A stretch of DNA of 57,148 nt, taken from positions 1 through 57,148 of the forward strand of contig JBAXIU010000001.1 in NCBI GenBank assembly GCA_037138215.1. The letters run 5' to 3'. The notes under the pieces are model-generated. The model was given only the letters and a program-made list of their open reading frames with translations. It had not been told where the DNA came from and searched no databases. The stretch comes from Candidatus Peregrinibacteria bacterium (lineage in GTDB: Bacteria > Patescibacteriota > Gracilibacteria > CAIRYL01). How positions within the stretch are numbered: position 1 is the first letter of the stretch; each line of letters starts with the position of its first letter. Below, piece after piece: positions 1 through 57,148 of the stretch. The translations under genes and the position numbers were made by a program.

Positions 1-273
1 TATGTTCGCTCTCTATTGTTTCCCCTGTTGCACTTCGAATTGAAACTTAGGAAAAGCCTGAAAATATTATTTTTAGCAGCAGGAATAGAGGTGAAAAAGA
101 ATCTTAAAAATTCTTTTTCAGATATAAAGGCAAATGACTGGTTTTATGATTTTGTCACTACCGGTGCAGAGGTGGGCGTTGTAAATGGGTATCTCGATAA
201 AACTTTTAAGCCCAACAATCCCGTGACGCGGAATGAGTTTGCCATTATGGTCTGTAAAACTTTTGAGCTCTAA
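1..273 (+). CDS. SLH-domain protein, C-terminal fragment (5' end beyond window)
   Basis: Frame open from base 1. The last ~45 aa (DWFYDFVTTGAEVGVVNGYLDKTFKPNNPVTRNEFAIMV) fit the S-layer-homology repeat consensus. TAA at 271-273, then a hairpin. Confidence 0.6.
   Translation, partial: YVRSLLFPLLHFELKLRKSLKILFLAAGIEVKKNLKNSFSDIKANDWFYDFVTTGAEVGVVNGYLDKTFKPNNPVTRNEFAIMVCKTFEL
5..52. repeat. Left copy of a 48-bp perfect inverted repeat shared with the window end
   Basis: ttcgctctctattgtttcccctgttgcacttcgaattgaaacttagga is the exact reverse complement of 57101-57148. Identity stops at 53/57100. Confidence 0.95.
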
Positions 274-291
274 TCATTAAAAATTCCTTTT

Positions 292-322
292 CCCCATATA
301 AAAATGGGGGTACCTTTTTTCT
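292..322 (+). terminator. Candidate intrinsic terminator after the SLH gene
   Basis: ccccat/atgggg 6-bp stem (292-309) followed by a T-rich run (315-320). Confidence 0.4.
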
Positions 323-335
323 CTTTTTTCTTTAT

Positions 336-3300
336 ATGCCAATTTCTCTTCTTTTAAAAAGGTCTTGGAATTCGTTTCCGTCTTCTGGGCAGGCAGAATT
401 TTTCATTGTTTCTGCTTTCTTTTTTAGTATTGCTTTTTGGTCTCAATCGGCATTTGCAGCATCTCCAGATGTTACGCCACCAACGGTTTCCAGTATTACT
501 TTTAGTGATACGGCACTAAAGGTAGGGGACACGGCAACGGTTACGATTGTGATGAGTGAACCAGTGGTCGGGTTTGACGCTTCAGATATTTTTACTCCTC
601 ATGGTAACCTTAGTCCCCTTTCGAGTGCAGACAATATCACCTTTACGGGAACATTTACCCCTGATTTTGCTACTGAATCAATAGCAAACACGGCAACGGT
701 TGGAACAGGATTTACAGATATTGCTACCAATAGCCCTGTTTCAGGTCTTACTTCTGCGAATTATGCGATTGATACGAAAATTCCAGCTATCAATAGTATT
801 ACTTTTAGTGATACAGCATTAAAGACAGGGGACACGGCAACGGTTACGATTGTTATGAGTGAGCCGGTGGTGGGATTTGAATCATTAGATATTTCTACTC
901 CGAATGGGAGTCTTGGCCCCCTTTCGAGTGCAGACAATATCACTTTTACGGGGACATTTACTCCTACCGGAGCAACTCAAGATGTAACGAATATTGCAAC
1001 GGTGGCCACTACATTTGTAGATCTTTCAGGAAATGCTCCGTTCCCAGGATTAGATTCTGCAAATTATGAGGTAGATACAAAAGCACCCGTTGTTTCCAGT
1101 ATATCTTTAAGCGATATGGCTTTAAAAATTGGGGAAACATCCATCGTAACGATTGTGATGAGTGAACCAGTGGTTGGTTTTAATAGTGCAGATATAACGG
1201 TTACGAATGGAACTATGGGTGCATTATCCACGATAGATGGCATTACTTATACGGGGACATTTACTCCTACTAACGGAATTGAGGCGCCTACTAATACGGT
1301 ATCCGTGGGAAATGGTTTTTCTGATATCGCTGGAAACCCTGCCATATCAGGTGTGAATTCTTCTAATTATGCGATTGATACCAAAGCTCCGAGTATTACA
1401 GGAAGAGTTATTTCTACCAATAATCCCAATGGAACTCTTGCAAAAGCAGGGAATACGGTCACTTTTACTATTTCGTACAGTGAGGCAGTAACAACAGTGG
1501 TGAATATTGCTAGTACTGCTAATAATGTTACAACTCGTACTTCGGATATAAACCCGGCATTATCCAATACCGACACCATTGTTTTTACAGTTATTGCTGG
1601 TAATAATGGGCTTGTTACACCACTCACTATTAATTTCACTATTACCGATGTGGCGGGGAATTCCCTGTTGGTTACGAATTTAACACCTGTAACAGGAAGT
1701 GTTACAGCAGATACCGCTGCACCCATTACTACGCTTGTCAATGTTACACAGCCTGCATTTGTAGAGGGGAATGTCATTGTTACCGCCAGTTCAACGGGAA
1801 CACCTTCATCAGTGTTATATTCTATCATTCGTAATTCTGATAATAGCACTATCGCCACAGGAAACACTGTTGCAGTTGATGGATCTTTTAATAATGTCAC
1901 AGAAGCCGTTACTTCTCTTCCTATTCCTACAGCAGGATGGCTTGCTGGATCCTATAGAGTAGTGGTTTTAGGGACTGATGGGGCAGGAAATGGAGAAATT
2001 GCTGCTTCTTCAAATGCGTTAACTTTCACAGTCTTATCCGCAACAGATACAACCGCACCCCTTATTACGCCGAATGTTGTGCCCGTATCCTCCATCACTC
2101 AAACAGGAGCGAATGTGGATTTTCAAAGTAATGAGACAGGAATGGCAAAAGTGGTATACGGGGTTACCGGTGCATATGGAAGTACCACCGTGTATCAATC
2201 CGTAACCGCCGCTACTGCGGCTTCCATATCATTGGGCGGATTAACATGTGGAACAAGTTACCATTATAGCGTGTATGGAAAGGATGGATCAGGAAATGAA
2301 TCCCATACAACGGATGCCGTATTTGCAACCAGTCCCTGTGCAGTAGGAGATACTTCCTCTCCAACCATTACCTATAACGCTATTGCCAACCAATTTAATC
2401 AAAGTACCGTTCCTACAAATATTGTTTTTACTCTTGCCGATAACACGGCTGTAACAACTCTTACTCTGGCAAATGGAGCATCTGCAACAAATATTTTTGG
2501 AAGTATTGCTGCGGGAACTTATACTCTTCCACTTTCTAATACTCTCGGACTTCACGAATATGTTGTAACGGCAGGAGATGCAGCAGGGAATACAAAGTCG
2601 GTTACTATTACCTATAATGTGTTAGCAAATAGTGTTACCAATGTCGAAATTACCGGGTATACCATCTCAAACCTTACGAATTCTGGATTGACTATTTCTT
2701 GGACGACGGATGGTAATGCGGGGAGTGCGACGAACGGCTTGGTAAGTGTGGTGGATATTCTTGGAAGCGGATTTTCAAACTTAAATCAATCAGCAGTAAT
2801 AACGACCACTGATAATAGCCTTATTATTACGGGGCTTTCTGGAAGTACAAACTATGTTCTTGTCCTCAAATCGAAAATTGTTGGGCAATCTTCATATACT
2901 ACGCTTACTGTTCCGGTTACTACCGCTTCTTCTGGAACAGGAGTAGGGGTAACAGCTATTCAAATGACGAAGTCATACGCCATTGCAGATAATACTTATG
3001 GGAACGGTTGGGAATGGAAGATGGATGTGACCGTCAATAATCTTTTAGAAACAAACTTGGCATTGAAGTTTGCAGATTGGAAGAGTGGGACCAACACGCT
3101 TGTTTCTGGGGGGAATATGAGATACGGAGTAGATTTAGATGCCAATGGAACCATAGACGCTGGAGAATGGAAAGATTTTAGTACTGCCTCACTCGGCGCC
3201 GATGGATATCCTACGGCTTTCATAAATATTGCAGGAATAGATGGGAATACTGCGTTAGGGGGAAGGCAGATAACCGTCATTATCCAGACAAAAGTGCCTT

Positions 3301-3353
3301 TGGGTACTGCAGGCGGATCGTTTAGTACCAGTTACGGAGTAAAAACCCAATAA
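336..3353 (+). CDS. Large secreted/cell-surface protein with Ig-like and fibronectin-III-like repeats
   Basis: 1005-aa ORF. N-terminal hydrophobic segment ends in SAFAA (signal-peptide-like). Three ~101-aa repeats carry TVTIVMSEPVVGF...ITFTGTFTP. FN3-like segments (e.g. ...LTCGTSYHYSVYGKDGSGNES). Terminator follows. Confidence 0.75.
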   Translation: MPISLLLKRSWNSFPSSGQAEFFIVSAFFFSIAFWSQSAFAASPDVTPPTVSSITFSDTALKVGDTATVTIVMSEPVVGFDASDIFTPHGNLSPLSSADNITFTGTFTPDFATESIANTATVGTGFTDIATNSPVSGLTSANYAIDTKIPAINSITFSDTALKTGDTATVTIVMSEPVVGFESLDISTPNGSLGPLSSADNITFTGTFTPTGATQDVTNIATVATTFVDLSGNAPFPGLDSANYEVDTKAPVVSSISLSDMALKIGETSIVTIVMSEPVVGFNSADITVTNGTMGALSTIDGITYTGTFTPTNGIEAPTNTVSVGNGFSDIAGNPAISGVNSSNYAIDTKAPSITGRVISTNNPNGTLAKAGNTVTFTISYSEAVTTVVNIASTANNVTTRTSDINPALSNTDTIVFTVIAGNNGLVTPLTINFTITDVAGNSLLVTNLTPVTGSVTADTAAPITTLVNVTQPAFVEGNVIVTASSTGTPSSVLYSIIRNSDNSTIATGNTVAVDGSFNNVTEAVTSLPIPTAGWLAGSYRVVVLGTDGAGNGEIAASSNALTFTVLSATDTTAPLITPNVVPVSSITQTGANVDFQSNETGMAKVVYGVTGAYGSTTVYQSVTAATAASISLGGLTCGTSYHYSVYGKDGSGNESHTTDAVFATSPCAVGDTSSPTITYNAIANQFNQSTVPTNIVFTLADNTAVTTLTLANGASATNIFGSIAAGTYTLPLSNTLGLHEYVVTAGDAAGNTKSVTITYNVLANSVTNVEITGYTISNLTNSGLTISWTTDGNAGSATNGLVSVVDILGSGFSNLNQSAVITTTDNSLIITGLSGSTNYVLVLKSKIVGQSSYTTLTVPVTTASSGTGVGVTAIQMTKSYAIADNTYGNGWEWKMDVTVNNLLETNLALKFADWKSGTNTLVSGGNMRYGVDLDANGTIDAGEWKDFSTASLGADGYPTAFINIAGIDGNTALGGRQITVIIQTKVPLGTAGGSFSTSYGVKTQ
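492..1400 (+). repeat. Three tandem 303-bp coding repeats inside the surface-protein gene
   Basis: Units start at 492, 795 and 1098 (agtatt/agtata...), each encoding one Ig-like module. Units 1 and 2 share long identical stretches. Confidence 0.85.
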
Positions 3354-3374
3354 TTTGCTGATCATAATACCTTT

Positions 3375-3406
3375 AAAAGCCCATTCTATTGGAATGGGCT
3401 TTTTTG
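3375..3406 (+). terminator. Intrinsic terminator of the surface-protein gene
   Basis: agcccattc / gaatgggct 9-bp stem with 5-nt loop, followed by TTTTT. Confidence 0.8.
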
Positions 3407-3408
3407 TG

Positions 3409-3437
3409 TTGGAAAATATTTGGTATATCTCTATAAT
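3409..3437 (+). promoter_or_regulatory. Sigma70-type promoter for tRNA-Pro
   Basis: TTGGAA (3409-3414), 17-nt spacer, TATAAT (3432-3437). The tRNA starts 12 nt downstream. Confidence 0.6.
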
Positions 3438-3448
3438 ACTTTTTGTGT

Positions 3449-3525
3449 CGGGGTGTAGTTCAGTTGGCTAGAATGCACGGCTGGGGGCCGTGCGGTCGTC
3501 GGTTCGAGTCCGGCCACCCCGACCA
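3449..3525 (+). tRNA. tRNA-Pro (anticodon GGG)
   Basis: Hand-folded cloverleaf. Acceptor CGGGGTG/CACCCCG, anticodon stem CACGG/CCGTG with loop CTGGGGG, T-loop TTCGAGT, encoded CCA. Confidence 0.9.
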
Positions 3526-3540
3526 GTAAGATTGGAAAAG

Positions 3541-3566
3541 GAGAGCAATTTGCTCTCTTTTGTTTT
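3541..3566 (+). terminator. Intrinsic terminator after tRNA-Pro
   Basis: gagagcaa/ttgctctc palindrome followed by ttttgttttt. Confidence 0.6.
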
Positions 3567-3642
3567 TATAGTGCCATTTTTGGTTCGAATACTCATAATC
3601 CTTCAGGTTATTCAGAATGGGCATTGGCTGGAGTTTTTGAAG

Positions 3643-6147
3643 TCATAAGAGCTTTTTCCCCACCCCCCACACTATTCCTACGCCTAAAAATCCCCATACG
3701 GGAAGCCAGTTCACCACCAGTAGCGGTAAAAATGGCACAAAAAGTCCACTCATCACCAAAACTCCCACACTCATAGCAAACGCCATAATAAAGGGAAAAA
3801 CGGTGAGAAAAACCGTCTCTCCCATAAAAAACCACGAAACCCATTTTTTTGGAGCTCCTAATCGAAAAAATCTCCATTCTGTTCGTTTTTGGGTTTCTTT
3901 GTTCACCAATATCATGGCGATAAAACTCAGGACTCCTGCACCGAGGAGTAAAAAGGTAAGAATGCGCACCAAAAGTAGTACTTTATCAACGATAACCGTG
4001 ATCTGCCCTGAGAGTTCTTTGGTTTTTATAGTCGTGACGCTCGGGAATTTTTGCACTATTTGCGATTGCAACGCCGAAAGATGTGACTCCTCTTCCCATG
4101 AAAATCCTAAATACGATGCCGGTGCACCCACGAGCAAGTGTGGCGGAAACACAAAAATAAACCACGGAGAAAACCGGTCTTCTCCAATACTTCGGATGCT
4201 TTTTACCGTTGCCACTATTTTTTTCCCCTGCATATCAAAGGTGAGAGAGTCTCCCAAAACAATGCCCATTTCGTCGGCAAAAGTTTTTTCTACCGATACC
4301 ACGCTTTCTGGTACGCCTGCTGTCCACCAAGTTCCGGCAGTCATGGTTTCCTCGGTGCTCATTTTTTCCCGCGCCGTAGCGCTAAATGCCCGTTGTGCTT
4401 GTGGGTAGGATTCCTCGTTTTCCCGTATTTTTGTGCCTTTCCATTCCTCCAAATAGGTGCGCACAATAGGGTACCACTCCACTTTGGGGATAATGGTATT
4501 TATCGTGGGGACATTTTCCTCTGACACATCAAAAAGTACAAATGTGGGAGCATTTTCATTTTGAGAAAGAGAGAGTTCGTTTTGGACGCTTTTTCCAAAA
4601 CTTCCTGCAGTACAAATGGCAAAAAAGGCGAGAAAAAGAGAGAGAAACACCAGGCGAGTTCCCCGTTTGGGGCGGTGAAAAACAGAGAGGAGAATCCGGA
4701 GGAGAAACGGATGTTTTATGCGTTGGTGAAGAGCATTAAACCACTTTTGGAGGAGATGAAAAAACGAAAGTGCCACCGTAAGAATCCCAATTCCCATGGC
4801 AGAAAAATAGAGAGCGGTAGTAATTTTTGGGAAAAAAAGAACACCCGATAAAATCCAGAGAACGCTCAAAAATAGGGCTTTTTTTAGTCCTGGCGCGTTT
4901 TTTTGGAGGAGTATTTTCCCATTCTCTAAAATATTGGTAAAAAATGTTTTTTTAGGATTTTGATCGCTGGAGGAAGAAATGCGCGAAAGAGGGGAGTCCT
5001 CGGGAACATCTCTGAGAAGCGTACGGGGAGAGAGGGTAAGAATGGGAGAGAGAAGCTCCCCGGAAGCCATGAGGAAAAAGAGTATTGCGATGCCGATTCC
5101 CGGGAAAATATGAAAAAAAGAGAAAGTGGTGGAAAAAATATTAAACTCTTCTGGCACGATATTCGGCAAAAAGAGGAGTGTGATGAGTCCCAATGCACTG
5201 CCAAAAAATCCCAGTACTATGCACCAAATGCCCATAATTCCTAAATATCCCCCCAAAAGGTTTTTTGTTGGCATCCCCATGGCTTTTAAAAGCGCAATAT
5301 GCCGCCGTTCTTTGGTAAAAAAATGTTCTACCCCTAGCAAAAGCGTTCCTCCAAAAAGCGCAATAAGGAGTCCTAAAAATCCCAAAAAGAAATTCTCGGC
5401 CGTTTGGAAAGTGCGGTTTACTCGCCCTCCTTCTTCATTGGCAAGGCGAATGCGTACGCTTTTGGAGATATTTCCGGTAGTGAGACTTGTTTTTATATTT
5501 TCTGCCACTGCGGTGCTGGGCGTTGTAATAGTAAGGGTATAATCCACGCGACTGGTTTTTCGGTCTATTCCACTATGCGCAAATCCCGCCTCGGAAATAA
5601 GAATTTTTCCTCCAAAAAGTGCAGAAGTGTTTTCTATATCTGGCAACGCCTCAAAAATTCCAGCAATGGTAAATACTGCATTCCCTAGGGTGACTTCGGA
5701 TCCTTTGGAAACCGCCAATCGTTCTGCGATATCGGTGCTAATCCAAATCTCTGAATCTTTCGGCATGGTGTACACATTTTCTTTGGTTTTTATACTTCCT
5801 AAAAGGGGATACGCCTGGTCTACCACTTTTACCTGCACCACTAGCGGGGTTTTGTCTTTTCTGAGCATTGCGGTAAATCCCATTTGAGATGAACTTTTAA
5901 TATTTGGCAAAGAAAGACCATTTTTAAGCCCCGGAACGCTTTCTTCGGTAAGGGGTTGGAAATACGAAATTTTTATATCTCCGCCCATCATGGTGGCAGA
6001 CTCCCCCCGTAAAAAATTTTCCGCCGAAGACAGCACGCCCGAAAGTGCGGTAAAAAGGAATGTTCCCAGGAAAATGGTAATGCCGCCTATCCATAAATCG
6101 GGTAGGCGCCGTTTAAAAAGCCGAAAAAAGAGGGGAAGAAAATACAC
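3643..6147 (-). CDS. ABC-transporter permease, FtsX/MacB-like, duplicated (about 10 TM segments)
   Basis: 834-aa ORF with two blocks of hydrophobic helices separated by large extracytoplasmic domains. Architecture is like YbbP/FtsX-family permeases. No ATPase gene is adjacent. Confidence 0.6.
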   Translation of the reverse strand: MYFLPLFFRLFKRRLPDLWIGGITIFLGTFLFTALSGVLSSAENFLRGESATMMGGDIKISYFQPLTEESVPGLKNGLSLPNIKSSSQMGFTAMLRKDKTPLVVQVKVVDQAYPLLGSIKTKENVYTMPKDSEIWISTDIAERLAVSKGSEVTLGNAVFTIAGIFEALPDIENTSALFGGKILISEAGFAHSGIDRKTSRVDYTLTITTPSTAVAENIKTSLTTGNISKSVRIRLANEEGGRVNRTFQTAENFFLGFLGLLIALFGGTLLLGVEHFFTKERRHIALLKAMGMPTKNLLGGYLGIMGIWCIVLGFFGSALGLITLLFLPNIVPEEFNIFSTTFSFFHIFPGIGIAILFFLMASGELLSPILTLSPRTLLRDVPEDSPLSRISSSSDQNPKKTFFTNILENGKILLQKNAPGLKKALFLSVLWILSGVLFFPKITTALYFSAMGIGILTVALSFFHLLQKWFNALHQRIKHPFLLRILLSVFHRPKRGTRLVFLSLFLAFFAICTAGSFGKSVQNELSLSQNENAPTFVLFDVSEENVPTINTIIPKVEWYPIVRTYLEEWKGTKIRENEESYPQAQRAFSATAREKMSTEETMTAGTWWTAGVPESVVSVEKTFADEMGIVLGDSLTFDMQGKKIVATVKSIRSIGEDRFSPWFIFVFPPHLLVGAPASYLGFSWEEESHLSALQSQIVQKFPSVTTIKTKELSGQITVIVDKVLLLVRILTFLLLGAGVLSFIAMILVNKETQKRTEWRFFRLGAPKKWVSWFFMGETVFLTVFPFIMAFAMSVGVLVMSGLFVPFLPLLVVNWLPVWGFLGVGIVWGVGKKLL

Positions 6148-6389
6148 GAAAAAAGGGAGAAGCGTGGAGTACTGTACTCTCTTTTTTGAGAGTTCAACAG
6201 CGCACGAACGAATGGGGGTTGAATTAACATAACTTCCCTTTTTATGTTTTTTTGAGATAATTTTTTGTATTCCTTATAAAAAATTGCACTGAAGAAAACT
6301 GAAAAACACAAATGATTCTGTTTTTTATGCCTTCGTTTTTTTCTCTCAATACGCTATTCTCTCTCCACTTTTATCTTCTTTGATTTTCT

Positions 6390-7484
6390 ATGTCTCTCCA
6401 AATCGGTATTGTCGGGCTTCCCAATGTTGGGAAATCTACCCTTTTTAACGCCATTACGAAGTCTTCTCTTGCGGCAGCAGAAAATTTCCCGTTTTGTACC
6501 ATAGACCCAAATGTGGGAACGATAGAAGTGCCGGATACCCGACTAGATGAATTAGCAACCATTGTTCATCCGCAACGCATTGTGTGCTCTGTTATTGAGT
6601 TTGTGGATATTGCGGGCTTGGTAAAGGGGGCCAGTACTGGTGAGGGCTTGGGGAATCAGTTCCTTTCCCATATTCGTAATTGTGACGCCATTGCAATGGT
6701 AGTGCGGTTTTTTGAGGATTCCAATATTCATCATGTGGATGGGAATATAAACCCCCAACGCGATCGTGAAGTGGTGGAAACAGAGCTGATTTTAGCGGAT
6801 TTACAAACGGTGGAGAAAAATTTAGACCGGGCGGTAAAAGGGGCAAAGAGTGGAAAAAAGGAAGATGTGATAAAAAAAGAGCTGTGCGAACGGCTAAACA
6901 CTTTTTTGGCGGCGGGAAATCCTGCCCGAAAACTCCCCATTACGGAGGAAGAAGTGGTGGCAATGCAAGAGTTGCACCTCCTCACGCAAAAACCAACGCT
7001 GTTTATTGTGAACTGCTCAGAAGATGATTTTACCCGTTTCCAAGAATCTGCTGCGCGAGAAAAATTGGGGCTTTCTCCGGATGAAATCATTGTTCCCATC
7101 TGCGCGAAAACAGAATGCGACCTTATGGATTTTTCGGATGAAGAAGCCCAAGAAATTATGCAGTCTTTGGGGATCCAAGAAAGTGGGCTTTCAAAGCTCA
7201 TTCGTTCTGCGTTTCAATTGTTAGGTTTAGAAAGTTTTTTTACCGCGGGAGAAAAAGAAGTACGGGCATGGACGGTACATAAAAATTCTACCGCGCCCCA
7301 GGCCGCAGGAGTTATTCATACCGATTTTGAGAAAAAGTTTATTAAAGCAGAAGTGTGCCAGGTTTCCGATTTTGTGAAATACAATGGATGGGGAGGCGTT
7401 CGGGAAAACGGAGCCCTGAAAATGGAAGGGAGAGATGCGCTTATCCACGATGGAGATATTTGTATTTTTAAAGTGGGGGCTTAG
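6390..7484 (+). CDS. ychF: Ribosome-binding ATPase YchF (Obg-family GTPase fold)
   Basis: N-terminus MSLQIGIVGLPNVGKSTLFNAIT (P-loop), DIAGLVKGAS, C-terminal TGS-like region, 364 aa. Confidence 0.9.
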   Translation: MSLQIGIVGLPNVGKSTLFNAITKSSLAAAENFPFCTIDPNVGTIEVPDTRLDELATIVHPQRIVCSVIEFVDIAGLVKGASTGEGLGNQFLSHIRNCDAIAMVVRFFEDSNIHHVDGNINPQRDREVVETELILADLQTVEKNLDRAVKGAKSGKKEDVIKKELCERLNTFLAAGNPARKLPITEEEVVAMQELHLLTQKPTLFIVNCSEDDFTRFQESAAREKLGLSPDEIIVPICAKTECDLMDFSDEEAQEIMQSLGIQESGLSKLIRSAFQLLGLESFFTAGEKEVRAWTVHKNSTAPQAAGVIHTDFEKKFIKAEVCQVSDFVKYNGWGGVRENGALKMEGRDALIHDGDICIFKVGA

Positions 7485-7497
7485 AAATTTGAGTGGA

Positions 7498-7526
7498 TTG
7501 ATTTTATACATAAAATATTGTATAAT
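7498..7526 (+). promoter_or_regulatory. Sigma70-type promoter
   Basis: TTGATT (7498-7503), 17-nt spacer, TATAAT (7521-7526), 22 nt upstream of ATG 7548. Confidence 0.6.
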
Positions 7527-7547
7527 ACCTATATTTTGGCATAAAAA

Positions 7548-8108
7548 ATGGCATACAAATTTCGGTTTCAGAAAAAAATATCAAAAGAAGAAGCTATTAG
7601 ACCTCCTAAAGAGGTTGTTTCGCAAAAGAATCCGGTTTCTGATATTCGAGATTTTACTCAAGAGAAGATTAAACAAAGTTATTGTTTACAGAAGAATTTT
7701 TTGGGAAGCGGGCTGGAGTTTCGTGTTTTTCAGCAATTACGAGATTTATTGAAAGATTTTCCTCAATATTATATTTTCCCACAAGCGCCTATGAGAGAAT
7801 TTATTGAGAAAAAGATGAAAGATTGGGTTCTTCAGGCACATATAAATCAAAAAAATGTTGACTTTTTAGTTTGTGAAAATCAGGGCAAGAACTTTGTTCC
7901 TGCTTTAGTTGTTGAAGTACAAGGACCTGAACACGACAAAGATGTTGAATTTCCAAATGAAACAGTTTTAAAAAGTGATGATATTAAGGCAAAACTTTTC
8001 AATGCTTTAGCATTAAAATGTTTAAGAATCCATCTTCGTAATGAGGTTTCTGATACTGAATTGCATTCTGAATTAGATGGGTATTTGCGGGGAGTATTAG
8101 CTCTGTAA
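7548..8108 (+). CDS. Hypothetical protein, possibly DUF2726 / PD-(D/E)XK nuclease-like
   Basis: 186-aa ORF. The segment NVDFLVCENQGKNFVPALVVEVQGPEHDK resembles the DUF2726 core (vDF.l...p..aIElDg..H). The region is visibly A/T-rich. Confidence 0.4.
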   Translation: MAYKFRFQKKISKEEAIRPPKEVVSQKNPVSDIRDFTQEKIKQSYCLQKNFLGSGLEFRVFQQLRDLLKDFPQYYIFPQAPMREFIEKKMKDWVLQAHINQKNVDFLVCENQGKNFVPALVVEVQGPEHDKDVEFPNETVLKSDDIKAKLFNALALKCLRIHLRNEVSDTELHSELDGYLRGVLAL

Positions 8109-8252
8109 TTTTTTCATGTTCTCAATAAAACTCATTTTTTCCTTATCTTTTTCTCATTTAGACACCACAAAAGTTACACTTGCAAAATTGCAAAAAGAGT
8201 CCTCTGTGTGAAAGGGGCGGCTGAATGTGAATGATAAAATGTAAAAATCGGT

Positions 8253-8582
8253 TTATGCTTTCTCTTTTAAAAGCATTTCTAATCGTTCTGCTTCTTCCCC
8301 CGTGTGGTCTTCAAAAAATACTAATTGAGGAAATCTCTTAAATAAGACTTTTCGTGCAATTTCTCGTTGCATTCGGTTGCGTGCATGGTTCAGGCGACTT
8401 ACAAAATCTTTTACTCCTCCTAGGGTAGAAATATGAATTCTTGCTTCTGAAAAATCGGGAAGAATTTGAAGAGACCGAATGGTGAAAACACCGGATTCTT
8501 CCATAGGAAAGACTGCACGAATGGTGCTGGCAATTTCTCGTTCTAGCACGGTGGCGACTTTTTGCATTCGGATAGCGGACAT
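8253..8582 (-). CDS. rbfA: Ribosome-binding factor A
   Basis: MSAIRMQKVATVLEREIASTI... fits the RbfA family in size and N-terminal pattern. The ORF track extends to 8618, but the internal ATG at 8582 fits family length. Confidence 0.75.
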   Translation of the reverse strand: MSAIRMQKVATVLEREIASTIRAVFPMEESGVFTIRSLQILPDFSEARIHISTLGGVKDFVSRLNHARNRMQREIARKVLFKRFPQLVFFEDHTGEEAERLEMLLKEKA

Positions 8583-8666
8583 AGGGGGAGAATAATTAAG
8601 ACTGGAGAATCGTTGCATGCAACGGTTCTCCGCCGTATCATACTCCTACTTTTTCTTAAAAATACA

Positions 8667-9587
8667 GTGAAAAAACGAATCGTCTTTTGGGGGACGCCAG
8701 AACACGCTGCAAAAGTCGTGAATTCTCTTTCTCAAGCCGCTCCATTGGAGGTGGTTTCCGTGATGACGATGCCCGATAAACCCGTTGGGAGAAAGCAAAT
8801 CATTACTCCATCTCCGGTAAAAATATGGGCGCTGGAAAATAAAATTCCTGTATTTACGCCTGAAAATCTGAAAGATCCTGAATTTTTAGCCGTGCTGAAA
8901 TCTTTTGATGCGGATTTTTTTGTGGTGGTGGCATATGGGAAAATCATGCCTCTAGAGGTTTTAGATATTCCAAAATATGGGGCTTTTAATCTCCACTTCT
9001 CGCTGTTGCCAAAATACCGTGGCGCGTCGCCGTTGCAAGCCGCTCTGTTACAGGGCGATGAAATTTCTGGAATTACCATTTTTCGCCTTACAGCAGGAAT
9101 GGATATCGGTCCTATGGTATTTCAAAAATCGTGTTCATTAGAAGAAAAAACTTTTTCTTTGGCTCTTTCTGCCATGACGGAAATGGGGAATCTCTCCTTT
9201 TTGGAATTTCTCCTCTCCCCTGAAAAATTCCCAGAAATACCCCAAAATGAAGAGGCTGCAACCTATTGCCACAAAATAGCTAAAGAAGATGGAGAAATTT
9301 TCCCAGAGCGAGACAGCGCGGATCTCGTGATGCAAAAATATCGGGCATTTGAAGGGTGGCCTGGGGTGTTTTATATCTCCAAAGATGGGAAACGATTAAA
9401 ATTTACCGCATTAGAATCCGCATTTTTTGAAGAAAATCCTGTATCACCAGGGGAATTTTTCATCCAAGATAAACGGTGTTTTTTAGCCTTAGCAAAAGGA
9501 ACAGTGGAAGTTATTTCGCTTATTCCCGAAGGAAAAAACGAAATAAAAGGAGATCAAATGCTTTCCTTTTTGAGAAAAAAAGAGTAA
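8667..9587 (+). CDS. fmt: Methionyl-tRNA formyltransferase
   Basis: IVFWGTPEHAA..., FNLHFSLLPKYRGASPLQAALLQGD (formyltransferase HxSLLPxxRG motif). GTG 8667 chosen so the gene does not overlap rbfA. The ORF is open from 8562. Confidence 0.85.
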   Translation: MKKRIVFWGTPEHAAKVVNSLSQAAPLEVVSVMTMPDKPVGRKQIITPSPVKIWALENKIPVFTPENLKDPEFLAVLKSFDADFFVVVAYGKIMPLEVLDIPKYGAFNLHFSLLPKYRGASPLQAALLQGDEISGITIFRLTAGMDIGPMVFQKSCSLEEKTFSLALSAMTEMGNLSFLEFLLSPEKFPEIPQNEEAATYCHKIAKEDGEIFPERDSADLVMQKYRAFEGWPGVFYISKDGKRLKFTALESAFFEENPVSPGEFFIQDKRCFLALAKGTVEVISLIPEGKNEIKGDQMLSFLRKKE

Positions 9588-9616
9588 AATAGCGGGAACA
9601 TATTTTTTTGATAATT

Positions 9617-10027
9617 ATGGTGGATAACAATCTTTTGAGACAAGTGGTCAATACCAGTCTGGCTCCTGACCCAGAAACAGCAACAGTGCAATGTGTCAGA
9701 TCTATGGGAATGTTTGCCTTTACTTCTGCTATTACCGGTGAAAATCCTGAAACGGGCATTCTTCCTGCGGATTTTGCGACGCAGGTGAAAAATGCGATGT
9801 ACAATTTAAGAGCGGTTTTGGAGGCATCTCGATCTGATCTTCTCTCTACTAATTTGGTTTTTATTGATCTTGCAGATGCGCATTACTTACTCCCTATGAA
9901 TGAGATTTATAAAGCATTTTTTCCCACGAAAGATCCACCAGCGCGCCGAGTTGCCATTGTTTCTTCTCTTCCCGGAGGGGCATTGGTCCAAATTACGGTT
10001 ATTGCATCCGCTCGAGAGTCCATTTAA
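9617..10027 (+). CDS. RidA/YjgF/L-PSP family protein
   Basis: ~136 aa. The C-terminal pattern PARRVAIVSSLPGGALVQITVIA is typical of YjgF-family proteins. Confidence 0.6.
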   Translation: MVDNNLLRQVVNTSLAPDPETATVQCVRSMGMFAFTSAITGENPETGILPADFATQVKNAMYNLRAVLEASRSDLLSTNLVFIDLADAHYLLPMNEIYKAFFPTKDPPARRVAIVSSLPGGALVQITVIASARESI

Positions 10028-10069
10028 ACACTCTCTGAAAGGTCTTTGTTTTTTTAAAATCCTTCCTTT

Positions 10070-10756
10070 TTATGAGGAGGGATTTTCTTTTTGAGTTATT
10101 TGGAGTGCATTTTTTGCGGCATCGCTTTCTGCCTTTTGTTTAGAACTCCCTTTTCCTTCCGCTATTTTTTTTTGTCCCATAAAAACGCCCATGGTAAAGG
10201 TTTTTCCATGGTCTGGTCCTTCTGAGGAAAGAAGTTCATAGTGAGGAGTAATAGAAAATTTTGCCTGGGAAAACTCTTGAAAAGCGTTTTTAGGACCAAT
10301 ATGAAGATTCTTTTCATAGATTTCTTCTGTTTGGCAGAGAATAAATGTTTCTACCACTTTCTTGGCAATGGGCATTCCTCCATCTAAAAAAACCGCCCCT
10401 AAAACGGCTTCTAGGGTATTGGCAAGAATATACGATTTTGTTTGTCCTCCCGCGCTTTTTTCACCTCGAGAAAAACGGATGTATTTTCCGAGCTCCATTT
10501 TTTCTGCCACAGCTGCTAAGCTTTCTTTTCTTACGAGGGCGCTTCTAATGGCGGTCATTTCCCCTTCTGGCATATGAGGAAAGGTGTGAAATAAAAAATC
10601 TGTGGTAAGAAATTCCAGCACCGCATCTCCTAAAAATTCTAGCCGTTCGTTGTCGGATCCTCCATTTTCATTGGTAAATGATTTATGGGTTACGGCCACA
10701 CGAAAGAGCTCAATATTTTGAGGAATATAGTCCAGAACCAGAAAAAGATCGTCCAT
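10070..10756 (-). CDS. rnc: Ribonuclease III
   Basis: RNase III signature ERLEFLGDAVLEF and a C-terminal dsRBD-like region. Start taken at MDDLF (10756). Confidence 0.9.
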   Translation of the reverse strand: MDDLFLVLDYIPQNIELFRVAVTHKSFTNENGGSDNERLEFLGDAVLEFLTTDFLFHTFPHMPEGEMTAIRSALVRKESLAAVAEKMELGKYIRFSRGEKSAGGQTKSYILANTLEAVLGAVFLDGGMPIAKKVVETFILCQTEEIYEKNLHIGPKNAFQEFSQAKFSITPHYELLSSEGPDHGKTFTMGVFMGQKKIAEGKGSSKQKAESDAAKNALQITQKENPSS

Positions 10757-10806
10757 AAGAATCACAAAAAACTGTTCTCGAGTATAGCAGAAGAATTCCA
10801 AAGCCT

Positions 10807-13236
10807 CTATTTTTTATTATTTTTTTCCACTTTGTCTGGTGTGGCATTGGTATAATGGAGTACAAACTCCATTATTTTGGCAAAGGTTGGGGAAGCGGTA
10901 GTGGACCCAAATGTTTTATCCCCGACGCGTGGACGGTCAAATTTTACGAGAATCAGAAAACGGGGATTATCCACAGGGGCGTATCCAATAAAACTCGTAA
11001 TGGTATTTCCATCTTCTTTTAAACTCTCATACCCAGGGCCGTCTATTCTGGAAATTTGAGAAGTTCCTGTTTTTCCCGCAATGTAAAATCCAGGGACTTG
11101 CGCTCTTTTGGCGACTCCATTTTCCGTCGCGCTAATGAGCATCCTTTTGATGCTTTCCGCCACTTTTGGGTCAATAACGCGGGTCCGTTTTTCTTTTGTT
11201 TTTTCCACGCTTCCATCGGGGTAGTCAAGTTCATCTACCAAATACGGATTTACCATATATCCATTATTTGCGAGGACGCTCCAGGCTCGAATAACTTGCA
11301 AAGGCGTTGCCGCAAACCCCTGTCCAAATCCAGCGTTTAAAAGCTGGGCATCAGACCATTTTTTGTAATGGGTAATAATTCCGGGTACTTCTCCGGCAAT
11401 GGGCATATTGATGTACTCTCCAAATCCAAATTTTTTCAGAGCATCGTATACCAGTGGTTTCTCCATCTTCTGGGTTACAAAGACCATTCCCAAATTCGCA
11501 GATCTCTCTAAAATGTTGGTCATGGTCTGGGATCCGAGATATTTATTATCCGAATTTTTAATCTCAAATTTTCCCACTTTCATGGGTTCGGTTTCTATAT
11601 AACGACTGTATTCAGTAATTTCTCCGTCATCTATTCCGGCTGCCATTACGATGGGTTTTATAACCGATCCTGGCTCATAAATATCCATAACGGATTTGTT
11701 GAGGTAGCTTCCTGGTCCTAAGCGGTTTTCAAATCGGTAAAATTCAGGGTTATATTCTTTATCCCATGCCTCGTTCCAATCTTTAAAAGTTGTGAGAACA
11801 AAGTTTCCATTTACATCTTTTCTCTCTAATGGCGTTGTTTTATAGATAATTCCTCTATCTTTGGGGCTTGTGCGTTCTCTCAGATACACATTTCCAAAAA
11901 AATTGGGATCGAAACTGGGGCTTCCCGCCATAGCGAGAATTTTTCCCGTTTGAGGATCCATAACAATTACCTGCCCAGAGTCCGCATCGTATTTTTCTAC
12001 CGCTTCAGAAAGCACTTTTTCTACCTCTTGCTGGATAATACGGTCTACGGTGAGGACGATATCTGCGCCGTTTTTTACGCGCTGGATGGTGTTTCCTTGG
12101 ATTTCTACCGCATTCCCATGGATGTCCCGTTGTCCTTCTATAACCCCTTTTTCACCCCTAAGAATGCTATCGAATTTTTCTTCCACTCCATAATTTCCCT
12201 TTCCGGCAGCATCTACAAACCCAATACTCTGTGCCAACAGTCCTCCTTCTGGATAATATCGAGAAGGCTGTGGTGAAAATCCAACACCTTGCCATGCATC
12301 AGGAGTAACGGGCGCGGGATTAGGAATTCCTTTTTTTTGTTCTGCATACAATCGGTTGAGGTCTTTAAAATAGGCATTCCGGGAAGCGGTTTTTTTGTCT
12401 TCTATGACCTCTTTAATCGTTGGGGGAACACGGTCTAATACCTTCACATATTGCACCGGTTTGGGAGCGATAGAATCGGCAATATCTTTTGCTGCTCCCC
12501 CCAGGTATTTTTGGAGGGCATTGGCAACAGGGAGTCTTTTTTGAAAATTTTCGGCCTCTCGTTGTTTTTTTTCTTCGGCAGTAATATGGGCGTCAAATTG
12601 GTAAGAGGGCGTAATAATATCTCCATCTACCCATATTTCTTGGGTTTGGCGCGAAACTCGTACTCCTGGAATGGCGAGACCTTCAATGCCCTTCATCATT
12701 TCTTCTGACGCCTGGGTCGCCAGTAATATTTGAGTCCGAATACGGGGCGTTATTTTTGCTTTTAAGTCGGTATAAAAGGCCTTTTTGGCGTCTTCTCTCA
12801 GGGGAGGAACGGGAACTTTTATGGCTCCTTCTTCTAGGTAGGTTACACTTCCTGGAGGACATACTTTTAGGTCGTCTTCACAGCGTTGGAACTCCTCTTC
12901 GGTATACAGGAGTGCCGTGAGTTCTTTTGCAATATATTCAGGATCGCTGGTAATAGAAGGATCTACAAAAATCTCATACTGGGTGGTATTGATGGCGAGG
13001 GGGACCAGATCTCCTGTTTTTGAGTCTCGGGTGAGGATTTTTCCGCGCTGAGGGGTAATTTCTATTTTTGCAGATCGTTGTGCGTAGGCTTCGGAACGGA
13101 TTTCCTCTCCCTTAACCACTTGCAAAAAAAAGAGTCGTCCAAGAATTATTGCAAAAAGAAGTCCCGTAATCCAGATGAAAATCCGAAGACGATGGCTTTC
13201 TGACGCTCCAGTGGAGGAATTGAAAAAAGAGTTCAT
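10807..13236 (-). CDS. Penicillin-binding protein (class B transpeptidase, PBP2/FtsI-like) with long insertions
   Basis: N-terminal TM helix. SVIKP (SxxK) and KTGT motifs. 809 aa. Confidence 0.8.
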   Translation of the reverse strand: MNSFFNSSTGASESHRLRIFIWITGLLFAIILGRLFFLQVVKGEEIRSEAYAQRSAKIEITPQRGKILTRDSKTGDLVPLAINTTQYEIFVDPSITSDPEYIAKELTALLYTEEEFQRCEDDLKVCPPGSVTYLEEGAIKVPVPPLREDAKKAFYTDLKAKITPRIRTQILLATQASEEMMKGIEGLAIPGVRVSRQTQEIWVDGDIITPSYQFDAHITAEEKKQREAENFQKRLPVANALQKYLGGAAKDIADSIAPKPVQYVKVLDRVPPTIKEVIEDKKTASRNAYFKDLNRLYAEQKKGIPNPAPVTPDAWQGVGFSPQPSRYYPEGGLLAQSIGFVDAAGKGNYGVEEKFDSILRGEKGVIEGQRDIHGNAVEIQGNTIQRVKNGADIVLTVDRIIQQEVEKVLSEAVEKYDADSGQVIVMDPQTGKILAMAGSPSFDPNFFGNVYLRERTSPKDRGIIYKTTPLERKDVNGNFVLTTFKDWNEAWDKEYNPEFYRFENRLGPGSYLNKSVMDIYEPGSVIKPIVMAAGIDDGEITEYSRYIETEPMKVGKFEIKNSDNKYLGSQTMTNILERSANLGMVFVTQKMEKPLVYDALKKFGFGEYINMPIAGEVPGIITHYKKWSDAQLLNAGFGQGFAATPLQVIRAWSVLANNGYMVNPYLVDELDYPDGSVEKTKEKRTRVIDPKVAESIKRMLISATENGVAKRAQVPGFYIAGKTGTSQISRIDGPGYESLKEDGNTITSFIGYAPVDNPRFLILVKFDRPRVGDKTFGSTTASPTFAKIMEFVLHYTNATPDKVEKNNKK

Positions 13237-13242
13237 ACACCA

Positions 13243-14148
13243 TTAATGAGGGCCGTCATCAAGAGGATCCAGATGGAATGTGGCATGAAGACTGTGGATT
13301 TTTTGCTTCATTTCGGCTTCAATTTCATCTCCTACATCATGGGCAGTTTTGAGCAATATGTCTTCTGAAAAAACGAGATGGAGTTCTAAAAAGATCTTCA
13401 TTCCGCTTCTTCTCGTTTTTAAACAGTGGATGCCAGTAATTTTTTTTTCGTGGATGTATTTTTTTAAAATGCTAGTAATAATTTTTTTTGTTTCGGGCTC
13501 TATTTCTCGGTCTAACAGTTCTTCTATGGCTTTTTTCGCAATGCTAAATCCATCTTTTACAATAAGCCCTGCCACGCCCATTGCTAAAAAAGAATCAATC
13601 CAATAGAACCCATGAAAGAGGTATATAATCGCACTTCCGAGGACAATACTCACATTGGAGAGATAATCACTCTTGTAGTGGGCGCAGTCGGCTTCTAAAA
13701 CCAAAGACTTTGTGGCAGCGGCTTCTTTTTGGAGAAATCGACTCAAGAAAAAAACCGTTATGGTCGAGAAGATCATCACCAACACAATATTTTGGGTGTT
13801 TTGTACTTCATATCCATTAAAAAGAGAAAGAATCCCTTTTACCACTATCCATCCTCCAATCGCCATAATAAAAATTCCCTGGAAGAGACTCGAGATACCT
13901 TCTATTTTTCCAAATCCGTATTGAAAATTTTTAGTGGGAGATGCTTCTGATTTTTTAAGGACAAAGATATTACTAAGGGAGATAAAAAAATCTCCGAGAG
14001 AATCGAGTGCAGACGAAAAGAGTGATAGAGACATAGTAAATACTCCAACACTCACTTTCAGAATCGTTAACAAAAGGGATACGCTCACCGAGGTAAAAAT
14101 GGCTCTTTTACGCCGATATTGGACTTCCGATTCGGAAAGAATTTTCAT
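13243..14148 (-). CDS. Cation diffusion facilitator family transporter
   Basis: Six predicted TM segments, the DSLGD motif in TM2, and a C-terminal cytoplasmic domain (HCLKTRRSGMKIFLELHLVF) typical of CDF proteins. Confidence 0.75.
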   Translation of the reverse strand: MKILSESEVQYRRKRAIFTSVSVSLLLTILKVSVGVFTMSLSLFSSALDSLGDFFISLSNIFVLKKSEASPTKNFQYGFGKIEGISSLFQGIFIMAIGGWIVVKGILSLFNGYEVQNTQNIVLVMIFSTITVFFLSRFLQKEAAATKSLVLEADCAHYKSDYLSNVSIVLGSAIIYLFHGFYWIDSFLAMGVAGLIVKDGFSIAKKAIEELLDREIEPETKKIITSILKKYIHEKKITGIHCLKTRRSGMKIFLELHLVFSEDILLKTAHDVGDEIEAEMKQKIHSLHATFHLDPLDDGPH

Positions 14149-14217
14149 AGGTTACGGGGAAAAAACATACGAATACCTCGTCTGTCCTCTTTGTTATGCT
14201 TAAAAATTAAGAAAGAT

Positions 14218-14763
14218 TTAGGAAAACTTTTTCTGATAACACGTAATACATTCCTCTATAAATGTTATAGCAGACTGCGCATCGTTTTTTCCGGTAATTT
14301 TTACCGACTTTTTTTCCAAATCTTTATAGTGTTCCAAGAAATACTCAATGCGTTCCATCATTTTTGGGTCGAGGTGTGATAAATCTTGTATTGCTTTTTG
14401 GTCTGGATCGCCCAGTGGAACAGCGAGAATTTTATCATCCCGTTCTCCAGAATCGTCAACATTTAAAATCCCTACTACTCGACAAGGGACCAGGACTCCC
14501 GGAAGAAATTTTTCTGTTCCCAAAATAATAACATCCAAGGGATCGTTATCGTACTCGTTCCAAGTTTGGGGCATTAAACCGTAGTTAAACGGGTACGGCA
14601 TGGGAGTCTTGAGTATGCGATCTACTGAAACAATTCCATATTCTTTATCAAACTCATATTTTACGCGCTCTCCAATCGAAATTTCCAAAAGAACATTAAT
14701 CTCACTCGGCTTTTCATTGATAATGGCGGGGATACCGTGGAACGGATTTTTAAGCGTATTCAT
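14218..14763 (-). CDS. ppa: Inorganic pyrophosphatase (family I)
   Basis: EISIGERVKYEFDKEYG...DRIL...PFNYGLMPQTW...DNDPLDVIIL match family I PPase active-site blocks. Confidence 0.9.
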   Translation of the reverse strand: MNTLKNPFHGIPAIINEKPSEINVLLEISIGERVKYEFDKEYGIVSVDRILKTPMPYPFNYGLMPQTWNEYDNDPLDVIILGTEKFLPGVLVPCRVVGILNVDDSGERDDKILAVPLGDPDQKAIQDLSHLDPKMMERIEYFLEHYKDLEKKSVKITGKNDAQSAITFIEECITCYQKKFS

Positions 14764-14793
14764 AAAAAAGAGGTTGAGAATTATGAAAAGGAA

Positions 14794-15390
14794 TTACTTC
14801 GCAGGTGTAGGTGTTTCTGCTGCTTCCGCTACTCGGGGAGGCATAACACTGGCAATGGGGGTAGAAAGGTCTGTAATAATCTCGATGTTTTTATCTTTTG
14901 CAATAGGAAGGTCTCCAACAGTAATAACCGTGTGAAAATTTTCAAGGACGGAAATATCCACTATTACATTGTGAATAAGGTGCTTTGGGAGACAAGAAAT
15001 CTCAATGGATTCGAGTGTGGTGTTCAGGACCCCAGCCAAGTTTTTTATGGCCGGAGAAACGCCTTCAAAAACGAGAGGAACATGAGTTCTGAGGGCTTCT
15101 TTTTCCTGAACGGCGTAAAAATCAATGTGCAAAAAGGTATCTAAAATAGGGTCATACTGTACATCATGAACCAGTGTGGAAATAACTTTTCCGTCTATTT
15201 CTAGCGAAAGGATTGTTGATTCCCCTGCATCTCGAAATGCTTTTCGGAATGGCTGATATTCCACGGAAACAGGGATGGGGGCAAAAAGATGTCCGTATAT
15301 CACTCCAGGAATAAGCCCCGAAGCTCGGAGGTCTTTTATTTTACCGCTCAAATCGCGTTTCGTTGCGGAAAGGATAATCATATCAGCCAT
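14794..15390 (-). CDS. rplY: 50S ribosomal protein L25 / general stress protein Ctc
   Basis: MADMIILSATKRDLSGKIKDLRASGLIPGVIYGH is the L25/Ctc N-terminal signature. The upstream extension of the tracked ORF would overlap tRNA-Leu. Confidence 0.8.
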   Translation of the reverse strand: MADMIILSATKRDLSGKIKDLRASGLIPGVIYGHLFAPIPVSVEYQPFRKAFRDAGESTILSLEIDGKVISTLVHDVQYDPILDTFLHIDFYAVQEKEALRTHVPLVFEGVSPAIKNLAGVLNTTLESIEISCLPKHLIHNVIVDISVLENFHTVITVGDLPIAKDKNIEIITDLSTPIASVMPPRVAEAAETPTPAK

Positions 15391-15409
15391 GGAACAAAAA
15401 AAAAGAATA

Positions 15410-15496
15410 TGGTGCCGAGAGTGGGAATCGAACCCACACATCCGGGAGGATACGAGATTTTGAGTCTCGCGCGTCTACCAGTTTCGCCATCTCGGC
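15410..15496 (-). tRNA. tRNA-Leu (anticodon CAA)
   Basis: Reverse complement GCCGAGATGGCGAAACTGGTAGACGCGCGAGACTCAAAATCTCG...GGGTTCGATTCCCACTCTCGGCACCA. Type II tRNA with long variable arm, anticodon loop CTCAAAA. Confidence 0.9.
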
Positions 15497-15658
15497 GTAG
15501 CGCAAACGGTTGTTTTTGAATGATGCACAGCAAAAAACAAAAACAAGGCGGCCGGGACATTGTATGAAAGCTCCTTTCTCCCGTCAAGGGTGAGGCATTA
15601 GATTTTCTTGTAAACCCTCTTTTTTCTCGGCATACTTCCCTTGCTTTTTTATTCTCCC

Positions 15659-16240
15659 ATGTCGTCTTTTGCTCGCTTTTCATCTCGCGTTATTCGGATT
15701 CCATTAAAAGATATTGATACCGATATTATTATTCCGGCGGAGTTTTTAAAAACGACCACTAAGGAAGGCCTGGGGAAGCAGGTATTTAAAAATTTACGAG
15801 GTGAAGGGAAAAACTTTCCTCTGGATCGTGCAGAGTTTTCCGGTGCGCGCATTGTAGTAGCGGGGGCAAATTTTGGATGCGGATCCAGCAGGGAACACGC
15901 GCCATGGGCTTTAAAAGATGCAGGAATTGAAGTGATTATCTCTTCTGAGTTTGCGGATATTTTTAAGGGGAATGCCGAAAAAAACGGATTATTGCCTATT
16001 CTTCTTCCAGAAGAAACGGTGCAAAAACTCCTAAATCCCGCAGATGAATTGGAAGAACTCACGATTGATCTGGAAAAACAAGTGGTGGAAAATGCGAGCG
16101 GAGAATCGTACCATTTTGAAATCTCTTCGTTCTCCAAACGGCGGTTTTTAGAGAATATTTCAGATCTGGACTATATTCTTTCTTTTCAGAATGAAATTAA
16201 GGGGTTTGAGGCGAAGAGGAAGGAGAATTTATTTTTGTAA
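15659..16240 (+). CDS. leuD: 3-isopropylmalate dehydratase small subunit-like (aconitase-family swivel domain)
   Basis: IPLKDIDTDIIIPAEFLK...GANFGCGSSREHAPWALKDAGIEVIIS..FADIF..N..KNGLLPI are LeuD/aconitase small-subunit blocks. Confidence 0.8.
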   Translation: MSSFARFSSRVIRIPLKDIDTDIIIPAEFLKTTTKEGLGKQVFKNLRGEGKNFPLDRAEFSGARIVVAGANFGCGSSREHAPWALKDAGIEVIISSEFADIFKGNAEKNGLLPILLPEETVQKLLNPADELEELTIDLEKQVVENASGESYHFEISSFSKRRFLENISDLDYILSFQNEIKGFEAKRKENLFL

Positions 16241-16243
16241 AAA

Positions 16244-17149
16244 ATGGGAGAAGTTTTTATAAAAATGTTCCCCCTCATACTTCTTGCGCTTCTTGGTTTT
16301 TTGCTTCAAAAAGGAACAAAATCCATTGATATAGCGGTTCTTGGGAAGTTATCTCTGTATCTTCTTACACCCGCTACAATTTTTTTGGGAGCCTATAAAA
16401 CGCCTTTAGAATGGCAATATCTTATGGTACCTTTTTTGGTATTTACCATTACTGCGTTTAGTACGCTTCTTTTGGTATTTTTCCTACGGAAGTTGTTTCC
16501 ACAGAGCCCTTATACGGAGCCTGCATTTGTTTCTGCAACCGGTAATGTAGGGTATTTTGGACTTCCATTGGTGTTAGCTTTTTTTGGAGAATCCTCTCTT
16601 TCCCTCGCGGTTTTGGGAATGATGGGATTTACGCTTTCTGAAAGTACTATTGGGGCATTTATTATGGCAAGAGGTCATCATGGTGCCCAAAAAGCGTTCA
16701 TGACAGTTGTGAAACTTCCCAGTGTATGGCTTTTTTTAGTGGGAATAGGAATTCATATTTTAGGATTAAACTTACCTTCTTCGGTGCTTTTCACCATTGA
16801 ACAGCTTAAAACGACCTATATTACAATAGGAATGATTCTTATTGGTATAAGTTTTGCGGGTTTCCAAATGGACACGATTGATTGGAAACAAGTGATGAAA
16901 ATGATAACCGTAAAGCATTTTTGGCAACCTCTTTGGTTTTTCGTTCTTGTTCCGGTGTTTGCACTGTTTTTTACTTTCGATCCTCTTTTTCAAAAAATTC
17001 TTATTATTCAAAGTCTTTGCCCCATTGCAGGCAATATTATTATTTACGCGTCAGTTTTTCATCAAAAAATAAATGACATTGTGGTAGCCCTTTTGATTTC
17101 TACTATCCTCGCGTTTATAATTATTCCTGCATTTATGGTTTTGTTTTAG
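16244..17149 (+). CDS. Membrane transporter, AEC (auxin efflux carrier)-like
   Basis: 301 aa, about 10 hydrophobic helices in a 5+5 arrangement. Assigned from size and topology only. Confidence 0.45.
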   Translation: MGEVFIKMFPLILLALLGFLLQKGTKSIDIAVLGKLSLYLLTPATIFLGAYKTPLEWQYLMVPFLVFTITAFSTLLLVFFLRKLFPQSPYTEPAFVSATGNVGYFGLPLVLAFFGESSLSLAVLGMMGFTLSESTIGAFIMARGHHGAQKAFMTVVKLPSVWLFLVGIGIHILGLNLPSSVLFTIEQLKTTYITIGMILIGISFAGFQMDTIDWKQVMKMITVKHFWQPLWFFVLVPVFALFFTFDPLFQKILIIQSLCPIAGNIIIYASVFHQKINDIVVALLISTILAFIIIPAFMVLF

Positions 17150-17170
17150 AAAATTTTTAATTCCTCTCCC

Positions 17171-18442
17171 ATGTCCTTCTCCGAATTTCTCCTCCTTTTT
17201 CTTTCTGCTACTGGTCTTTCCGGACTTATTGGGCTAGAACGAGAAATGCGTATTCAAAGAAAAGATGAAGAAGAAACGGTTATTGGGGGAATGCGAACCC
17301 ATGCAATGCTCGGGTCTCTGGGTTTTCTCGTATCTTTTGTAGCAGAAAATTTTTCTGGATGGTTTCTTCCTCTTCTGGGATTTGGAATTTTTGGGATTAT
17401 GGCCATTTCTCATACCCTTTTTGCATTGGAAACCAGAAGATATGGCATGACTTCCATGTTTTCTCTTTTTGCGAGTTTCATTATAGGAGTTTTTGTCTCC
17501 TACAATTTTTTGGTGATGGCACTTACGGTAAGTGTCTTTTTTACTGGAATTTTAGCCTTTCCGGAACGATTTCATGGACTCGCAGAGCGCATTAACAAAA
17601 AAGAGCTACTCTCCATTCTCCAGTTCCTTATTTTTTCGTTTATTATTCTTCAAATTTTGCCGGCTTCATGGATCGATCCTTTTGGGTTTTTTGATTGGGC
17701 ACCACGAAAAGTGTGGCTGATGGTAATGTTTGTTGCCGCGATTCGGTTTATTGGATATTTTCTCTCAAAATTTATTGGGCAATCTAAAGGGACTCTTTTG
17801 TCGGGAATTATTGGAGGGCTGGTTTCCTCCACGGCCGTTACCACTGGTATTGCGCAAGAGTCCAAGGGCAAAAAAGAATCAGATATCTTCCTCGTTCCTA
17901 TTTTTGTGGCATCGGGGATGATGTTTTTTCGGGTGATTTTAGAAATTGTGATTGTTTCTCCGCACAGAATTCAGTTTTTACCGCTGTTTGGAGCATTGGC
18001 GATTATGGGGGTTTCGGCATTTGTGGTGGGAATTTTCTTTTTTATTCGGCAGAAAGAAGGAGATACGGTCTTAAAAAATGAAGAGGATGTGGAAATTTCT
18101 CAACCGCTTCATATGAAATCGGCGCTCTATTTCGGGGGCTTTTTTCTCCTTATTCTCGTGGCTTCTGAAAAAATTGCCCTCCTCTTTTCTGATGCGGGGC
18201 TTTTGGCAGTGGGCGCCATTGCGGGGCTAACCGATGTGGATGCTATTACGCTTGCTATGGCAAATCACCCGGGAGGAACCACGCTTCCTCTGGTCGTTAT
18301 TTTTATAGCCATTACGGTGAATACCCTGGTAAAAGTGGGAATTGTTAGTATTTTTGGCTCCCGTAGCCTTTTAAAAAGGGTCGCAATTTTTACAACGCTC
18401 ATTTTGTTTTGTGGTTCAGGAGGATTGTGGATTTTGATGTAG
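17171..18442 (+). CDS. MgtC/SapB-family membrane protein with DUF4010-like C-terminal half
   Basis: N-terminal GLSGLIGLEREMR (MgtC signature), then multiple TM helices. 423 aa. Confidence 0.6.
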   Translation: MSFSEFLLLFLSATGLSGLIGLEREMRIQRKDEEETVIGGMRTHAMLGSLGFLVSFVAENFSGWFLPLLGFGIFGIMAISHTLFALETRRYGMTSMFSLFASFIIGVFVSYNFLVMALTVSVFFTGILAFPERFHGLAERINKKELLSILQFLIFSFIILQILPASWIDPFGFFDWAPRKVWLMVMFVAAIRFIGYFLSKFIGQSKGTLLSGIIGGLVSSTAVTTGIAQESKGKKESDIFLVPIFVASGMMFFRVILEIVIVSPHRIQFLPLFGALAIMGVSAFVVGIFFFIRQKEGDTVLKNEEDVEISQPLHMKSALYFGGFFLLILVASEKIALLFSDAGLLAVGAIAGLTDVDAITLAMANHPGGTTLPLVVIFIAITVNTLVKVGIVSIFGSRSLLKRVAIFTTLILFCGSGGLWILM

Positions 18443-18464
18443 TTTTTCTTCTTCCTTTAAAAAT

Positions 18465-19031
18465 ATGATAATTCTCGCTTCGCAAAGCCCTGTTCGGGCT
18501 CAAATACTTACCCAGCACCATATCCCTTTTGTGGCGCGTCCCAGCCAGTACGAAGAGATATTTTCTCCAGACGAATCGTTAGAAGAAAATGCACGGCGTT
18601 TGGCTCTGGGAAAAGCGCAATGGGTTTTTGATCGGCTTTCTTCTGACGAGAAAAAAACACAAATCGTTATTGGAGTAGACACGATTATGCAAGATCCAAG
18701 AGGGATTCTTTTGGGGAAACCCGAAACGCGGCAAGAAGCCTTGGAAATGATGGAACGACGCTCTGGAAAAACGGAAATTCTCTATTCAGGAATTGCGCTT
18801 ATTTCTGTCGAATACACCAAAGTTTCCGGTGAATTTTCTACCATTCTTTGGAAAAATATTTCCCCTGAACAGCAAATCCTTCTCGTAAACACGGGGGAAT
18901 GGGAAGGGAAATGTGGAGGCGTTGCGATTGAGGGCGAAGCTGGTAAATTTGTGGAGCATATTACCGGCAGCATGGAAAATATTATGGGATTCCCTCTGGA
19001 CGCTTTTCAGGAAATGATGGCGGTTTTTTAG
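18465..19031 (+). CDS. maf: Maf-like nucleoside triphosphate pyrophosphatase
   Basis: MIILASQSPVRAQIL... (LASxSPxR motif), GVDTI, and GKP..R.EA motifs. 188 aa. Confidence 0.8.
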   Translation: MIILASQSPVRAQILTQHHIPFVARPSQYEEIFSPDESLEENARRLALGKAQWVFDRLSSDEKKTQIVIGVDTIMQDPRGILLGKPETRQEALEMMERRSGKTEILYSGIALISVEYTKVSGEFSTILWKNISPEQQILLVNTGEWEGKCGGVAIEGEAGKFVEHITGSMENIMGFPLDAFQEMMAVF

Positions 19032-19099
19032 TACTCATAAAAATGGGCGAAACGGATTTGTTACGCCCAATATGGAGACTCCAATATGTTTTGTCCTTT

Positions 19100-19381
19100 T
19101 TATTCGTGACCTTCTTCGGCAGAATTATTTCCACTTAACAGCGCTTCAATTTGAGCTTTTGTTTTCTCTTCATTTGCATCAATAGGAACATTGAAAAAAG
19201 CTTCTGCTCTTCCAGTGCTTATTCCACCAAAGGTTACTCCTTCAATGGCATCATGAGTTATATGGGTTAGTTCTGATACCAAATTCGCTCCCAATCTCTC
19301 TGCTAAATCAGGAGAAATGGCAACTGAAATTTGTTTTGTAGTTTCTGCTGCCGCTGGAGTGTTGGACTTTTCGAATGCCAT
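19100..19381 (-). CDS. Small acidic hypothetical protein
   Basis: ORF with ATG at 19381 (MAFEKSNTPAAAE...). No recognisable motif. Confidence 0.35.
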   Translation of the reverse strand: MAFEKSNTPAAAETTKQISVAISPDLAERLGANLVSELTHITHDAIEGVTFGGISTGRAEAFFNVPIDANEEKTKAQIEALLSGNNSAEEGHE

Positions 19382-19467
19382 AAAAAAGAAAAAGGAATAC
19401 ACCATTCTTTCTTTCTTTCTTTTGTCAAATTTTTCTGTAAAAATCCATCTGGATTTTTTCTTTTTCT

Positions 19468-20346
19468 ATGTCTTCTTCCGATTTTCATGGCACCTTTACC
19501 GCACTGATTACTCCTTTTTTAGCCGATGAATCGGTGGACTTTGCATCTCTGGAAAAAATGATAGAAGACCAAATTGCCGCGGGTATTACGGGGTTGGTAA
19601 TGGTGGGAACAACAGGGGAAAGCCCCACGCTTACTTGGGACGAACATCAAACCGTTGTAAAATTTGCGGTCGATACCGCAAAAGGGCGCACAAAAATTAT
19701 TGCCGGAACGGGATCAAACGCAACGCATGAAGCAGTGGAACATTCCCAAATTGCGGAAAAAAATGGAGTAGATGCTCTTTTAGTGGTTTCGCCGTATTAT
19801 AATAAGCCTACGCAACAAGGGCTTTTTGAGTATTTCTCTACGGTTTGCCAGTCGGTTTCTATTCCCGTCATAGTATATAATATTCCTGGACGGTGTGGTG
19901 TAAATGTGGAAACAACAACCCTTTTGCGTATTGCACAGGCAAATAAAAACTGTGTGGGGGTAAAAGAGGCGAGTGGAAATATTGATCAAATGATGGAAGT
20001 CATTCGGACGATGCCCAAAAGTTTTACAGTCCTTTCTGGAGAAGAATATCTCACTTTTCCGCTTATGGCATTGGGAGGGCACGGGGTTATTTCGGTCCTT
20101 TCTAACGCGCTTCCGGTAGAAGTAAAAAAAATGGTGGATACTGCTCTGGCGGGGAACTTTGTTTTAGCCCGAGATCAGCATTTTGCGCTTCTTTCCCAAA
20201 TGAAGGCGTGTTTTATAGAAACTAATCCTCTTCCTATTAAAACGCTTCTTTCCGCAATGGGAAAATGCCAGGAGGTGTTTCGGTCTCCCTTATGCAAAAT
20301 GGGAGAAGGGAATAAAAAGAACCTTTTAGAGGCGTTTGGGAAATAG
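19468..20346 (+). CDS. dapA: 4-hydroxy-tetrahydrodipicolinate synthase
   Basis: FHGTFTALITPF, GTTGESPTL, VVSPYYNKPTQQGL, and a KEASGN lysine block are all DapA signatures. Confidence 0.9.
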   Translation: MSSSDFHGTFTALITPFLADESVDFASLEKMIEDQIAAGITGLVMVGTTGESPTLTWDEHQTVVKFAVDTAKGRTKIIAGTGSNATHEAVEHSQIAEKNGVDALLVVSPYYNKPTQQGLFEYFSTVCQSVSIPVIVYNIPGRCGVNVETTTLLRIAQANKNCVGVKEASGNIDQMMEVIRTMPKSFTVLSGEEYLTFPLMALGGHGVISVLSNALPVEVKKMVDTALAGNFVLARDQHFALLSQMKACFIETNPLPIKTLLSAMGKCQEVFRSPLCKMGEGNKKNLLEAFGK

Positions 20347-20359
20347 TTTGGGAAAAATA

Positions 20360-20397
20360 GACCCCGCGGGTTTTTCGGTCCATTAACCCGCGGGGTC
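20360..20397. repeat. 12-bp-stem GC-rich hairpin downstream of dapA
   Basis: gaccccgcgggt (20360-20371) and acccgcggggtc (20386-20397) are perfect reverse complements with a 14-nt loop. No U-tract after the stem. Confidence 0.8.
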
Positions 20398-20407
20398 GAA
20401 CAGGAGG

Positions 20408-20436
20408 TTGACAACCAAAAATGCTTCCCTTATATT
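20408..20436 (+). promoter_or_regulatory. Near-consensus sigma70 promoter
   Basis: TTGACA (20408-20413), exactly 17 nt, TATATT (20431-20436). Confidence 0.7.
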
Positions 20437-20452
20437 TTGCCAGCACTCTGGA

Positions 20453-20554
20453 ATGAGTAATTTTTTATCCATGAACTTCTTGAAGAAAACGATTTTTGGC
20501 GGAAAAGTTTGTACATGCTGCGTATGTTTTTGCCCGGAGGGCGGAATATCGTAG
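20453..20554 (+). CDS. 33-codon Cys-rich micro-ORF (candidate leader peptide or precursor peptide)
   Basis: ATG 20453 to TAG 20552-20554 gives MSNFLSMNFLKKTIFGGKVCTCCVCFCPEGGIS, with 5 Cys in 8 consecutive codons (20510-20533). It lies between the promoter and the terminator and is too short for the ORF track. Confidence 0.45.
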   Translation: MSNFLSMNFLKKTIFGGKVCTCCVCFCPEGGIS

Positions 20555-20591
20555 TTTTTCATTTCCCACAGTAAAAGAAAAATATACGAGA

Positions 20592-20619
20592 ATCTGCCCG
20601 ACCCGGGCAGATTTTTTTG
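20592..20619 (+). terminator. Intrinsic terminator (possible attenuator)
   Basis: atctgcccg (20592-20600) / cgggcagat (20604-20612) 9-bp stem followed by T7. The upstream segment tgcccgg (20531-20537) can compete for the right arm. Confidence 0.8.
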
Positions 20620-20648
20620 TTTATTTATTCTTTTACTTTTTACATTCT

Positions 20649-20759
20649 ATGTCCGAAATAATTCACCGAGGAGTTGCCTCTGTTGCACGCCAAACTCAAT
20701 TACAAAATAACGGAAAAAGACGGAGAAATGCCCCAGAAGGATGGCTTTTCGAGGAGTAA
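20649..20759 (+). CDS. 36-aa small ORF ending in FEE
   Basis: ATG 20649 sits in the same ttctATGTC context as many genes here and gives MSEIIHRGVASVARQTQLQNNGKRRRNAPEGWLFEE. It is the only part of tracked ORF 20496-20759 that lies downstream of the terminator. Confidence 0.3.
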   Translation: MSEIIHRGVASVARQTQLQNNGKRRRNAPEGWLFEE

Positions 20760-20810
20760 TATTCTCATATTCTTCCTTTCATCCAACAACAGGCAGCAGC
20801 TCTCCATTTT

Positions 20811-21452
20811 ATGCTTCCGGATGCTCAGCCCTCAGACGAACAGGAAATTTTAGAACGGTCTGGAGATACACAGGCTTTGATGAAATATCTTCGTCCACGG
20901 CTTCATCCGGCAACTCGGCATTACGCCGATTCTATTGCTCCTCTCGTGGAAAGGCTTAAAACCGTAAGAACTAAGGAAGAGTCCGGCGAAATAATACATG
21001 CGTTTAATGCCTATATGCTGCCCACACTCCAAAACAGCAGCGCTTTTCAGGAGGCGCAGGAACATTTCACCTACCGAAAACAGCCCATTGTCGCCATTCC
21101 TGTAGAAATACGAGGAAAAATCTCTTATCTCCAGTGGAATCTTTTACATTTCCCTGAAGGATTTACGACTCCTCCGCACGATCACCCTGGAGTCGCATCA
21201 GAAGCCGCTATTCATGGCTATGGTGAAGAAAGGTATTACAGTCCCACTCCAAAAAAGGATGATCATGGATCTGTACTTCACGAAAAAGTCGGGAATCGCA
21301 TTATTATGCCGGGAGCAATCGTAACGGTTTCTGCAGAAGATAATTCTCCCGAAGTACTGCGCCACACAATAGAAGCAATATACAAAGATCTCTTTCAATC
21401 TAATATTTATTTCGGAAAAGATCTGGAATGCGCACGGATACCCATCCAATAA
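20811..21452 (+). CDS. Cupin-fold protein resembling cysteine (thiol) dioxygenase type I
   Basis: FPEGFTTPPHDHPGVASEAAIHGYGEERYY parallels the CDO block (pG..TpiHDH.....vl.G.l.E..Y). A further His lies in VLRHTIEA. 213 aa. Confidence 0.45.
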   Translation: MLPDAQPSDEQEILERSGDTQALMKYLRPRLHPATRHYADSIAPLVERLKTVRTKEESGEIIHAFNAYMLPTLQNSSAFQEAQEHFTYRKQPIVAIPVEIRGKISYLQWNLLHFPEGFTTPPHDHPGVASEAAIHGYGEERYYSPTPKKDDHGSVLHEKVGNRIIMPGAIVTVSAEDNSPEVLRHTIEAIYKDLFQSNIYFGKDLECARIPIQ

Positions 21453-21491
21453 TCTTCTTCCCTTCCCTCTTTTTGTATTTTTTTATCTCCT

Positions 21492-22436
21492 ATGTCTGCT
21501 CCTCTCAAACCCATTGGCATTTACTATGAAAATGAAAAATGGCTGCTTCCTCTTTTTGCCGAACTAAAAAAACAAAATATCCCGTTTGAAAAACTATTTG
21601 CTCCCGATCATCTCTTTGTTCCTCATCACCGAGAAAGCCCATATTCCCTGGTGATAAACCGCATGAGTCCGTCGGCGCATAAAAGAAATGCGGGACATAC
21701 TATCCTCTATACGCTCCAATATCTTGCATATCTTAAAAGCATTGGAGCCAATTTTCTGAATGGTTATGAAACCTTCGTTTTAGAATCCTCAAAAGCCTAT
21801 CAGGCAAATATTTTTGAGGAACTCGACATAAAATATCCCAAAACCGTCGTGGTAAACGATATCCAAAATCTTGTCCGTGCTTCAGAGAAACTTCGCTTTC
21901 CCGTCCTCACAAAATCAAACATTGGGGGAAGTGGTGCAGGAATTCAAAAGTTTCATTCTCGAGACGATCTTCAAAAAGCGGTAGCAGATAAATCACTGGA
22001 AGTGAGTGTGGATAATATCATCTTGCTTCAAGAATACCTGACCCCAAAAGGTGGAACCATTGTGCGGGTAGAAGTGCTGAACGACGAATTTCTCTACGCC
22101 ATAAAAATAAATGTGCAGGGAGAATCCTTTAACCTTTGCCCAGCGGAAGATTGTGGTACGGAAGGTTCTGCGTGTACCATTGCCCGAAGCATTGCGGCGG
22201 AGAATTACCTTCCTCCTCTTGCAGTCATTGAAACCGTGAAAAAAATATTTCAGCACACTGGGATTGAAATAGGGGGCGTGGAATATCTCGTAAACGAAGA
22301 GGATGGGGAAATATACTATTACGATATTAACACCCTCTCCAATTTTGTAACAAATGCTACGGATGTAGTGGGATTTGATCCTTGGCAAAATTTTGTAGAA
22401 TATATTGTGCAGAAAGCGGAAGGTGGAAATTTCTAA
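21492..22436 (+). CDS. ATP-grasp ligase (RimK / glutathione-synthetase-like fold)
   Basis: FPVLTKSNIGGSGAGIQKF, ILLQEYL, and GGVEYLVNEEDGEIYYYDINTLSNF match ATP-grasp nucleotide and Mg-binding blocks. Confidence 0.7.
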   Translation: MSAPLKPIGIYYENEKWLLPLFAELKKQNIPFEKLFAPDHLFVPHHRESPYSLVINRMSPSAHKRNAGHTILYTLQYLAYLKSIGANFLNGYETFVLESSKAYQANIFEELDIKYPKTVVVNDIQNLVRASEKLRFPVLTKSNIGGSGAGIQKFHSRDDLQKAVADKSLEVSVDNIILLQEYLTPKGGTIVRVEVLNDEFLYAIKINVQGESFNLCPAEDCGTEGSACTIARSIAAENYLPPLAVIETVKKIFQHTGIEIGGVEYLVNEEDGEIYYYDINTLSNFVTNATDVVGFDPWQNFVEYIVQKAEGGNF

Positions 22437-22453
22437 ATCATCTCTCCTTTTTT

Positions 22454-23239
22454 ATGAAAAAAATCCTTGTTTTTCAACACGCTGGATACAAGCCCTACGG
22501 AACGCTCAATCCTCTTCTCAAAGAGAAAGGGCTTCGGCTGCGGTATGTAAATTTTGACCGCGATGCAGAGGCAAAACCGAGTATGGAGAAATACCACGGA
22601 TTGGTGGTTTTTGGGAGCGATAAGGGAGTGTATGAATCCCAAAAACACGAACATATTAAAACCGAAATGCAGGTCATTGAAGAGGCGTTGAAAAAGGGAG
22701 TTCCTATCCTGTGCATTTGTTTTGGTGCCCAAATGCTGGCAAGTGTATTGGGCGCCGAAGTGCGTAAAAGTCCGGTAAAAGAAATAGGATGGCATGATGT
22801 GCACCTCACTGAGGAAGGGCAAAAAGATGCGCTCCTCTCTCATTTTCAGAGTCCGGAAAAGGTTTTTCAGTACCATCGAGATACCTTTGATATTCCCCAA
22901 ACTGCCACGCATTTGGCGTATTCGGATGCGTTGCCAGCACAAGCATTTCGATATGGAGAACACGCTTATGGTCTGCAATTTCATTTAGAGGTGAATCCGC
23001 TCAATATTTCTCGGTGTCTTCAAAATGAAAAAAATAAGAATGAGATGCAAGAGATCCATGGAGAATCTTTTGAAGAAAAAATAAAAGCGCATACTCATCA
23101 GCATATTGCTCGTTCTATGGATTTAAGCCAAAAAACATTTTCCGCATTTATAGATTTATTTGGTTTCCAAAAATCCATTATTTTGGGGTCTGATCATGGT
23201 GGAAAAATAACCACTGGAGATGAATTTTTTCGCGTATAA
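22454..23239 (+). CDS. Class I glutamine amidotransferase-like protein (standalone GATase1 / peptidase C26 fold)
   Basis: PILCICFGAQMLA (nucleophile Cys elbow) and YGLQFHLE (His-Glu of the triad). Start at MKKILVFQH. Confidence 0.7.
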   Translation: MKKILVFQHAGYKPYGTLNPLLKEKGLRLRYVNFDRDAEAKPSMEKYHGLVVFGSDKGVYESQKHEHIKTEMQVIEEALKKGVPILCICFGAQMLASVLGAEVRKSPVKEIGWHDVHLTEEGQKDALLSHFQSPEKVFQYHRDTFDIPQTATHLAYSDALPAQAFRYGEHAYGLQFHLEVNPLNISRCLQNEKNKNEMQEIHGESFEEKIKAHTHQHIARSMDLSQKTFSAFIDLFGFQKSIILGSDHGGKITTGDEFFRV

Positions 23240-23366
23240 AAAAACGAGATAGGGGGTTTTGGGAGTATGAAAAATGAATTTTCTACTTTTTTTTAAAAAA
23301 CCCCTTGCACAGAGGTTTTGATTTCGATACTCTGCCCCAGCTTTATTTTTCTTCACGAGTACCCCA

Positions 23367-23636
23367 ATGAGCGGAACAGATGTTATAGAAGCCATAGGAG
23401 TTGTTGAAGAATGTCTTCCAAATGCAAGTTTTAAAGTGCTTTTGGATGATGAAATATTTGGAAAGGACTATCGTATTCATGCGACAGTTAGCGGAAAGAT
23501 TCGAAAGTTTCGGGTCCGCATTATCCCTGGAGATCGAGTGAGGGTAGAAATATCTCCTTATGATCTCACAAAAGGGCGCATTGTGTATCGGGAAAAGGAG
23601 CTTCCTCCTCAATCCCCTGTTGAGCAAGTTATTTAA
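23367..23636 (+). CDS. infA: Translation initiation factor IF-1 (with small insertion and C-terminal tail)
   Basis: [21 protein letters not shown]...[38 protein letters not shown] is the IF-1 S1-like domain. Confidence 0.9.
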
Positions 23637-23641
23637 TCACT

Positions 23642-23758
23642 ATGAAGGTTCGTTCGTCTGTTAAGCCAATCTGTCGGAATTGCAAGGTTATTCGAAGAAA
23701 GAGTGTTCTTCGAGTGGTTTGCTCAACCGATCCGCGTCATAAACAACGCCAAGGGTAA
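23642..23758 (+). CDS. rpmJ: 50S ribosomal protein L36
   Basis: Hand-translated to [38 protein letters not shown] (38 aa, CxxC...C...H zinc ribbon). Below the ORF-track length cutoff. Confidence 0.9.
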
Positions 23759-23772
23759 TTTTTTATTTTTAA

Positions 23773-24135
23773 ATGGCTCGTATTGCTGGTGTAAATCTGC
23801 CGAATAAGCGAATGGTAATCGCACTCACATATATTTATGGGGTGGGTCTTCCGAGGTCTCAGGAGGTTCTGAAAAAATTGGGAATATCTGAAGATGTTCG
23901 TGCGCACACTGTCTCAGAGGATGATGTTCAGCGCATCCGAAAAGAGCTTGAAAGTTTTTTAGTAGAGGGGGATCTTCGGCAAAAAGTAGCGGCAGATATT
24001 CGTCGTCTTCAAGATATTGCGTGTTATCGTGGGCGTCGTCATCGACTGGGCTTGCCTTGTAGAGGGCAGCAAACGAAAACGAATTGCCGCACGAAAAAGG
24101 GGAAAAAACGAACAGTGGCAAATAAGAAAAAATAG
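23773..24135 (+). CDS. rpsM: 30S ribosomal protein S13
   Basis: [25 protein letters not shown]... is the canonical S13 N-terminus. Position follows rpmJ. Confidence 0.95.
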
Positions 24136-24155
24136 TTATTTCAACTCTCTCTCGT

Positions 24156-24548
24156 ATGGCAGATCCCAAAAAGTCAGCGGCTAAAAAAAAGGTAAAACGA
24201 AGTGTTCCTTCTGCACGAGTAAATATTAGTGCAGGATTTAATAATACACTGGTAACCGTAGCGGATTTAGAAGGAATGGTTCTTTCTTGGTCTTCTGCCG
24301 GTGCTTCTGGATTTAAAGGATCTAAGAAGTCTACTCCGTATGCAGCGCAAATGGCATCAGAGAATGCTATTGCGAAAGCGAAAATATACGGTATTGAGCG
24401 AGCAACCGTTTTTATAGACGGAGTGGGTCCTGGTCGGGAACAAGCCATTCGAGGGCTTCATTTAGCAGGAATTGATATTATTGCTATTATTGATAAGACT
24501 ACTGTTCCTCATGGAGGGTGTCGTGCAAAGAATCCTCGAAAAATCTAA
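24156..24548 (+). CDS. rpsK: 30S ribosomal protein S11
   Basis: ARVNISAGFNNTLVTVADLEG...SAGASGFKGSKKSTPYAAQ is the S11 signature. Confidence 0.95.
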   Translation: MADPKKSAAKKKVKRSVPSARVNISAGFNNTLVTVADLEGMVLSWSSAGASGFKGSKKSTPYAAQMASENAIAKAKIYGIERATVFIDGVGPGREQAIRGLHLAGIDIIAIIDKTTVPHGGCRAKNPRKI

Positions 24549-24569
24549 TCTTTCTTCTTTTTGTTTGTT

Positions 24570-25172
24570 ATGCGGTATACTGGACCACGAAATCGATTGG
24601 CGCGACGCGAAGGACAGGATCTCTTTCTTAAGAGTTCTTCTGTGGACACTTCTCGTCCATTAGGGTTTGCGGGATCCTTAAAAAAAGGAGGAAAATTGTC
24701 TGAATACGGACAACAGCTTCGAGAAAAACAGAAGGCAAAACGAATTTTTGGGGTAACAGAAAAAACATTCCGAAATTACTATAAAAAGGCGTCTCAAAAG
24801 CGAGGGGCTGCAACAGGATTTACACTTCTCTCTTTTTTGGAAACACGATTAGATAATGTGGTGTATCGTTCTGGTTTCGCTCTTACTCGTGCTCAGGCCC
24901 GACAAATGGTGAATCATGGAGTGTTTTTGATCAATGGAGCAAAGGTTGACATTCCTTCGTACCAAGTAAAGACGGGGGATAAGATTACTGTTCGCGAGAG
25001 ATCTTTGGATCATCCCGTTTTTCGAGAGATGTCTGATCAAAAAACATTCCCTCCCAAATGGTTAAGTGTAGATTTAAAAGGGCGAAATATTTCTGTGATG
25101 CGGTCTTTAGAGGAGGATGAGGCAGAACCCGCTATTCAAATTCAATCCATCATCGAGTTTTACTCTCGGTAA
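24570..25172 (+). CDS. rpsD: 30S ribosomal protein S4
   Basis: MRYTGPRNRLARREG..., a C-terminal S4 RNA-binding domain, and ATG at 24570. Confidence 0.95.
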   Translation: MRYTGPRNRLARREGQDLFLKSSSVDTSRPLGFAGSLKKGGKLSEYGQQLREKQKAKRIFGVTEKTFRNYYKKASQKRGAATGFTLLSFLETRLDNVVYRSGFALTRAQARQMVNHGVFLINGAKVDIPSYQVKTGDKITVRERSLDHPVFREMSDQKTFPPKWLSVDLKGRNISVMRSLEEDEAEPAIQIQSIIEFYSR

Positions 25173-25189
25173 TTTTTCTTTTTCTTCCA

Positions 25190-26176
25190 ATGCACATTAT
25201 TCAAGAAGAAATCGGGATCCCCAAGATTGTAGAGAAAGTTATCTCTCCTGTGGCATCTCTGTTTATTATCTCTCCTCTCCCTGCTGGTTTCGGGCAAACC
25301 CTTGGAAACGCACTTCGAAGAACCCTTCTTTCATCTGTTCCTGGTACAGGAATGGCAGCAGTAAAGGTAAAAGGCGCTCCTCATGAATACACCTCTCTTA
25401 TAGGGGTGAAAGATAGTGTATTAGATCTTATTCTTTCGTTAAAGAAAGTTTCTTTTCAAATGCAAGGGAAAGAGCCTCTGGTTTTGAAGTTAGAAAAGAA
25501 GGGCGATGGACAAGTTTTAGCTGGAGATATTGAGGCGTCTGGAGATGTTGAAATTCTTAATCCTGATTTTGTTATTACTCATCTCGATAAAAAGACCACT
25601 TCTCTTTCTGTTGAAATTCGACTAGAAAAAGGTGTAGGGTATTCTTCTGCAAAAGAACGAAGAAAAGAGTCTGAAGATGCGGGATGGATTCTTTTGGATA
25701 CTATTTATTCTCCGATTCGCAAGGTTCGGTATGATGTAACGGCAGCTCGTGTGGGGGAACGAACAAACTTGGATCAGTTAGAATTAGAAATTGAAACAAC
25801 GGGAGCTCTTTCGCCTTCGGATGTCTTAAAGTTTTCAGCACGGATTTTAGAGAGCTATTTTACTTACTTCCAAACAGATCCTAATGAAGCGATCGAAGAA
25901 TCATTCTTTGCAGATTTTGCCCAATCGGGTGGAATGGGTGGAGAAGAAGGAGGGGATAAAAAAGAATCATATACTCCTATTGAGATTCTTAATCTTTCTC
26001 CTCGGACTCTTAATGCCCTCATTAATGGGAACATTGGATCTGTAGAAGAAGTGTTAAAGTGTACTCCTTCCCAATTAGAAGGGATGAGAGGGTTTGGGAA
26101 AAAGGCCATGACCGAGCTTATGGAAGCACTTGTAAAACATGGGTACGAATGGATACATGGACATGGTATCCAATAA
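25190..26176 (+). CDS. rpoA: DNA-directed RNA polymerase alpha subunit
   Basis: PLPAGFGQTLGNALRRTLLSSVPG and C-terminal domain LNLSPRTLNAL...L..GFGKKA. Conserved operon position. Confidence 0.95.
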   Translation: MHIIQEEIGIPKIVEKVISPVASLFIISPLPAGFGQTLGNALRRTLLSSVPGTGMAAVKVKGAPHEYTSLIGVKDSVLDLILSLKKVSFQMQGKEPLVLKLEKKGDGQVLAGDIEASGDVEILNPDFVITHLDKKTTSLSVEIRLEKGVGYSSAKERRKESEDAGWILLDTIYSPIRKVRYDVTAARVGERTNLDQLELEIETTGALSPSDVLKFSARILESYFTYFQTDPNEAIEESFFADFAQSGGMGGEEGGDKKESYTPIEILNLSPRTLNALINGNIGSVEEVLKCTPSQLEGMRGFGKKAMTELMEALVKHGYEWIHGHGIQ

Positions 26177-26196
26177 TATTTTTCTTTCGTTTATTT

Positions 26197-26565
26197 ATGC
26201 GACATAGAGTTAAAGGACATCGGCTGGGACGAACGGATGCCCCTCGAAAGGCACTTATTCGGAATTTAGTTACTTCTCTTATCCTTCATGAGAAAATTGT
26301 AACAACAGAAGCAAAGGCTAAGGCTATTGCTCCTTTGTTTGATAGACTCGTAACGACAGTGAAAAATAAAGATTCCATGAATGCTATTCGAGATGTGAAG
26401 AGAATGGTTTTTGGGGAAGTGGCACAGCGAAAAATGATGGATGATATTAAACCTCGTTTTGAAAATCGGTCTTCTGGATATACTCGAATCCGAAAAATTG
26501 GATTTCGAGATGGCGATGGAGCACCGGAAGTACGACTTGAAATTTTTACCGAAATAAACGCATGA
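26197..26565 (+). CDS. rplQ: 50S ribosomal protein L17
   Basis: MRHRVKGHRLGRTDAPRKALIRNLVTSLILHEKIVTTEAKAK. Start at ATG 26197, after the rpoA stop. Confidence 0.95.
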   Translation: MRHRVKGHRLGRTDAPRKALIRNLVTSLILHEKIVTTEAKAKAIAPLFDRLVTTVKNKDSMNAIRDVKRMVFGEVAQRKMMDDIKPRFENRSSGYTRIRKIGFRDGDGAPEVRLEIFTEINA

Positions 26566-26993
26566 AAACTTACATCCCTTCTCAAGACGAGCTGAACCGA
26601 AAGTGGTATATTATTGATGCCGCTCATCAGGTAGTAGGACACATTGCTACTGAAGTTGCAAAGCGACTTCGGGGAAAACATCGTCCAGACTTTACCCCCC
26701 ATCTCGATATTGGAGATGCGATTGTCATTATCAATTCTGATAAGGTGGTATTGACGGGGAAAAAATGGAGTCAAAAGAAATACTACCGATACTCTGGGTA
26801 TGTGGGAAATTTAAAAGAGAAAAATGCAGAAAAAATGCACTCTGAGAACCCTGCATTTGTCCTGGAAACAGCGATAGCAGGAATGATTCCTCACACCAGA
26901 CTGAAAAAAGATATTTTAAAGCGCTTAAAAGTGTATGCTGGAACTGAACATCCTCATACTGCGCAACAACCAGAAACTCTCGTTATTTCGTAA
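26562..26993 (+). CDS. rplM: 50S ribosomal protein L13
   Basis: RKWYIIDAAHQVVGHIATEVAKRLRGKH. Overlaps the rplQ stop by 4 nt. Confidence 0.95.
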   Translation: MKTYIPSQDELNRKWYIIDAAHQVVGHIATEVAKRLRGKHRPDFTPHLDIGDAIVIINSDKVVLTGKKWSQKKYYRYSGYVGNLKEKNAEKMHSENPAFVLETAIAGMIPHTRLKKDILKRLKVYAGTEHPHTAQQPETLVIS

Positions 26994-26998
26994 TTTTT

Positions 26999-27421
26999 AT
27001 GTCTCTTCAAAAGACTCCTGCAAAAGCTGCTGAAAAAGCCTACTTTTACGCCCTTGGGAAAAGAAAAACGGCGATTGCTAAAGTATACCTTACTCCTGGA
27101 GTAAAGGGTGGAAAGCAAGAAGTAAATGGAAAAGACCTCGTAGAATATTTTCCAGGTATTCTGGGAGATAATGCGCTTTCTCCTCTTACGACAGTTCAAT
27201 TTTCTGACATTTCGTTAAAAGTAGTGGTTATTGGAGGAGGATCTTCTTCTCAGTCTGATGCGGTTCGACATGGAATCGCAAGAGCTTTAGAGCTTTACGA
27301 TCCTGCATATCGTCTTTCTCTTAAACGAGCAGGGTTACTGACACGAGATCCTCGAGTGAAAGAGCGAAAGAAACCGGGTCTCAAGAAGGCTCGTAGAAGT
27401 CCTCAGTGGTCAAAACGGTAA
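26999..27421 (+). CDS. rpsI: 30S ribosomal protein S9
   Basis: GGGSSSQSDAVRHGIARAL...LLTRDPRVKERKKPGLKKARRSPQWSKR is the S9 C-terminal signature. Confidence 0.95.
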   Translation: MSLQKTPAKAAEKAYFYALGKRKTAIAKVYLTPGVKGGKQEVNGKDLVEYFPGILGDNALSPLTTVQFSDISLKVVVIGGGSSSQSDAVRHGIARALELYDPAYRLSLKRAGLLTRDPRVKERKKPGLKKARRSPQWSKR

Positions 27422-27436
27422 TGTTTTACGAAAAGC

Positions 27437-27461
27437 CCTCCCATCGCGGAGGGTTTTTTTG
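27437..27461 (+). terminator. Intrinsic terminator of the ribosomal-protein operon
   Basis: ccctcc / ggaggg stem with 6-nt loop, followed by T7. Confidence 0.8.
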
Positions 27462-27534
27462 TAGGAGAAAAACTGAGATTGTCTTTTAAGGGGTATGTTG
27501 AAACAATGGGGATCGTATTTCACCCGGAAAAAGT

Positions 27535-28251
27535 ATGAAAAAATTAGATGTAGACCATTTTTTAAGTACCAAACAGGAGCCATCTCTCTTCATTATCGCT
27601 TCGCCCATTGGAAACCTCGCTGATTTCACATTTCGCGCGGTAGAAACATTAAAAATGGTAGATTATATTGCCTCGGAAGATACGCGTGTAACAGGATATT
27701 TGCTCAAGCATTACGGCATAGAAAAGAAAAATTCCATGATTTCGTTTCATGCGCAATCAGGCGATCGGTCACTGCAAAAAATTCTTGCTCTTCTTGCCGA
27801 AGGGAAATCCGTTGCGTATCTCTCTGATGCTGGAACACCGGGAATTTCGGATCCTGGAACACTGTTGGTAATGGCAGCAAAACAAGCGGGAGTGAAGGTT
27901 ATTCCTCTTCCTGGAGCCTGTGCCCTTACTACGGCACTTTGCGCGGGAGGGGTTGCAACCCACCGTTTCCAATTCTTTGGCTTTTTACCACATAAAAAAG
28001 GACGCCAAACACTTTTAAAAGATATTGCGCTGCTCTCCCATACTGCTGTTTTGTACGAATCCACACACCGGATTGAGAAGTTTTTAGGAGAGGTAAAAGA
28101 ATTTTTTCCCCTTAAAAAAATAGTCCTGGCCCGAGAGTTGACGAAAATTTACGAAGAATTTTTAACCGGGACAGCGGAAGAGCTTTTAGAAATACTGCAC
28201 ACCACCCCAGAAAAGAAAAAAGGAGAATTTGTGGTGTTGGTAGCGGAATAA
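27535..28251 (+). CDS. rsmI: 16S rRNA (cytidine1402-2'-O)-methyltransferase
   Basis: LFIIASPIGNLADFTFRAVETLKMVDYIASEDTR, SDAGTPGISDPG, YESTHR, and LARELTK blocks of RsmI. Confidence 0.9.
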   Translation: MKKLDVDHFLSTKQEPSLFIIASPIGNLADFTFRAVETLKMVDYIASEDTRVTGYLLKHYGIEKKNSMISFHAQSGDRSLQKILALLAEGKSVAYLSDAGTPGISDPGTLLVMAAKQAGVKVIPLPGACALTTALCAGGVATHRFQFFGFLPHKKGRQTLLKDIALLSHTAVLYESTHRIEKFLGEVKEFFPLKKIVLARELTKIYEEFLTGTAEELLEILHTTPEKKKGEFVVLVAE

Positions 28252-28283
28252 AAAAAACGAGCCTCTTGAAGGCTCGTTTTTTA
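28250..28283. terminator. Bidirectional intrinsic terminator between convergent genes
   Basis: acgagcc / ggctcgt stem flanked by an A-run (28250-28257) and a T-run (28277-28282). Confidence 0.75.
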
Positions 28284-28303
28284 AAACACAAGATAATGGA
28301 TTG

Positions 28304-28687
28304 TTATGCAAAAAATCCAATGTATACGCATCCAGCACTCATCAGAATTGCGACTGCACCAGCGATGGTTACAAAGTATTTACATTTCAGCATAAAAGTC
28401 GTCATTTTTTCTACGCCTTTAGGGCACATAATTAAAAATGCACCTTTAAGCACTCCTAACCATCCAAAAATGGTAATGGGAAGAAGGATGTTCCATTCCC
28501 ATGCATTTTGAAAGTGAAGAACAACGGTTCCCCATAAAAGGGCAATGATACCGCCTGCCAGAATGAATCCTTCGTTTTTTGCTATTTCTTGCATTACCTT
28601 TGTGTAGTGTTGGGGATGGAGTACGAGTCCGAGTCCGAGAACTCCGAAAAGCACGCCGTAAATTTGGAAAAACAGTTCAGCGGTCAT
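28304..28687 (-). CDS. Small integral membrane protein (4 TM), function unknown
   Basis: 127-aa ORF made of four hydrophobic helices. Ends at the shared terminator. Confidence 0.5.
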   Translation of the reverse strand: MTAELFFQIYGVLFGVLGLGLVLHPQHYTKVMQEIAKNEGFILAGGIIALLWGTVVLHFQNAWEWNILLPITIFGWLGVLKGAFLIMCPKGVEKMTTFMLKCKYFVTIAGAVAILMSAGCVYIGFFA

Positions 28688-28797
28688 AAAAAAAAGAAAA
28701 AGAACAGTGCTGAGAATACTCTCAAAACAGTAAAGTGCAAGATGATTTTCTCCCTTTTGGCTTTGTAATGCTTATTTTAGAGGGGAGTTTTTTATGT

Positions 28798-30744
<1,947 letters not shown>

Positions 30745-30855
30745 GGCATACCATGAATCGGTTAAAAATCTTCATGCCATGGTATCACACTCGTTGGTAA
30801 AAATCCAGATTTTATGCCTCCAAACTTCACTTTTAAAGTGGACCGCTTAAGGTTC

Positions 30856-30941
30856 CGTCATTGCGATGAGCGAAGCGAAGAAGCAATCCATGCTATGAAA
30901 CTGGATTGCCACGCCTCCTTTTAGTCAGCTCGAGAGTGACG
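30856..30941. repeat. ~86-bp imperfect palindromic element, family D copy 1
   Basis: cgtcattgcga...gcaatcc / ggattgc...ctcgagagtgacg. Shares both termini and the central gcaatcc/ggat(t/c)gc arms with 34915-34997 in the opposite orientation. Confidence 0.75.
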
Positions 30942-30951
30942 AGGATTCCTT

Positions 30952-32226
30952 CTATGCCCGTATAATCAGCGCATCGCTTTCCATTCCTACTCCAATATAT
31001 TTTATTTTTACGCCTGTTTCTACTTCTAAAAATGTGAGGAGATTTTGAGCCTCTTCGGGGAGGTCTTCAAATTTTCGTATATCGGATAAATCACTCTTCC
31101 AGCCTTTAAACTCTTGTACTACTGGTTTTACCCGTAAAAGAGTTCCAATATCCGCCGGAATGGCTTGTGTTTTTTCTCCGTCCAACTCGTACGCCACTAC
31201 AACCCCAATGGTTTCAAAATCTGCCAAAACATCCAACTTGGTAATATTCCAAGCCGTTGCGCCGTTCACTCGCACAAATCGTTTTAATGCCACTAAATCT
31301 ACCCATCCACATCGTCTGGGTCTTCCGGTGGTTGCCCCGTATTCGTGCCCTATTTCGCGCAGTTTTTCTCCATTATCGTTTAAGAGTTCGCTCACCAATG
31401 GTCCGCTTCCCACACGAGTAACATAGGCTTTGGCAACTCCAATAATTTCGGTAAATTTGTTGGGCGCAATTCCACTTCCGTGCGCTGCACCCGAAACGGT
31501 GGTATTAGACGAAGTCACAAATGGGTAAGTCCCATGATCAATATCCAGCATAAATCCTTGAGCCCCTTCCACGAGAATATTTCGTCCTTCTGCTTGGTAT
31601 TTTTCCAGTAAATCTTCGGTATCCACGATAATCTCTGAAAATTCCTCCGCGAGGTCTTGGTACTCTACCAAAAGGGCTTCAATATCAATCCCCAGTCCAT
31701 ATTGGGCATTTAGTGATTCGGCGTGTTCTCGTAATCGGTGCGCAAAGAGTGAAAAATCCGCTACTAATTCCCCCGCCCGTATCCCCATGCGGGAAACCTT
31801 ATCGGTATACGCGGGACCAATTCCTCTCCGCGTGGTTCCCACACATTCTTTTCCTTTTTTTTCTTCCTGAAGGCCATCAATCGCCTGGTGAAAATCAAAC
31901 AAAATATGCGCCCGGCTGCTGAGAAAAATACGGTTGTGCACAACAACACCTTTTTCGGCTAAATCGTGCATTTCATCTAACAGTGATGGAAGATGAACGA
32001 CACATCCGTTTCCGATAATTCCGATATTTTCCGGTTCTATAAGCCCCGACGGAAGGAGGTGAAATACATATTTTTTCCCATCTCGGTAAATGGTATGCCC
32101 GGCGTTGGCTCCTCCTCCGGTTCGGACAATAACAGAATGATCTTGGGAAAGCGCATCCACCAGTTTTCCTTTCCCTTCATCTCCCCATTGCGCGCCTAAA
32201 ACAACGGTAATGTTGGAAGTTTTCAT
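30952..32226 (-). CDS. purA: Adenylosuccinate synthetase
   Basis: MKTSNITVVLGAQWGDEGKGKLVD, GGANAGHT, GTTRRGIGPAY, and GATTGRPRRCGW. Start at ATG 32226, because the tracked extension overlaps the fumarase gene. Confidence 0.95.
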   Translation of the reverse strand: MKTSNITVVLGAQWGDEGKGKLVDALSQDHSVIVRTGGGANAGHTIYRDGKKYVFHLLPSGLIEPENIGIIGNGCVVHLPSLLDEMHDLAEKGVVVHNRIFLSSRAHILFDFHQAIDGLQEEKKGKECVGTTRRGIGPAYTDKVSRMGIRAGELVADFSLFAHRLREHAESLNAQYGLGIDIEALLVEYQDLAEEFSEIIVDTEDLLEKYQAEGRNILVEGAQGFMLDIDHGTYPFVTSSNTTVSGAAHGSGIAPNKFTEIIGVAKAYVTRVGSGPLVSELLNDNGEKLREIGHEYGATTGRPRRCGWVDLVALKRFVRVNGATAWNITKLDVLADFETIGVVVAYELDGEKTQAIPADIGTLLRVKPVVQEFKGWKSDLSDIRKFEDLPEEAQNLLTFLEVETGVKIKYIGVGMESDALIIRA

Positions 32227-32273
32227 GGAGAAATAAAAAAGCAAAAAAAGAGTGCCAAAAATGGGAAGAAATG

Positions 32274-33836
32274 TCACGGGTTTTCTCCCGCCTCCATAGT
32301 GACTACGCACAAAAAGTTTTTTACTTTGAGGTGCCACATGGCTTCGGGAACGCCAAACTCCTCTAAAAAATCCACTCCTTGCACTTCTTCAATCGCATTG
32401 GCGTAAAACGCCGCCGCGCCGCCAATGGCATGGAGATACACCGCGCCGTGTTGAGACAATGCTTTTTGTGTTTTTTCTCCCATTCCTCCTTTTCCAATAA
32501 CGGCTTTTATTCCTGTTTTTTGGATAAATTCGGCTTGATATGCTTCTTCTCGGATGGAAGTGGTGGGTCCGGCTGCCGTTATTTTCCAACGATTCTCTGA
32601 CAGGGGGTCATGACCCCCTGTTGCTCGAGAGATGGTATGACCCCTTGTTTCAAAATGGGTCGCTACTGGACCACAGTGGTATACTGCGCTTCCTTCCACA
32701 TTTTTAGGAAGAATGAGTCCTTTTTCCACGACTTGGGAGTGGAGCGTATCTCTTCCGGTAAATATCTCCCCATGCACCATCACTATGTCACCTATTTTTA
32801 AAGCGCGTATTTGGCTTTCTGTACAGGGAAAAGTGAGGGATTTTATTTTCTCGTGGTTCCCTTGCTTTAACAGGGGGTCATGACCCCCTGTTATTTCGGA
32901 CAGGTCATTCTTACCTTCAAGGACAGGTTTAAAACCTGTCCCTACACCACCACTCATTTCTTCTCTTTTTTCCGTCATTGGTAATTTGTCATTTGTCATT
33001 GATAATTCCACTGCCCCTCTTCTCATTGCCCAACAACTGTAGCTGACGGTTACAAAAAAGCTGGCGGGAAGACGATGCGAAGCCGAACATTTTACGCCCA
33101 AAAGTGTTGTTTTTCCTCCAAACCCCATGGGCCCAATACCGAGGGCATTGGTACGGGTAAGAATTTCTGTTTCTATTTCTCGCAGGGTTTCATCTGGATT
33201 TTCGAAAAAGAGGGGAAGGAGAAGATTTTTTTTGGCGTATGTATAACCACTTTCACGGTCTCCACCAATATGTACCCCTAAAATACCTGGCGCACAGCCT
33301 TTTCCTTGGGCATTTTTTACGATTTGGAGCACTGCACGAATAACTCCTTCCATGTCTCGTCCCGCTTTTCCAAGATCCGTTTCCATGGGGAGCGCCATTT
33401 GCCCCGAAACATTTTCCGATCCGCCCCCTTTGAGCAAGAGTTGAATCCGTATTTTGTCATCTGTGCTCTTTTCCCAGATTATTTTGGGGAATCCTTTTCC
33501 CATATTGGTTCCAGAATTTTTTCCCGTAAGACTGTCTACCGCATTGGGGCGCAAAATTCCTTCTTTTGTGGCTTCTTCCACTGCCCATAAAATATCGGTT
33601 TCTATCCTTTCTCTCTCAGGAGAAAGCGGAGCGGTAACAAAAAAAGTAGGAAATCCGGTATCTTGGCAAAGAGGAACCGTTTTTTCTTCTGCCAGTTTTA
33701 TATTTTGCTCAATAATGTCGAGCGAAAGTTCTGCCACACCCTGTTCTTGTAGCCTCGCTTGCAAAAGCGCCTCCCGAATGTCGTCTGGAAGAGTGGTAGA
33801 AACCCGCCGAATGAGATTGAGAATTTCTGTTTTCAT
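32274..33836 (-). CDS. Class I (Fe-S) fumarate hydratase, alpha and beta domains fused through a palindrome-encoded linker
   Basis: N-terminal half has CQDTGFP, LLLKGGGSEN, and GIGPMGFGGKTT (alpha/Fumerase). C-terminal half has GEIFTGRDTLH, AAGPTTS, GKGGMG, and AMW (beta/Fumerase_C). One uninterrupted 520-codon ORF. Confidence 0.85.
   Translation of the reverse strand: MKTEILNLIRRVSTTLPDDIREALLQARLQEQGVAELSLDIIEQNIKLAEEKTVPLCQDTGFPTFFVTAPLSPERERIETDILWAVEEATKEGILRPNAVDSLTGKNSGTNMGKGFPKIIWEKSTDDKIRIQLLLKGGGSENVSGQMALPMETDLGKAGRDMEGVIRAVLQIVKNAQGKGCAPGILGVHIGGDRESGYTYAKKNLLLPLFFENPDETLREIETEILTRTNALGIGPMGFGGKTTLLGVKCSASHRLPASFFVTVSYSCWAMRRGAVELSMTNDKLPMTEKREEMSGGVGTGFKPVLEGKNDLSEITGGHDPLLKQGNHEKIKSLTFPCTESQIRALKIGDIVMVHGEIFTGRDTLHSQVVEKGLILPKNVEGSAVYHCGPVATHFETRGHTISRATGGHDPLSENRWKITAAGPTTSIREEAYQAEFIQKTGIKAVIGKGGMGEKTQKALSQHGAVYLHAIGGAAAFYANAIEEVQGVDFLEEFGVPEAMWHLKVKNFLCVVTMEAGENP
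32600..32621. repeat. 22-bp perfect palindrome, family B copy 1 (inside the fumarase beta domain)
   Basis: acagggggtcatgaccccctgt, followed by half-site atgaccccttgt at 32637-32648. Translated in frame as ...ATGGHDPLS... Confidence 0.9.
32870..32891. repeat. 22-bp perfect palindrome, family B copy 2 (fumarase linker)
   Basis: Identical acagggggtcatgaccccctgt. Translated as ...ITGGHDPLL... Confidence 0.9.
32921..32945. repeat. Palindrome family C copy 1 (fumarase linker)
   Basis: ggacaggtttaaaacctgtcc + ctac. Translated as GTGFKPVL. Related copies at 35298-35356. Confidence 0.85.
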
Positions 33837-33945
33837 AAAAAGGAAGTGAGAGGATTATTTCATGATGAGGAAAAAAGCGGAAAGGAAAATTTGAGGAATT
33901 GGCATTCTCTTTTGCTATACTTTCATTACGATTTCTGCTCACCAA

Positions 33946-34821
33946 ATGGAGTCTTTCAACCTTATTATTCTCATTCTTTCGTTCCTTTCGTTCCCCTTTT
34001 TTATTCTTGTAGGGTGGTGGTTTTGGAAACAAAAAAACACGCGCATCGTTTCTGGATTTTTTATCGTGCTGTCGATTCTGTTTTTTTGGATGCGTTTTAT
34101 AGAGCCACAAATTATTATTACTCGTTCCCAAAGTGTCCCTTTACATACCGCACTCCGTATCGCCGTTATTTCGGATATTCATCTCGGGCTTTTTAAACAG
34201 GAAGATTTTTTAGAAGCGGTCGTAAAGAAGGTAAATGCCACCCATGCGGATATGCTTCTCATTGCGGGAGATTTTACTTTTTATCCGCAAAAGTCGGACC
34301 TTCCAAAACTTTTTTCACCGCTTAAAAACCTTACCATGCCCGTGTATGCTGTGTTGGGGAACCATGACACCGAACGCCCAGGAGAACCATTGCGCAAAGA
34401 GATGAAAGAGGTTCTCATCCAAAATAATGTCCGGCTTTTAGAAAATGAGATTCTCCGCCTGAAAGATATAACGCTTATAGGAATGGGGGACCGATGGGCA
34501 GGGGAACAAGGAGAAGATGATATATCTCTTTTATCCCAGGTTACGCCAGAAGAAAATGTGCTGGTTCTGGTGCATAACCCCGATAGTATTACAGATTTTC
34601 CCAATTCCAATGCGGATCTGACGGTTTCGGGGCATACCCATGGGGGGCAGATTCGTATTCCTTTGCTGTACAAAAAAGAGATTCCTACGAGAGGGGATTT
34701 TGATAAAGGGCTCACAATCGAAAAAAATACGACCCTCTTTATTACCAGTGGTGTGGGTGAAGTAGGCTTACCAATGAGATTTTTAAATTTTCCAGAAGTG
34801 GTGGTTTTAGAAGGAGTGTAA
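33946..34821 (+). CDS. Membrane-anchored metallophosphoesterase (calcineurin-like)
   Basis: Two N-terminal TM helices, then ISDIHLG, IAGDF, VLGNHD, and SGHTHGGQI metallophosphatase motifs. Confidence 0.85.
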   Translation: MESFNLIILILSFLSFPFFILVGWWFWKQKNTRIVSGFFIVLSILFFWMRFIEPQIIITRSQSVPLHTALRIAVISDIHLGLFKQEDFLEAVVKKVNATHADMLLIAGDFTFYPQKSDLPKLFSPLKNLTMPVYAVLGNHDTERPGEPLRKEMKEVLIQNNVRLLENEILRLKDITLIGMGDRWAGEQGEDDISLLSQVTPEENVLVLVHNPDSITDFPNSNADLTVSGHTHGGQIRIPLLYKKEIPTRGDFDKGLTIEKNTTLFITSGVGEVGLPMRFLNFPEVVVLEGV

Positions 34822-34829
34822 AATTTTTC

Positions 34830-34858
34830 TTGACCACTTCTTTTTAGCACTCTATAAT
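34830..34858 (+). promoter_or_regulatory. groESL promoter
   Basis: TTGACC (34830-34835), 17 nt, TATAAT (34853-34858). Confidence 0.8.
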
Positions 34859-34870
34859 AAGGAGTGCTAA
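34844..34870 (+). promoter_or_regulatory. CIRCE operator (HrcA binding site)
   Basis: TTAGCACTC-N9-GAGTGCTAA matches the CIRCE consensus perfectly. It overlaps the -10 box upstream of groES. Confidence 0.9.
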
Positions 34871-34914
34871 TTTTCGTCTTTGTGAACGGACGGAGAGAAT
34901 CAAATTCTTGTCTC

Positions 34915-34997
34915 CGTCACTCTCGAGGATGTATGACGAAGCAATCCTAATCTTTTTTTGGATCGCCACTCTCCATTGCATTTCGCTCGCGATGACG
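34915..34997. repeat. ~83-bp imperfect palindromic element, family D copy 2 (in the groES 5' leader)
   Basis: cgtcactctcgag...gcaatcc / ggatcgcc...tcgcgatgacg. Reverse-oriented relative of 30856-30941. Confidence 0.75.
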
Positions 34998-35020
34998 AAA
35001 AAACCTTTTACCCCTTTTTT

Positions 35021-35287
35021 ATGATGAAAATCGTTCCTCTCTTTGCACGAGTAGTTGTGGAGCCAGCAGAAAAAGAATCCACTACTTCTTTTGGCATTAT
35101 TCTCGCAGAGACCATGTCCAAAGAAAAACCCCAAAAAGGGAAAGTTATTGCGGTAGGACCTGATGCAAAAGCCGTAAAAGCAGGAGATACCGTCCTTTTT
35201 AAAAAGTATTCTCCCACCGAAATTGAAATAGAAGACAAAACATATTTCATTCTCGACGAAGAAGATTTGCTCGGAAAAATGGAATAA
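35021..35287 (+). CDS. groES: Co-chaperonin GroES
   Basis: MMKIVPLFARVVVEPAEKE...GIILAET...KGKVIAVGP...GDTVLF.KY. 88 aa. Confidence 0.95.
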   Translation: MMKIVPLFARVVVEPAEKESTTSFGIILAETMSKEKPQKGKVIAVGPDAKAVKAGDTVLFKKYSPTEIEIEDKTYFILDEEDLLGKME

Positions 35288-35297
35288 TTTCCTCATA

Positions 35298-37023
<1,726 letters not shown>

Positions 37024-37037
37024 TTTGTCCCACCGCC

Positions 37038-37065
37038 GTAGAGACGCATTGCAATGCGTCTCTAC
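37038..37065. repeat. 28-bp perfect palindrome, REP family A copy 1
   Basis: gtagagacgcattgcaatgcgtctctac, with a lone half-site attgcgtctctac at 37088-37100. Confidence 0.9.
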
Positions 37066-37114
37066 AAAAAAATTCAAAATGGAGAATATTGCGTCTCTAC
37101 AAACCCACAAAAAA

Positions 37115-37138
37115 ACACCGCATTGCGGTGTTTTTTTG
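37115..37138 (+). terminator. Intrinsic terminator of groESL
   Basis: acaccgca / tgcggtgt stem followed by T7. Confidence 0.8.
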
Positions 37139-37200
37139 TGGGTGACAGAAAACGGGGAATGGGGGAAAATGTGGGTACCAAACATTTTTCAATAAAAATT

Positions 37201-37809
37201 ATGGAAGTACCATACGAAGAAAAACTGGAAAAAATTAATGATTTTATTAATAAAACACTAGAAGAAACCAGTTGTGTTATTGAGCAATTAAACGGGAAAA
37301 AATGTATGCGAACTTTGGCGTTGCTATCCTTTGCACATATGGAAGTTTTTGCAAGTTATTGGTGTCTTTATAAAGGGAAAAAAGAAGATCACGGAGATAA
37401 AATTAAGGACTGGATAAATACTTTTTTTCTCACAGAAAAAAACATTTACATGGAAGAATCTCCACACTACAAAAATATAACTGACATAGAATTATATAAA
37501 ATAAGATGTAATACTGTTCATTTTTTCTCTCCCCGTCTCCCTGATAAGTTTCTTCCTAAAAGAATAGGAATAACGGAAGATGAAAGAAGTATGAATCCCA
37601 ACGATGCTAAAAATATTTTTGATTTCGGAACTATTCTGATATCCAATAGATCTTTACTTCTCTTGATATTAGAGGGTGCAAAGCTCATGTTAAATGCCTT
37701 ATTAGATAATAGTGATCCCAATCATATTCCAGGAATAGAAAGAATTTATAAAAAAATCAATGAAGAAGGAGGTGAACAAATAAATATTGATAATCATGCC
37801 AATTCATAA
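37201..37809 (+). CDS. Hypothetical protein (202 aa) bracketed by identical REP palindromes
   Basis: ATG 37201 (MEVPYEEKLEK...). A/T-rich relative to neighbours. Its stop overlaps the RAYT start by 14 nt. No motif recognised. Confidence 0.5.
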   Translation: MEVPYEEKLEKINDFINKTLEETSCVIEQLNGKKCMRTLALLSFAHMEVFASYWCLYKGKKEDHGDKIKDWINTFFLTEKNIYMEESPHYKNITDIELYKIRCNTVHFFSPRLPDKFLPKRIGITEDERSMNPNDAKNIFDFGTILISNRSLLLLILEGAKLMLNALLDNSDPNHIPGIERIYKKINEEGGEQINIDNHANS

Positions 37810-38476
37810 TGGATTTCAAATTCAACCGGCCCCCAACCGTAGAGACGCATTGCAATGCGTCTCTACAACCGAACCATCCGAAAAATTCCAAAATAAATAC
37901 CGTATTCCCTCCGCCCGCCTAAAAAATTACGATTATGGCGAGGACGGCGCATATTTTGTAACCATTTGTACCAAAAATCGGGAACCGTTTTTTGGAGAAA
38001 TAAAAAACGGGAAAATGCAATTATCAAAAATAGGGAAAATTATTGAGGAGGAATGGCAAAAAACGGTAGAAATACGAAAAAATATCACACTGGGCGAATG
38101 GGTGGTAATGCCGAATCATGTACATGGGATTATTTTTATTAACGGGAACAGTGACGGGGAAGGGTGTAGAGACGCGATTCATCGCGTCTCTGTAAAAAAC
38201 ACAGATGCGATTCATCGCAACACAGACGCCATAAATGGCGTCTCTACAAATGGCGGCATTACAAAAAACAATAACCCTATGTTACACGAAAATTTATCAA
38301 CCATTATAAGATGGTATAAAGGGCGTACAACATTTGAAATACGAAAATTTAATCCTGATTTTTCCTGGCAACCCCGATTTCATGACCATATCATTCGTAA
38401 TGAAACGGAATTAACCAAAATTTCTGAATATATTTTTCATAATCCACAAAACTGGGTACAAGACGATTATTTTTGA
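37796..38476 (+). CDS. REP-associated tyrosine transposase (RAYT), IS200/IS605 Y1 (HUH) family
   Basis: YRIPSARLKNYDYGEDGAYFVTICTKNREPFFG, the HUH motif in MPNHVHGIIFI, and C-terminal WQPRFHDHIIRNE..L..I.EYI..NP. REP palindromes lie inside the ORF. Confidence 0.8.
   Translation: MPIHNGFQIQPAPNRRDALQCVSTTEPSEKFQNKYRIPSARLKNYDYGEDGAYFVTICTKNREPFFGEIKNGKMQLSKIGKIIEEEWQKTVEIRKNITLGEWVVMPNHVHGIIFINGNSDGEGCRDAIHRVSVKNTDAIHRNTDAINGVSTNGGITKNNNPMLHENLSTIIRWYKGRTTFEIRKFNPDFSWQPRFHDHIIRNETELTKISEYIFHNPQNWVQDDYF
37839..37866. repeat. 28-bp perfect palindrome, REP family A copy 2 (in RAYT codons 15-24)
   Basis: Identical to 37038-37065. Translated RRDALQCVST. Confidence 0.9.
38165..38247. repeat. Three family A-like palindromes inside the RAYT ORF
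   Basis: tgtagagacgcgattcatcgcgtctctgta (38165-38194), degenerate acagatgcgattcatcgcaacaca (38201-38224), and agacgccataaatggcgtctctac (38224-38247). They lie between the HUH motif and the C-terminal catalytic region. Confidence 0.85.
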
Positions 38477-38483
38477 TTTTTTT

Positions 38484-39656
38484 ATGTCTTCTCTTTTTTC
38501 TGTTTATCCTCAATTCCCCGTTTCTTTTGTAAAAGCGAGTGGAACCCGCCTGTGGGACGATGAAGGAAACGCATACCTGGATTTTTATTCTGGAATTGGC
38601 TGTATTAACTTGGGGCATTGCCACTCCTCTGTTACCAAAGCCCTTACCACCCAAGCCGAAAAACTGTGGCACATCTCTAATATTTTCCCCCATAAAAATA
38701 CCATTCTCGCTGCAGAAAAACTGGCATCTAAAGCCCCGTTTGCCGCAAAAGTTTTTTTTGCTAATTCTGGAGCCGAAGCCAATGAAGCGGCACTCAAACT
38801 CGCCAGAAAATATTCTAAAAGCCGAAAAGGAACAGATGCTATTGAAATCATTGCGTTTGAAAAATCGTTTCACGGACGAACGATGGCAACCCTTTCGTGT
38901 ACTGGGAAGCCAAAAATGCGAGAGGATTTTTCCCCCATGCTTCCTACTGTGCATTTTGCGCAGTACAATAACATTTCCTCCGTTCGTTCTCTCGTTTCTC
39001 CCCATATTTCTGCCATTATTATCGAAACTATTCAGGGAGAGGGAGGACTTGCTACGGCAGATTTTTCATTTTTACAAGCAGTGAGAGAGCTGTGTGATGA
39101 ACACGATATTTTACTCATTGTTGACGAAGTACAAACCGGAGCAGGACGAACCGGAACTTTTTTCTCCTGCGAAAACACTGGGGTTATTCCGGATATTATT
39201 ACGGCTGCAAAAGCCATTGGGAATGGTTTTCCAGTGGGTGCCATGCTGGCAAAACCAGAAATTGCCAAATATTTTGCAGTGGGAGACCACGGCACTACTT
39301 TTGGAGGGAATCCGATGGCAACTGCGGTGGTATCGGCCGTGTGTGATGAAATGACTCCCGAGTTTTTGACAAAGGTCCAAAAAAAATCAGAATTCTTCGA
39401 TGTTCTCTTGCAAGACCTGCAAACCACTTTCCCTGAAAAAATATTGGAACTGCGGGGGCGAGGATTTATGCGCGGAATACTTTTTCCCGGAGGAATGGCG
39501 CCAGAAATACAAAAAATACTCCTGTTAGAAAACCGGCTGGTCACCCTCCTCTCGGGGGATTCTACCGTTTTACGCCTCTTACCGCCCTTAGTGAGCTCCG
39601 AGGAAGAATTGCAGGAAGGAGTGTTGAGAATACGAGAAGTGGTGAAAAATGTCTAA
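38484..39656 (+). CDS. argD: Acetylornithine/class III aminotransferase
   Basis: G.RLWDDEGNAYLDF.SGIG..NLGHCH, ANSGAEANEAALKLARK, LLIVDEVQTGAGRTG, and TFGGNP are PLP class III signatures. Confidence 0.85.
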   Translation: MSSLFSVYPQFPVSFVKASGTRLWDDEGNAYLDFYSGIGCINLGHCHSSVTKALTTQAEKLWHISNIFPHKNTILAAEKLASKAPFAAKVFFANSGAEANEAALKLARKYSKSRKGTDAIEIIAFEKSFHGRTMATLSCTGKPKMREDFSPMLPTVHFAQYNNISSVRSLVSPHISAIIIETIQGEGGLATADFSFLQAVRELCDEHDILLIVDEVQTGAGRTGTFFSCENTGVIPDIITAAKAIGNGFPVGAMLAKPEIAKYFAVGDHGTTFGGNPMATAVVSAVCDEMTPEFLTKVQKKSEFFDVLLQDLQTTFPEKILELRGRGFMRGILFPGGMAPEIQKILLLENRLVTLLSGDSTVLRLLPPLVSSEEELQEGVLRIREVVKNV

Positions 39657-39719
39657 AACTCTTCCTTGCATCTTCCCTTCTCCCCCGTCACAATATTTCT
39701 GAAATTTTGATGCACAAAA

Positions 39720-40397
39720 ATGGCACTGGAAGATATGGTATTGGGCGGATCGGAAAGCGCAGGAGATGGCGGGAAAGAGGGGGGAAGTGAAGCGGCAAAA
39801 GAAGCCGCTGAGAAAGTACGAGAACAAAAAGCCAAAGCCGCCGCGCAGGCAAAGAGGGATCAACAAAACGAACGACGGAAAAAATCAGAGGATAATACCC
39901 TCGCACAAATTATTCTCCAGTTCCTCAAGAATCCTCGTTATTCTGGATTTTTTCTTCTCATTGCACGGGCCCTTTCTAAAAATATTCCTTCCGATTTTTT
40001 ACTCGCTATTTTAGCGCTTATTCATAAAGATTCAGCCCAAATTCTCCATGAGAAAAATATCCCCCGAAGAAATCCTCCAAAACCTCATTCTTCTGCCTTT
40101 CCTCCTGAGCTTTCTGCTCCATTGGCAGAATGGACTATTCTCATGTATTCGGTTTCTACGGCAGAGCCACACCGCGTATTGGAAACTATTCTGGATGAAA
40201 ATTGGGAATTGGATGCCAATACAGTACAACTCTGCGCCTTGGTCGTGCGAGAATTTTTCTTTTTTAAGAAATTCGAAACCCCCTTTCCTCATATTCAACA
40301 ATTCTCAGAAAATTTTCTCAAAACCCTCGCTACCGACTTGGAAAACCAAATTCAAAACCAGCAGATTTTAGAAACCGCGGAAGAGGATAATTTTTAG
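39720..40397 (+). CDS. Hypothetical protein with charged Lys/Glu/Ala-rich N-terminus
   Basis: 225-aa ORF. No motif recognised. Its stop overlaps the convergent purB stop by 4 nt. Confidence 0.45.
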   Translation: MALEDMVLGGSESAGDGGKEGGSEAAKEAAEKVREQKAKAAAQAKRDQQNERRKKSEDNTLAQIILQFLKNPRYSGFFLLIARALSKNIPSDFLLAILALIHKDSAQILHEKNIPRRNPPKPHSSAFPPELSAPLAEWTILMYSVSTAEPHRVLETILDENWELDANTVQLCALVVREFFFFKKFETPFPHIQQFSENFLKTLATDLENQIQNQQILETAEEDNF

Positions 40398-41773
40398 TTC
40401 TCGTTTTCTGAATCTGGCGTAGCAAATTTTTCCACCATTTGTGCTGCCAGCCCAATATAGGTTTCTGGGGTCAGCATTTGGAGTGCTTTTTTCTCTTTTT
40501 CGGGAAGGTTGAGTCCTCCGACAAATGCCCGAAAATCTTCAATCGTAATGCGCTTTCCACGGGTTAGCTCTTTCAGTTTTTCGTAGGGTTTTTCTATTCC
40601 GTGTTTGCGCATAACTGTTTGCGCCGCTTCGCCCAGCACTTCTACATTGGCATTCAGCTCTTTGCTACAGGTTTCTTGCACCACCTCTAATTTTTCTATT
40701 CCAATTTTTAAACTCTTGAGAGCGAGAAGAGAATGCCCAAATGCTACGCCTACATTACGGAGAATAGTGGAATCGGTAAGATCTCGTTGAAAGCGAGAAA
40801 CGGGTAGTTTTTCTGCAAAAAACCGAAAGAGAGCATTCGCAATCCCAAAATTTCCTTCTGCATTTTCAAAATCAATGGGATTTACTTTATGCGGCATGGT
40901 GGAAGATCCAATTTCTCCTGCACGGGTTTTTTGTTTAAAAATTCCCCGAGAAATGTATCCCCAACTATCACGAGAAAAATCAATGAGAATTGTATTTAAA
41001 AGGGCAACAGTGTTGGAAATTTCCGCAATATAATCATGGGATTCAATCTGATCGGTAATGGGATTCCAAGTAAGCCCCAAAGATTCTACAAATTCTTGTG
41101 AAATTTCTAGCCAGGGAGCCTTAGGATACGCCGCAATGTGCGCATTAAAATTCCCCGTTGCACCATTTATTTTCCCTAAAAAATCCTGGTGTTCGAGTGC
41201 GTCCATTTGGGGTGACATACGAGACGCAAACAGGAAAAAGGCTTTTCCAAGGGTGGTGGGAGACGCCGGTTGTCCATGGGTAAGCGCCAGAAGAGGAATA
41301 TTCTTCCACTCTTTTGCGCGGGTCTCAATGGCGTGCAAAATTTCGTCGTACGCTGGCATCATTACCTCATCCATCGCATCTTTTAGCATTAACGAATAGG
41401 CGAGATTATTAATATCTTCACTGGTACACGCAAAATGGATCCATTCGGCAACATCTTCCAAAGAAGTTCCTGCAAGTTTTTCTTTTAAAAAGTACTCTAC
41501 GGCCTTAACATCATGTTTTGTAGTCGCTTCTATTTCTTTTATTCTCAGTGCGTCTTCCTCTGAAAAATTTTTAAGAATCCGTGCGAGTATTTCTCGTTCT
41601 TTATTGGTAAGACTCCGAAGTTCCTCAATTTCACTTCTCTCCGCTAAATACTGAAACCAGTTTATTTCCACTAATAGGCGGTAAAACAGGAGCGCTTTTT
41701 CTGAAAAAAACGGAGAGAGATCTTTTGTTTTTTCGGCATATCGTCCATCGAGTGGGGAAAGGGAGGTAACCAT
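40394..41773 (-). CDS. purB: Adenylosuccinate lyase
   Basis: SPLDGRY, TSEDINN, GSSTMPHKVNP (fumarate-lyase signature), and a C-terminal ADSL_C-like region. Confidence 0.95.
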   Translation of the reverse strand: MVTSLSPLDGRYAEKTKDLSPFFSEKALLFYRLLVEINWFQYLAERSEIEELRSLTNKEREILARILKNFSEEDALRIKEIEATTKHDVKAVEYFLKEKLAGTSLEDVAEWIHFACTSEDINNLAYSLMLKDAMDEVMMPAYDEILHAIETRAKEWKNIPLLALTHGQPASPTTLGKAFFLFASRMSPQMDALEHQDFLGKINGATGNFNAHIAAYPKAPWLEISQEFVESLGLTWNPITDQIESHDYIAEISNTVALLNTILIDFSRDSWGYISRGIFKQKTRAGEIGSSTMPHKVNPIDFENAEGNFGIANALFRFFAEKLPVSRFQRDLTDSTILRNVGVAFGHSLLALKSLKIGIEKLEVVQETCSKELNANVEVLGEAAQTVMRKHGIEKPYEKLKELTRGKRITIEDFRAFVGGLNLPEKEKKALQMLTPETYIGLAAQMVEKFATPDSENEN

Positions 41774-41894
41774 GGGAGAAGGGGTGAGAGAATTAAAAAT
41801 TAAGAATTAAGAATAAGGAGGTGGTGTAGGGACGGCGCACTGGCGTGCCCATTTGATATCTTTTACACCGGTCGATATCTACTCTACAAAAAAA

Positions 41895-41920
41895 AGAGGC
41901 AAATTGCAATTTGCCTCTAC
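41895..41920. repeat. Family A-related palindrome in the purB/ilvB intergenic region
   Basis: agaggcaaattgcaatttgcctctac has the same ...ctctac terminus and central attgcaat as family A. Neighbours are a degenerate gtagggacggcgcactggcgtgccc (41826-41852) and an aattaag run (41796-41815). Confidence 0.75.
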
Positions 41921-41969
41921 AATTCTTCCCCAACCTGTCGTAGAATGGATATAGATTTTTTTATTCCCC

Positions 41970-43658
41970 ATGATGAAAAAAGGTGGAGAAATTTTATTGG
42001 AAGGGCTTTTGCATAACGGTGTGCAGGATATTTTTGGATATCCTGGGGGATCGGTTATTCCCCTCTACGATACCCTTCTGAAGTATCCCCAATTGCGACA
42101 TATTTTAGTGCGACATGAGCAAGGGGCTGCATTTGCTGCCAACGGATATTCCCGTGCGAGTGGAAAAGTAGGAGTATGTCTGGCTACTTCTGGTCCGGGA
42201 GCCACCAATCTCGTTACTGGTGTGGCAGATGCCATGATGGATTCGGTCCCCATGATCGTTATTACAGGACAGGTTTTTGCGCATCTTATTGGAACCGATG
42301 CGTTCCAAGAAACCGATGCTATTGGAATTATGATGCCCGTCGTAAAGCATTCCTACGAAGTGACCCAAGCAGAAGATCTTGCGGAGGTGATCCAAGAAGC
42401 CTTTCATATCGCCAGTACCGGAAGACCCGGACCCGTGCATATTGATATTACGAAGAATGCTTTTTTGGAGCAGGTGGAATTTGACGGATTTCATGATGAA
42501 ATTAATATCCCTGGCTATAAACCCACGATTATTCCCAATGCACCCCAAATAAAAAAAGCAGTGGAAGTGATTGCAGAATCAAAACGCCCTATTGCGATTG
42601 TGGGACACGGTGCACTTATTTCTGGGGCTTCCTCGGAGGTGATAGCCTTTTTAGAAAAAGCAGATATTCCTTGTGTGCAAACCCTTTTGGGTCTTTCTAC
42701 CGTTTACAGCGGACATCCGCTGGATTTAGGACTTTTGGGGATGCACGGACAAGTATATGCCAATAATGCAGTGCATAATGCTGATCTTATTATTTCTATT
42801 GGTTCTCGATTTGACGATCGTATTACCGGTCGTTTAAAAGATTTTCATCGCCAGGCAAAAATTATTCATTTTGATATTGATCCCGCAGAAGTGGGGAAAA
42901 ATGTTCCCGCGCATATTCCCGTGGTGGGAGATCTTAAAAAATCTATAGAGGCCGTTTTAAAGCTCTTGCCAGTATTTCACCATACCGCGTGGAAAGAGCA
43001 AATTGAACAGTGGAAGGAGGAGTTTGCCATTCCAAAAGTGCACGCCTGCCATACCGAACGGTGTATAAACGCCATGCGCGCTTGGGATGTGATAGAAGCG
43101 CTCGCAGAAGAAACCGATGGTGATATTGTCATCGTCCCTGATGTGGGACAACACCAAATGTGGGTTGCGCAAGGATTCCCGTATAAAAAACCATATTCAC
43201 ACCTGTATTCCGGGGGCTTAGGAAGTATGGGATTTTCCCTTCCAGCCGCCATGGGGGCAGCAGTGGCGTGTCCCGAAAAAGAGGTGTGGAGTATCTCGGG
43301 AGATGGTGGATTTCAGATGAATTCTCAAGAACTCATGACCATTGTGCAGGAAAAAATTCCACTCAAAATAGGAATTTTTAACAATAATTTTTTAGGAATG
43401 GTACGCCAGTGGCAAGAACTTTTTCAGGATAAAGCGTATTCGTTTGTAAATATGCAAAACCCAGATTTTGTAAAACTGGCAGAAGCCTACGGAATTCCCG
43501 CTTTTCGAGCAGAAACAAAAAAAGAAGCGCATGAAGCTATTAAAAAAGCCCGTGCTATAAATGGTCCAGCTCTCATTGAGTTTAAAATTGCCATGGAAGA
43601 AAATGTTTTCCCCATGGTTCCCCAAGGTGCTTCATTGGGGGAAACACGGGTAGAATAA
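41970..43658 (+). CDS. ilvB: Acetolactate synthase large subunit (ThDP enzyme)
   Basis: GYPGGSVIPLYD, TSGPGATNLVTG, and GGLGSMGFSLPAAMGA...SGDGGFQMN (ThDP-binding motif). 562 aa. Confidence 0.9.
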   Translation: MMKKGGEILLEGLLHNGVQDIFGYPGGSVIPLYDTLLKYPQLRHILVRHEQGAAFAANGYSRASGKVGVCLATSGPGATNLVTGVADAMMDSVPMIVITGQVFAHLIGTDAFQETDAIGIMMPVVKHSYEVTQAEDLAEVIQEAFHIASTGRPGPVHIDITKNAFLEQVEFDGFHDEINIPGYKPTIIPNAPQIKKAVEVIAESKRPIAIVGHGALISGASSEVIAFLEKADIPCVQTLLGLSTVYSGHPLDLGLLGMHGQVYANNAVHNADLIISIGSRFDDRITGRLKDFHRQAKIIHFDIDPAEVGKNVPAHIPVVGDLKKSIEAVLKLLPVFHHTAWKEQIEQWKEEFAIPKVHACHTERCINAMRAWDVIEALAEETDGDIVIVPDVGQHQMWVAQGFPYKKPYSHLYSGGLGSMGFSLPAAMGAAVACPEKEVWSISGDGGFQMNSQELMTIVQEKIPLKIGIFNNNFLGMVRQWQELFQDKAYSFVNMQNPDFVKLAEAYGIPAFRAETKKEAHEAIKKARAINGPALIEFKIAMEENVFPMVPQGASLGETRVE

Positions 43659-43698
43659 GAGTATTGTTTTTGTTTTTTGTTTGAATCTCTCATTTTTT

Positions 43699-45063
43699 AT
43701 GTCTTCTCCTCTCGCTTCTCTCCGGAATATGATTCCGGTATCGTTCCTTCTCAAATACCACCTTTTAAAAAGTATTCTTGCAACGCTTTTAAATTTTCGT
43801 CCTTCGCGAAAATTGTTGGTGATTGGAATTACGGGAACCAAAGGGAAAAGCACCACGGCGAATTTTTTGTGGTCTATTTTACAAGCAACCGGGAAAACAA
43901 CAGGGCTCCTTGGGACCGCTAATGTGCGCATTGGAAAGCGCGAAGAACTCAATAATTGGCATATGACCATGCCTTCTCCCTTTGCCATTCAGCATTTTTT
44001 GCGAAATGTAAAAAATGAAGGCGGTACGGCCGCCATTTTAGAATTTACCAGTGAAGGAGCGAAGCAATCCCGTCACATTGGCATTGATTTTGATGGCGCT
44101 GTTTTTTTGAATCTCTCTCCCGAACACCTTCCCTCGCATGGCGGATCGTTTGAAGCGTATAAAAAAGAAAAGCAAAAACTCTTTTCTCGGCTTGCATCCT
44201 CTTTTATAAAAACCATTGGAGGGCGTCCGGTTCCTAAAATTATGGTGGCAAATAAAAATGACGCCAATGCCATGGAATTTTTAAAATTTTCTGCCCATAA
44301 AAAATATTTTTTTCAGCTTCTGTCATCAGAAAATACGGATTCTCCGCTCCAGAGTGGGGAACATATTCCCTGCGTAACGGCAACAATTGTTTCCCAAACA
44401 GAAGAGAAAATGGTTCTTGATATTTGTGAAGAGACTCATCACCATCCCGTGGATATTTTTCTTCCGGGCGGGAAAAATGCAGAAAATGCCTTAGCGGCTG
44501 TTACCATTGCTCGGGGATATGGGGTCAGTTGGGAGGCCATTGAAACCGGTTTAGAAAGCCTTACTTGTGTGCCCGGACGAATGGAACGGATTACAGAAGG
44601 ACAGCCATTTACCGTTTTTGTAGACTACGCGCACGAAGAGAAAAGTATGGAATTTGTGCTGAAAACTGGACGAAAAATGTTAGATGGAAAAAAGGGAAAA
44701 TTGATGATTCTTTTAGGAGCGGAAGGGGGGGGAAGGGATACGGCAAAGCGGGCAAAAATGGGAAAATTAGTGGGGGAATTATCAGATACGGTGATGGTTT
44801 CCAATGTGGATCCGTACGAAGATAATCCGACAGAGATTTGTGAAGATATTGCGAGTGCGGCGGAAAAAGCAGGAAAAATACGCGGAACGGACCTTTTTGT
44901 AATGGAAGACCGACGACAAGGAATTGCAACGCTCTTTGCTCTTGCAAAAGAGGGCGATATTGTCTTTATTACGGGAAAAGGGTCAGAGCAGAGTATTGTT
45001 ATCGATGGAAAAAAATTGCCATGGGATGACCGCCAAGTAGTGCGGGAAGAACTCCGAAAATAA
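43699..45063 (+). CDS. murE: Mur ligase family protein, MurE-like
   Basis: IGITGTKGKSTT P-loop, FVDYAHEEKS, and a central/C-terminal Mur ligase pattern. It carries DNPT where MurE usually has DNPR, so substrate specificity is uncertain. Confidence 0.6.
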   Translation: MSSPLASLRNMIPVSFLLKYHLLKSILATLLNFRPSRKLLVIGITGTKGKSTTANFLWSILQATGKTTGLLGTANVRIGKREELNNWHMTMPSPFAIQHFLRNVKNEGGTAAILEFTSEGAKQSRHIGIDFDGAVFLNLSPEHLPSHGGSFEAYKKEKQKLFSRLASSFIKTIGGRPVPKIMVANKNDANAMEFLKFSAHKKYFFQLLSSENTDSPLQSGEHIPCVTATIVSQTEEKMVLDICEETHHHPVDIFLPGGKNAENALAAVTIARGYGVSWEAIETGLESLTCVPGRMERITEGQPFTVFVDYAHEEKSMEFVLKTGRKMLDGKKGKLMILLGAEGGGRDTAKRAKMGKLVGELSDTVMVSNVDPYEDNPTEICEDIASAAEKAGKIRGTDLFVMEDRRQGIATLFALAKEGDIVFITGKGSEQSIVIDGKKLPWDDRQVVREELRK

Positions 45064-45073
45064 TTCTCTTCGT

Positions 45074-46177
45074 ATGATTTCTTCCCTCACCCTTGAAAAT
45101 TTTCGCAAGTTTACCCAAGAATCGTTTGTATTTTCTGAAGGCATTACGGTGATAGAAGGCAATAATGGCGTAGGGAAGACCAATATTCTGGAGGCGATTT
45201 ACGCGCTTGCTACTGGGAAGCCTTTTCGGTCCCATAAAAAAGAAGTTTTTGTGCAGCACGATGCTCCGTATGCTCGTGTTTCTGGTATTTGTACTTCCCC
45301 CCCTGATAAGGGGGGGCTAGGGGGGGGTGGTGAAAAAGACGCGATTAATCGCGTCTCTACCATTTTTTGGCAAATATCCCCCACGGCGAAAACGGCGTAT
45401 TTTTGGGATGATATTGCACTTTCAGCTGGGGAATACCTCAAAAAAAAGACTTTTTTTGCGGTACTCTTTTCACCAGAGGAAATGAATCTTCCTCTGTTTG
45501 CCCCCAAATATCGAAGAAATTTTTTAAATCGTCTCCTGTCCCTCCTCTTCCCCGAGTATTTTGAAGCCGCGAGTAAATATGAAATAACGCTTCAAAATCG
45601 AAATCAACTCCTCAAGCGCGCTCAAGAATCGTTTGTTTCTCCCCAAGAGTTTTTCTTTTGGGATCAAGAACTCATCAAATGGGAAGCCGTCATCCGAAAA
45701 AAACGAGAGGATTTTTTTGTGTTTGTGAATGTGCACATTTCTTCTGCTTACCAGCGTATGAGTGGAGCTTTTGATGATATTGCGATTCATTTTCAGCCAT
45801 CCGTGGATTCTCATATTCCCTTTACTGAAGCATTACTGTCTCATTTTGCACGCGATAAAATGATGGGGAGTACGGGCGTTGGTCCCCATCGTGATGATTT
45901 TCAAATCCTTCTGAGAGGGCTTCCTTTAGAAGAAGACGCGTCTCGCGGAGAAACACGGTCGGCACTTCTTGCCCTTAAAGAAATAGAACGCATTTTTATT
46001 GCAGAGCATACGGGTACGCCACCTATTTTGCTGTTAGATGATGTTTTTTCTGAGCTGGATCAAAATCATCGGGAACATCTCCTCAAAAGCCTTGAAGGGA
46101 CTCAAACGATTCTCAGCACTACTGAATGCGCATTTCCACCGGAACTCAAAAATAAGTGTCGTATTCTGCAACTCTGA
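45074..46177 (+). CDS. recF: DNA replication and repair protein RecF with a palindrome-encoded insertion
   Basis: L.LENFR...GNNGVGKTNILEAIY (Walker A) and LLLDDVFSELD (Walker B / signature). 367 aa. Confidence 0.9.
   Translation: MISSLTLENFRKFTQESFVFSEGITVIEGNNGVGKTNILEAIYALATGKPFRSHKKEVFVQHDAPYARVSGICTSPPDKGGLGGGGEKDAINRVSTIFWQISPTAKTAYFWDDIALSAGEYLKKKTFFAVLFSPEEMNLPLFAPKYRRNFLNRLLSLLFPEYFEAASKYEITLQNRNQLLKRAQESFVSPQEFFFWDQELIKWEAVIRKKREDFFVFVNVHISSAYQRMSGAFDDIAIHFQPSVDSHIPFTEALLSHFARDKMMGSTGVGPHRDDFQILLRGLPLEEDASRGETRSALLALKEIERIFIAEHTGTPPILLLDDVFSELDQNHREHLLKSLEGTQTILSTTECAFPPELKNKCRILQL
45297..45360. repeat. Two palindromic elements in frame inside recF (family E, then family A-like)
   Basis: ccccccc-tgataa-ggggggg (45297-45316), a G7 run (45321-45327), and agacgcgattaatcgcgtctctac (45337-45360). 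Translated SPPDKGGLGGGGEKDAINRVST. Confidence 0.85.
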
Positions 46178-46210
46178 TTCTATTCCACCCCCCCGTCCCG
46201 CTCAGCGGTA

Positions 46211-46243
46211 TACCCCCCTTTTAATAGGGGAAAGGGGGGCTAC
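46211..46243. repeat. Family E G/C hairpin downstream of recF
   Basis: tacccccc-ttttaataggggaaa-ggggggcta between the convergent recF and RNase J genes. Confidence 0.6.
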
Positions 46244-46252
46244 AGAAAAGTT

Positions 46253-48220
46253 TTATACTAAATTCACAATCGTCATAATTACCGGTTCTTTATCGGTTTT
46301 TTTGAGGAGTACGGTTCGGAAGTGCTTTTCCATTTCTTCTCGGATATTTACTTCTTTTACTTTGTCCTGAAGCCGGTCATACACGCGTTTAAACGCTTCT
46401 TTTGCTTCTCCCACCAGTTCATCGTGCAGTTTTTTATCATCTAAAAATCCGCGGGAAATAATGCGAGGATCTCGGAAAAGGGTTCTATTTCGCGCTGAAA
46501 CATCGATAGAAACCACTACTACGCCTCCTTGCGCCAGTTCGTTTCTATCTTTTAAAATATGGCTTCCTACTCCTCCTGTTCCCGTTCCTTCGATAAATAC
46601 CAGATCTACGGGAATCTTTTCTTTTGTCTTTTTTACTTCTCCATTAAAGATTTCCAGGACATCTCCATTTTCAATCATAATGGCGGTTTTTTCCGTATAT
46701 CCCAGTGATTCCATAACTAATTTTCTGTGTCCAATACGCATAAAGTATTCTCCATGAATAGGGATTATATTTCTTGGTTTTACGAGTGAGTGCATCATGA
46801 GGAGGTCTCCCTGGTATGCGTGTCCAGAAGTATAAATACTCATATCAATATTCGTAATGACTTTCGCTCCTTTGCGGTGGAGTTCGTCAATAACGGCATA
46901 TACAGGGCGTTCGTTCCCCGGAATCGTAGAAGAAGAAAAAGCAATGGTGTCTTGGAAATCAACCTTAATAAACGGATGCTCATCTTTTGCAATCCGAGAC
47001 ATGGCGGCGAGTGGTTCTCCTTGTGATCCGGTAGTGAGCACCAAAATTTCGTGGGGTGGGTATTCGTTAATGTGTGGTCCCAGCTTGCGCATATGGGATT
47101 TGGGGAGATTGATAAACCCGAGATCATGCGCAATTTCTAGGTTATTCGCCATAGACCTTCCACTTACAAATATTTTTCTTCCATTTTTAATGGCGGCTTC
47201 AACAATCAGTTTTAATCGTCCAATAGAGCTGGAAAAAGTAGCCACAATAAGCCGTCCTTTGGTTTCCCTCACCATGCGTTCAATATCGAGGAGAATATCT
47301 TTTTCCGAAGGACAAAATCCTTTTTTAAGGGCGTTGGTGGAATCGGCAAAAATAGCATCTACTCCGCGTTTTTGAAAATCTACCAGCTTTGCAAAATGAC
47401 AAGGCACTCCGTCAGCGGGCGTAAAATCAAACTTAAAATCTCCTGTGTGGATCATATTTCCCGCAGGAGTCTCAATATAAATCCCACAGGAATCGGGAAT
47501 AGAGTGATTTACCCGGAAGTATTCCACTCGGAAGCTTCCCACGGCAAATATCCCTTCTTTATCAGGGTTTACTTCATAAATTTTCCCTTTTTCCAGAAGA
47601 TCAAATTCTTTCAATCGGCTTTCTATAAGTCCTTTGGTAAGCCGAGTGGCGTAAATAGGAGGGAAATTGAGTTTTGGCCAAATATGTTGGAGTGCTCCAA
47701 TATGGTCTAAATGCCCATGAGTAATAAGAATTCCGCGAATATTTTGTTTTTTCTGCTCGGCGTATGAAACATCGGGAATGACATAATCAATTCCGGGCAT
47801 TCCCTCTTCGGGGAACTGGAGCCCCACATCAATGAGAATCAGTTCATTCCCATATTCTACTGCCATACAATTTTTCCCGACTTCGTTTAGTCCTCCCAAA
47901 GGAATCACTCTCATGGGCTTTGTACCTCCTCCTATAGGATGAGCATGAGAAGCCTGATTATGAACCGGATGGGCAGGATGTGGAGGTCGAGTATTTTGAT
48001 GCGGAGCATGGGGTGGCCGAGGCGCGGAATTGTGGTGCGGTTTGGGTGTGTGAGGAGCTCTCTGTTGTACAGAGGGGGTTCCGGTACTGGTGACACTTTT
48101 AGGCGCTTCAGAAGAAGCGTGAAGAAGGGGGGTGCGATGAACAGGGGGTGTTTCATTGGGTTTTGCGGAAACCGCAAGGGGGCTGGTTACTTTTTGAATC
48201 CAGCCGGTGAGTTTATCCAT
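46253..48220 (-). CDS. rnj: Ribonuclease J (metallo-beta-lactamase/beta-CASP) with a His/Pro-rich N-terminal extension
   Basis: ILITHGHLDHIGAL (HxHxDH), beta-CASP blocks, and a C-terminal domain. Start placed at ATG 48220 (MDKLTGW...). The ORF stays open to 48454 through hydrophobic low-quality sequence. Confidence 0.85.
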   Translation of the reverse strand: MDKLTGWIQKVTSPLAVSAKPNETPPVHRTPLLHASSEAPKSVTSTGTPSVQQRAPHTPKPHHNSAPRPPHAPHQNTRPPHPAHPVHNQASHAHPIGGGTKPMRVIPLGGLNEVGKNCMAVEYGNELILIDVGLQFPEEGMPGIDYVIPDVSYAEQKKQNIRGILITHGHLDHIGALQHIWPKLNFPPIYATRLTKGLIESRLKEFDLLEKGKIYEVNPDKEGIFAVGSFRVEYFRVNHSIPDSCGIYIETPAGNMIHTGDFKFDFTPADGVPCHFAKLVDFQKRGVDAIFADSTNALKKGFCPSEKDILLDIERMVRETKGRLIVATFSSSIGRLKLIVEAAIKNGRKIFVSGRSMANNLEIAHDLGFINLPKSHMRKLGPHINEYPPHEILVLTTGSQGEPLAAMSRIAKDEHPFIKVDFQDTIAFSSSTIPGNERPVYAVIDELHRKGAKVITNIDMSIYTSGHAYQGDLLMMHSLVKPRNIIPIHGEYFMRIGHRKLVMESLGYTEKTAIMIENGDVLEIFNGEVKKTKEKIPVDLVFIEGTGTGGVGSHILKDRNELAQGGVVVVSIDVSARNRTLFRDPRIISRGFLDDKKLHDELVGEAKEAFKRVYDRLQDKVKEVNIREEMEKHFRTVLLKKTDKEPVIMTIVNLV

Positions 48221-48556
48221 AAAAAATGAAAAAAATAAAAGTGTAAAATCTCCAATGCTGATAATGCTCAAAATGCAAGAGAGAGGGGATATTGCAAAGG
48301 TGCAATATCGAAAAAAATCTGTGGGGTGGAAAAAAGGGGGGAAACAAACGGACAAGTGTCCATTTGGGAAAAGCCAAGTTTTTTGGTGAATCAGGAGTAT
48401 ATTTTCTGAGAGACTCATATTTTGCTTTGTGGAGCCCATAATATTGGTGCTCATTTTTTTCTTATGTCCATTGAACCATATAAATCATTTTGTTGCTAAT
48501 CTTTTCAAAAATCCGTCTTCCTGCTTAAAATTTTTTGATTTTTTATTCTCCATTTC

Positions 48557-49156
48557 TCAATGGGATTCCTTTTTAAAAACCTTCCACCAAACAAAAAAGA
48601 GAACGAGAGGAATTGCCAAAAGACCTATCTCATGCGTATATGATGTCATAAGGGCTATTCCTGTTTCTCCAAAAGCGTAGCCAAACCAGAGAAGAAAGGC
48701 ACACCAAATTGTAGATCCTATAAAAGTGAGAGAGAGAAAAGGCAACATCCTCATTTTAAAAATTCCTGCGGGAATAGAAATGAGATGTCGAATAACGGGT
48801 AAAAACCGTCCTATAAAAGTGTAGAGGCGGTCATTTTTGAGAAAGAGATTTTCTGCTCGTTGGTATTTTTCCGCTGTAATGAGGAAGTATTTTCCGTATT
48901 TTTCTAAAAACGACTTTCCTAGTAGTCGTCCCAAAATCCAGTAATTCAACAGGGCCCCTACTACCGATCCTATTCCTCCTGCCAATACGGCAAAAATAGG
49001 GTCCAGTGTCCCTCGTGCCACCAGGACTCCTGCCGGAATCATCACCAGTTCAGAAGGAACGGGAATAATGGACGATTCCATCGCCATGAGCACAAAAATA
49101 GCCGTGTAGTTAAGAGCGGGGAAAAGAGTAAAAAGAGATTCTATAAATGCTTCCAT
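48557..49156 (-). CDS. DedA/SNARE-associated family membrane protein
   Basis: AMESSIIPVPSELVMIPAG... and RFLPVIRHLISIPAG, both typical DedA blocks. Confidence 0.75.
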   Translation of the reverse strand: MEAFIESLFTLFPALNYTAIFVLMAMESSIIPVPSELVMIPAGVLVARGTLDPIFAVLAGGIGSVVGALLNYWILGRLLGKSFLEKYGKYFLITAEKYQRAENLFLKNDRLYTFIGRFLPVIRHLISIPAGIFKMRMLPFLSLTFIGSTIWCAFLLWFGYAFGETGIALMTSYTHEIGLLAIPLVLFFVWWKVFKKESH

Positions 49157-49166
49157 AAAAAGAAAA

Positions 49167-49565
49167 CTACTGAAATACCACTGTAATTCCCAGTGATTCA
49201 AAAACATCCTTTGCTCCATTCATATCTTTATCGGAAATCAGAAAATGGTCTCGAGAATACGCAGCAATAGGCATAATACTGATGTTTTTATGAGCAAGTG
49301 CCGTGGCAATAGTCGCAGTTACACCAAAACAATCAGGAGGGAAAAATATATGGAGTGTAAAAAGTCTCCATCCTCCTGAAATTTTTTTTGCATTACACTT
49401 CTCAACATCTCGTTCCGGGAGAATAACGGTACATTCATAATCATCCATAATATTTACAAATGCTCCGCTAACAGGAGCACTTGTCTGTACCATAGCAAAA
49501 ATATCGGGAGAAATTCGAACTTCTCCCGTTTCAAAATACTTTCGAAGGTGTTCAGAAAAATCCAT
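49167..49565 (-). CDS. Small ACT-domain-like protein
   Basis: 132 aa. The C-terminal GVTATIATALAHKNISIMPIAAYSRDHFLI resembles ACT_7-type regulatory domains. Assignment is weak. Confidence 0.35.
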   Translation of the reverse strand: MDFSEHLRKYFETGEVRISPDIFAMVQTSAPVSGAFVNIMDDYECTVILPERDVEKCNAKKISGGWRLFTLHIFFPPDCFGVTATIATALAHKNISIMPIAAYSRDHFLISDKDMNGAKDVFESLGITVVFQ

Positions 49566-49568
49566 TTT

Positions 49569-49877
49569 CTACATCAAAATCTGTAACTCAATAATTTTTT
49601 CATCAGGAGCATTAATAGCCTCTTCCGTAGGTCCAGAAATACAGGTTAAGCACACATCTTCATCGGTCTCAATGTATTTATCTCCGTCTTTTTCTTGGTC
49701 TATGTACTCAAATCCGGAAAGAACCTTAGCGCTGCAACTCATACACGCTCCGGCATGGCAAGAAAACGGAAGGTCAATTCCGGCATCCGCACATTCGTCT
49801 AAAATATTGGTTTCTCCCGTAAGAGGAATTTTTCCCAATTCTATCCCTGCGTCATCTTTTACAACGAGTGTTACCAT
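49569..49877 (-). CDS. Plant-type [2Fe-2S] ferredoxin
   Basis: FSCHAGACMSCSAKVLSG...CLTC matches the CxxxxCxxC...C cluster-ligand spacing. Start at MVTLVV. Confidence 0.8.
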   Translation of the reverse strand: MVTLVVKDDAGIELGKIPLTGETNILDECADAGIDLPFSCHAGACMSCSAKVLSGFEYIDQEKDGDKYIETDEDVCLTCISGPTEEAINAPDEKIIELQILM

Positions 49878-49941
49878 AGTGAAAAATAAAATATCTACCA
49901 GTAGCGTATTAAAAAAAAACACAAAAGGCAATGCTGGATTT

Positions 49942-51144
49942 TTAAAAATATCCCATGGGGTCTTTTTTTGCTCCGTTTATTCGCACTTCAAAGTGCAAAT
50001 GAATTCCGGTAGCTCCATGCACATTTCCACTATTTCCCATTCTTCCAATGGCTTGTCCTGCTTTTACATGGTCTCCCTCTTGAACATAGAGTTTTTCATG
50101 GTGTCCGTATAGGGTTTGCATTCCTCCACCATGATCGATAATAATTACATTCCCATATCCACTATTCCATCCATACGCAGCCTTTACAACTACTCCATCT
50201 GCAGCCGCAACAGTACTGGGCTGAGAACGATTCCCAATATCGATGGCATAATGTCCATAGTGATAATACTGCGTAACATTTCCGTTGGTGGGGAAAAGCA
50301 GTTTTTTGGAGGAAGAAAAGGGGCGAGAAGCCGTAGCTGGAGGAATATCCAGATGATTTCTTTTTTTGGCAATCATTCTTTCTTCGGGTCTCGGTAAATC
50401 TTGGATAATAACGGGAATGGGGTCTGGGCGAAGGCTTCTGGCTCCGGGAAGGAGCAGAAAAGATCCAACGGCAATTTCGTTGCCTTTGATTTGATTTTGT
50501 CGTCGTACTGCATTGGCGTCTATTTTATACCTTTTTGCAATGTCTTCCACGGTATCTCCATCTGAAACCTGGTATCGAAAACCATCTACCGGCAAAATGG
50601 TGAGAACGGTTCCGGTTTTGAGACGATTGGGATTATCAATTTCATTGTTATCGAGGAGGGTGCGAACGCGAAGATCAAATTTATATGCGATACTGGAAAG
50701 CGTATCCCCACTTTTGACGGTATATTGAAAAATTTCGTTTACATCGCTTCTATCTCCCTTTTGTGTGGGAATGCTGGATTTGGCAAAAAACCCATCGTCT
50801 GCAATAGAAAAATCTTCAGAGAACGCAGGGGTAACATCAGTAGGAAAAAGTGGCCAAAAATTTTCATCAATGCGTTGGAGGTAGGGGACGGCGGTAAAGA
50901 GCAAAAAGAAGAGGATACTCGGAAATCCGACTCTCCGAAAAAAGCCCCTCTCCAGTGCTTTTTCTTCTGGAGAAAGACTCCGTTCCATAGATTCCCAGTT
51001 TTTAAGAAGGGGGCGAATTTTTTTGAGTCGAGAATGCCGTGCGTTTCGTTCAAAGGTATTGACGAGAGATTTTCCCCAGGTGAATAAGGTCACATACAAA
51101 AGTAAAATGCCCCCGCTCATTGCAAAACGATCATCAAAGATCAT
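49942..51144 (-). CDS. LysM-domain M23 metallopeptidase
   Basis: Two LysM repeats (YTVKSGDTLSSIAYKF, YQVSDGDTVEDIAKRY) and the M23 motifs HYAIDI and GIHLHFEV. N-terminal TM helix. Confidence 0.9.
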   Translation of the reverse strand: MIFDDRFAMSGGILLLYVTLFTWGKSLVNTFERNARHSRLKKIRPLLKNWESMERSLSPEEKALERGFFRRVGFPSILFFLLFTAVPYLQRIDENFWPLFPTDVTPAFSEDFSIADDGFFAKSSIPTQKGDRSDVNEIFQYTVKSGDTLSSIAYKFDLRVRTLLDNNEIDNPNRLKTGTVLTILPVDGFRYQVSDGDTVEDIAKRYKIDANAVRRQNQIKGNEIAVGSFLLLPGARSLRPDPIPVIIQDLPRPEERMIAKKRNHLDIPPATASRPFSSSKKLLFPTNGNVTQYYHYGHYAIDIGNRSQPSTVAAADGVVVKAAYGWNSGYGNVIIIDHGGGMQTLYGHHEKLYVQEGDHVKAGQAIGRMGNSGNVHGATGIHLHFEVRINGAKKDPMGYF

Positions 51145-51222
51145 TTCTCAATTGCTTTACTCCTCTGAGAGAAGAAAAGCCCTCTAAAAATGCAAACCGG
51201 TTTTTCTCTTTCTTTTTTGAAA

Positions 51223-51298
51223 TGGTGCCCGAGGAGGGGATCGAACCCCCAACCTACTGGTTCGAAGCCAGGTACTCTATCCATTGAGCTACTCGGGC
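51223..51298 (-). tRNA. tRNA-Arg (anticodon TCG)
   Basis: Reverse complement GCCCGAGTAGCTCAATGGATAGAGTACCTGGCTTCGAACCAGT...GGGGGTTCGATCCCCTCCTCGGGCACCA. Anticodon loop CTTCGAA. Confidence 0.9.
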
Positions 51299-51394
51299 GG
51301 GCAATTATCAGTAACGGGAAAGACATTATTAATTCAAACATTGGCTTAGCAGAATGTGTTCATGTCTTTTTGAGCTACTCTTACAAAAAAGATA

Positions 51395-51483
<89 letters not shown>

Positions 51484-51616
51484 ATTTTTTTATAAAGAGA
51501 GAAAACCGGTGGTGTAAAAGAGACCCTTTTTTTACCAGAGAAATTTAAAAAATCCCTCGGACAAAAATGTTGCCGAGGGATTTTCCCTCATTTTTTCCTG
51601 TGGGTCAAGAGAAAGA

Positions 51617-52762
51617 CTACGCCTCTCCTTCTTCTTCCTTGGCTTTTTCCTTTTTAGAAGCCGCTTTTTTCCCTGCCTTCTCTTCTGCTGTTTTAAAAGA
51701 CAGTTTGAGAGAATGGTCGGATTCGTTAATTTCTAAAACTGTTACATCTACACTGTCTCCTTCTTGATATTGTGACCGGTCTCCATCTTCGGATGAAGAA
51801 AATTCAGAGTTGTGCACCAGTCCGGTAACATCATCTCCAAGGGTGACAAAAATTCCATATTCAGAAACCTTATTTACGGTTCCCTTTACTCGAGATCCAA
51901 TTTCAAATGCTTTTACGCGTCCAATCCATGGATCTGGCATGAGTCTCTTGGTAGAAAGAGAAACTTTTTCTCCGTCGATTCCAATAATCATACATTCCAT
52001 TTCTTGTCCAATTTTTAGCGCTTCTCCTGGAGTTTTAATATGCCCCCAAGTAATTTCGGAAATGTGAATGAGTCCTTCCAGTGTTCCAAAGGTGACAAAC
52101 GCTCCAAATTTTACGAGTCCGTTTACGGTTCCCTTTACAATATCTCCTACATGAACATTTGCAAGTTCTTTATCTCGAATATCCGACATGGCTTCTCTTT
52201 CGGATACCACCACTTTTCGAACTTCCATGTCGATAGTAATCACTCGAACGGTAAACTTTTGATTTAAATATCCTTCCAAATGAGAAAGAATTGCTTGTGC
52301 ATTTGCTCCATCTACACGAGGGTAGTGTACGGGGGCCAGCTGTGAAACGGGGAGGAATGCTTTTACTCCCATGGCATCTACCATAAGACCTCCTTTGTTT
52401 GCTTCTTTTGCCACCACTTCCATGGTTTCTCCAGATTCTTTCATTTCTAAAAATTTATCCCATGCTCGCATTTGTGATGCCTTTCGAAAAGAAAGAACAA
52501 CCATTCCTTCTTCGTTTTCATCTTCTAGTACAAATACCAGAACCTCATCTCCAATTTGGCATTTTTTTGCCGTTCCAAATGGATCAATAAGCTCTCTTCC
52601 AGAAATAACTCCGGTAGAAACTCCTCCGAGATCCACGAGGATTTTTCCTTTTTCTTTTGCAATAACACGACCAGTAATCACTTCTCCGGGCTCAATTTTT
52701 ACGCCAATAGGAGAACTTTGGAGCGCCGACAGAAGGTCTTTATCTTCAGGAAGAATAGACAT
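51617..52762 (-). CDS. rpsA: 30S ribosomal protein S1 (four S1 domains)
   Basis: Repeated S1 OB-fold modules (G.V..G.V....KFGAFV.., GLIHISE...) and an acidic/Lys-rich tail. ATG at 52762. Confidence 0.8.
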   Translation of the reverse strand: MSILPEDKDLLSALQSSPIGVKIEPGEVITGRVIAKEKGKILVDLGGVSTGVISGRELIDPFGTAKKCQIGDEVLVFVLEDENEEGMVVLSFRKASQMRAWDKFLEMKESGETMEVVAKEANKGGLMVDAMGVKAFLPVSQLAPVHYPRVDGANAQAILSHLEGYLNQKFTVRVITIDMEVRKVVVSEREAMSDIRDKELANVHVGDIVKGTVNGLVKFGAFVTFGTLEGLIHISEITWGHIKTPGEALKIGQEMECMIIGIDGEKVSLSTKRLMPDPWIGRVKAFEIGSRVKGTVNKVSEYGIFVTLGDDVTGLVHNSEFSSSEDGDRSQYQEGDSVDVTVLEINESDHSLKLSFKTAEEKAGKKAASKKEKAKEEEGEA

Positions 52763-52972
52763 AAACAAAGGGGGTGTGGCTCAAAAAATAAGAAAAAATG
52801 GATTTTTAAAATAGGGGCGCTTTCCGGGCCACACGGAAAATTTTGCCACTTTTAAAAAAGCCAATGGATTTTGGCGTATGGAAAAGAAAAATGCAAATGT
52901 TTCTTGCCCGTTCGCACTTTCGCGTATGCTAAAAATTCGGTATCGTATTTTTCGTATTTTGGATTTTTTCCT

Positions 52973-53548
52973 ATGGCTCCTCTAAAAATTGGTATTCTTG
53001 GCTTTCACGGATCCCGTGAAGAACACGCGAACTCCATGCAAAAACTGGGGTTTCAAACGGTTTTTCTCAGGACTCCAGAAGATTTTCACGATATTGCGGG
53101 AATTATTCTTCCGGGAGGAGAAAGTGGGTCATTTGGACGCTCTTTATTGTGGAGTGGTGTTCGGGAAATGTTGGCACAAAAAATTCTGCAGGAAAAAATT
53201 CCTGTTTTTGGTACTTGTGCCGGCTCCATTCTTCTCGCCAAAAATGGAAGTGAGTATTCTTTGGGGGCAATAGATATGGATGTAGACCGAAACGCGTATG
53301 GACGACAGGTGGATTCCTTTTCTACGGAGATTGTTTTGCCGGGTGAGGAACTTCCATTCCATGCAATTTTTATCCGTGCTCCAAAAATTATACGCGTGGG
53401 ACAAGGATGTAAAATTCTTGCCGAACACGCTGGGAACCCTATTCTGGTTCACAATTCATCACAAAAAATACTGGTGAGCTCGTTTCATCCAGAACTCACC
53501 CCAGACACTCGAATTCATAAAATTTTTGCAGAAATGGTTTCCGCCTGA
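52973..53548 (+). CDS. pdxT: Pyridoxal 5'-phosphate synthase glutaminase subunit
   Basis: KIGILGFHGSREEH, LPGGES, VFGTCAGSILLA (Cys nucleophile), RNAYGRQVDSF, and SSFHPELT. Confidence 0.9.
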   Translation: MAPLKIGILGFHGSREEHANSMQKLGFQTVFLRTPEDFHDIAGIILPGGESGSFGRSLLWSGVREMLAQKILQEKIPVFGTCAGSILLAKNGSEYSLGAIDMDVDRNAYGRQVDSFSTEIVLPGEELPFHAIFIRAPKIIRVGQGCKILAEHAGNPILVHNSSQKILVSSFHPELTPDTRIHKIFAEMVSA

Positions 53549-53565
53549 TATTCTGTTTTTTGTAT

Positions 53566-53641
53566 GCCCGCGTAGCTCAGTGGATAGAGCAGCACCCTTC
53601 TAAGGTGACGGTCGGGGGTTCAATTCCCTCCGCGGGCACCA
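53566..53641 (+). tRNA. tRNA-Arg (anticodon TCT)
   Basis: GCCCGCGTAGCTCAGTGGATAGAGCAGCACCCTTCTAAGGTGACGGTCGGGGGTTCAATTCCCTCCGCGGGCACCA. Anticodon loop CTTCTAA. Confidence 0.9.
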
Positions 53642-53682
53642 CCGTTTTTAAGTCCTTTTCCAGCAAAGAAAAATAAATATTT

Positions 53683-56600
53683 TTACGCATATTCCAAACT
53701 TCTCGCGTCTTTATAGTGTTCATAAACGAAATTATAGATTTCCATGCCTCTCAATTCACATTCCGTAGAGGTATATTGGGGCTCTGGAAGTTTTTGAAAT
53801 ACGAGTTGCGATATAAACTGTTTCACTCCTGATCGATTGCTATCAAAATCTCTCCAGTGGGGTACCAAAAGCGGTTTAAGATGGGTGAGGAGTTCATGGG
53901 AAGCCGATTTAATAGCACTCACTTCGTCGGGATTGAGATTTTCCTTTATCAAGAGGTCAAAAATGGCGAGTTCATACTCACTGAGTTTTTCTTTTACTGA
54001 TCGTTGTTGCTCGGTATTGAGATCTTTTGCGAGGAGCATGAGATCGTCAAAAAGCTTCTCCGTGTCATGTGCGCCGCTGTTATATTCTGCCAAGAGAGAC
54101 ATGAGCCGTTCCATAAATCGAGCGCGTTTTTTATTTTTGCGCACCATTTCCTCAATTTTTTTCTGGAGCTCTTCAGAGAGGGCTTCTACTTGTATATTTT
54201 TGTTTTCCAAATTTGCAAAAAAATCATGAAGGGCATCGGCATCAAGGCTACTGAGGTCTTTTACTTTTTTGTGCGGAGAAATAATATATTCTCCCGTTTG
54301 TATCGATCTATTGAGCAAATCTTCGAGATCTTTTTTTACCGGATCAATATCAACGCTTTCTAAACCAATAGTCCGAATACGAGTAGCAAGCACGCGTACC
54401 GCAAGTACTTCTTTGTAAAAATCTTCGGCGACAGGGTTGGGCAAAACGGATTGATAAGCACTTTGTACTGCACTGGCAAGGGTGAGAAACTGCTTTTTTT
54501 GAGATTGATTCCCAAGAATATTGTTGGCGTATTGCTCCAAAAGCAAAAGCACTTGCTCTTTGGGGCTGGTATACAGTGGCTCAATGGAAATATTTTCTGC
54601 TGTTAAAAAATCTTTTATCGTGGAAAGGCTTTTGCGAAGCTCGCTCACGAGTTCTTCTTTTTCTTGAATAATAGCATTCCCATTTTCTCCGGTGGAAGCG
54701 TACAGCGATAATGCGCGTTCGATATTCTTAAAAACGCCAATATAATCTACAATAAGCCCGTTCTTTTTCCCCTCATCTGCCACGCGGTTGGCGCGGGCAA
54801 TAGTTTGCATGAGAGTATGATTTTTGAGGGGTTTATCGAGGTACAGGGTAGAAAGGTTGGGAACATCAAAACCTGTAAGCCACATGGCACAAACAAACAC
54901 AATGCGAAGAGTAGTTTCGGGATCTTTAAATTCATCTTCGAGGGAAATGATTTTTCCATCTTTTGAAGTTTTTTTAAGAATTCGTTCGCGAATCGGAAGC
55001 ACATCAATTTCAAATTCTTTCATATCGGCGATTTCGTTTTGATTGTCACCCAGGCTCACCATAACTGCCATATCGACATTTTCGTGTTGTTCGAGTTTTT
55101 CCAGAATTTTTCCCTGTTCTCGCTCATCTTTGGTGCGTGACAAGTCCATGCGGAGTTTTGCCAAATAGCGATTCCATTCTTTTTGCACTTTGTCGTACAT
55201 GCGAAAAGTCGTTTTTTTGTCGATTGAAACCACCATGGCTTTTCCGTTGTATCCTCTTCCTACAAAATGCGTGACAATATCGCGCGCAATGGTGTTAAGA
55301 CGGTCTTCCCTCGTAATAATTTCATAAAAGGTCGAGAACTCTTGTTCGATCTTTTCTTCTTGTTCTTCGTTCATTTCGTAATGGTCCATAATTTGTCCCA
55401 TTTGCTCTTCTAAATTTTCGTTTACATTTTTAAGGCGGGGAACGCGATTTTCATAATACAGTGGCACCGTTGCTCCATCTTGTACCGAATCGCTAAAATT
55501 ATAAACAGAGACATATTTCCCGAAGGTTTTTTCTGTTTCTGGTTCTCCGTTTGCTAAAAGGGGAGTGCCCGTAAACCCGATAAACGACGCATTGGGTAAC
55601 GCTTTTCGCATATTAAGTGCCATGCGGTCGTATTGGGTTCGGTGGGCTTCGTCGGTCATAACGATGATATCTTCTCTTTCGGAAAGTGCGCCTGAAATAT
55701 CTTGAAATTTTTGGATGGTCGTAAAAATTTGGCGGTGGTCTTGGGAAAGGAGTTGTTTGAGATGATCAATACTATCCGCGTGTACTTCCGATTCTAAAAT
55801 GGCGCCCACTTGAACGAAATTTTTATAGGCTTGTTTATCGAGGTCTTTTCTATCGGTAACAATGACAAAGGTAAAGTTTCCCGGAAGTTTGCGGAGCACT
55901 TTTTGAGAAAGCCATACCATAGAATATGATTTTCCAGAGCCTTGCGTATGCCAAAAAACTCCTAATTTCCCTTCCAAAGTTTTTCGGTTTTTTACATTTT
56001 CAAAGGCACGGTTGACGCCCAAAAACTGAAAATACCGAGGCACGATTTTTTTGGGTTCGCTTCTCGATTCGTCAAACAAAATATAGTTCTCAAAAATATC
56101 CAAAAATCGGGTTTTATGGCATATTCCGTGCAGAATGGTAGAAAGGTCGGTTTTGGGTTCTTCGTCTTCGGTTGCAGATTTTTTCCACTCGTTAAAAAAC
56201 TCAAAAGGAGCCGTGAGCGAGCCAAATTTGCTTTCTATCCCATTGCTGATAATAATGCCCGCATTGTACCAAAACAGCTTTGGAATGGTGTCTTTGTAGT
56301 CACGAATATTATTGCGGTGCGCATCTATAAGGCTTTTGTGCGCTGCTTTCAGTTCTAAAAGTATAAGTGGGATACCGTTTACAAACAGCACAATATCGGG
56401 TCTTCTGGTATACATTTCGCCCACAATCCACAGTTGGGAAACCGCCAAAAAGGAATTGTTTTCGGGATGCTCAAAATCAAAAAATTGTGCCCGCTCGGTT
56501 TCGCTGTCGCCATTTTCTTGTGGAACATTCACCGGTACGCCGTTTTTTAGCAACCGGTAAATTTCTTGGTTTGCTTTTACCAGGCTCAGGTTTGATCGGT

Positions 56601-56838
56601 CACGGGTAATGGCTTCTATTGCTTGTTCAATGGCTTCTGGCGGAAGAGTAGGATTTATTTTTTGAAGTGCGGGCAACAAATATTTTTTCAGCACCACTTC
56701 GCCCCGATGCTCTCGCCCCAGTTTGGCGTCTTCCGCGTCGGAATAGGCATTTATATGGCACGCGTCATCGTTCCACACTTTTTTTAAGATGGAGAGAACG
56801 GTCTGCTCGACGAGGATGTCTTCTGAAAAGGGGTTCAT
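53683..56838 (-). CDS. hsdR: Type I restriction enzyme R subunit
   Basis: 1051 aa. N-terminal nuclease-like region, SF2 helicase motifs (HTQGSGKS, MTDEAHRTQ, FTGTP, QTIARANR), and a C-terminal helical domain. Confidence 0.9.
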   Translation of the reverse strand: MNPFSEDILVEQTVLSILKKVWNDDACHINAYSDAEDAKLGREHRGEVVLKKYLLPALQKINPTLPPEAIEQAIEAITRDRSNLSLVKANQEIYRLLKNGVPVNVPQENGDSETERAQFFDFEHPENNSFLAVSQLWIVGEMYTRRPDIVLFVNGIPLILLELKAAHKSLIDAHRNNIRDYKDTIPKLFWYNAGIIISNGIESKFGSLTAPFEFFNEWKKSATEDEEPKTDLSTILHGICHKTRFLDIFENYILFDESRSEPKKIVPRYFQFLGVNRAFENVKNRKTLEGKLGVFWHTQGSGKSYSMVWLSQKVLRKLPGNFTFVIVTDRKDLDKQAYKNFVQVGAILESEVHADSIDHLKQLLSQDHRQIFTTIQKFQDISGALSEREDIIVMTDEAHRTQYDRMALNMRKALPNASFIGFTGTPLLANGEPETEKTFGKYVSVYNFSDSVQDGATVPLYYENRVPRLKNVNENLEEQMGQIMDHYEMNEEQEEKIEQEFSTFYEIITREDRLNTIARDIVTHFVGRGYNGKAMVVSIDKKTTFRMYDKVQKEWNRYLAKLRMDLSRTKDEREQGKILEKLEQHENVDMAVMVSLGDNQNEIADMKEFEIDVLPIRERILKKTSKDGKIISLEDEFKDPETTLRIVFVCAMWLTGFDVPNLSTLYLDKPLKNHTLMQTIARANRVADEGKKNGLIVDYIGVFKNIERALSLYASTGENGNAIIQEKEELVSELRKSLSTIKDFLTAENISIEPLYTSPKEQVLLLLEQYANNILGNQSQKKQFLTLASAVQSAYQSVLPNPVAEDFYKEVLAVRVLATRIRTIGLESVDIDPVKKDLEDLLNRSIQTGEYIISPHKKVKDLSSLDADALHDFFANLENKNIQVEALSEELQKKIEEMVRKNKKRARFMERLMSLLAEYNSGAHDTEKLFDDLMLLAKDLNTEQQRSVKEKLSEYELAIFDLLIKENLNPDEVSAIKSASHELLTHLKPLLVPHWRDFDSNRSGVKQFISQLVFQKLPEPQYTSTECELRGMEIYNFVYEHYKDARSLEYA

Positions 56839-57148
56839 GAAGAAAAAGAAATTTGGCGTTTGCCGGTGACGAGCTGGGGAATAAGAAGGTCACGAGTTTT
56901 GGAGAGGTTTTGGTTTTTAAAAATCAATTTTGCAATCTCATCAAAGACGGGTCTCATTTTTGTATTAAAAGAAATGATACTTTGTTTATTTGGAATGGTT
57001 ATTTCTTTTGAATTAACATCTTCTTTATTTATATGTGGCTGTGCACTGCCGCTGGCAAGTGCAATTAAATCTTTTATAATCTCTCTGATTTTGAAATAAA
57101 TCCTAAGTTTCAATTCGAAGTGCAACAGGGGAAACAATAGAGAGCGAA
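56835..57148 (-). CDS. hsdS: Type I restriction specificity subunit, 3' portion (5' end beyond window)
   Basis: SGSAQPHINKEDVNSKEITIP... and the C-terminal conserved helix ...TRDLLIPQLVTGK. The frame is open to the window edge. Its TGA overlaps the hsdR ATG (ATGA). Confidence 0.75.
   Translation of the reverse strand, partial: RSLLFPLLHFELKLRIYFKIREIIKDLIALASGSAQPHINKEDVNSKEITIPNKQSIISFNTKMRPVFDEIAKLIFKNQNLSKTRDLLIPQLVTGKRQISFSS
57101..57148. repeat. Right copy of the 48-bp perfect inverted repeat
   Basis: Exact reverse complement of 5-52. Lies inside the hsdS target-recognition-domain coding region and is cut by the window edge. Confidence 0.95.

Follow-up and report, generated by a model that had tools for sequence, protein, structure and literature searches.

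Classical leader-peptide attenuators regulate amino-acid operons, as do trpL, hisL, pheL, thrL and ilvL in E. coli. A small first gene followed by a terminator is also found in RiPP and bacteriocin operons, in which a precursor-peptide gene (for instance a lantibiotic structural gene) precedes a leaky terminator. For cysteine, leader peptides have been predicted in Actinobacteria (PMC1262725), polycysteine short ORFs (Ms5788A and others) have been shown experimentally in mycobacteria (10.1101/834739), and in Rhodobacterales the uORFC-8-2 motif places tandem Cys codons and an intrinsic terminator upstream of cysS (PMC8632094). Cys-codon attenuators, both translational and terminator-based, are already described, contrary to an earlier sequence-only reading of the present locus that was aware of none (10.1101/834739, PMC1262725, PMC8632094), and no new regulatory principle is established here.

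We analyzed a 57,148-nt stretch of DNA from a Candidatus Peregrinibacteria bacterium (hereafter the window), in which one short region resembles these systems. We think it reasonably probable that this candidate element works as a leader-peptide transcription attenuator of the ribosome-mediated type, reading cysteinyl-tRNA supply and controlling a downstream block that encodes an ORFan protein, an ATP-grasp ligase and an amidotransferase. That the same logic has been published for Cys codons supports this assignment (10.1101/834739, PMC1262725, PMC8632094). An attenuator-like layout had been proposed from the sequence alone; our analysis supports it and finds a fuller anatomy than was claimed, comprising a pause-like hairpin (1:2), an antiterminator (2:3) and a terminator (3:4).

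Promoter, leader ORF and Cys-codon run

Promoter, leader ORF and terminator all lie within 211 nt. The first part of this unit comprises three features:

20408-20436, + strand: near-consensus sigma-70-type promoter, TTGACA-17 nt-TATATT (consensus match)
20453-20554, + strand: leader ORF of 33 codons, from ATG 20453 to TAG 20552-20554, encoding MSNFLSMNFLKKTIFGGKVCTCCVCFCPEGGIS
20510-20533, + strand: putative regulatory codon run, five Cys codons (TGT, TGC, TGC, TGT, TGC) in eight (codon count, Markov simulation)

All three had been read from the letters alone, and each was borne out. The promoter agrees with the consensus at 11 of 12 positions and is one of only two sites in the window with at most one mismatch and a 17-nt spacer; the ORF encodes the peptide given above; and the five-in-eight Cys run occurs once when all six frames of the window are scanned. 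It occupies leader codons 20-27, with TGC TGC at codons 22-23 and the stop six codons further on. Cys accounts for 0.63% of codons in the genes of the window, and second-order Markov simulations lead one to expect 0.035 such runs per window. The leader transcript is predicted to start at about 20442-20443, roughly 7 nt past TATATT, which would leave a 5' UTR of about 10 nt. No Shine-Dalgarno sequence precedes the leader ORF; this is uninformative, because the genome's genes generally do without them.

The leader ORF has never been called as a gene, and its exact peptide sequence is absent from 15 billion called proteins. The leader is known from one sequence, with one other contig, from the same strain (L001), identical across it. 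Searching through the adjacent dapA gene recovered one close genome (L005, 82% identity), which lacks the block; among metagenome contigs the same search returned nothing above 55% identity, and a translated scan of JGI metagenome contigs yielded no relatives of the leader peptide.

Mutually exclusive folds and modelled ribosome positions

What we report here on sequence features, on how far they exceed chance and on mutually exclusive folds was computed directly. Four RNA elements follow from the folding of the leader:

20517-20555, + strand: 1:2 hairpin, with Cys codons 2-5 (20517-20535) as left arm and segment 2 plus the stop codon (20539-20555) as right arm, -17.5 kcal/mol
20529-20537, + strand: segment 1 (UUUGCCCGG), which has an alternative pairing with the terminator right arm (20603-20611)
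20539-20599, + strand: 2:3 antiterminator, GGGCGGA (20539-20545) paired with UCUGCCC (20593-20599), -22.5 kcal/mol
20588-20618, + strand: 3:4 intrinsic terminator, core stem AUCUGCCCG/CGGGCAGAU (20592-20600 / 20604-20612) followed by U7 (20612-20618), -18.9 kcal/mol

The GC-rich terminator hairpin with its U7 tract was correctly recognized in the sequence-only reading; its stem extends to 13 pairs (6 of them G-C, 20588-20616), ranks among the strongest in the window and is present there in a single copy, not as a repeated or mobile element. The genome clearly makes use of intrinsic terminators, which occur in excess (37 vs 23.3 expected, and 41 vs 23.1 expected). The 1:2 hairpin is pause-like because U5 follows it at 20556-20560. 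The 2:3 helix stacks on an inner hairpin (20549-20589) enclosing the stop codon, and a local 6-bp hairpin (20513-20527) also takes in Cys codons.

A competing arm had been proposed at UGCCCGG (20531-20537). This segment does overlap the last Cys codon and pairs with the terminator right arm in the minimum-free-energy fold, with one coordinate to correct: the right arm CCGGGCA occupies 20603-20609 instead of 20604-20610. By our modelling, the real antiterminator is GGGCGGA (20539-20545), which was overlooked at the time. In silico folding, suggested earlier as a check for mutually exclusive structures, did return them: the 2:3 antiterminator and the 3:4 terminator compete for segment 3. The minimum-free-energy fold of the whole leader has -51.7 kcal/mol, against -47.6 kcal/mol for the forced-terminator state, with a fold z-score of -3.07. 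When 20443-20587 was dinucleotide-shuffled, none of 1000 shuffles paired at least 6 terminator left-arm bases upstream; for the right arm the figure was 0.2%. Competition for the terminator arms is not a product of chance.

Between the terminator and the first gene there is no promoter-like site, even at 8 of 12 matches, so that expression of the downstream genes needs read-through. The unit could in principle be a chance juxtaposition, an ordinary promoter and terminator that happen to surround a meaningless short ORF and regulate nothing: short ORFs are common (107 of at least 25 aa in 8 kb), and promoter-like sites with at least 9 of 12 matches are not enriched over shuffles. However, such an accident would have to bring together, in 211 nt, an 11/12 promoter, a Cys run expected 0.035 times per window, a competitor seen in 0/1000 shuffles and a z-score of -3.07, and it would offer no explanation, though one is called for, of why a strong terminator separates three real genes from the only promoter-like site. 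We consider it very unlikely.

To model translation, we computed pairing probabilities under ribosome masks with an assumed footprint of -15 to +12 nt, on which the result depends. With the A site at 20519-20525, the 2:3 helix is preformed (0.97-0.99) and 1:4 pairing drops from 0.66 to 0; a ribosome with Cys3-Cys4 in its A site allows 2:3 to form and leaves segment 4 mostly unpaired; and with the A site anywhere from 20528 through the stop, the local terminator forms (0.93-0.95). A ribosome stalled at the first Cys codon leaves the composite hairpin of the ribosome-free RNA intact. Once segment 1 is masked, the terminator state is favoured at equilibrium (0.55 vs 0.41, at Cys4), which means that read-through would rely on kinetics and on a narrow Cys3-Cys4 stall window. 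In this model, cysteine shortage should lead to read-through. The sequence-only reading held that the direction of regulation could not be deduced from sequence; footprint modelling does yield one, by inference.

We infer the following mechanism, whose steps are all proposed, from the start of the transcript and the reading of the ORF by a ribosome to the polymerase pause and the cysteine response. Transcription would start about 7 nt past TATATT, and the 33-codon ORF would be translated almost from the 5' end of the RNA. The Cys-codon run (segment 1) would then pair with the stop-codon region (segment 2), giving a hairpin followed by U5 at which the polymerase would probably pause. With Cys-tRNA plentiful, the ribosome would reach the stop codon and cover segment 2, allowing the 3:4 terminator to form and transcription to end at U7. 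With Cys-tRNA scarce, it would stall with Cys3-Cys4 in the A site, covering segment 1 and exposing segment 2; segment 2 would pair with segment 3, segment 4 would be left partnerless, and the polymerase would read through into the genes. In ribosome-free RNA, 2:3 and 1:4 together would make a single long hairpin that also ends at the U-tract, so that termination would be the default state.

The same leader might instead be a regulatory RNA that works independently of translation, either as a terminator/antiterminator switch controlled by a protein or ligand or as a small RNA of about 175 nt, with the Cys frame a by-product of UG-rich arms. The promoter-terminator unit is self-contained, its predicted 5' UTR is only about 10 nt and lacks a Shine-Dalgarno sequence, and the Cys codons lie in hairpin arms (the local 6-bp hairpin at 20513-20527 and the 1:2 helix), so that structure could have shaped the sequence. 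Against this, the 33-codon frame is open, with an ATG right after the predicted start and a stop inside the antiterminator; the five-of-eight Cys run is expected only 0.035 times per window in any frame; the genome's genes generally lack Shine-Dalgarno sequences in any case; and the ribosome-footprint geometry agrees with the positions of the codons. Nor does the leader match a known riboswitch or other RNA family: Rfam gave no significant match (the top hit, Phe_leader, scored 26.8 bits where 55 is the gathering threshold, E = 0.23), and a scan of the whole window at gathering thresholds returned tRNAs only, with no leader family and no riboswitch. We therefore find a translation-independent role improbable, and favour ribosome-mediated attenuation. 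As an internal control, we looked for a second leader-type element upstream of an ilvB-like gene and found no convincing short ORF there.

The downstream block and its genes

The leader element heads a block of about 2.9 kb that contains three genes:

20347-23262, + strand: block present here and absent between dapA and infA of the closest related genome, L005 (genome comparison)
20360-20397, + strand: perfect 13-bp inverted repeat, GACCCCGCGGGTT / AACCCGCGGGGTC, with a 12-nt loop, just past the dapA stop and absent from the L005 dapA-infA spacer
20811-21452, + strand: first structural gene, a 213-aa ORFan with a cupin-like HxH motif seen by eye only (homology searches empty)
21492-22436, + strand: RimK/LysX-like ATP-grasp ligase of an uncharacterised family (family and homologue searches)
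22454-23239, + strand: class-I glutamine amidotransferase / peptidase C26-like protein, TM1158-like (family and homologue searches)

The inverted repeat forms the left end of the inserted block and occurs once in the window, so it is not a repeated or mobile element there. It lacks a U-tract on the + strand but carries a U-rich tail on the - strand, and so probably represents an insulator or terminator hairpin.

The first structural gene had been taken for a thiol/cysteine dioxygenase. Our searches do not uphold this: its product matches neither CDO nor PCO/ADO nor any other family, with no Pfam match (E up to 10), no NCBIfam match and no meaningful PDB sequence match, and searches of 5.8 billion clusters, of 1.84 billion representatives and of a set with one genome for each GTDB species recovered no homologue. 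A single-sequence AlphaFold model was unusable (pLDDT 37.8). The ATP-grasp ligase has more than 7500 relatives, the best non-self ones about 51% identical and those with names mostly from Chloroflexi; its best family matches are RimK, LysX and Ddl. The amidotransferase, whose best non-self relatives are about 61% identical (those with names being from Bdellovibrionota), weakly resembles gamma-glutamyl peptidases. The two were not found paired at the other loci checked. A 315-aa neighbour of one amidotransferase homologue (L169) proved to be unrelated.

We then examined the neighbourhoods of ATP-grasp homologues (48-51% identical) at nine loci. A rhodanese gene lies directly upstream of the homologue in three of the nine (L087, L171, L172), in one of which (L171) the homologue sits within a CysM / JAB / ThiS-like / rhodanese / MoeZ cluster; at another locus (L003) it overlaps the end of a siroheme / NirA-type reductase operon. 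Counted together, rhodanese, CysM/ThiS/MoeZ-like or NirA-type reductase neighbours accompany it at 4-5 of the nine loci, in other phyla. Such sulfur-gene neighbours would fit a cysteine signal. Upstream of ATP-grasp and amidotransferase homologues at 11 other loci and in L005, the search for Cys-rich leader ORFs returned out-of-frame noise only. One ORF containing three consecutive Cys residues (L004) was rejected as a leader, since on reading by eye it lies inside the true 5' end of a regulator gene.

A more speculative extension, which we hold to be doubtful, is that the Cys leader identifies the block as a cysteine- or thiol-related pathway not known before, which would be switched on at cysteine shortage in a reduced-genome CPR bacterium. 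In a bolder variant, the 33-aa peptide may also serve as substrate or scaffold for the block's enzymes. If the pathway reading were true, it would give a first functional handle on the uncharacterised ATP-grasp family, with its more than 7500 relatives and its rhodanese and CysO/CysM/MoeZ-like neighbours.

The encoded peptide also raises a different account, in which the ORF is expressed for a Cys-rich product that functions in its own right, as a RiPP precursor or as a scaffold for the ATP-grasp ligase, the amidotransferase-like hydrolase and the ORFan, while the terminator sets a high ratio of peptide to enzyme. Its gene opens a compact block, all on one strand, that also encodes an ATP-grasp and a peptidase-C26-like protein, and this block, absent from the closest genome L005, resembles a self-contained cassette with its own promoter. 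Double-glycine leaders have conserved hydrophobic and acidic positions at -4, -7, -8 and -12. The FGG-K junction of the peptide looks like a double-glycine cleavage site, followed by a core with Lys, Thr, Glu and Ser as well as Cys; its GG falls at residues 16-17 with Ile at -4, and Lys at -7, Leu at -8 and Ser at -12 are off this consensus. However, among those ORFs of the 57-kb window that we scanned against Pfam there was no C39 peptidase/ABC exporter, radical-SAM, YcaO or lanthipeptide enzyme, and no RiPP-maturase family is among the top 25 matches of the ATP-grasp ligase, whose homologues are found in diverse metabolic settings with no small Cys-rich ORF next to them. No relative of the peptide turned up among metagenome contigs, and its exact sequence is missing from the 15 billion called proteins. 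A functional peptide would also leave unexplained why the 3' coding end copies both terminator arms (0/1000 shuffles) and why the stop codon lies inside the competing helix. The precursor-peptide alternative raised in the sequence-only reading thus found neither a maturase, nor a C39 transporter, nor a peptide relative, and we judge a product of this kind to be unlikely.

If the attenuator is real, the known range of classical ribosome-coupled attenuation would come to include the Candidate Phyla Radiation (CPR), where we know of no example. The attenuator would also imply transcription-translation coupling and Cys-tRNA sensing in a reduced-genome organism, and its regulation would hint at what is done by three genes that are otherwise unreadable, including the ORFan and an ATP-grasp ligase of a widespread family.

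Comparison with known attenuators and precursor operons

The candidate resembles RiPP and bacteriocin precursor operons in that its first gene is small and is separated from the enzyme genes by a hairpin, and in that the peptide has a Gly-Gly motif and is rich in Cys towards its C terminus. It differs in that no maturation or export genes of a known RiPP class were found and the peptide belongs to no family, and in that the leader coding sequence itself carries the competitor of the terminator.

Like the mycobacterial polycysteine ORFs, the leader is an unannotated short ORF in first-cistron position with a C-terminal Cys tract and at least two consecutive Cys codons (10.1101/834739). In mycobacterial and actinobacterial Cys leaders, stalling on Cys codons relieves downstream repression, as proposed here, and the downstream genes are related to cysteine or sulfur, as may also hold for the candidate (10.1101/834739, PMC1262725). 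However, the mycobacterial example worked out in detail acts on translation: stalling melts a duplex in which the next gene's ribosome-binding site is buried, on truly leaderless mRNAs with no intrinsic terminator (10.1101/834739). The candidate, by contrast, has a predicted 5' UTR of about 10 nt, a strong terminator about 190 nt before the first gene and no Shine-Dalgarno sites.

The uORFC-8-2 motif is similar in placing Cys codons inside a first stem and a terminator, formed by a second stem and a U-run, behind it, with read-through proposed when Cys-tRNA is scarce (PMC8632094). It has two tandem Cys codons, at positions 14-15, compared with five among the eight codons 20-27 here; its target is cysteinyl-tRNA synthetase, and it is known from 145 examples with a consensus model, whereas the candidate is a single instance from a different phylum (PMC8632094). 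Rfam searches, in a collection that may not include uORFC-8-2, detected no homology between the two.

The general plan is that of the trpL-type attenuators. Both have a promoter and a short ORF in which a run of codons for a single amino acid lies near the 3' end, with a stop soon after, and both have four segments with 1:2, 2:3 and 3:4 alternatives and a U-tract terminator before the first structural gene; the distance from the regulatory codons to the U-tract (about 80-100 nt) and the energy balance are similar as well. Unlike them, the candidate would sense cysteine, shows no similarity in sequence or to Rfam models, resides in a CPR host without Shine-Dalgarno usage, and precedes genes that do not form a recognisable biosynthetic operon. 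A further difference lies in the fold itself: segment 1 can also pair with segment 4 here, and because of this the ribosome-free leader is predicted to form a single long hairpin.

The leader and its genomic setting

On this contig of a Candidatus Peregrinibacteria metagenome-assembled genome, the leader lies in a block of three further genes, with genes for MgtC-like, Maf and DapA proteins upstream of the block and infA, rpmJ, rpsM, rpsK and rpsD downstream. The promoter, short ORF and terminator described in the sequence-only reading were all found where it had placed them; the string it gave as the right terminator arm, CCGGGCA, is present, but at 20603-20609 and not at 20604-20610.

Features of the block
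20408-20436, plus strand: promoter TTGACA-17 nt-TATATT, matching the consensus at 11 of 12 positions
20453 (ATG) to 20552-20554 (TAG), plus strand: leader ORF of 33 codons, MSNFLSMNFLKKTIFGGKVCTCCVCFCPEGGIS
20588-20616, plus strand: stem of the intrinsic terminator, 13 pairs (six G-C), then seven U; ranks with the strongest terminator-like sites of the window
20811-21452: long open frame for a 213-aa ORFan product
21492-22436: RimK/LysX-like ATP-grasp ligase
22454-23239: TM1158-like class-I amidotransferase / peptidase C26

Apart from this promoter, just one site in the 57-kb window with a 17-nt spacer deviates from the consensus at one position at most. The ORF holds five Cys in eight codons, a run of which the six frames of the window contain a single instance, against an expectation of 0.035 per window in second-order Markov simulations; in 26 window genes, 0.63% of codons are Cys. 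Since a Shine-Dalgarno motif is almost never found within 25 nt of the start codon at 47 gene starts in the window (e.g. 17171, 21492, 40394 (-) and 14794 (-)), its absence before ATG 20453 is uninformative. Upstream regions of these genes are pyrimidine-rich, with runs such as CTCTTTTTTCT and often CTCC or CCC immediately before the ATG, a pattern that suggests translation initiation independent of Shine-Dalgarno pairing in this Peregrinibacteria genome.

Across the window, terminator-like sites taken together are more numerous than in shuffles (37 vs 23.3 +/- 5.4; 41 vs 23.1 +/- 4.9), and intrinsic termination is therefore in use in this genome. The stretch from the terminator to the first gene has no promoter-like site, even at 8/12 matches, and the three downstream genes apparently depend on read-through. 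Neither the leader hairpin nor a hairpin at 20360-20397 is repeated elsewhere in the window. Another strong terminator-like hairpin, at 41895-41918 on the minus strand (10 pairs plus U8; no Rfam match), is located in the divergent spacer between an adenylosuccinate lyase gene (40394-41773, -) and an acetolactate-synthase-like gene (41970-43658, +), and so would be in the 5' leader of the former.

Among GTDB species representatives, L005 (DapA 82% identical) is the closest; there infA directly follows dapA after a 93-nt spacer (L005 6880-6972), and window ~23262-23366 aligns with its infA promoter region. Because dapA abuts infA there, window ~20347-23262 is an insertion or deletion difference, comprising the three genes and, ahead of them, a hairpin, the promoter, the leader ORF and the terminator. 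Insertion is hinted at by the right junction, which carries a degenerate copy of the dapA 3' end (TTTGGGA...AAAAATGAATTTTCT); the left junction carries a tandem duplication of TTTGGGAAA(AA)TAG, and no mobility gene was seen within the block. Elsewhere, window 37787-38476 encodes an IS200-like Y1 transposase domain (Pfam E = 2.5e-6), and a 213-aa ORF downstream of the ribosomal protein genes of L005 (11221-11862) resembles this transposase by eye only.

Alternative helices of the leader RNA

The sequence-only reading had suggested folding the RNA in silico for mutually exclusive structures, and three alternative helices between four segments were found.

Alternative helices
20517-20535 with 20539-20555: pause-like 1:2 hairpin, imperfect, 17 pairs, -17.5 kcal/mol
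20539-20599: 2:3 antiterminator helix, -22.5 kcal/mol
Terminator stem: 3:4 helix, -18.9 kcal/mol

The left arm of the 1:2 hairpin consists of Cys codons 2-5 and its right arm of segment 2 and the stop codon, with UUUUU directly 3', resembling a hairpin-dependent pause site. In the 2:3 pairing, seven pairs between GGGCGGA and UCUGCCC form a helix that stacks on an inner hairpin (20549-20589), and the stop codon falls within this inner hairpin. Segments 1-2 copy the palindromic terminator, imperfectly and in direct orientation, which gives segment 1 a further possible partner in segment 4. In the minimum-free-energy fold of RNA 20441-20625 (z = -3.07; an equally good fold in 1/200 shuffles), both terminator arms are without local pairing: segment 1, UUUGCCCGG (20529-20537), pairs with the right arm, segment 4 (20603-20611), and segment 2, GGGCGGA (20539-20545), with the left arm, segment 3 (20593-20599). 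Over the whole leader this 2:3 + 1:4 arrangement has -51.7 kcal/mol, against -47.6 kcal/mol for 1:2 + 3:4 with the terminator forced.

When the 145 nt 5' of the terminator were shuffled 1000 times with dinucleotides preserved, 99.8% of the shuffles retained an intact local terminator, and none (0/1000) showed pairing of at least six left-arm bases with upstream sequence; the competing arms are therefore designed-looking, not noise. Pure chance is the least likely explanation of the arrangement, because several rare features coincide, and the leader observation is confirmed and non-random. The four-segment layout and the competing arms make a ribosome-mediated, Cys-codon attenuator, as the sequence-only reading had proposed, the best-supported explanation, one we consider fairly probable. 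Because the Cys codons are situated in helix arms, the leader could also be a translation-independent RNA switch or small RNA; we think this unlikely, as the open frame, the Cys run and the stop-in-helix geometry favour translation.

A 20-nt direct repeat of 70% identity connects 20435-20454 (TTTTGCCAGCACTCTGGAAT), covering the predicted transcript start and the ATG, with 20528-20547 (TTTTGCCCGGAGGGCGGAAT), covering segments 1-2, and may be a trace of the attenuator's origin by duplication.

Ribosome position and predicted direction of control

The direction of regulation, which had been thought not deducible from sequence, could be inferred from a footprint model in which a 28-nt ribosome mask (A-site first base -15 to +12) was placed at each codon and nascent-RNA pairing probabilities were computed. 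Without a ribosome, and for A-site positions up to Cys2, these are 0.97-0.99 for 2:3 and 0.96 for 1:4; in these cases the RNA forms one long 2:3 + 1:4 hairpin, with a G+C-rich base that still adjoins the U-tract, and termination would be expected from the usual geometric rule. When the A site is at Cys3, Val and Cys4 (20519-20525), 2:3 is preformed (0.97-0.99), 1:4 is 0.66, 0.18 and 0, and the local terminator is only 0, 0.31 and 0.55 at equilibrium; during such a stall the terminator would have to displace an already formed 2:3 helix. For A-site positions from 20528 up to and including the stop codon, the 2:3 helix disappears and the terminator is at 0.93-0.95.

On these pairing probabilities, plentiful Cys-tRNA would favour termination and a stall within the Cys run would favour read-through, and we infer that cysteine limitation would lead to read-through. 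The effective stall window is narrow and varies with the footprint that is assumed. Masking segment 1 still leaves the terminator with a slight thermodynamic advantage, and hence the switch must be kinetic; the trp attenuator likewise works kinetically.

Downstream genes and known Cys-codon leaders

The first gene after the terminator had been read as a thiol/cysteine dioxygenase. Its product has no Pfam, NCBIfam or PDB match and no homologue among 5.8 billion protein clusters, 1.84 billion representatives (phmmer) and one genome per species; absence from 1.84 billion representative proteins makes it a true ORFan. The AlphaFold model is also unusable (pLDDT 37.8), and the dioxygenase call is thus unsupported; a cupin-like G-x5-HDH...E motif at residues ~116-131 was seen by eye only. 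The ATP-grasp ligase has >7500 relatives (best non-self ~51% identical), those named by source being mostly from Chloroflexi. The amidotransferase is weakly similar to plant gamma-glutamyl peptidase, and its best non-self relatives are ~61% identical, the named ones from Bdellovibrionota. The pairing of the two was not found elsewhere in the homologue neighbourhoods examined.

We surveyed nine loci with ATP-grasp homologues. A rhodanese gene lies directly upstream in three (L087, 4084-5990; L171; L172, 3061-4996). At L171 (336-6197) a same-strand cluster encodes, in this order, CysM-like cysteine synthase, JAB protease, ThiS/MoaD-like carrier, DUF4395, redoxin, rhodanese, ATP-grasp and MoeZ/MoeB-like adenylyltransferase-sulfurtransferase; at L003 (882-4975) the first bases of the ATP-grasp gene overlap the last gene of a siroheme / NirA-type reductase operon, which encodes tetrapyrrole methylase, NirA-type sulfite/nitrite reductase and CbiX; and two further loci have redoxin/AhpC or CMD neighbours. 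Anecdotally, these neighbourhoods point to sulfur and cysteine metabolism, in which this uncharacterised family may have a role, fitting a cysteine-sensing leader.

The sequence-only reading had also raised a precursor peptide, and the ORF might encode this or a functional peptide, which we likewise think unlikely: no RiPP maturase, C39 exporter, radical-SAM, YcaO or lanthipeptide enzyme was found among the scanned window ORFs, the ATP-grasp ligase falls outside RiPP-maturase families, searches for relatives of the 33-codon product found none, and no Cys-rich short ORFs accompany homologues of the downstream genes at the loci examined. A peptide would also leave unexplained the copying of both terminator arms by the coding sequence.

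As an attenuator, the leader follows the four-segment logic of trpL-type attenuators, with the peculiarity that segment 1 can also pair with segment 4. The sequence-only reading was not aware of any Cys-codon leader attenuator, but such attenuators have been described. In mycobacteria, polycysteine leaderless short ORFs control cysteine-related operons, translationally in the case studied in detail (10.1101/834739); for Actinobacteria, Cys leader peptides lacking terminators were predicted in 2005 (PMC1262725); and in the uORFC-8-2 motif, found upstream of Rhodobacterales cysS, the first stem holds tandem Cys codons and is combined with an intrinsic terminator (PMC8632094). No related copy of the leader was found in any collection searched. 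It is not a new principle of regulation; as a testable case, resting on a single sequence, it would extend attenuation into the Candidate Phyla Radiation, and it gives a functional hint for the ORFan and the large ATP-grasp family. The leader would share its working principle with uORFC-8-2 and trpL, but it belongs to another phylum, would control other genes and has no detectable sequence or model similarity to either; it is therefore probably an independently evolved Cys-codon attenuator of a kind already described.

Follow-up and report, generated by a model that had tools for sequence, protein, structure and literature searches.

In mycobacteria, experiments have shown that operons of cysteine metabolism are attenuated in response to cysteine by polycysteine leader ORFs (Canestrari et al., bioRxiv 10.1101/834739), and attenuators of this kind had been predicted earlier in Actinobacteria (Seliverstov et al., PMC1262725). 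In mycobacteria these ORFs are leaderless and act on translation, through unmasking of a ribosome-binding site; terminator hairpins were not detected there (bioRxiv 10.1101/834739; PMC1262725). A leader of similar type is present in the 57,148-nucleotide stretch analyzed here (the window), which belongs to a Candidatus Peregrinibacteria MAG. It shares with the mycobacterial attenuators a short upstream ORF, Cys codons clustered near the stop and ribosome pausing as the proposed sensor; conversely, its ORF is followed by a classical intrinsic terminator that can be replaced by an alternative pairing, an arrangement known from transcription attenuation of the trp/his type, it is found in a CPR host, and the genes downstream are not recognizable cysteine biosynthesis genes. 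For these genes a second point of comparison is given by Puu-type pathways, where the PuuA ligase, an oxidation and the PuuD hydrolase act together; such a ligate-oxidize-hydrolyze logic would fit, at a conceptual level, the ligase, the cupin-like protein and the GATase1 protein of the window. However, the Puu ligase is glutamine-synthetase-like and not an ATP-grasp enzyme, and neither amine oxidase nor aldehyde dehydrogenase is present. Tentatively, and with a probability somewhat short of even, we read the region as a lineage-specific, cysteine-responsive sulfur/gamma-glutamyl salvage operon, forming one transcription unit between dapA and infA.

The cassette is located between dapA (19468-20346) and the infA-rpmJ-rpsM-rpsK-rpsD-rpoA-rplQ genes, which start from 23367. 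A sequence-only reading of the DNA had proposed four consecutive same-strand ORFs, and all of them are present: a 36-aa ORF, an orphan cupin-like protein, an ATP-grasp ligase and a class-I glutamine amidotransferase, with intergenic gaps of 51, 39 and 17 nt. The spacing is operon-like, and a search for promoters and terminators inside the cassette gave nothing convincing; the sole internal plus-strand terminator match is a weak one of 5 bp (20915-20929), within the orphan ORF. No other sulfur genes were found in the whole 57-kb window. A phage or defence origin of the cassette was rejected on the basis of PHROG and PADLOC searches.

Right after the dapA stop codon, and right before the -35 hexamer, a perfect 13-bp inverted repeat is found (GACCCCGCGGGTT/AACCCGCGGGGTC, 20360..20397; 12-nt spacer, 100% complementary), which may be a terminator-like hairpin of dapA devoid of a U-tract, or an operator. 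The sigma-70-like promoter at 20408..20436 (+; TTGACA, 17-nt spacer, TATATT, 11 of 12 matches) is the top promoter match in 19300-23800; since promoter-like sites are not enriched over shuffles, it is to be taken as a candidate. It is followed by the leader ORF, MNFLKKTIFGGKVCTCCVCFCPEGGIS (20471..20554, +; alternative ATG at 20453), which has a T-rich start context and carries five Cys codons within eight codons, near its stop codon. Of about 114,000 eight-codon windows compared in all six frames, the one encoding CTCCVCFC has the highest Cys density; a polycysteine tract of this kind occurs nowhere else in the window, and the Cys content of the proteome is 0.6%. Folding, including simulated ribosome masks, identified antiterminator segments at 20529..20545 (+): segment 1 (20529-20537, UUUGCCCGG) pairs with the 3' arm of the terminator and segment 2 (20539-20545, GGGCGGA) with its 5' arm. 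The intrinsic terminator itself (20588..20620, +) has a 13-bp stem with six GC pairs, a 3-nt loop and a T-run, and the hairpin alone is worth -18.3 kcal/mol; it ends 29 nt before the first ORF of the cassette, so that transcripts extending beyond it always run into the cassette.

The leader is strongly structured, with a minimum-energy fold of 20440-20630 at -54.8 kcal/mol (z -3.99), where the Cys/Pro-codon region and the next segment are paired with both terminator arms. When a ribosome stalled at the Cys codons is simulated, the 2:3 pairing is obtained, while a ribosome at the stop codon leads to the terminator. At thermodynamic equilibrium the terminator is still favoured with the ribosome stalled, thus antitermination has to be kinetic. 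In silico, the leader displays the elements that define an attenuator, namely a codon-enriched short ORF, an intrinsic terminator and a mutually exclusive alternative pairing, and from its codon content it would respond to cysteine. Rfam searches of the whole window, together with a permissive search of 20300-20900, returned sub-threshold chance matches only; one of these, Phe_leader (26.8 vs a gathering score of 55), was discarded as probably caused by the terminator.

The third ORF of the cassette encodes MEI7510547.1 (314 aa; 21492..22436, +), which is an ATP-grasp ligase, as had been claimed: it matches the Pfam families CPSase_L_D2, Dala_Dala_lig_C and RimK, and LysX/ArgX are its top folds. 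Its model (pLDDT 88.9) is closest to ArgX/LysX (E 1e-19, TM 0.78/0.86), then to PsnB, Ddl and RimK; the best LysX/ArgX-type structures are 3vpb, 3vpd and 5k2m (TM 0.75-0.86), and a distant PDB match is glutathione synthase 7ta5 (E 3e-5). The active site is intact and every family-invariant residue is present. LysX/ArgX and RimK ligate onto a protein C-terminal Glu, and the window enzyme shares with them the ATP-grasp fold and a weak profile similarity over its full length; however, identity is 16-20% and the scores are far below the curated cut-offs, both for RimK (TIGR00768, 59.5 vs 143.4 bits) and for LysX (TIGR02144, 47.6 vs 275.6 bits), as well as for other named families. Differently from LysX/ArgX, there is no LysW-type zinc-ribbon carrier ending with EDWGE in the window, and lysZYJK neighbours are absent. 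RimK adds glutamates to ribosomal protein S6, with its C-terminal Glu-Glu, and the S6 gene (rpsF) is not located in the window. In structure, LysX is matched better than the graspetide ligases PsnB and AMdnB. Graspetide clusters of the microviridin/plesiocin type have precursor peptides, with a conserved leader and a Thr/Ser/Lys plus Asp/Glu core, that accompany the ATP-grasp enzyme in many genomes; here, no homolog of either small ORF occurs in 160 homologous loci.

Full-length homology (about 45-50%) is found with a large, uncharacterized family, present in at least 590 species of Chloroflexota, Bacteroidota, Acidobacteriota, Gemmatimonadota, Planctomycetota and other phyla; the closest relatives, at about 50% identity, are from Chloroflexota and Nitrospinota. 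The family has invariant motifs of its own (NRMSPSA..R and FNLCPA..C) and sulfur-related partners, which distinguish it further from LysX/ArgX and RimK. A gene for an SfnG/SsuD-like LLM monooxygenase lies immediately downstream of the ligase in 56 of the 71 loci with room for it; no such gene is found in this window, whose ligase groups with a partner-less Chloroflexota/Nitrospinota clade. A cobA-sulfite reductase-cbiX-ligase-eamA operon is present at five loci, three of them named Nitrospinota/Nitrospinaceae; at one further locus (L012) a cysteine synthase gene lies 11 nt upstream of the ligase, and at two others (L014 and L015) a rhodanese resembling 3-mercaptopyruvate sulfurtransferase is encoded upstream. 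No paper on an ATP-grasp enzyme paired with an SfnG-like monooxygenase was found in the literature. In one isolated case (locus L001), a LysW-like zinc-ribbon protein is encoded two genes away from the ligase.

The last gene of the cassette (MEI7510548.1; 22454..23239, +; start supported by homologs) encodes a standalone protein of the class-I glutamine amidotransferase/C26 type, in agreement with the earlier assignment: it matches PF00117 at 68 bits (cut-off 22.8), and the Cys89, His177 and Glu179 triad is invariant in an alignment of 30 relatives. It matches TM1158 (1o1y, E 1e-34) and GGP1 (E 3e-8), and weakly Peptidase_C26. With TM1158, GGP1 and PuuD/SpuA it shares the GATase1 fold, the Cys-His-Glu triad and the lack of a fused synthase domain; differently from the characterized enzymes, the TM1158 group has no assigned substrate. 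Plant GGP1 cleaves glutathione (PMC12958103), and homology to this enzyme, together with the weak Peptidase_C26 matches, suggests that the window protein may act on a gamma-glutamyl amide. The closest relatives, at about 60% identity, are from Bacteriovorax/Bdellovibrionales, where they are solitary genes with variable neighbours; no conserved neighbour at all was found for the family.

The second ORF of the cassette (MEI7510546.1, 213 aa; 20811..21452, +) is an orphan. Its N-terminal part is predicted to be helical, while the C-terminal part contains cupin motif 1, with residues H123, H125 and E131, and a partial motif 2: the sequence is G-x5-H-D-H-x5-E-x6-G at aa 117-138, followed 22 residues later by G-x5-P-G (aa 161). 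Compared with the consensus of the cupin superfamily (G-x5-H-x-H-x3,4-E-x6-G and G-x5-P-x-G-x2-H-x3-N), the spacer of motif 1 is of five residues and motif 2 is limited to G-x5-P-G. In composition-preserving shuffles the first motif occurs in 0.045% and both motifs in 5e-6, and none of 3,938 control ORFs has them. In homology searches the protein retrieved only itself, both among 5.8 billion clustered proteins (word-indexed search) and among 1.84 billion representatives (exhaustive HMMER); no Pfam, NCBIfam, PHROG or PADLOC match was obtained even at E 10, no profile or PDB sequence match to any cupin family was found, and CDO, ADO and PCO chains are absent among its PDB sequence matches (E up to 10). 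A single-sequence AlphaFold2 model is unusable (pLDDT 37.8) and its Foldseek matches are meaningless (E above 0.1, TM below 0.3). The codon score is positive in its own frame only and is low, 0.19 vs 0.37 +/- 0.07 for 24 host genes. In cysteine dioxygenases the Glu of motif 1 is lost and the metal is bound by a 3-His site; the orphan resembles these and other cupins in having motif 1 and a second Gly-x5-Pro-Gly block, but it retains the canonical motif-1 Glu. The earlier description as a CDO-like cupin is thus confirmed only in part: the motifs are very unlikely to arise by chance and the protein may be a cupin, whereas the likeness to CDO is unsupported.

The first ORF, MSEIIHRGVASVARQTQLQNNGKRRRNAPEGWLFEE (20649..20759, +), would encode a 36-aa peptide with the C-terminus ...EGWLFEE. 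It had been described as having the start context typical of the locus; the T/C-rich context does match the habit of the genome, but the same tract doubles as the T-run of the terminator. Among spurious ORFs of comparable length, 5.5% attain its codon score (0.232), and this score is about threefold likelier under coding than under the spurious-ORF null. No public annotation calls a gene there, no homolog was found in the 160 loci (80 for the ATP-grasp ligase and 80 for the GATase), and the peptide has no Pfam match, zinc ribbon or Cys pairs. The case for a real gene is therefore weak, and the segment may be either the first cistron or simply 5' UTR; a structured RNA in its place is disfavoured, as 20621-20815 is not unusually stable (z -0.81).

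Linkage was analyzed in genomes with the ligase as query and in metagenomes with the GATase as query, with BLAST and HMM checks. The 80 ATP-grasp loci contain no copy of this GATase1, apart from one weak match to an unrelated GATase-like protein, and none of the 80 GATase loci contains the ligase (0/80); eleven neighbourhoods inspected individually agree that there is no conserved linkage. Beside 79 homologous ligase genes no EE-terminated small ORF was found, and none of the 225 same-strand small ORFs upstream of them has two acidic residues at its end. The cassette is confined to a single population, the other contigs found being 100% identical to the window. Linkage of the three enzymes is absent in 160 loci, and neither the small ORF nor the cupin-like ORF has homologs; unlinked enzymes and unconserved small ORFs, which the sequence-only reading had itself named as evidence against its proposal, are largely what is observed.

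In the salvage operon that we tentatively favour, transcription would start at the sigma-70-like promoter and proceed through the short ORF with five Cys codons in eight. With plentiful Cys-tRNA, a ribosome reaching the stop codon would cover segment 2 (GGGCGGA), the 13-bp terminator would form and transcription would halt; a ribosome stalled at the Cys codons would instead allow segment 2 to pair with the 5' arm of the terminator, leading to read-through. This would express the orphan, possibly metal-binding cupin-like protein, the ATP-grasp amide ligase and the GATase1-type hydrolase, possibly with the 36-aa peptide. As regards substrates and functional coupling of the three proteins, we infer that a small metabolite containing sulfur would most likely receive a gamma-glutamyl-type amide from the ligase and lose it through the hydrolase, that the cupin may oxidize this metabolite, and that the operon would increase the cysteine supply under cysteine starvation. 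The link to sulfur or thiol metabolism suggested earlier gains independent support, as both the neighbours of the ligase family in other phyla and the polycysteine leader with its terminator argue for it; the CDO assignment is not supported. Several observations weigh against a salvage operon: the cassette is known from one population only, the window holds no further sulfur gene, the terminator prevails at equilibrium even with a stalled ribosome, the benefit of an ATP-consuming ligase in cysteine starvation is not obvious, the codon adaptation of the orphan ORF is atypically low, and ligase and hydrolase are never neighbours elsewhere and have their nearest relatives in different phyla, so that the two may be functionally unrelated.

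The last point leads to the explanation that comes next in probability, doubtful but with a substantial chance of being true, namely that an orphan gene and two unrelated standalone enzymes, acquired separately, came to lie side by side in the dapA-infA gap and share no pathway, the polycysteine ORF and terminator being a separate small gene or a coincidence. Unrelated genes are packed tightly in CPR genomes, and the absence of co-occurrence in 160 homologous loci, the lack of conserved neighbours for the GATase, the different phyla of the closest relatives and the restriction to one population are all as expected from such a juxtaposition. However, the gaps are of 17-51 nt, no convincing promoter or terminator was found inside the cassette, any read-through past the terminator has to enter the cassette, and two independent lines, the Cys codons of the leader and the sulfur genes around family ligases, agree with each other.

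The remaining explanations assign a common but different role to the proteins. One of them, also raised by the sequence-only reading, is peptide tailoring: the ligase would act on the C-terminal Glu-Glu of the 36-aa peptide, as RimK does on S6 or LysX/ArgX on LysW, the cupin would modify the peptide or a tethered group, and GATase1 would remove the added gamma-glutamyl or amino-acid unit. ArgX/LysX are indeed the top structural matches, with RimK close, and the 36-aa ORF comes first in the operon, with the local start context, a mildly positive codon score and an end, ...EGWLFEE, which we take to recall loosely the EDWGE of LysW; we consider it unlikely, because the ligase is far below the RimK and LysX cut-offs, its family is conserved across phyla (45-50% identity) with metabolic enzymes and not peptides as partners, double-acidic ends are absent among the 225 upstream small ORFs, and the peptide lacks zinc ribbon, homologs and annotation, with a start context that is the T-run of the terminator. 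Beyond the fold, the comparative data give this idea no further backing. Slightly less probable still is the synthesis of a low-molecular-weight thiol, where the ATP-grasp enzyme would make a Cys-containing gamma-glutamyl or dipeptide thiol, GATase1 would recycle it and the cupin would be a thiol dioxygenase. GshB-type enzymes are ATP-grasp ligases, glutathione synthase 7ta5 is among the distant PDB matches (E 3e-5), and cysteine synthase and sulfite reductase genes adjoin family ligases; moreover, GGP1-type GATase1 enzymes hydrolyze glutathione (PMC12958103). Nevertheless, an attenuator induced by starvation fits poorly with a pathway that consumes cysteine, the cupin shows no CDO, ADO or PCO signal and keeps its canonical Glu, and the SfnG-like monooxygenase that accompanies the ligase in most genomes hints at scavenging of sulfur more than at synthesis of a thiol. 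Least probable of all, and quite improbable, is that the 36-aa FEE peptide is a minimal carrier or substrate devoid of a zinc ribbon, on whose C-terminal Glu the LysX-like ligase would build or tether a sulfur amino acid, with oxidation by the cupin and release by GATase1; if true, a CPR bacterium would have a salvage pathway that depends on a carrier peptide and is regulated by cysteine, hinting that sulfur intermediates bound to a carrier are the substrates of the whole ligase family (at least 590 species).

Since the cassette is found in a single population, it has little generality as a system. The ligase family has a wider significance: a widespread ATP-grasp family with no assigned function lies repeatedly beside genes for sulfur and cysteine assimilation, and its contexts, comprising SfnG-like monooxygenase, sulfite reductase with siroheme genes, cysteine synthase, rhodanese and, here, a polycysteine attenuator, provide a testable functional hypothesis. 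If the leader works as predicted, cysteine-sensing leader peptides would extend beyond Actinobacteria to a CPR bacterium, in a terminator/antiterminator form, and an organism with a reduced genome would actively regulate cysteine salvage. Finally, between the GATase gene and infA there is a long hairpin (GGGGGUUUU...AAAAACCCC, 23250..23308); its fold is not significant against shuffles (z -0.44) and it is unflagged in the terminator scan, and it may represent the 3' end of the cassette transcript.

The cassette lies on a contig from a MAG of Candidatus Peregrinibacteria, where dapA (TIGR00674, 344 bits) is found upstream and infA, rpmJ, rpsM, rpsK, rpsD, rpoA and rplQ follow downstream, the remaining genes of the window being ordinary housekeeping ones. 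It comprises, all on the plus strand, a 36-aa ORF (20649-20759), a 213-aa ORF (20811-21452; MEI7510546.1, WCJ84_00115), a 314-aa ATP-grasp ligase (21492-22436; MEI7510547.1, WCJ84_00120) and a 261-aa GATase (MEI7510548.1) starting at 22454, this start having been set by alignment with homologues. The ORFs were located where the sequence-only reading had placed them, and that observation is largely real. Gene starts in this genome are preceded by a T/C-rich tract, without a Shine-Dalgarno-like purine motif, a pattern to which all four ORFs conform; the three long ones also resemble the host in G+C and GC3.

The earlier calls of an ATP-grasp enzyme and of a class I amidotransferase were both correct. 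The ligase matches generic ATP-grasp Pfam models, its scores on named NCBIfam families (RimK, LysX, CofF, MptN and Ddl among them) lying far under every cut-off. Full-length relatives at about 50% identity number in the thousands, and a genome scan revealed the family in at least 590 species, distributed among Chloroflexota, Nitrospinota, Bacteroidota, Acidobacteriota, Gemmatimonadota, Planctomycetota, Deinococcota and other phyla. Conservation within the family is tight (mean column identity 67%); its members share invariant ATP-grasp residues and the private motifs NRMSPSA..R and FNLCPA..C, none of which is missing from the window protein. A sequence search for close solved structures returned none; the AlphaFold2 model is confident (pLDDT 88.9), and its best fold match is ArgX/LysX (E 1e-19, TM 0.78/0.86); PsnB, D-Ala-D-Ala ligases and RimK come next. 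The GATase is a standalone class I enzyme (PF00117, 68 bits), PRK07053-like though under that model's cut-off, with Cys89, His177 and Glu179 invariant in the homologue alignment. Among solved structures it is related to TM1158 (E 1e-34) and, at a greater distance, to the plant gamma-glutamyl peptidase GGP1, while the nearest relatives, at about 60% identity, are found in Bacteriovorax and Bdellovibrionales.

The 213-aa protein is an orphan: both a search of 5.8 billion clustered proteins and an exhaustive HMMER search over 1.84 billion representatives retrieved only the protein itself, the family libraries gave no match even at E 10, and PDB sequences gave nothing relevant. Its codon score is positive in its own frame only, yet low (0.19 versus 0.37 ± 0.07), and the single-sequence model (pLDDT 37.8) and its fold search carry no usable signal. 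The protein contains G-FTTPP-H-D-H-PGVAS-E-AAIHGY-G, a classical cupin motif 1 whose spacer is longer by a single residue, and, 22 residues after it, G-NRIIM-P-G. Motif 1 arises in 0.045% of shuffles of the protein and both motifs in 5e-6, and the motif is present in none of 3,938 control ORFs; because of this rarity, the protein is probably a very divergent cupin. The earlier description as a CDO-like cupin is thus retained, as probable, for the cupin part on the strength of motif 1, whereas the CDO part was rejected, since any CDO/ADO/PCO signal is absent and the motif-1 Glu, which cysteine dioxygenases lack, is kept.

Between dapA and the cassette, a candidate sigma-70-like promoter (20408-20436, plus strand, 11/12 matches) is followed by a 27-aa leader ORF, MNFLKKTIFGGKVCTCCVCFCPEGGIS, with five Cys within eight codons; its CTCCVCFC is the most Cys-dense eight-codon window of about 114,000 in six frames, in a proteome with a Cys content of 0.6%. 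A perfect 13-bp inverted repeat (20360-20397; GACCCCGCGGGTT / AACCCGCGGGGTC), located right after the dapA stop, 10 nt 5' of the -35 hexamer and without a U-tract, might serve as a binding site for a regulator or represent a variant dapA terminator. Downstream of the leader ORF lies the strongest intrinsic terminator found in the region (20588-20616 plus T-run, plus strand; -18.3 kcal/mol), which ends 29 nt 5' of the 36-aa ORF. The leader RNA, which matches no Rfam family, folds with unusual stability (z -3.99); the minimum-energy fold pairs the Phe-Cys-Pro-Glu codons (20529-20537) with the terminator 3' arm and a second segment (20539-20545), next to them, with the 5' arm. In ribosome-mask folds, this second segment is covered by a ribosome positioned on the stop codon, which leaves the terminator free to form, while a stall on the Cys codons leaves the segment open to the terminator 5' arm once this is transcribed. 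At equilibrium the terminator remains more stable, so antitermination would have to be kinetic, which is how classical attenuators act. Judged from sequence and predicted folding, the region 20408-20620 looks like a cysteine-sensing transcription attenuator. To our knowledge, cysteine-sensing leader attenuators have so far been known from Actinobacteria only, and without terminators there; the prediction of a polycysteine attenuator of the terminator type for a CPR bacterium merits testing. In mycobacteria, polycysteine leader ORFs were found experimentally to turn on cysteine-metabolism operons at low cysteine (bioRxiv 10.1101/834739), and polycysteine leaders lacking terminators had been predicted earlier in Actinobacteria (PMC1262725). 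The mycobacterial leaders act via translation (bioRxiv 10.1101/834739), whereas the window leader has a terminator and an alternative antiterminator pairing.

The T-rich start context of the 36-aa ORF coincides with the U-tract of this terminator; since the genome's start context is a T/C-rich tract, an ATG 3' of any terminator U-tract would seem a well-placed start. Its codon score of 0.232 lies below that of true-frame windows (0.37 ± 0.16) and is reached by 5.5% of spurious ORFs (-0.08 ± 0.19), a likelihood that would favour coding by roughly 3 to 1. The ORF is uncalled in the public annotation, and no homologue was found in any of the fetched loci.

A neighbour-joining tree divides the ligase family into two clades. 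In the larger one the next gene after the ligase, its start codon frequently overlapping the ligase stop, encodes an LLM flavin monooxygenase from the SfnG/SsuD branch; this strongly conserved protein reaches 249 bits with TIGR04021 (cut-off 383) and 188 bits with SsuD. Of the 71 loci having room for the partner, 56 show the pairing, as a tight two-gene unit in fetched loci L016-L085 (e.g. L056:1774-3754, numbered within the locus), and its hosts are Bacteroidota, Acidobacteriota, Gemmatimonadota, Planctomycetota and one Saccharimonadales bin; Hymenobacter and Pontibacter are among the organisms that carry it. The other clade (Chloroflexota, Nitrospinota, Trueperaceae), to which the window ligase is sister, is devoid of the monooxygenase partner. 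There, CbiX is the immediate same-strand neighbour in an operon cobA-sulfite reductase-cbiX-ligase-(eamA), in which the ligase start overlaps the cbiX stop; it is found in five loci (L002:2882-6975, L168:1874-6923, L009/L010:4857-9900 and L013), of which three are named Nitrospinota/Nitrospinaceae. The ligase gene of L012 is preceded, at a distance of 11 nt, by a cysteine synthase gene (cysKM, 362 bits versus a cut-off of 344), and in two Chloroflexota (L014/L015) a two-domain, 3-mercaptopyruvate sulfurtransferase-like rhodanese is found immediately upstream on the same strand. These contexts are mutually independent, and all are on sulfur or cysteine assimilation. A literature search found no paper describing the ATP-grasp family or its monooxygenase pairing; the sulfur link of this large uncharacterised family merits testing.

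The combination found in the window is not conserved. In 80 ligase-family loci, extending up to 8 kb on each side as the contig permits, BLAST searches with the GATase, the orphan and the small ORF detected no homologue, and a GATase HMM gave one match, weak and distant; conversely, the ligase-family HMM gave none over 80 metagenomic GATase loci (489 kb in total). Individually inspected neighbourhoods concur as to ligase and GATase, and no conserved neighbour of any kind was found beside the GATase. The dedicated three-enzyme pathway suspected in the sequence-only reading is not a conserved system. Other contigs with this infA are all 100% identical to the window and thus belong to the same population. 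The cassette is a one-off.

The reading we favour over the others, though with less than even confidence, is that the cassette is an accessory operon specific to this lineage and controlled by a cysteine-sensing attenuator, a reading in which we infer the regulation, the substrates and the functional coupling. Its products would be a sulfur-context amide ligase, a gamma-glutamyl-type hydrolase and a cupin-like metalloprotein, probably serving cysteine or sulfur salvage via an amide-linked small intermediate. A chance juxtaposition of unrelated enzymes, separately acquired, is a somewhat less probable account of the same genes. Peptide tailoring of the FEE tail, the C-terminal end of the 36-aa ORF product, would agree with the LysX/RimK-like fold of the ligase; it is unlikely, conservation data giving it no backing, and of 225 small ORFs located 5' of homologous ligase genes on the same strand, none has two acidic residues at its C-terminus (79 such ligase genes could be located among the 80 loci). 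Thiol biosynthesis and turnover, a poor match for an induction by cysteine starvation, is likewise unlikely.

Some minor features were also observed. GC skew falls to -0.16 at 21001-22000, an interval that takes in the downstream part of the orphan ORF and the first half of the ligase gene, the flanking plus-strand genes being positive; this drop may reflect a foreign origin. A long hairpin between the GATase and infA (23250-23308; GGGGGUUUU...AAAAACCCC, with A/T runs on its flanks), not significant against shuffles, may be a bidirectional terminator-like element at the boundary of cassette and ribosomal operon. Elsewhere the window contains several long ORFs without a Pfam match (16244-17149, 28798-30744, 37054-37809 and 39720-40397), a 229-aa ORF with a weak IS200-like Y1 transposase domain (37787-38476) and the R subunit of a type I restriction system, in full length (53683-56838). 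Finally, in L001, a locus whose ATP-grasp homologue is 51% identical to the window ligase, a LysW-like zinc-ribbon protein of 70 aa, which carries a long acidic tail of poly-Asp/Tyr, is encoded two genes away (L001:8406-8618, minus strand), an isolated case that bears on a carrier-protein hypothesis.

Follow-up and report, generated by a model that had tools for sequence, protein, structure and literature searches.

Where the extra DNA inside recF of this uncultivated Patescibacteria (CPR) bacterium came from, and whether RecF still works with it, are the questions raised by the locus described here. The presence of REPs inside genes is an already published phenomenon (PMC3733652). GTAG- and CGTC-tagged REPs were reported inside ORFs by Di Nocera, De Gregorio and Rocco (2013, BMC Genomics 14:522; PMC3733652), many of them in replication and repair genes (uvrABCD, recBCD, polA, dnaE2/dnaE, ligase) and in tRNA synthetase genes. 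Inserted as dimers or groups, such REPs code for 20-30 amino acids; they were argued to occupy loops or linkers, and mutator effects were speculated upon (PMC3733652). The first in-frame palindromic insertions were the RPEs of Rickettsia (RPE-1 to RPE-8; Ogata et al. 2000, 2002, as cited in PMC3733652). No papers linking REPs with CPR bacteria were found in the literature searched.

The recF gene and the composition of its loop segment

The genome around recF comprises 1.44 Mb on 93 contigs with 41% GC. The window, that is the whole stretch of DNA analysed (57,148 nucleotides), is the entire contig C1 of this genome. The recF gene and its unusual segment are arranged as follows.

45074-46177, + strand: recF, an ORF encoding a RecF of 367 aa with a Pfam SMC_N match
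45296-45361, + strand: loop segment of 66 nt (codons S75-T96), flanked by anchors that the same-genus orthologue shares
45297-45327, + strand: element A, three-run C7-TGATAA-G7-CTA-G8, translated PPDKGGLGGG
45297-45303, C7 of element A; 45304-45309, TGATAA; 45310-45316, G7; 45317-45319, CTA; 45320-45327, G8
45328-45336, + strand: 9-nt spacer TGGTGAAAA between element A and the REP, read from the sequence
45337-45360, + strand: GTAG-type REP of the GATTAATC-loop subfamily, translated (K)DAINRVST

The protein is the one read earlier from the letters, ...ARVSGIC TSPPDKGGLGGGGEKDAINRVST IFWQISPTAK.... It scores 259.4 bits with the TIGR00611 recF profile (cut-off 172), and the match is a single stretch over residues 2-350. 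Walker A (G29-T36), the signature motif (S290-E293) and Walker B (D322-D323) are retained, and the residues that family alignments show to be invariant (G29, N31, G34, K35, S290, R291, G292, D322 and D323) are present. The sequence-only reading was thus right in describing the frame and the Walker A and signature motifs as intact.

The sequence of two dispersed repeat families accounts for 55 of the 66 nt, and the same reading correctly held the segment to be composed of two different palindromic elements, since each of them matches a multi-copy family of its own. The core of the REP is a perfect 20-nt palindrome, AGACGCGATTAATCGCGTCT (45337-45356), followed by CTAC (45357-45360). This 3' CTAC, equal to GTAG on the other strand, is kept, and the 5' GTAG has degenerated to AAAA; as compared with canonical copies, the last 4 nt of the spacer TGGTGAAAA stand where the lost 5' GTAG belongs. 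In shuffled sequence, the pattern C6-N(3-12)-G6 is expected to match 0.02 times by chance. The 91-nt region with both hairpins folds as RNA at -40.8 kcal/mol (z = -4.1). The REP hairpin with the T6 run that follows it was considered as an intragenic terminator and rejected; a terminator scan called none there, the T run lying 6 nt from the stem. Nor is T6 an insert-borne part of such a terminator, since the run is ancestral and present also in the recF of the same-genus genome G001.

A misassembly had been named beforehand as an outcome that would remove the insert from consideration. Over the full length of the gene, the DNA is the same in two independent assemblies obtained by different pipelines. 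A JGI contig (3300021069) is 100% identical to the window over 2818 nt and a Logan contig (SRR7053572) over 1558 nt, and the exact RecF protein is recorded on five contigs.

Comparison with related recF genes

At this site, the RecF of G001, which is 69% identical, reads GITS-QNSQNTENLA-LFWQ. Its gene has 30 nt between the anchors GG(T/A)AT...(A/T)CT and (A/C)TTTTTTGGCAA as against 66 nt here, and the DNA comparison shows neither element A nor the REP in the segment. The net gain is 36 nt, or 12 codons. An insertion of 22 codons had been proposed; 22 codons (66 nt) do lie between the anchors, but only 12 of them are gained relative to the nearest orthologue. The G71-I97 spacing is 25 aa in this protein, with a median of 11, a mode of 8 and a range of 4-41 among 116 RecFs. 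This range marks the site as a length-variable hot spot of RecF and its most length-variable loop. The proposed alignment of orthologues gave the result anticipated for an insertion: the segment is not conserved at the protein level in the other RecFs, either among the 116 homologues or in the same-genus orthologue.

A search of public metagenome contigs for recF alleles with an empty site or a single element (gaps of 0-30 and 31-61 nt, exact flanking anchors being required and records of this same genome possibly excluded) found none. Because of this, the insertion is something we infer from the 69%-identical orthologue rather than see directly. Two other genes of the genome have similar junctions. 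IspH has gained 21 nt and AroA 12 nt at a complete 28-nt REP, the orthologues in relatives being free of REPs. Since the net gains are smaller than the elements in all three genes (36 against 55 nt in recF), simple cut-and-paste does not account for the junctions. The loops either lost resident codons to the incoming element or were trimmed later to restore the frame. A candidate for a second, independent REP in the RecF loop of the CPR bacterium P0060 ('...RDDIVDLKRVST...') was rejected, as its DNA is without the REP palindrome.

The REP family and the RAYT-like locus

REPs are taken here as short palindromes of 20-40 bp, perfect or imperfect, able to form a stem-loop. The GTAG-type family of this genome has the consensus GTAGAGACGC-N8/9-GCGTCTCTAC, and most of its 38 copies, which are spread over 27 contigs (20 are found by the strict pattern), read GTAGAGACGC...GCGTCTCTAC. 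Four loop subfamilies are distinguished: ATTGCAAT; GATTAATC; AAAATTTT/AAGATTTT; and CCCGCTGGGG. Canonical copies are perfect 28-nt palindromes, and the recF copy with its 20-nt palindrome is a stem-loop of the REP class as well. Three further attributes of GTAG-type REPs were found, namely the conserved GTAG at one end, the dispersed multi-copy occurrence and a RAYT-like gene flanked by the same repeats. The latter locus has the following features.

37038-37065, no strand assigned: perfect 28-nt REP GTAGAGACGCATTGCAATGCGTCTCTAC, the left copy, bracketing a 251-codon ORF upstream of the RAYT gene
37839-37866, no strand assigned: 28-nt REP at the 5' end of the RAYT-like ORF, 100% identical to the 37038-37065 copy
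37796-38476, + strand: RAYT-like Y1/HUH transposase gene with a REP in its 5' end plus in-frame REPs

The RAYT-like gene lies 7 kb upstream of recF. Its protein matches Pfam Y1_Tnp with 28 bits (cut-off 23) and NF047646 REP_Tyr_transpos with 68 bits, in two stretches and under the 80-bit equivalog cut-off. The in-frame REPs of the gene, at 38165-38193 and 38220-38248, form an imperfect inverted pair. When up to 3 mismatches are allowed, the REP palindrome of recF has 3 matches in the window against 0.00 expected by chance from shuffles; the two besides recF itself, at 38170 and 38224, both lie inside the RAYT-like ORF. The second element of the recF segment is thus the REP of the RAYT locus, as had been suggested. 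Two more Y1_Tnp genes occur elsewhere in the genome. Where REPs are translated, they are read only as RDAxxxVST or VETxxxASL, in about equal numbers, because the third frame contains TAG.

The element A family

Element A has the consensus C6-TTGTAA/TGATAA-G6-TA-G6. The genome contains 38 hairpin copies, 12 of them found by the strict three-run pattern, with 0 matches to the reversed control pattern. A third run lies nearby in about 22 of the 38 hairpins, in some cases after a longer spacer that holds a second small hairpin. As the family consensus has three runs, the other G run in recF is part of element A; what had been called a second G7 run is in fact G8 and the third run of the element. 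The three-run C/G repeat is unclassified and untagged.

A relative of the first element had also been noticed on the 3' side of recF. A family member is indeed present there, but it is a looser, extended variant:

46188-46243, + strand: extended element-A variant between recF and the RNase J gene, which are convergent and 75 nt apart

Its layout is C7, an inner hairpin CCGCTCAGCGG, C6, a 15-nt loop, G6 and CTAC. The variant is oriented opposite to the element A of recF and is similar to extended copies at C17:10423, C26:15018 and C30:4831.

Intragenic copies across the genome

The placement of both families in genes was assessed by an open-frame test, in which at least 40 codons plus a start codon were required on both sides of the copy. 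By this test, REPs are in frame inside long ORFs in 24 of 38 cases and element A in 23 of 38. An independent crude gene mask, under which 88.5% of the genome is coding, gave 25/38 genic copies for the REP and 24/38 for element A. Measured against this coding share, both elements are depleted in genes relative to random placement (p = 2e-4 for the REP, p = 5e-5 for element A). Genic placement of both families is massively tolerated despite the depletion. One ORF from the open-frame test (C9:28119-28943, minus strand) turned out to be an antisense artefact inside alaS.

The REP hosts identified by Pfam include UvrC (three copies), AlaS, PanC, UDP-GlcNAc 2-epimerase (two) and ClpB, and further MurD, IspH, PheT, ProA (two copies) and AroA. 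Element A is carried by DnaE, ValS, LeuS, ArgS, MutL, Dus, MiaA and others. Five aminoacyl-tRNA synthetase genes are hosts of one or the other family, and in several hosts the Pfam domain match runs across the element. Other GTAG families, e.g., GTAGAGCCGTTGCATGCAACGGCTCTAC, are also mostly intragenic. Families of terminator-like hairpins, which served as an internal control, have 0 of 13 copies in genes.

The elements are clustered: 11 pairs of neighbours lie within 60 nt of each other, where 1.2 are expected; the pair in recF is the only one that joins element A and a REP. The clustering may result from a small number of permissive sites or from insertion targeted to hairpins. The tolerance of mobile palindromes by a repair gene, to which the sequence-only reading had drawn attention, is borne out, but recF is not special in this respect. 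With 24/38 and 23/38 copies in frame, many of them in verified housekeeping genes, such tolerance is the rule in this genome. The gene is one of about 45 in-frame cases and is not exceptional.

Distribution beyond this genome

Among 41 genomes of the class, the REP is found in 15 and element A in 7, with a patchy distribution and 0 matches to the reversed control patterns. One relative with a 0.7-Mb genome has 22 strict element-A copies; in G001 the strict patterns find 8 REPs and no element A.

The exact 28-mer GTAGAGACGCGATTAATCGCGTCTCTAC occurs in at least 119 stretches from species-representative genomes. Among its hosts are Nostoc, Calothrix, Scytonema, many Bacteroidota, Methylococcales/Crenothrix, Myxococcota, Spirochaetia and several CPR groups. 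Cyanobacteria, Bacteroidota, proteobacteria and CPR share this 28-nt REP in identical form. Open frames contain 26 of 83 copies of this 28-mer. Verified host genes include those for a CysJ-like reductase of Crenothrix, a P-type ATPase (twice) and MoeA of Nostoc, UvrC of Moraniibacteriota and RecG of Moranbacteria. That the REP moves about solely as a passenger of RAYT genes was considered and dropped: of 80 cross-phylum loci only 5 have a RAYT-like gene nearby, and of 83 copies 4 are inside such a gene.

The insert in the RecF model

The AlphaFold2 model of RecF, built on an alignment of 116 sequences, has a pLDDT of 94.2 and a pTM of 0.91 and matches the fold of the solved RecF structures 5Z67/5Z68/5Z69 with TM values of 0.85-0.87. 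Residues 66-75 and 91-100 are modelled as strands, and the loop 76-90 between them is the only block of low confidence (about 61). Because these strands flank the sole weak block, the insert is predicted to extend the tip of one beta-hairpin in domain I of the ATPase head. In the model, the next beta-strand begins with the INRVST of the REP. Published work places the ATP and DNA sites of RecF at Walker A, at the signature motif and, in domain II, at the alphaD/alphaE channel, and does not name the hairpin carrying the insert (PMC5794780). In the RecF literature searched, no residue-level DNA or RecR contacts are given for this hairpin. The genes recR and recO are both in the genome, open and intact. 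With its motifs retained, a confident fold and both recO and recR in the genome, RecF is likely still functional, judging from the model.

Origin and persistence of the recF segment

The recF segment most probably consists of two non-autonomous palindromic repeats that arrived at the tip of a surface beta-hairpin, or were rebuilt there, and persist because they do no harm at this place. REP copies would be spread by the RAYT acting on single-stranded hairpin DNA, and an indirect sign of such mobilisation is that identical copies are scattered patchily among relatives and phyla. Element A could have been spread by some activity without an assigned transposase. Selection would then keep only those copies that restore a length of 3n, avoid frames with stops and hit permissive loops or linkers. 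RecF would work on with the insert as a flexible, glycine-rich extension, the INRVST taking over the start of the next strand in the model.

Slipped-strand mispairing at C7, G7 and G8 could, on another reading, make recF a phase-variable contingency switch, by which a subpopulation loses RecF; the tracts in dnaE and mutL would likewise give transient mutator or hypo-recombination states. The three G/C runs of 7-8 nt inside the recF ORF and the presence of element A in both dnaE and mutL are in keeping with it, and mutator states favoured by REP-tagged repair genes are a speculation of Di Nocera et al. (PMC3733652). This switch is nonetheless very improbable. The lengths of C7, G7 and G8 are the same in the window, the JGI contig and the Logan contig, which are three consensus assemblies and as such hide minor variants, and the exact protein is recorded on five contigs. 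G/C runs of 7 nt or more number 67 in the genome, and 42 of these fall in genes, so that recF is not singled out; the dnaE and mutL copies have shorter runs (C6, G6 and G6-G7). It would equally surprise us if the recF tracts together with these shorter tracts acted as slippage switches producing reversible repair-deficient or mutator subpopulations, the selfish palindromes doubling as evolvability devices. Homopolymer contingency loci are known from Haemophilus and Neisseria. G/C runs of 7-8 nt in coding sequence are common to those loci and recF, whereas the recF runs show no length variation between assemblies and are incidental to a repeat element that many genes carry.

Exaptation would require that RecF gain or change an interaction, be it with DNA, RecR or another partner, through the glycine-rich plus RDAINRVST extension, and that positive selection maintain this extension. 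The stems remain perfect palindromes, the model makes the REP half part of a beta-strand, and the loop belongs to domain I of an ATPase that binds DNA as a dimer (PMC5794780). The same peptides, however, are found in dozens of unrelated enzymes of this genome and of other phyla, which argues against a role specific to RecF. The segment is absent from the same-genus RecF, the loop is of low confidence and variable in length, and the DNA channel named for RecF is formed by helices of domain II and not by the hairpin with the insert (PMC5794780). We consider exaptation very doubtful.

There is also a very slight chance that the insert matters at the level of RNA, its two strong hairpins in the recF mRNA serving as a signal for processing, stability or translational pausing. 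The fold energy of the 91-nt region would suit such a role, and E. coli REPs act on mRNA according to work cited in PMC3733652. The strong fold is, however, an automatic consequence of the palindromes, no terminator-like site was called by the scan within the insert, and copies stand at arbitrary positions in many genes.

Decay of recF, with an insert that cripples the protein of a gene heading for loss in a reduced genome, is most unlikely. The gene is unmatched in 8 of 41 related genomes and is therefore dispensable in parts of the clade, but here the 367-codon frame is intact, no invariant motif residue has been lost, the model is a confident fold, and both recO and recR are intact.

That repeat-induced misjoining placed the palindromes in recF is hardly credible: the window is a metagenome-assembled contig and Logan contigs do break at such repeats, one of them ending exactly at 46243, but the frame is preserved and the two other assemblies, from different pipelines, agree with the window throughout the gene.

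Relation to known palindromic repeats

The REP of recF stands close to the GTAG REPs of Di Nocera et al. The common features are short GC-rich palindromes with a GTAG/CTAC tag, present in multiple copies, linked to a RAYT and in part situated wholly within ORFs of known proteins and read in frame, with hosts that are often replication/repair and tRNA synthetase genes. The likeness to the 24 GTAG families of that paper is one of features. Unlike those REPs, which are predominantly extragenic, about two thirds of the copies here are intragenic, in a CPR genome of 1.4 Mb; the text of that paper (PMC3733652) does not name recF as a host, and the recF insert pairs a REP with an unrelated, untagged three-run C/G element. 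What is new here is recF as a host, a CPR bacterium as the host organism, the very high coding share and this pairing. The gene joins the genome-maintenance genes that carry in-frame REPs, and a CPR/Patescibacteria genome joins the affected organisms. The extent is notable: several palindrome families have about two thirds of their copies in coding sequence within a 1.4-Mb genome, and even the RAYT-like gene is affected. Peptides such as RDAINRVST, VETRLIASL and PPxKGG, in CPR proteins and in others, are loop fillers derived from repeats and not conserved motifs, and they should be masked in homology and domain analyses.

RPE-1 is about 100-150 bp long. The elements here are 24-31 nt, include a REP linked to a RAYT and have a CPR host, whereas RPE-1 is much longer, and RPEs are not known to be linked to a RAYT and have an alphaproteobacterial host. 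As far as the sources that describe RPEs go, the two groups are alike as palindromic repeats of a small genome, in frame in many housekeeping genes, at surface-exposed sites and in proteins thought to stay functional. In-frame insertion with the frame preserved, by which RPEs are recognised, was found for the elements here. The recF insert may thus work like an RPE; it is likened to RPEs by behaviour, not by sequence, and membership is not claimed.

Classical REPs are known as extragenic repeats. The REP/RAYT (TnpA-REP) systems of E. coli and Pseudomonas, together with REPINs, are reportedly the subject of Nunvar 2010, Bertels and Rainey 2011, Ton-Hoang 2012 and Messing 2012. The locus described here resembles them in having a GTAG-tagged hairpin family and a single-domain HUH/Y1 gene flanked by the same repeats. 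It differs in that its RAYT-like protein is under the NCBIfam equivalog cut-off, most copies of the family are coding, and the RAYT-like gene itself holds in-frame REPs.

Length change at the insertion sites

At three genes, the reading frame has gained less length than the elements it has received. The complete 28-nt copy of the REP (the GTAG-type palindrome) brings a net gain of only 21 nt in ispH (C35:5214-6143 of the same genome) and 12 nt in aroA (C83:166-1467), and in recF the segment at 45296-45361 holds 55 nt of elements for a net gain of 36 nt. Resident codons were therefore either replaced or later trimmed.

Aminoacyl-tRNA synthetases and the RAYT-like gene

Two synthetase genes of this genome carry an inserted histidine-phosphatase (His_Phos_1) domain:

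C9:25555-28800, alaS
C15:19110-22517 (locus L051), valS

The two domain copies are 31% identical to one another. That of ValS is broken by element A (the three-run C/G palindromic element) precisely at the position of a gap in the AlaS copy, and a REP lies downstream of the latter.

The RAYT-like gene itself carries REPs of its own family, and a 251-codon reading frame lies just upstream of it:

37054-37809, A/T-rich ORF
37796-38476 (+), RAYT-like gene

The in-frame REPs of the RAYT-like gene separate its HUH motif (NHVHGII) from the tyrosine region (CRDAIHRVSV...TDAINGVST); a further REP lies in the 5' end of the gene. The REP_Tyr_transpos profile NF047646 matches this gene in two separate stretches, with a score below the cut-off. 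Two 28-nt REPs of the same sequence enclose the upstream ORF, which had no match in Pfam and NCBIfam profile searches.

Distribution of the elements

The exact 28-nt REP, GTAGAGACGCGATTAATCGCGTCTCTAC, recurs unchanged in at least 119 stretches of species-representative genomes, carried by cyanobacteria, Bacteroidota, Gammaproteobacteria, Myxococcota, Spirochaetia and several CPR groups. These cross-phylum loci (L065-L144) include the following:

L071:5824-7998
L100:6128-7963
L103:1-1905
L123:2643-3923

The majority of the cross-phylum copies are distant from a RAYT gene, and part of them lie in frame within real genes (CysJ-like, P-type ATPase, MoeA, UvrC, RecG).

The strict three-run form of element A was counted 22 times in the 0.7-Mb genome of a relative (G023), more than in the genome studied here, and the same strict-pattern count gave no copy in a relative of the same genus (G001). 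This patchy distribution looks like that of mobile DNA.

At least eight more hairpin families occur genome-wide, including ACAGGGGGTCATGACCCCCTGT, GGACAGGTTT..AAACCTGTCC, GTAGAGCCGTTGCATGCAACGGCTCTAC, GTAGGGGCGTAT.. and GGGCGCGAT.., with copies in the window:

32600-32622
32869-32891
32920-32944
35296-35320

Across the genome, families with a GTAG tag lie mostly inside genes; those that resemble terminators (GGGCTGACT.., GAGCAACTC.. and ATTCCCGC..) have no intragenic copy.

Both contig ends (5-52 and 57101-57148) bear a 48-nt perfect inverted repeat, which could stem from the assembly or reflect a genuine structure, either terminal or invertible.
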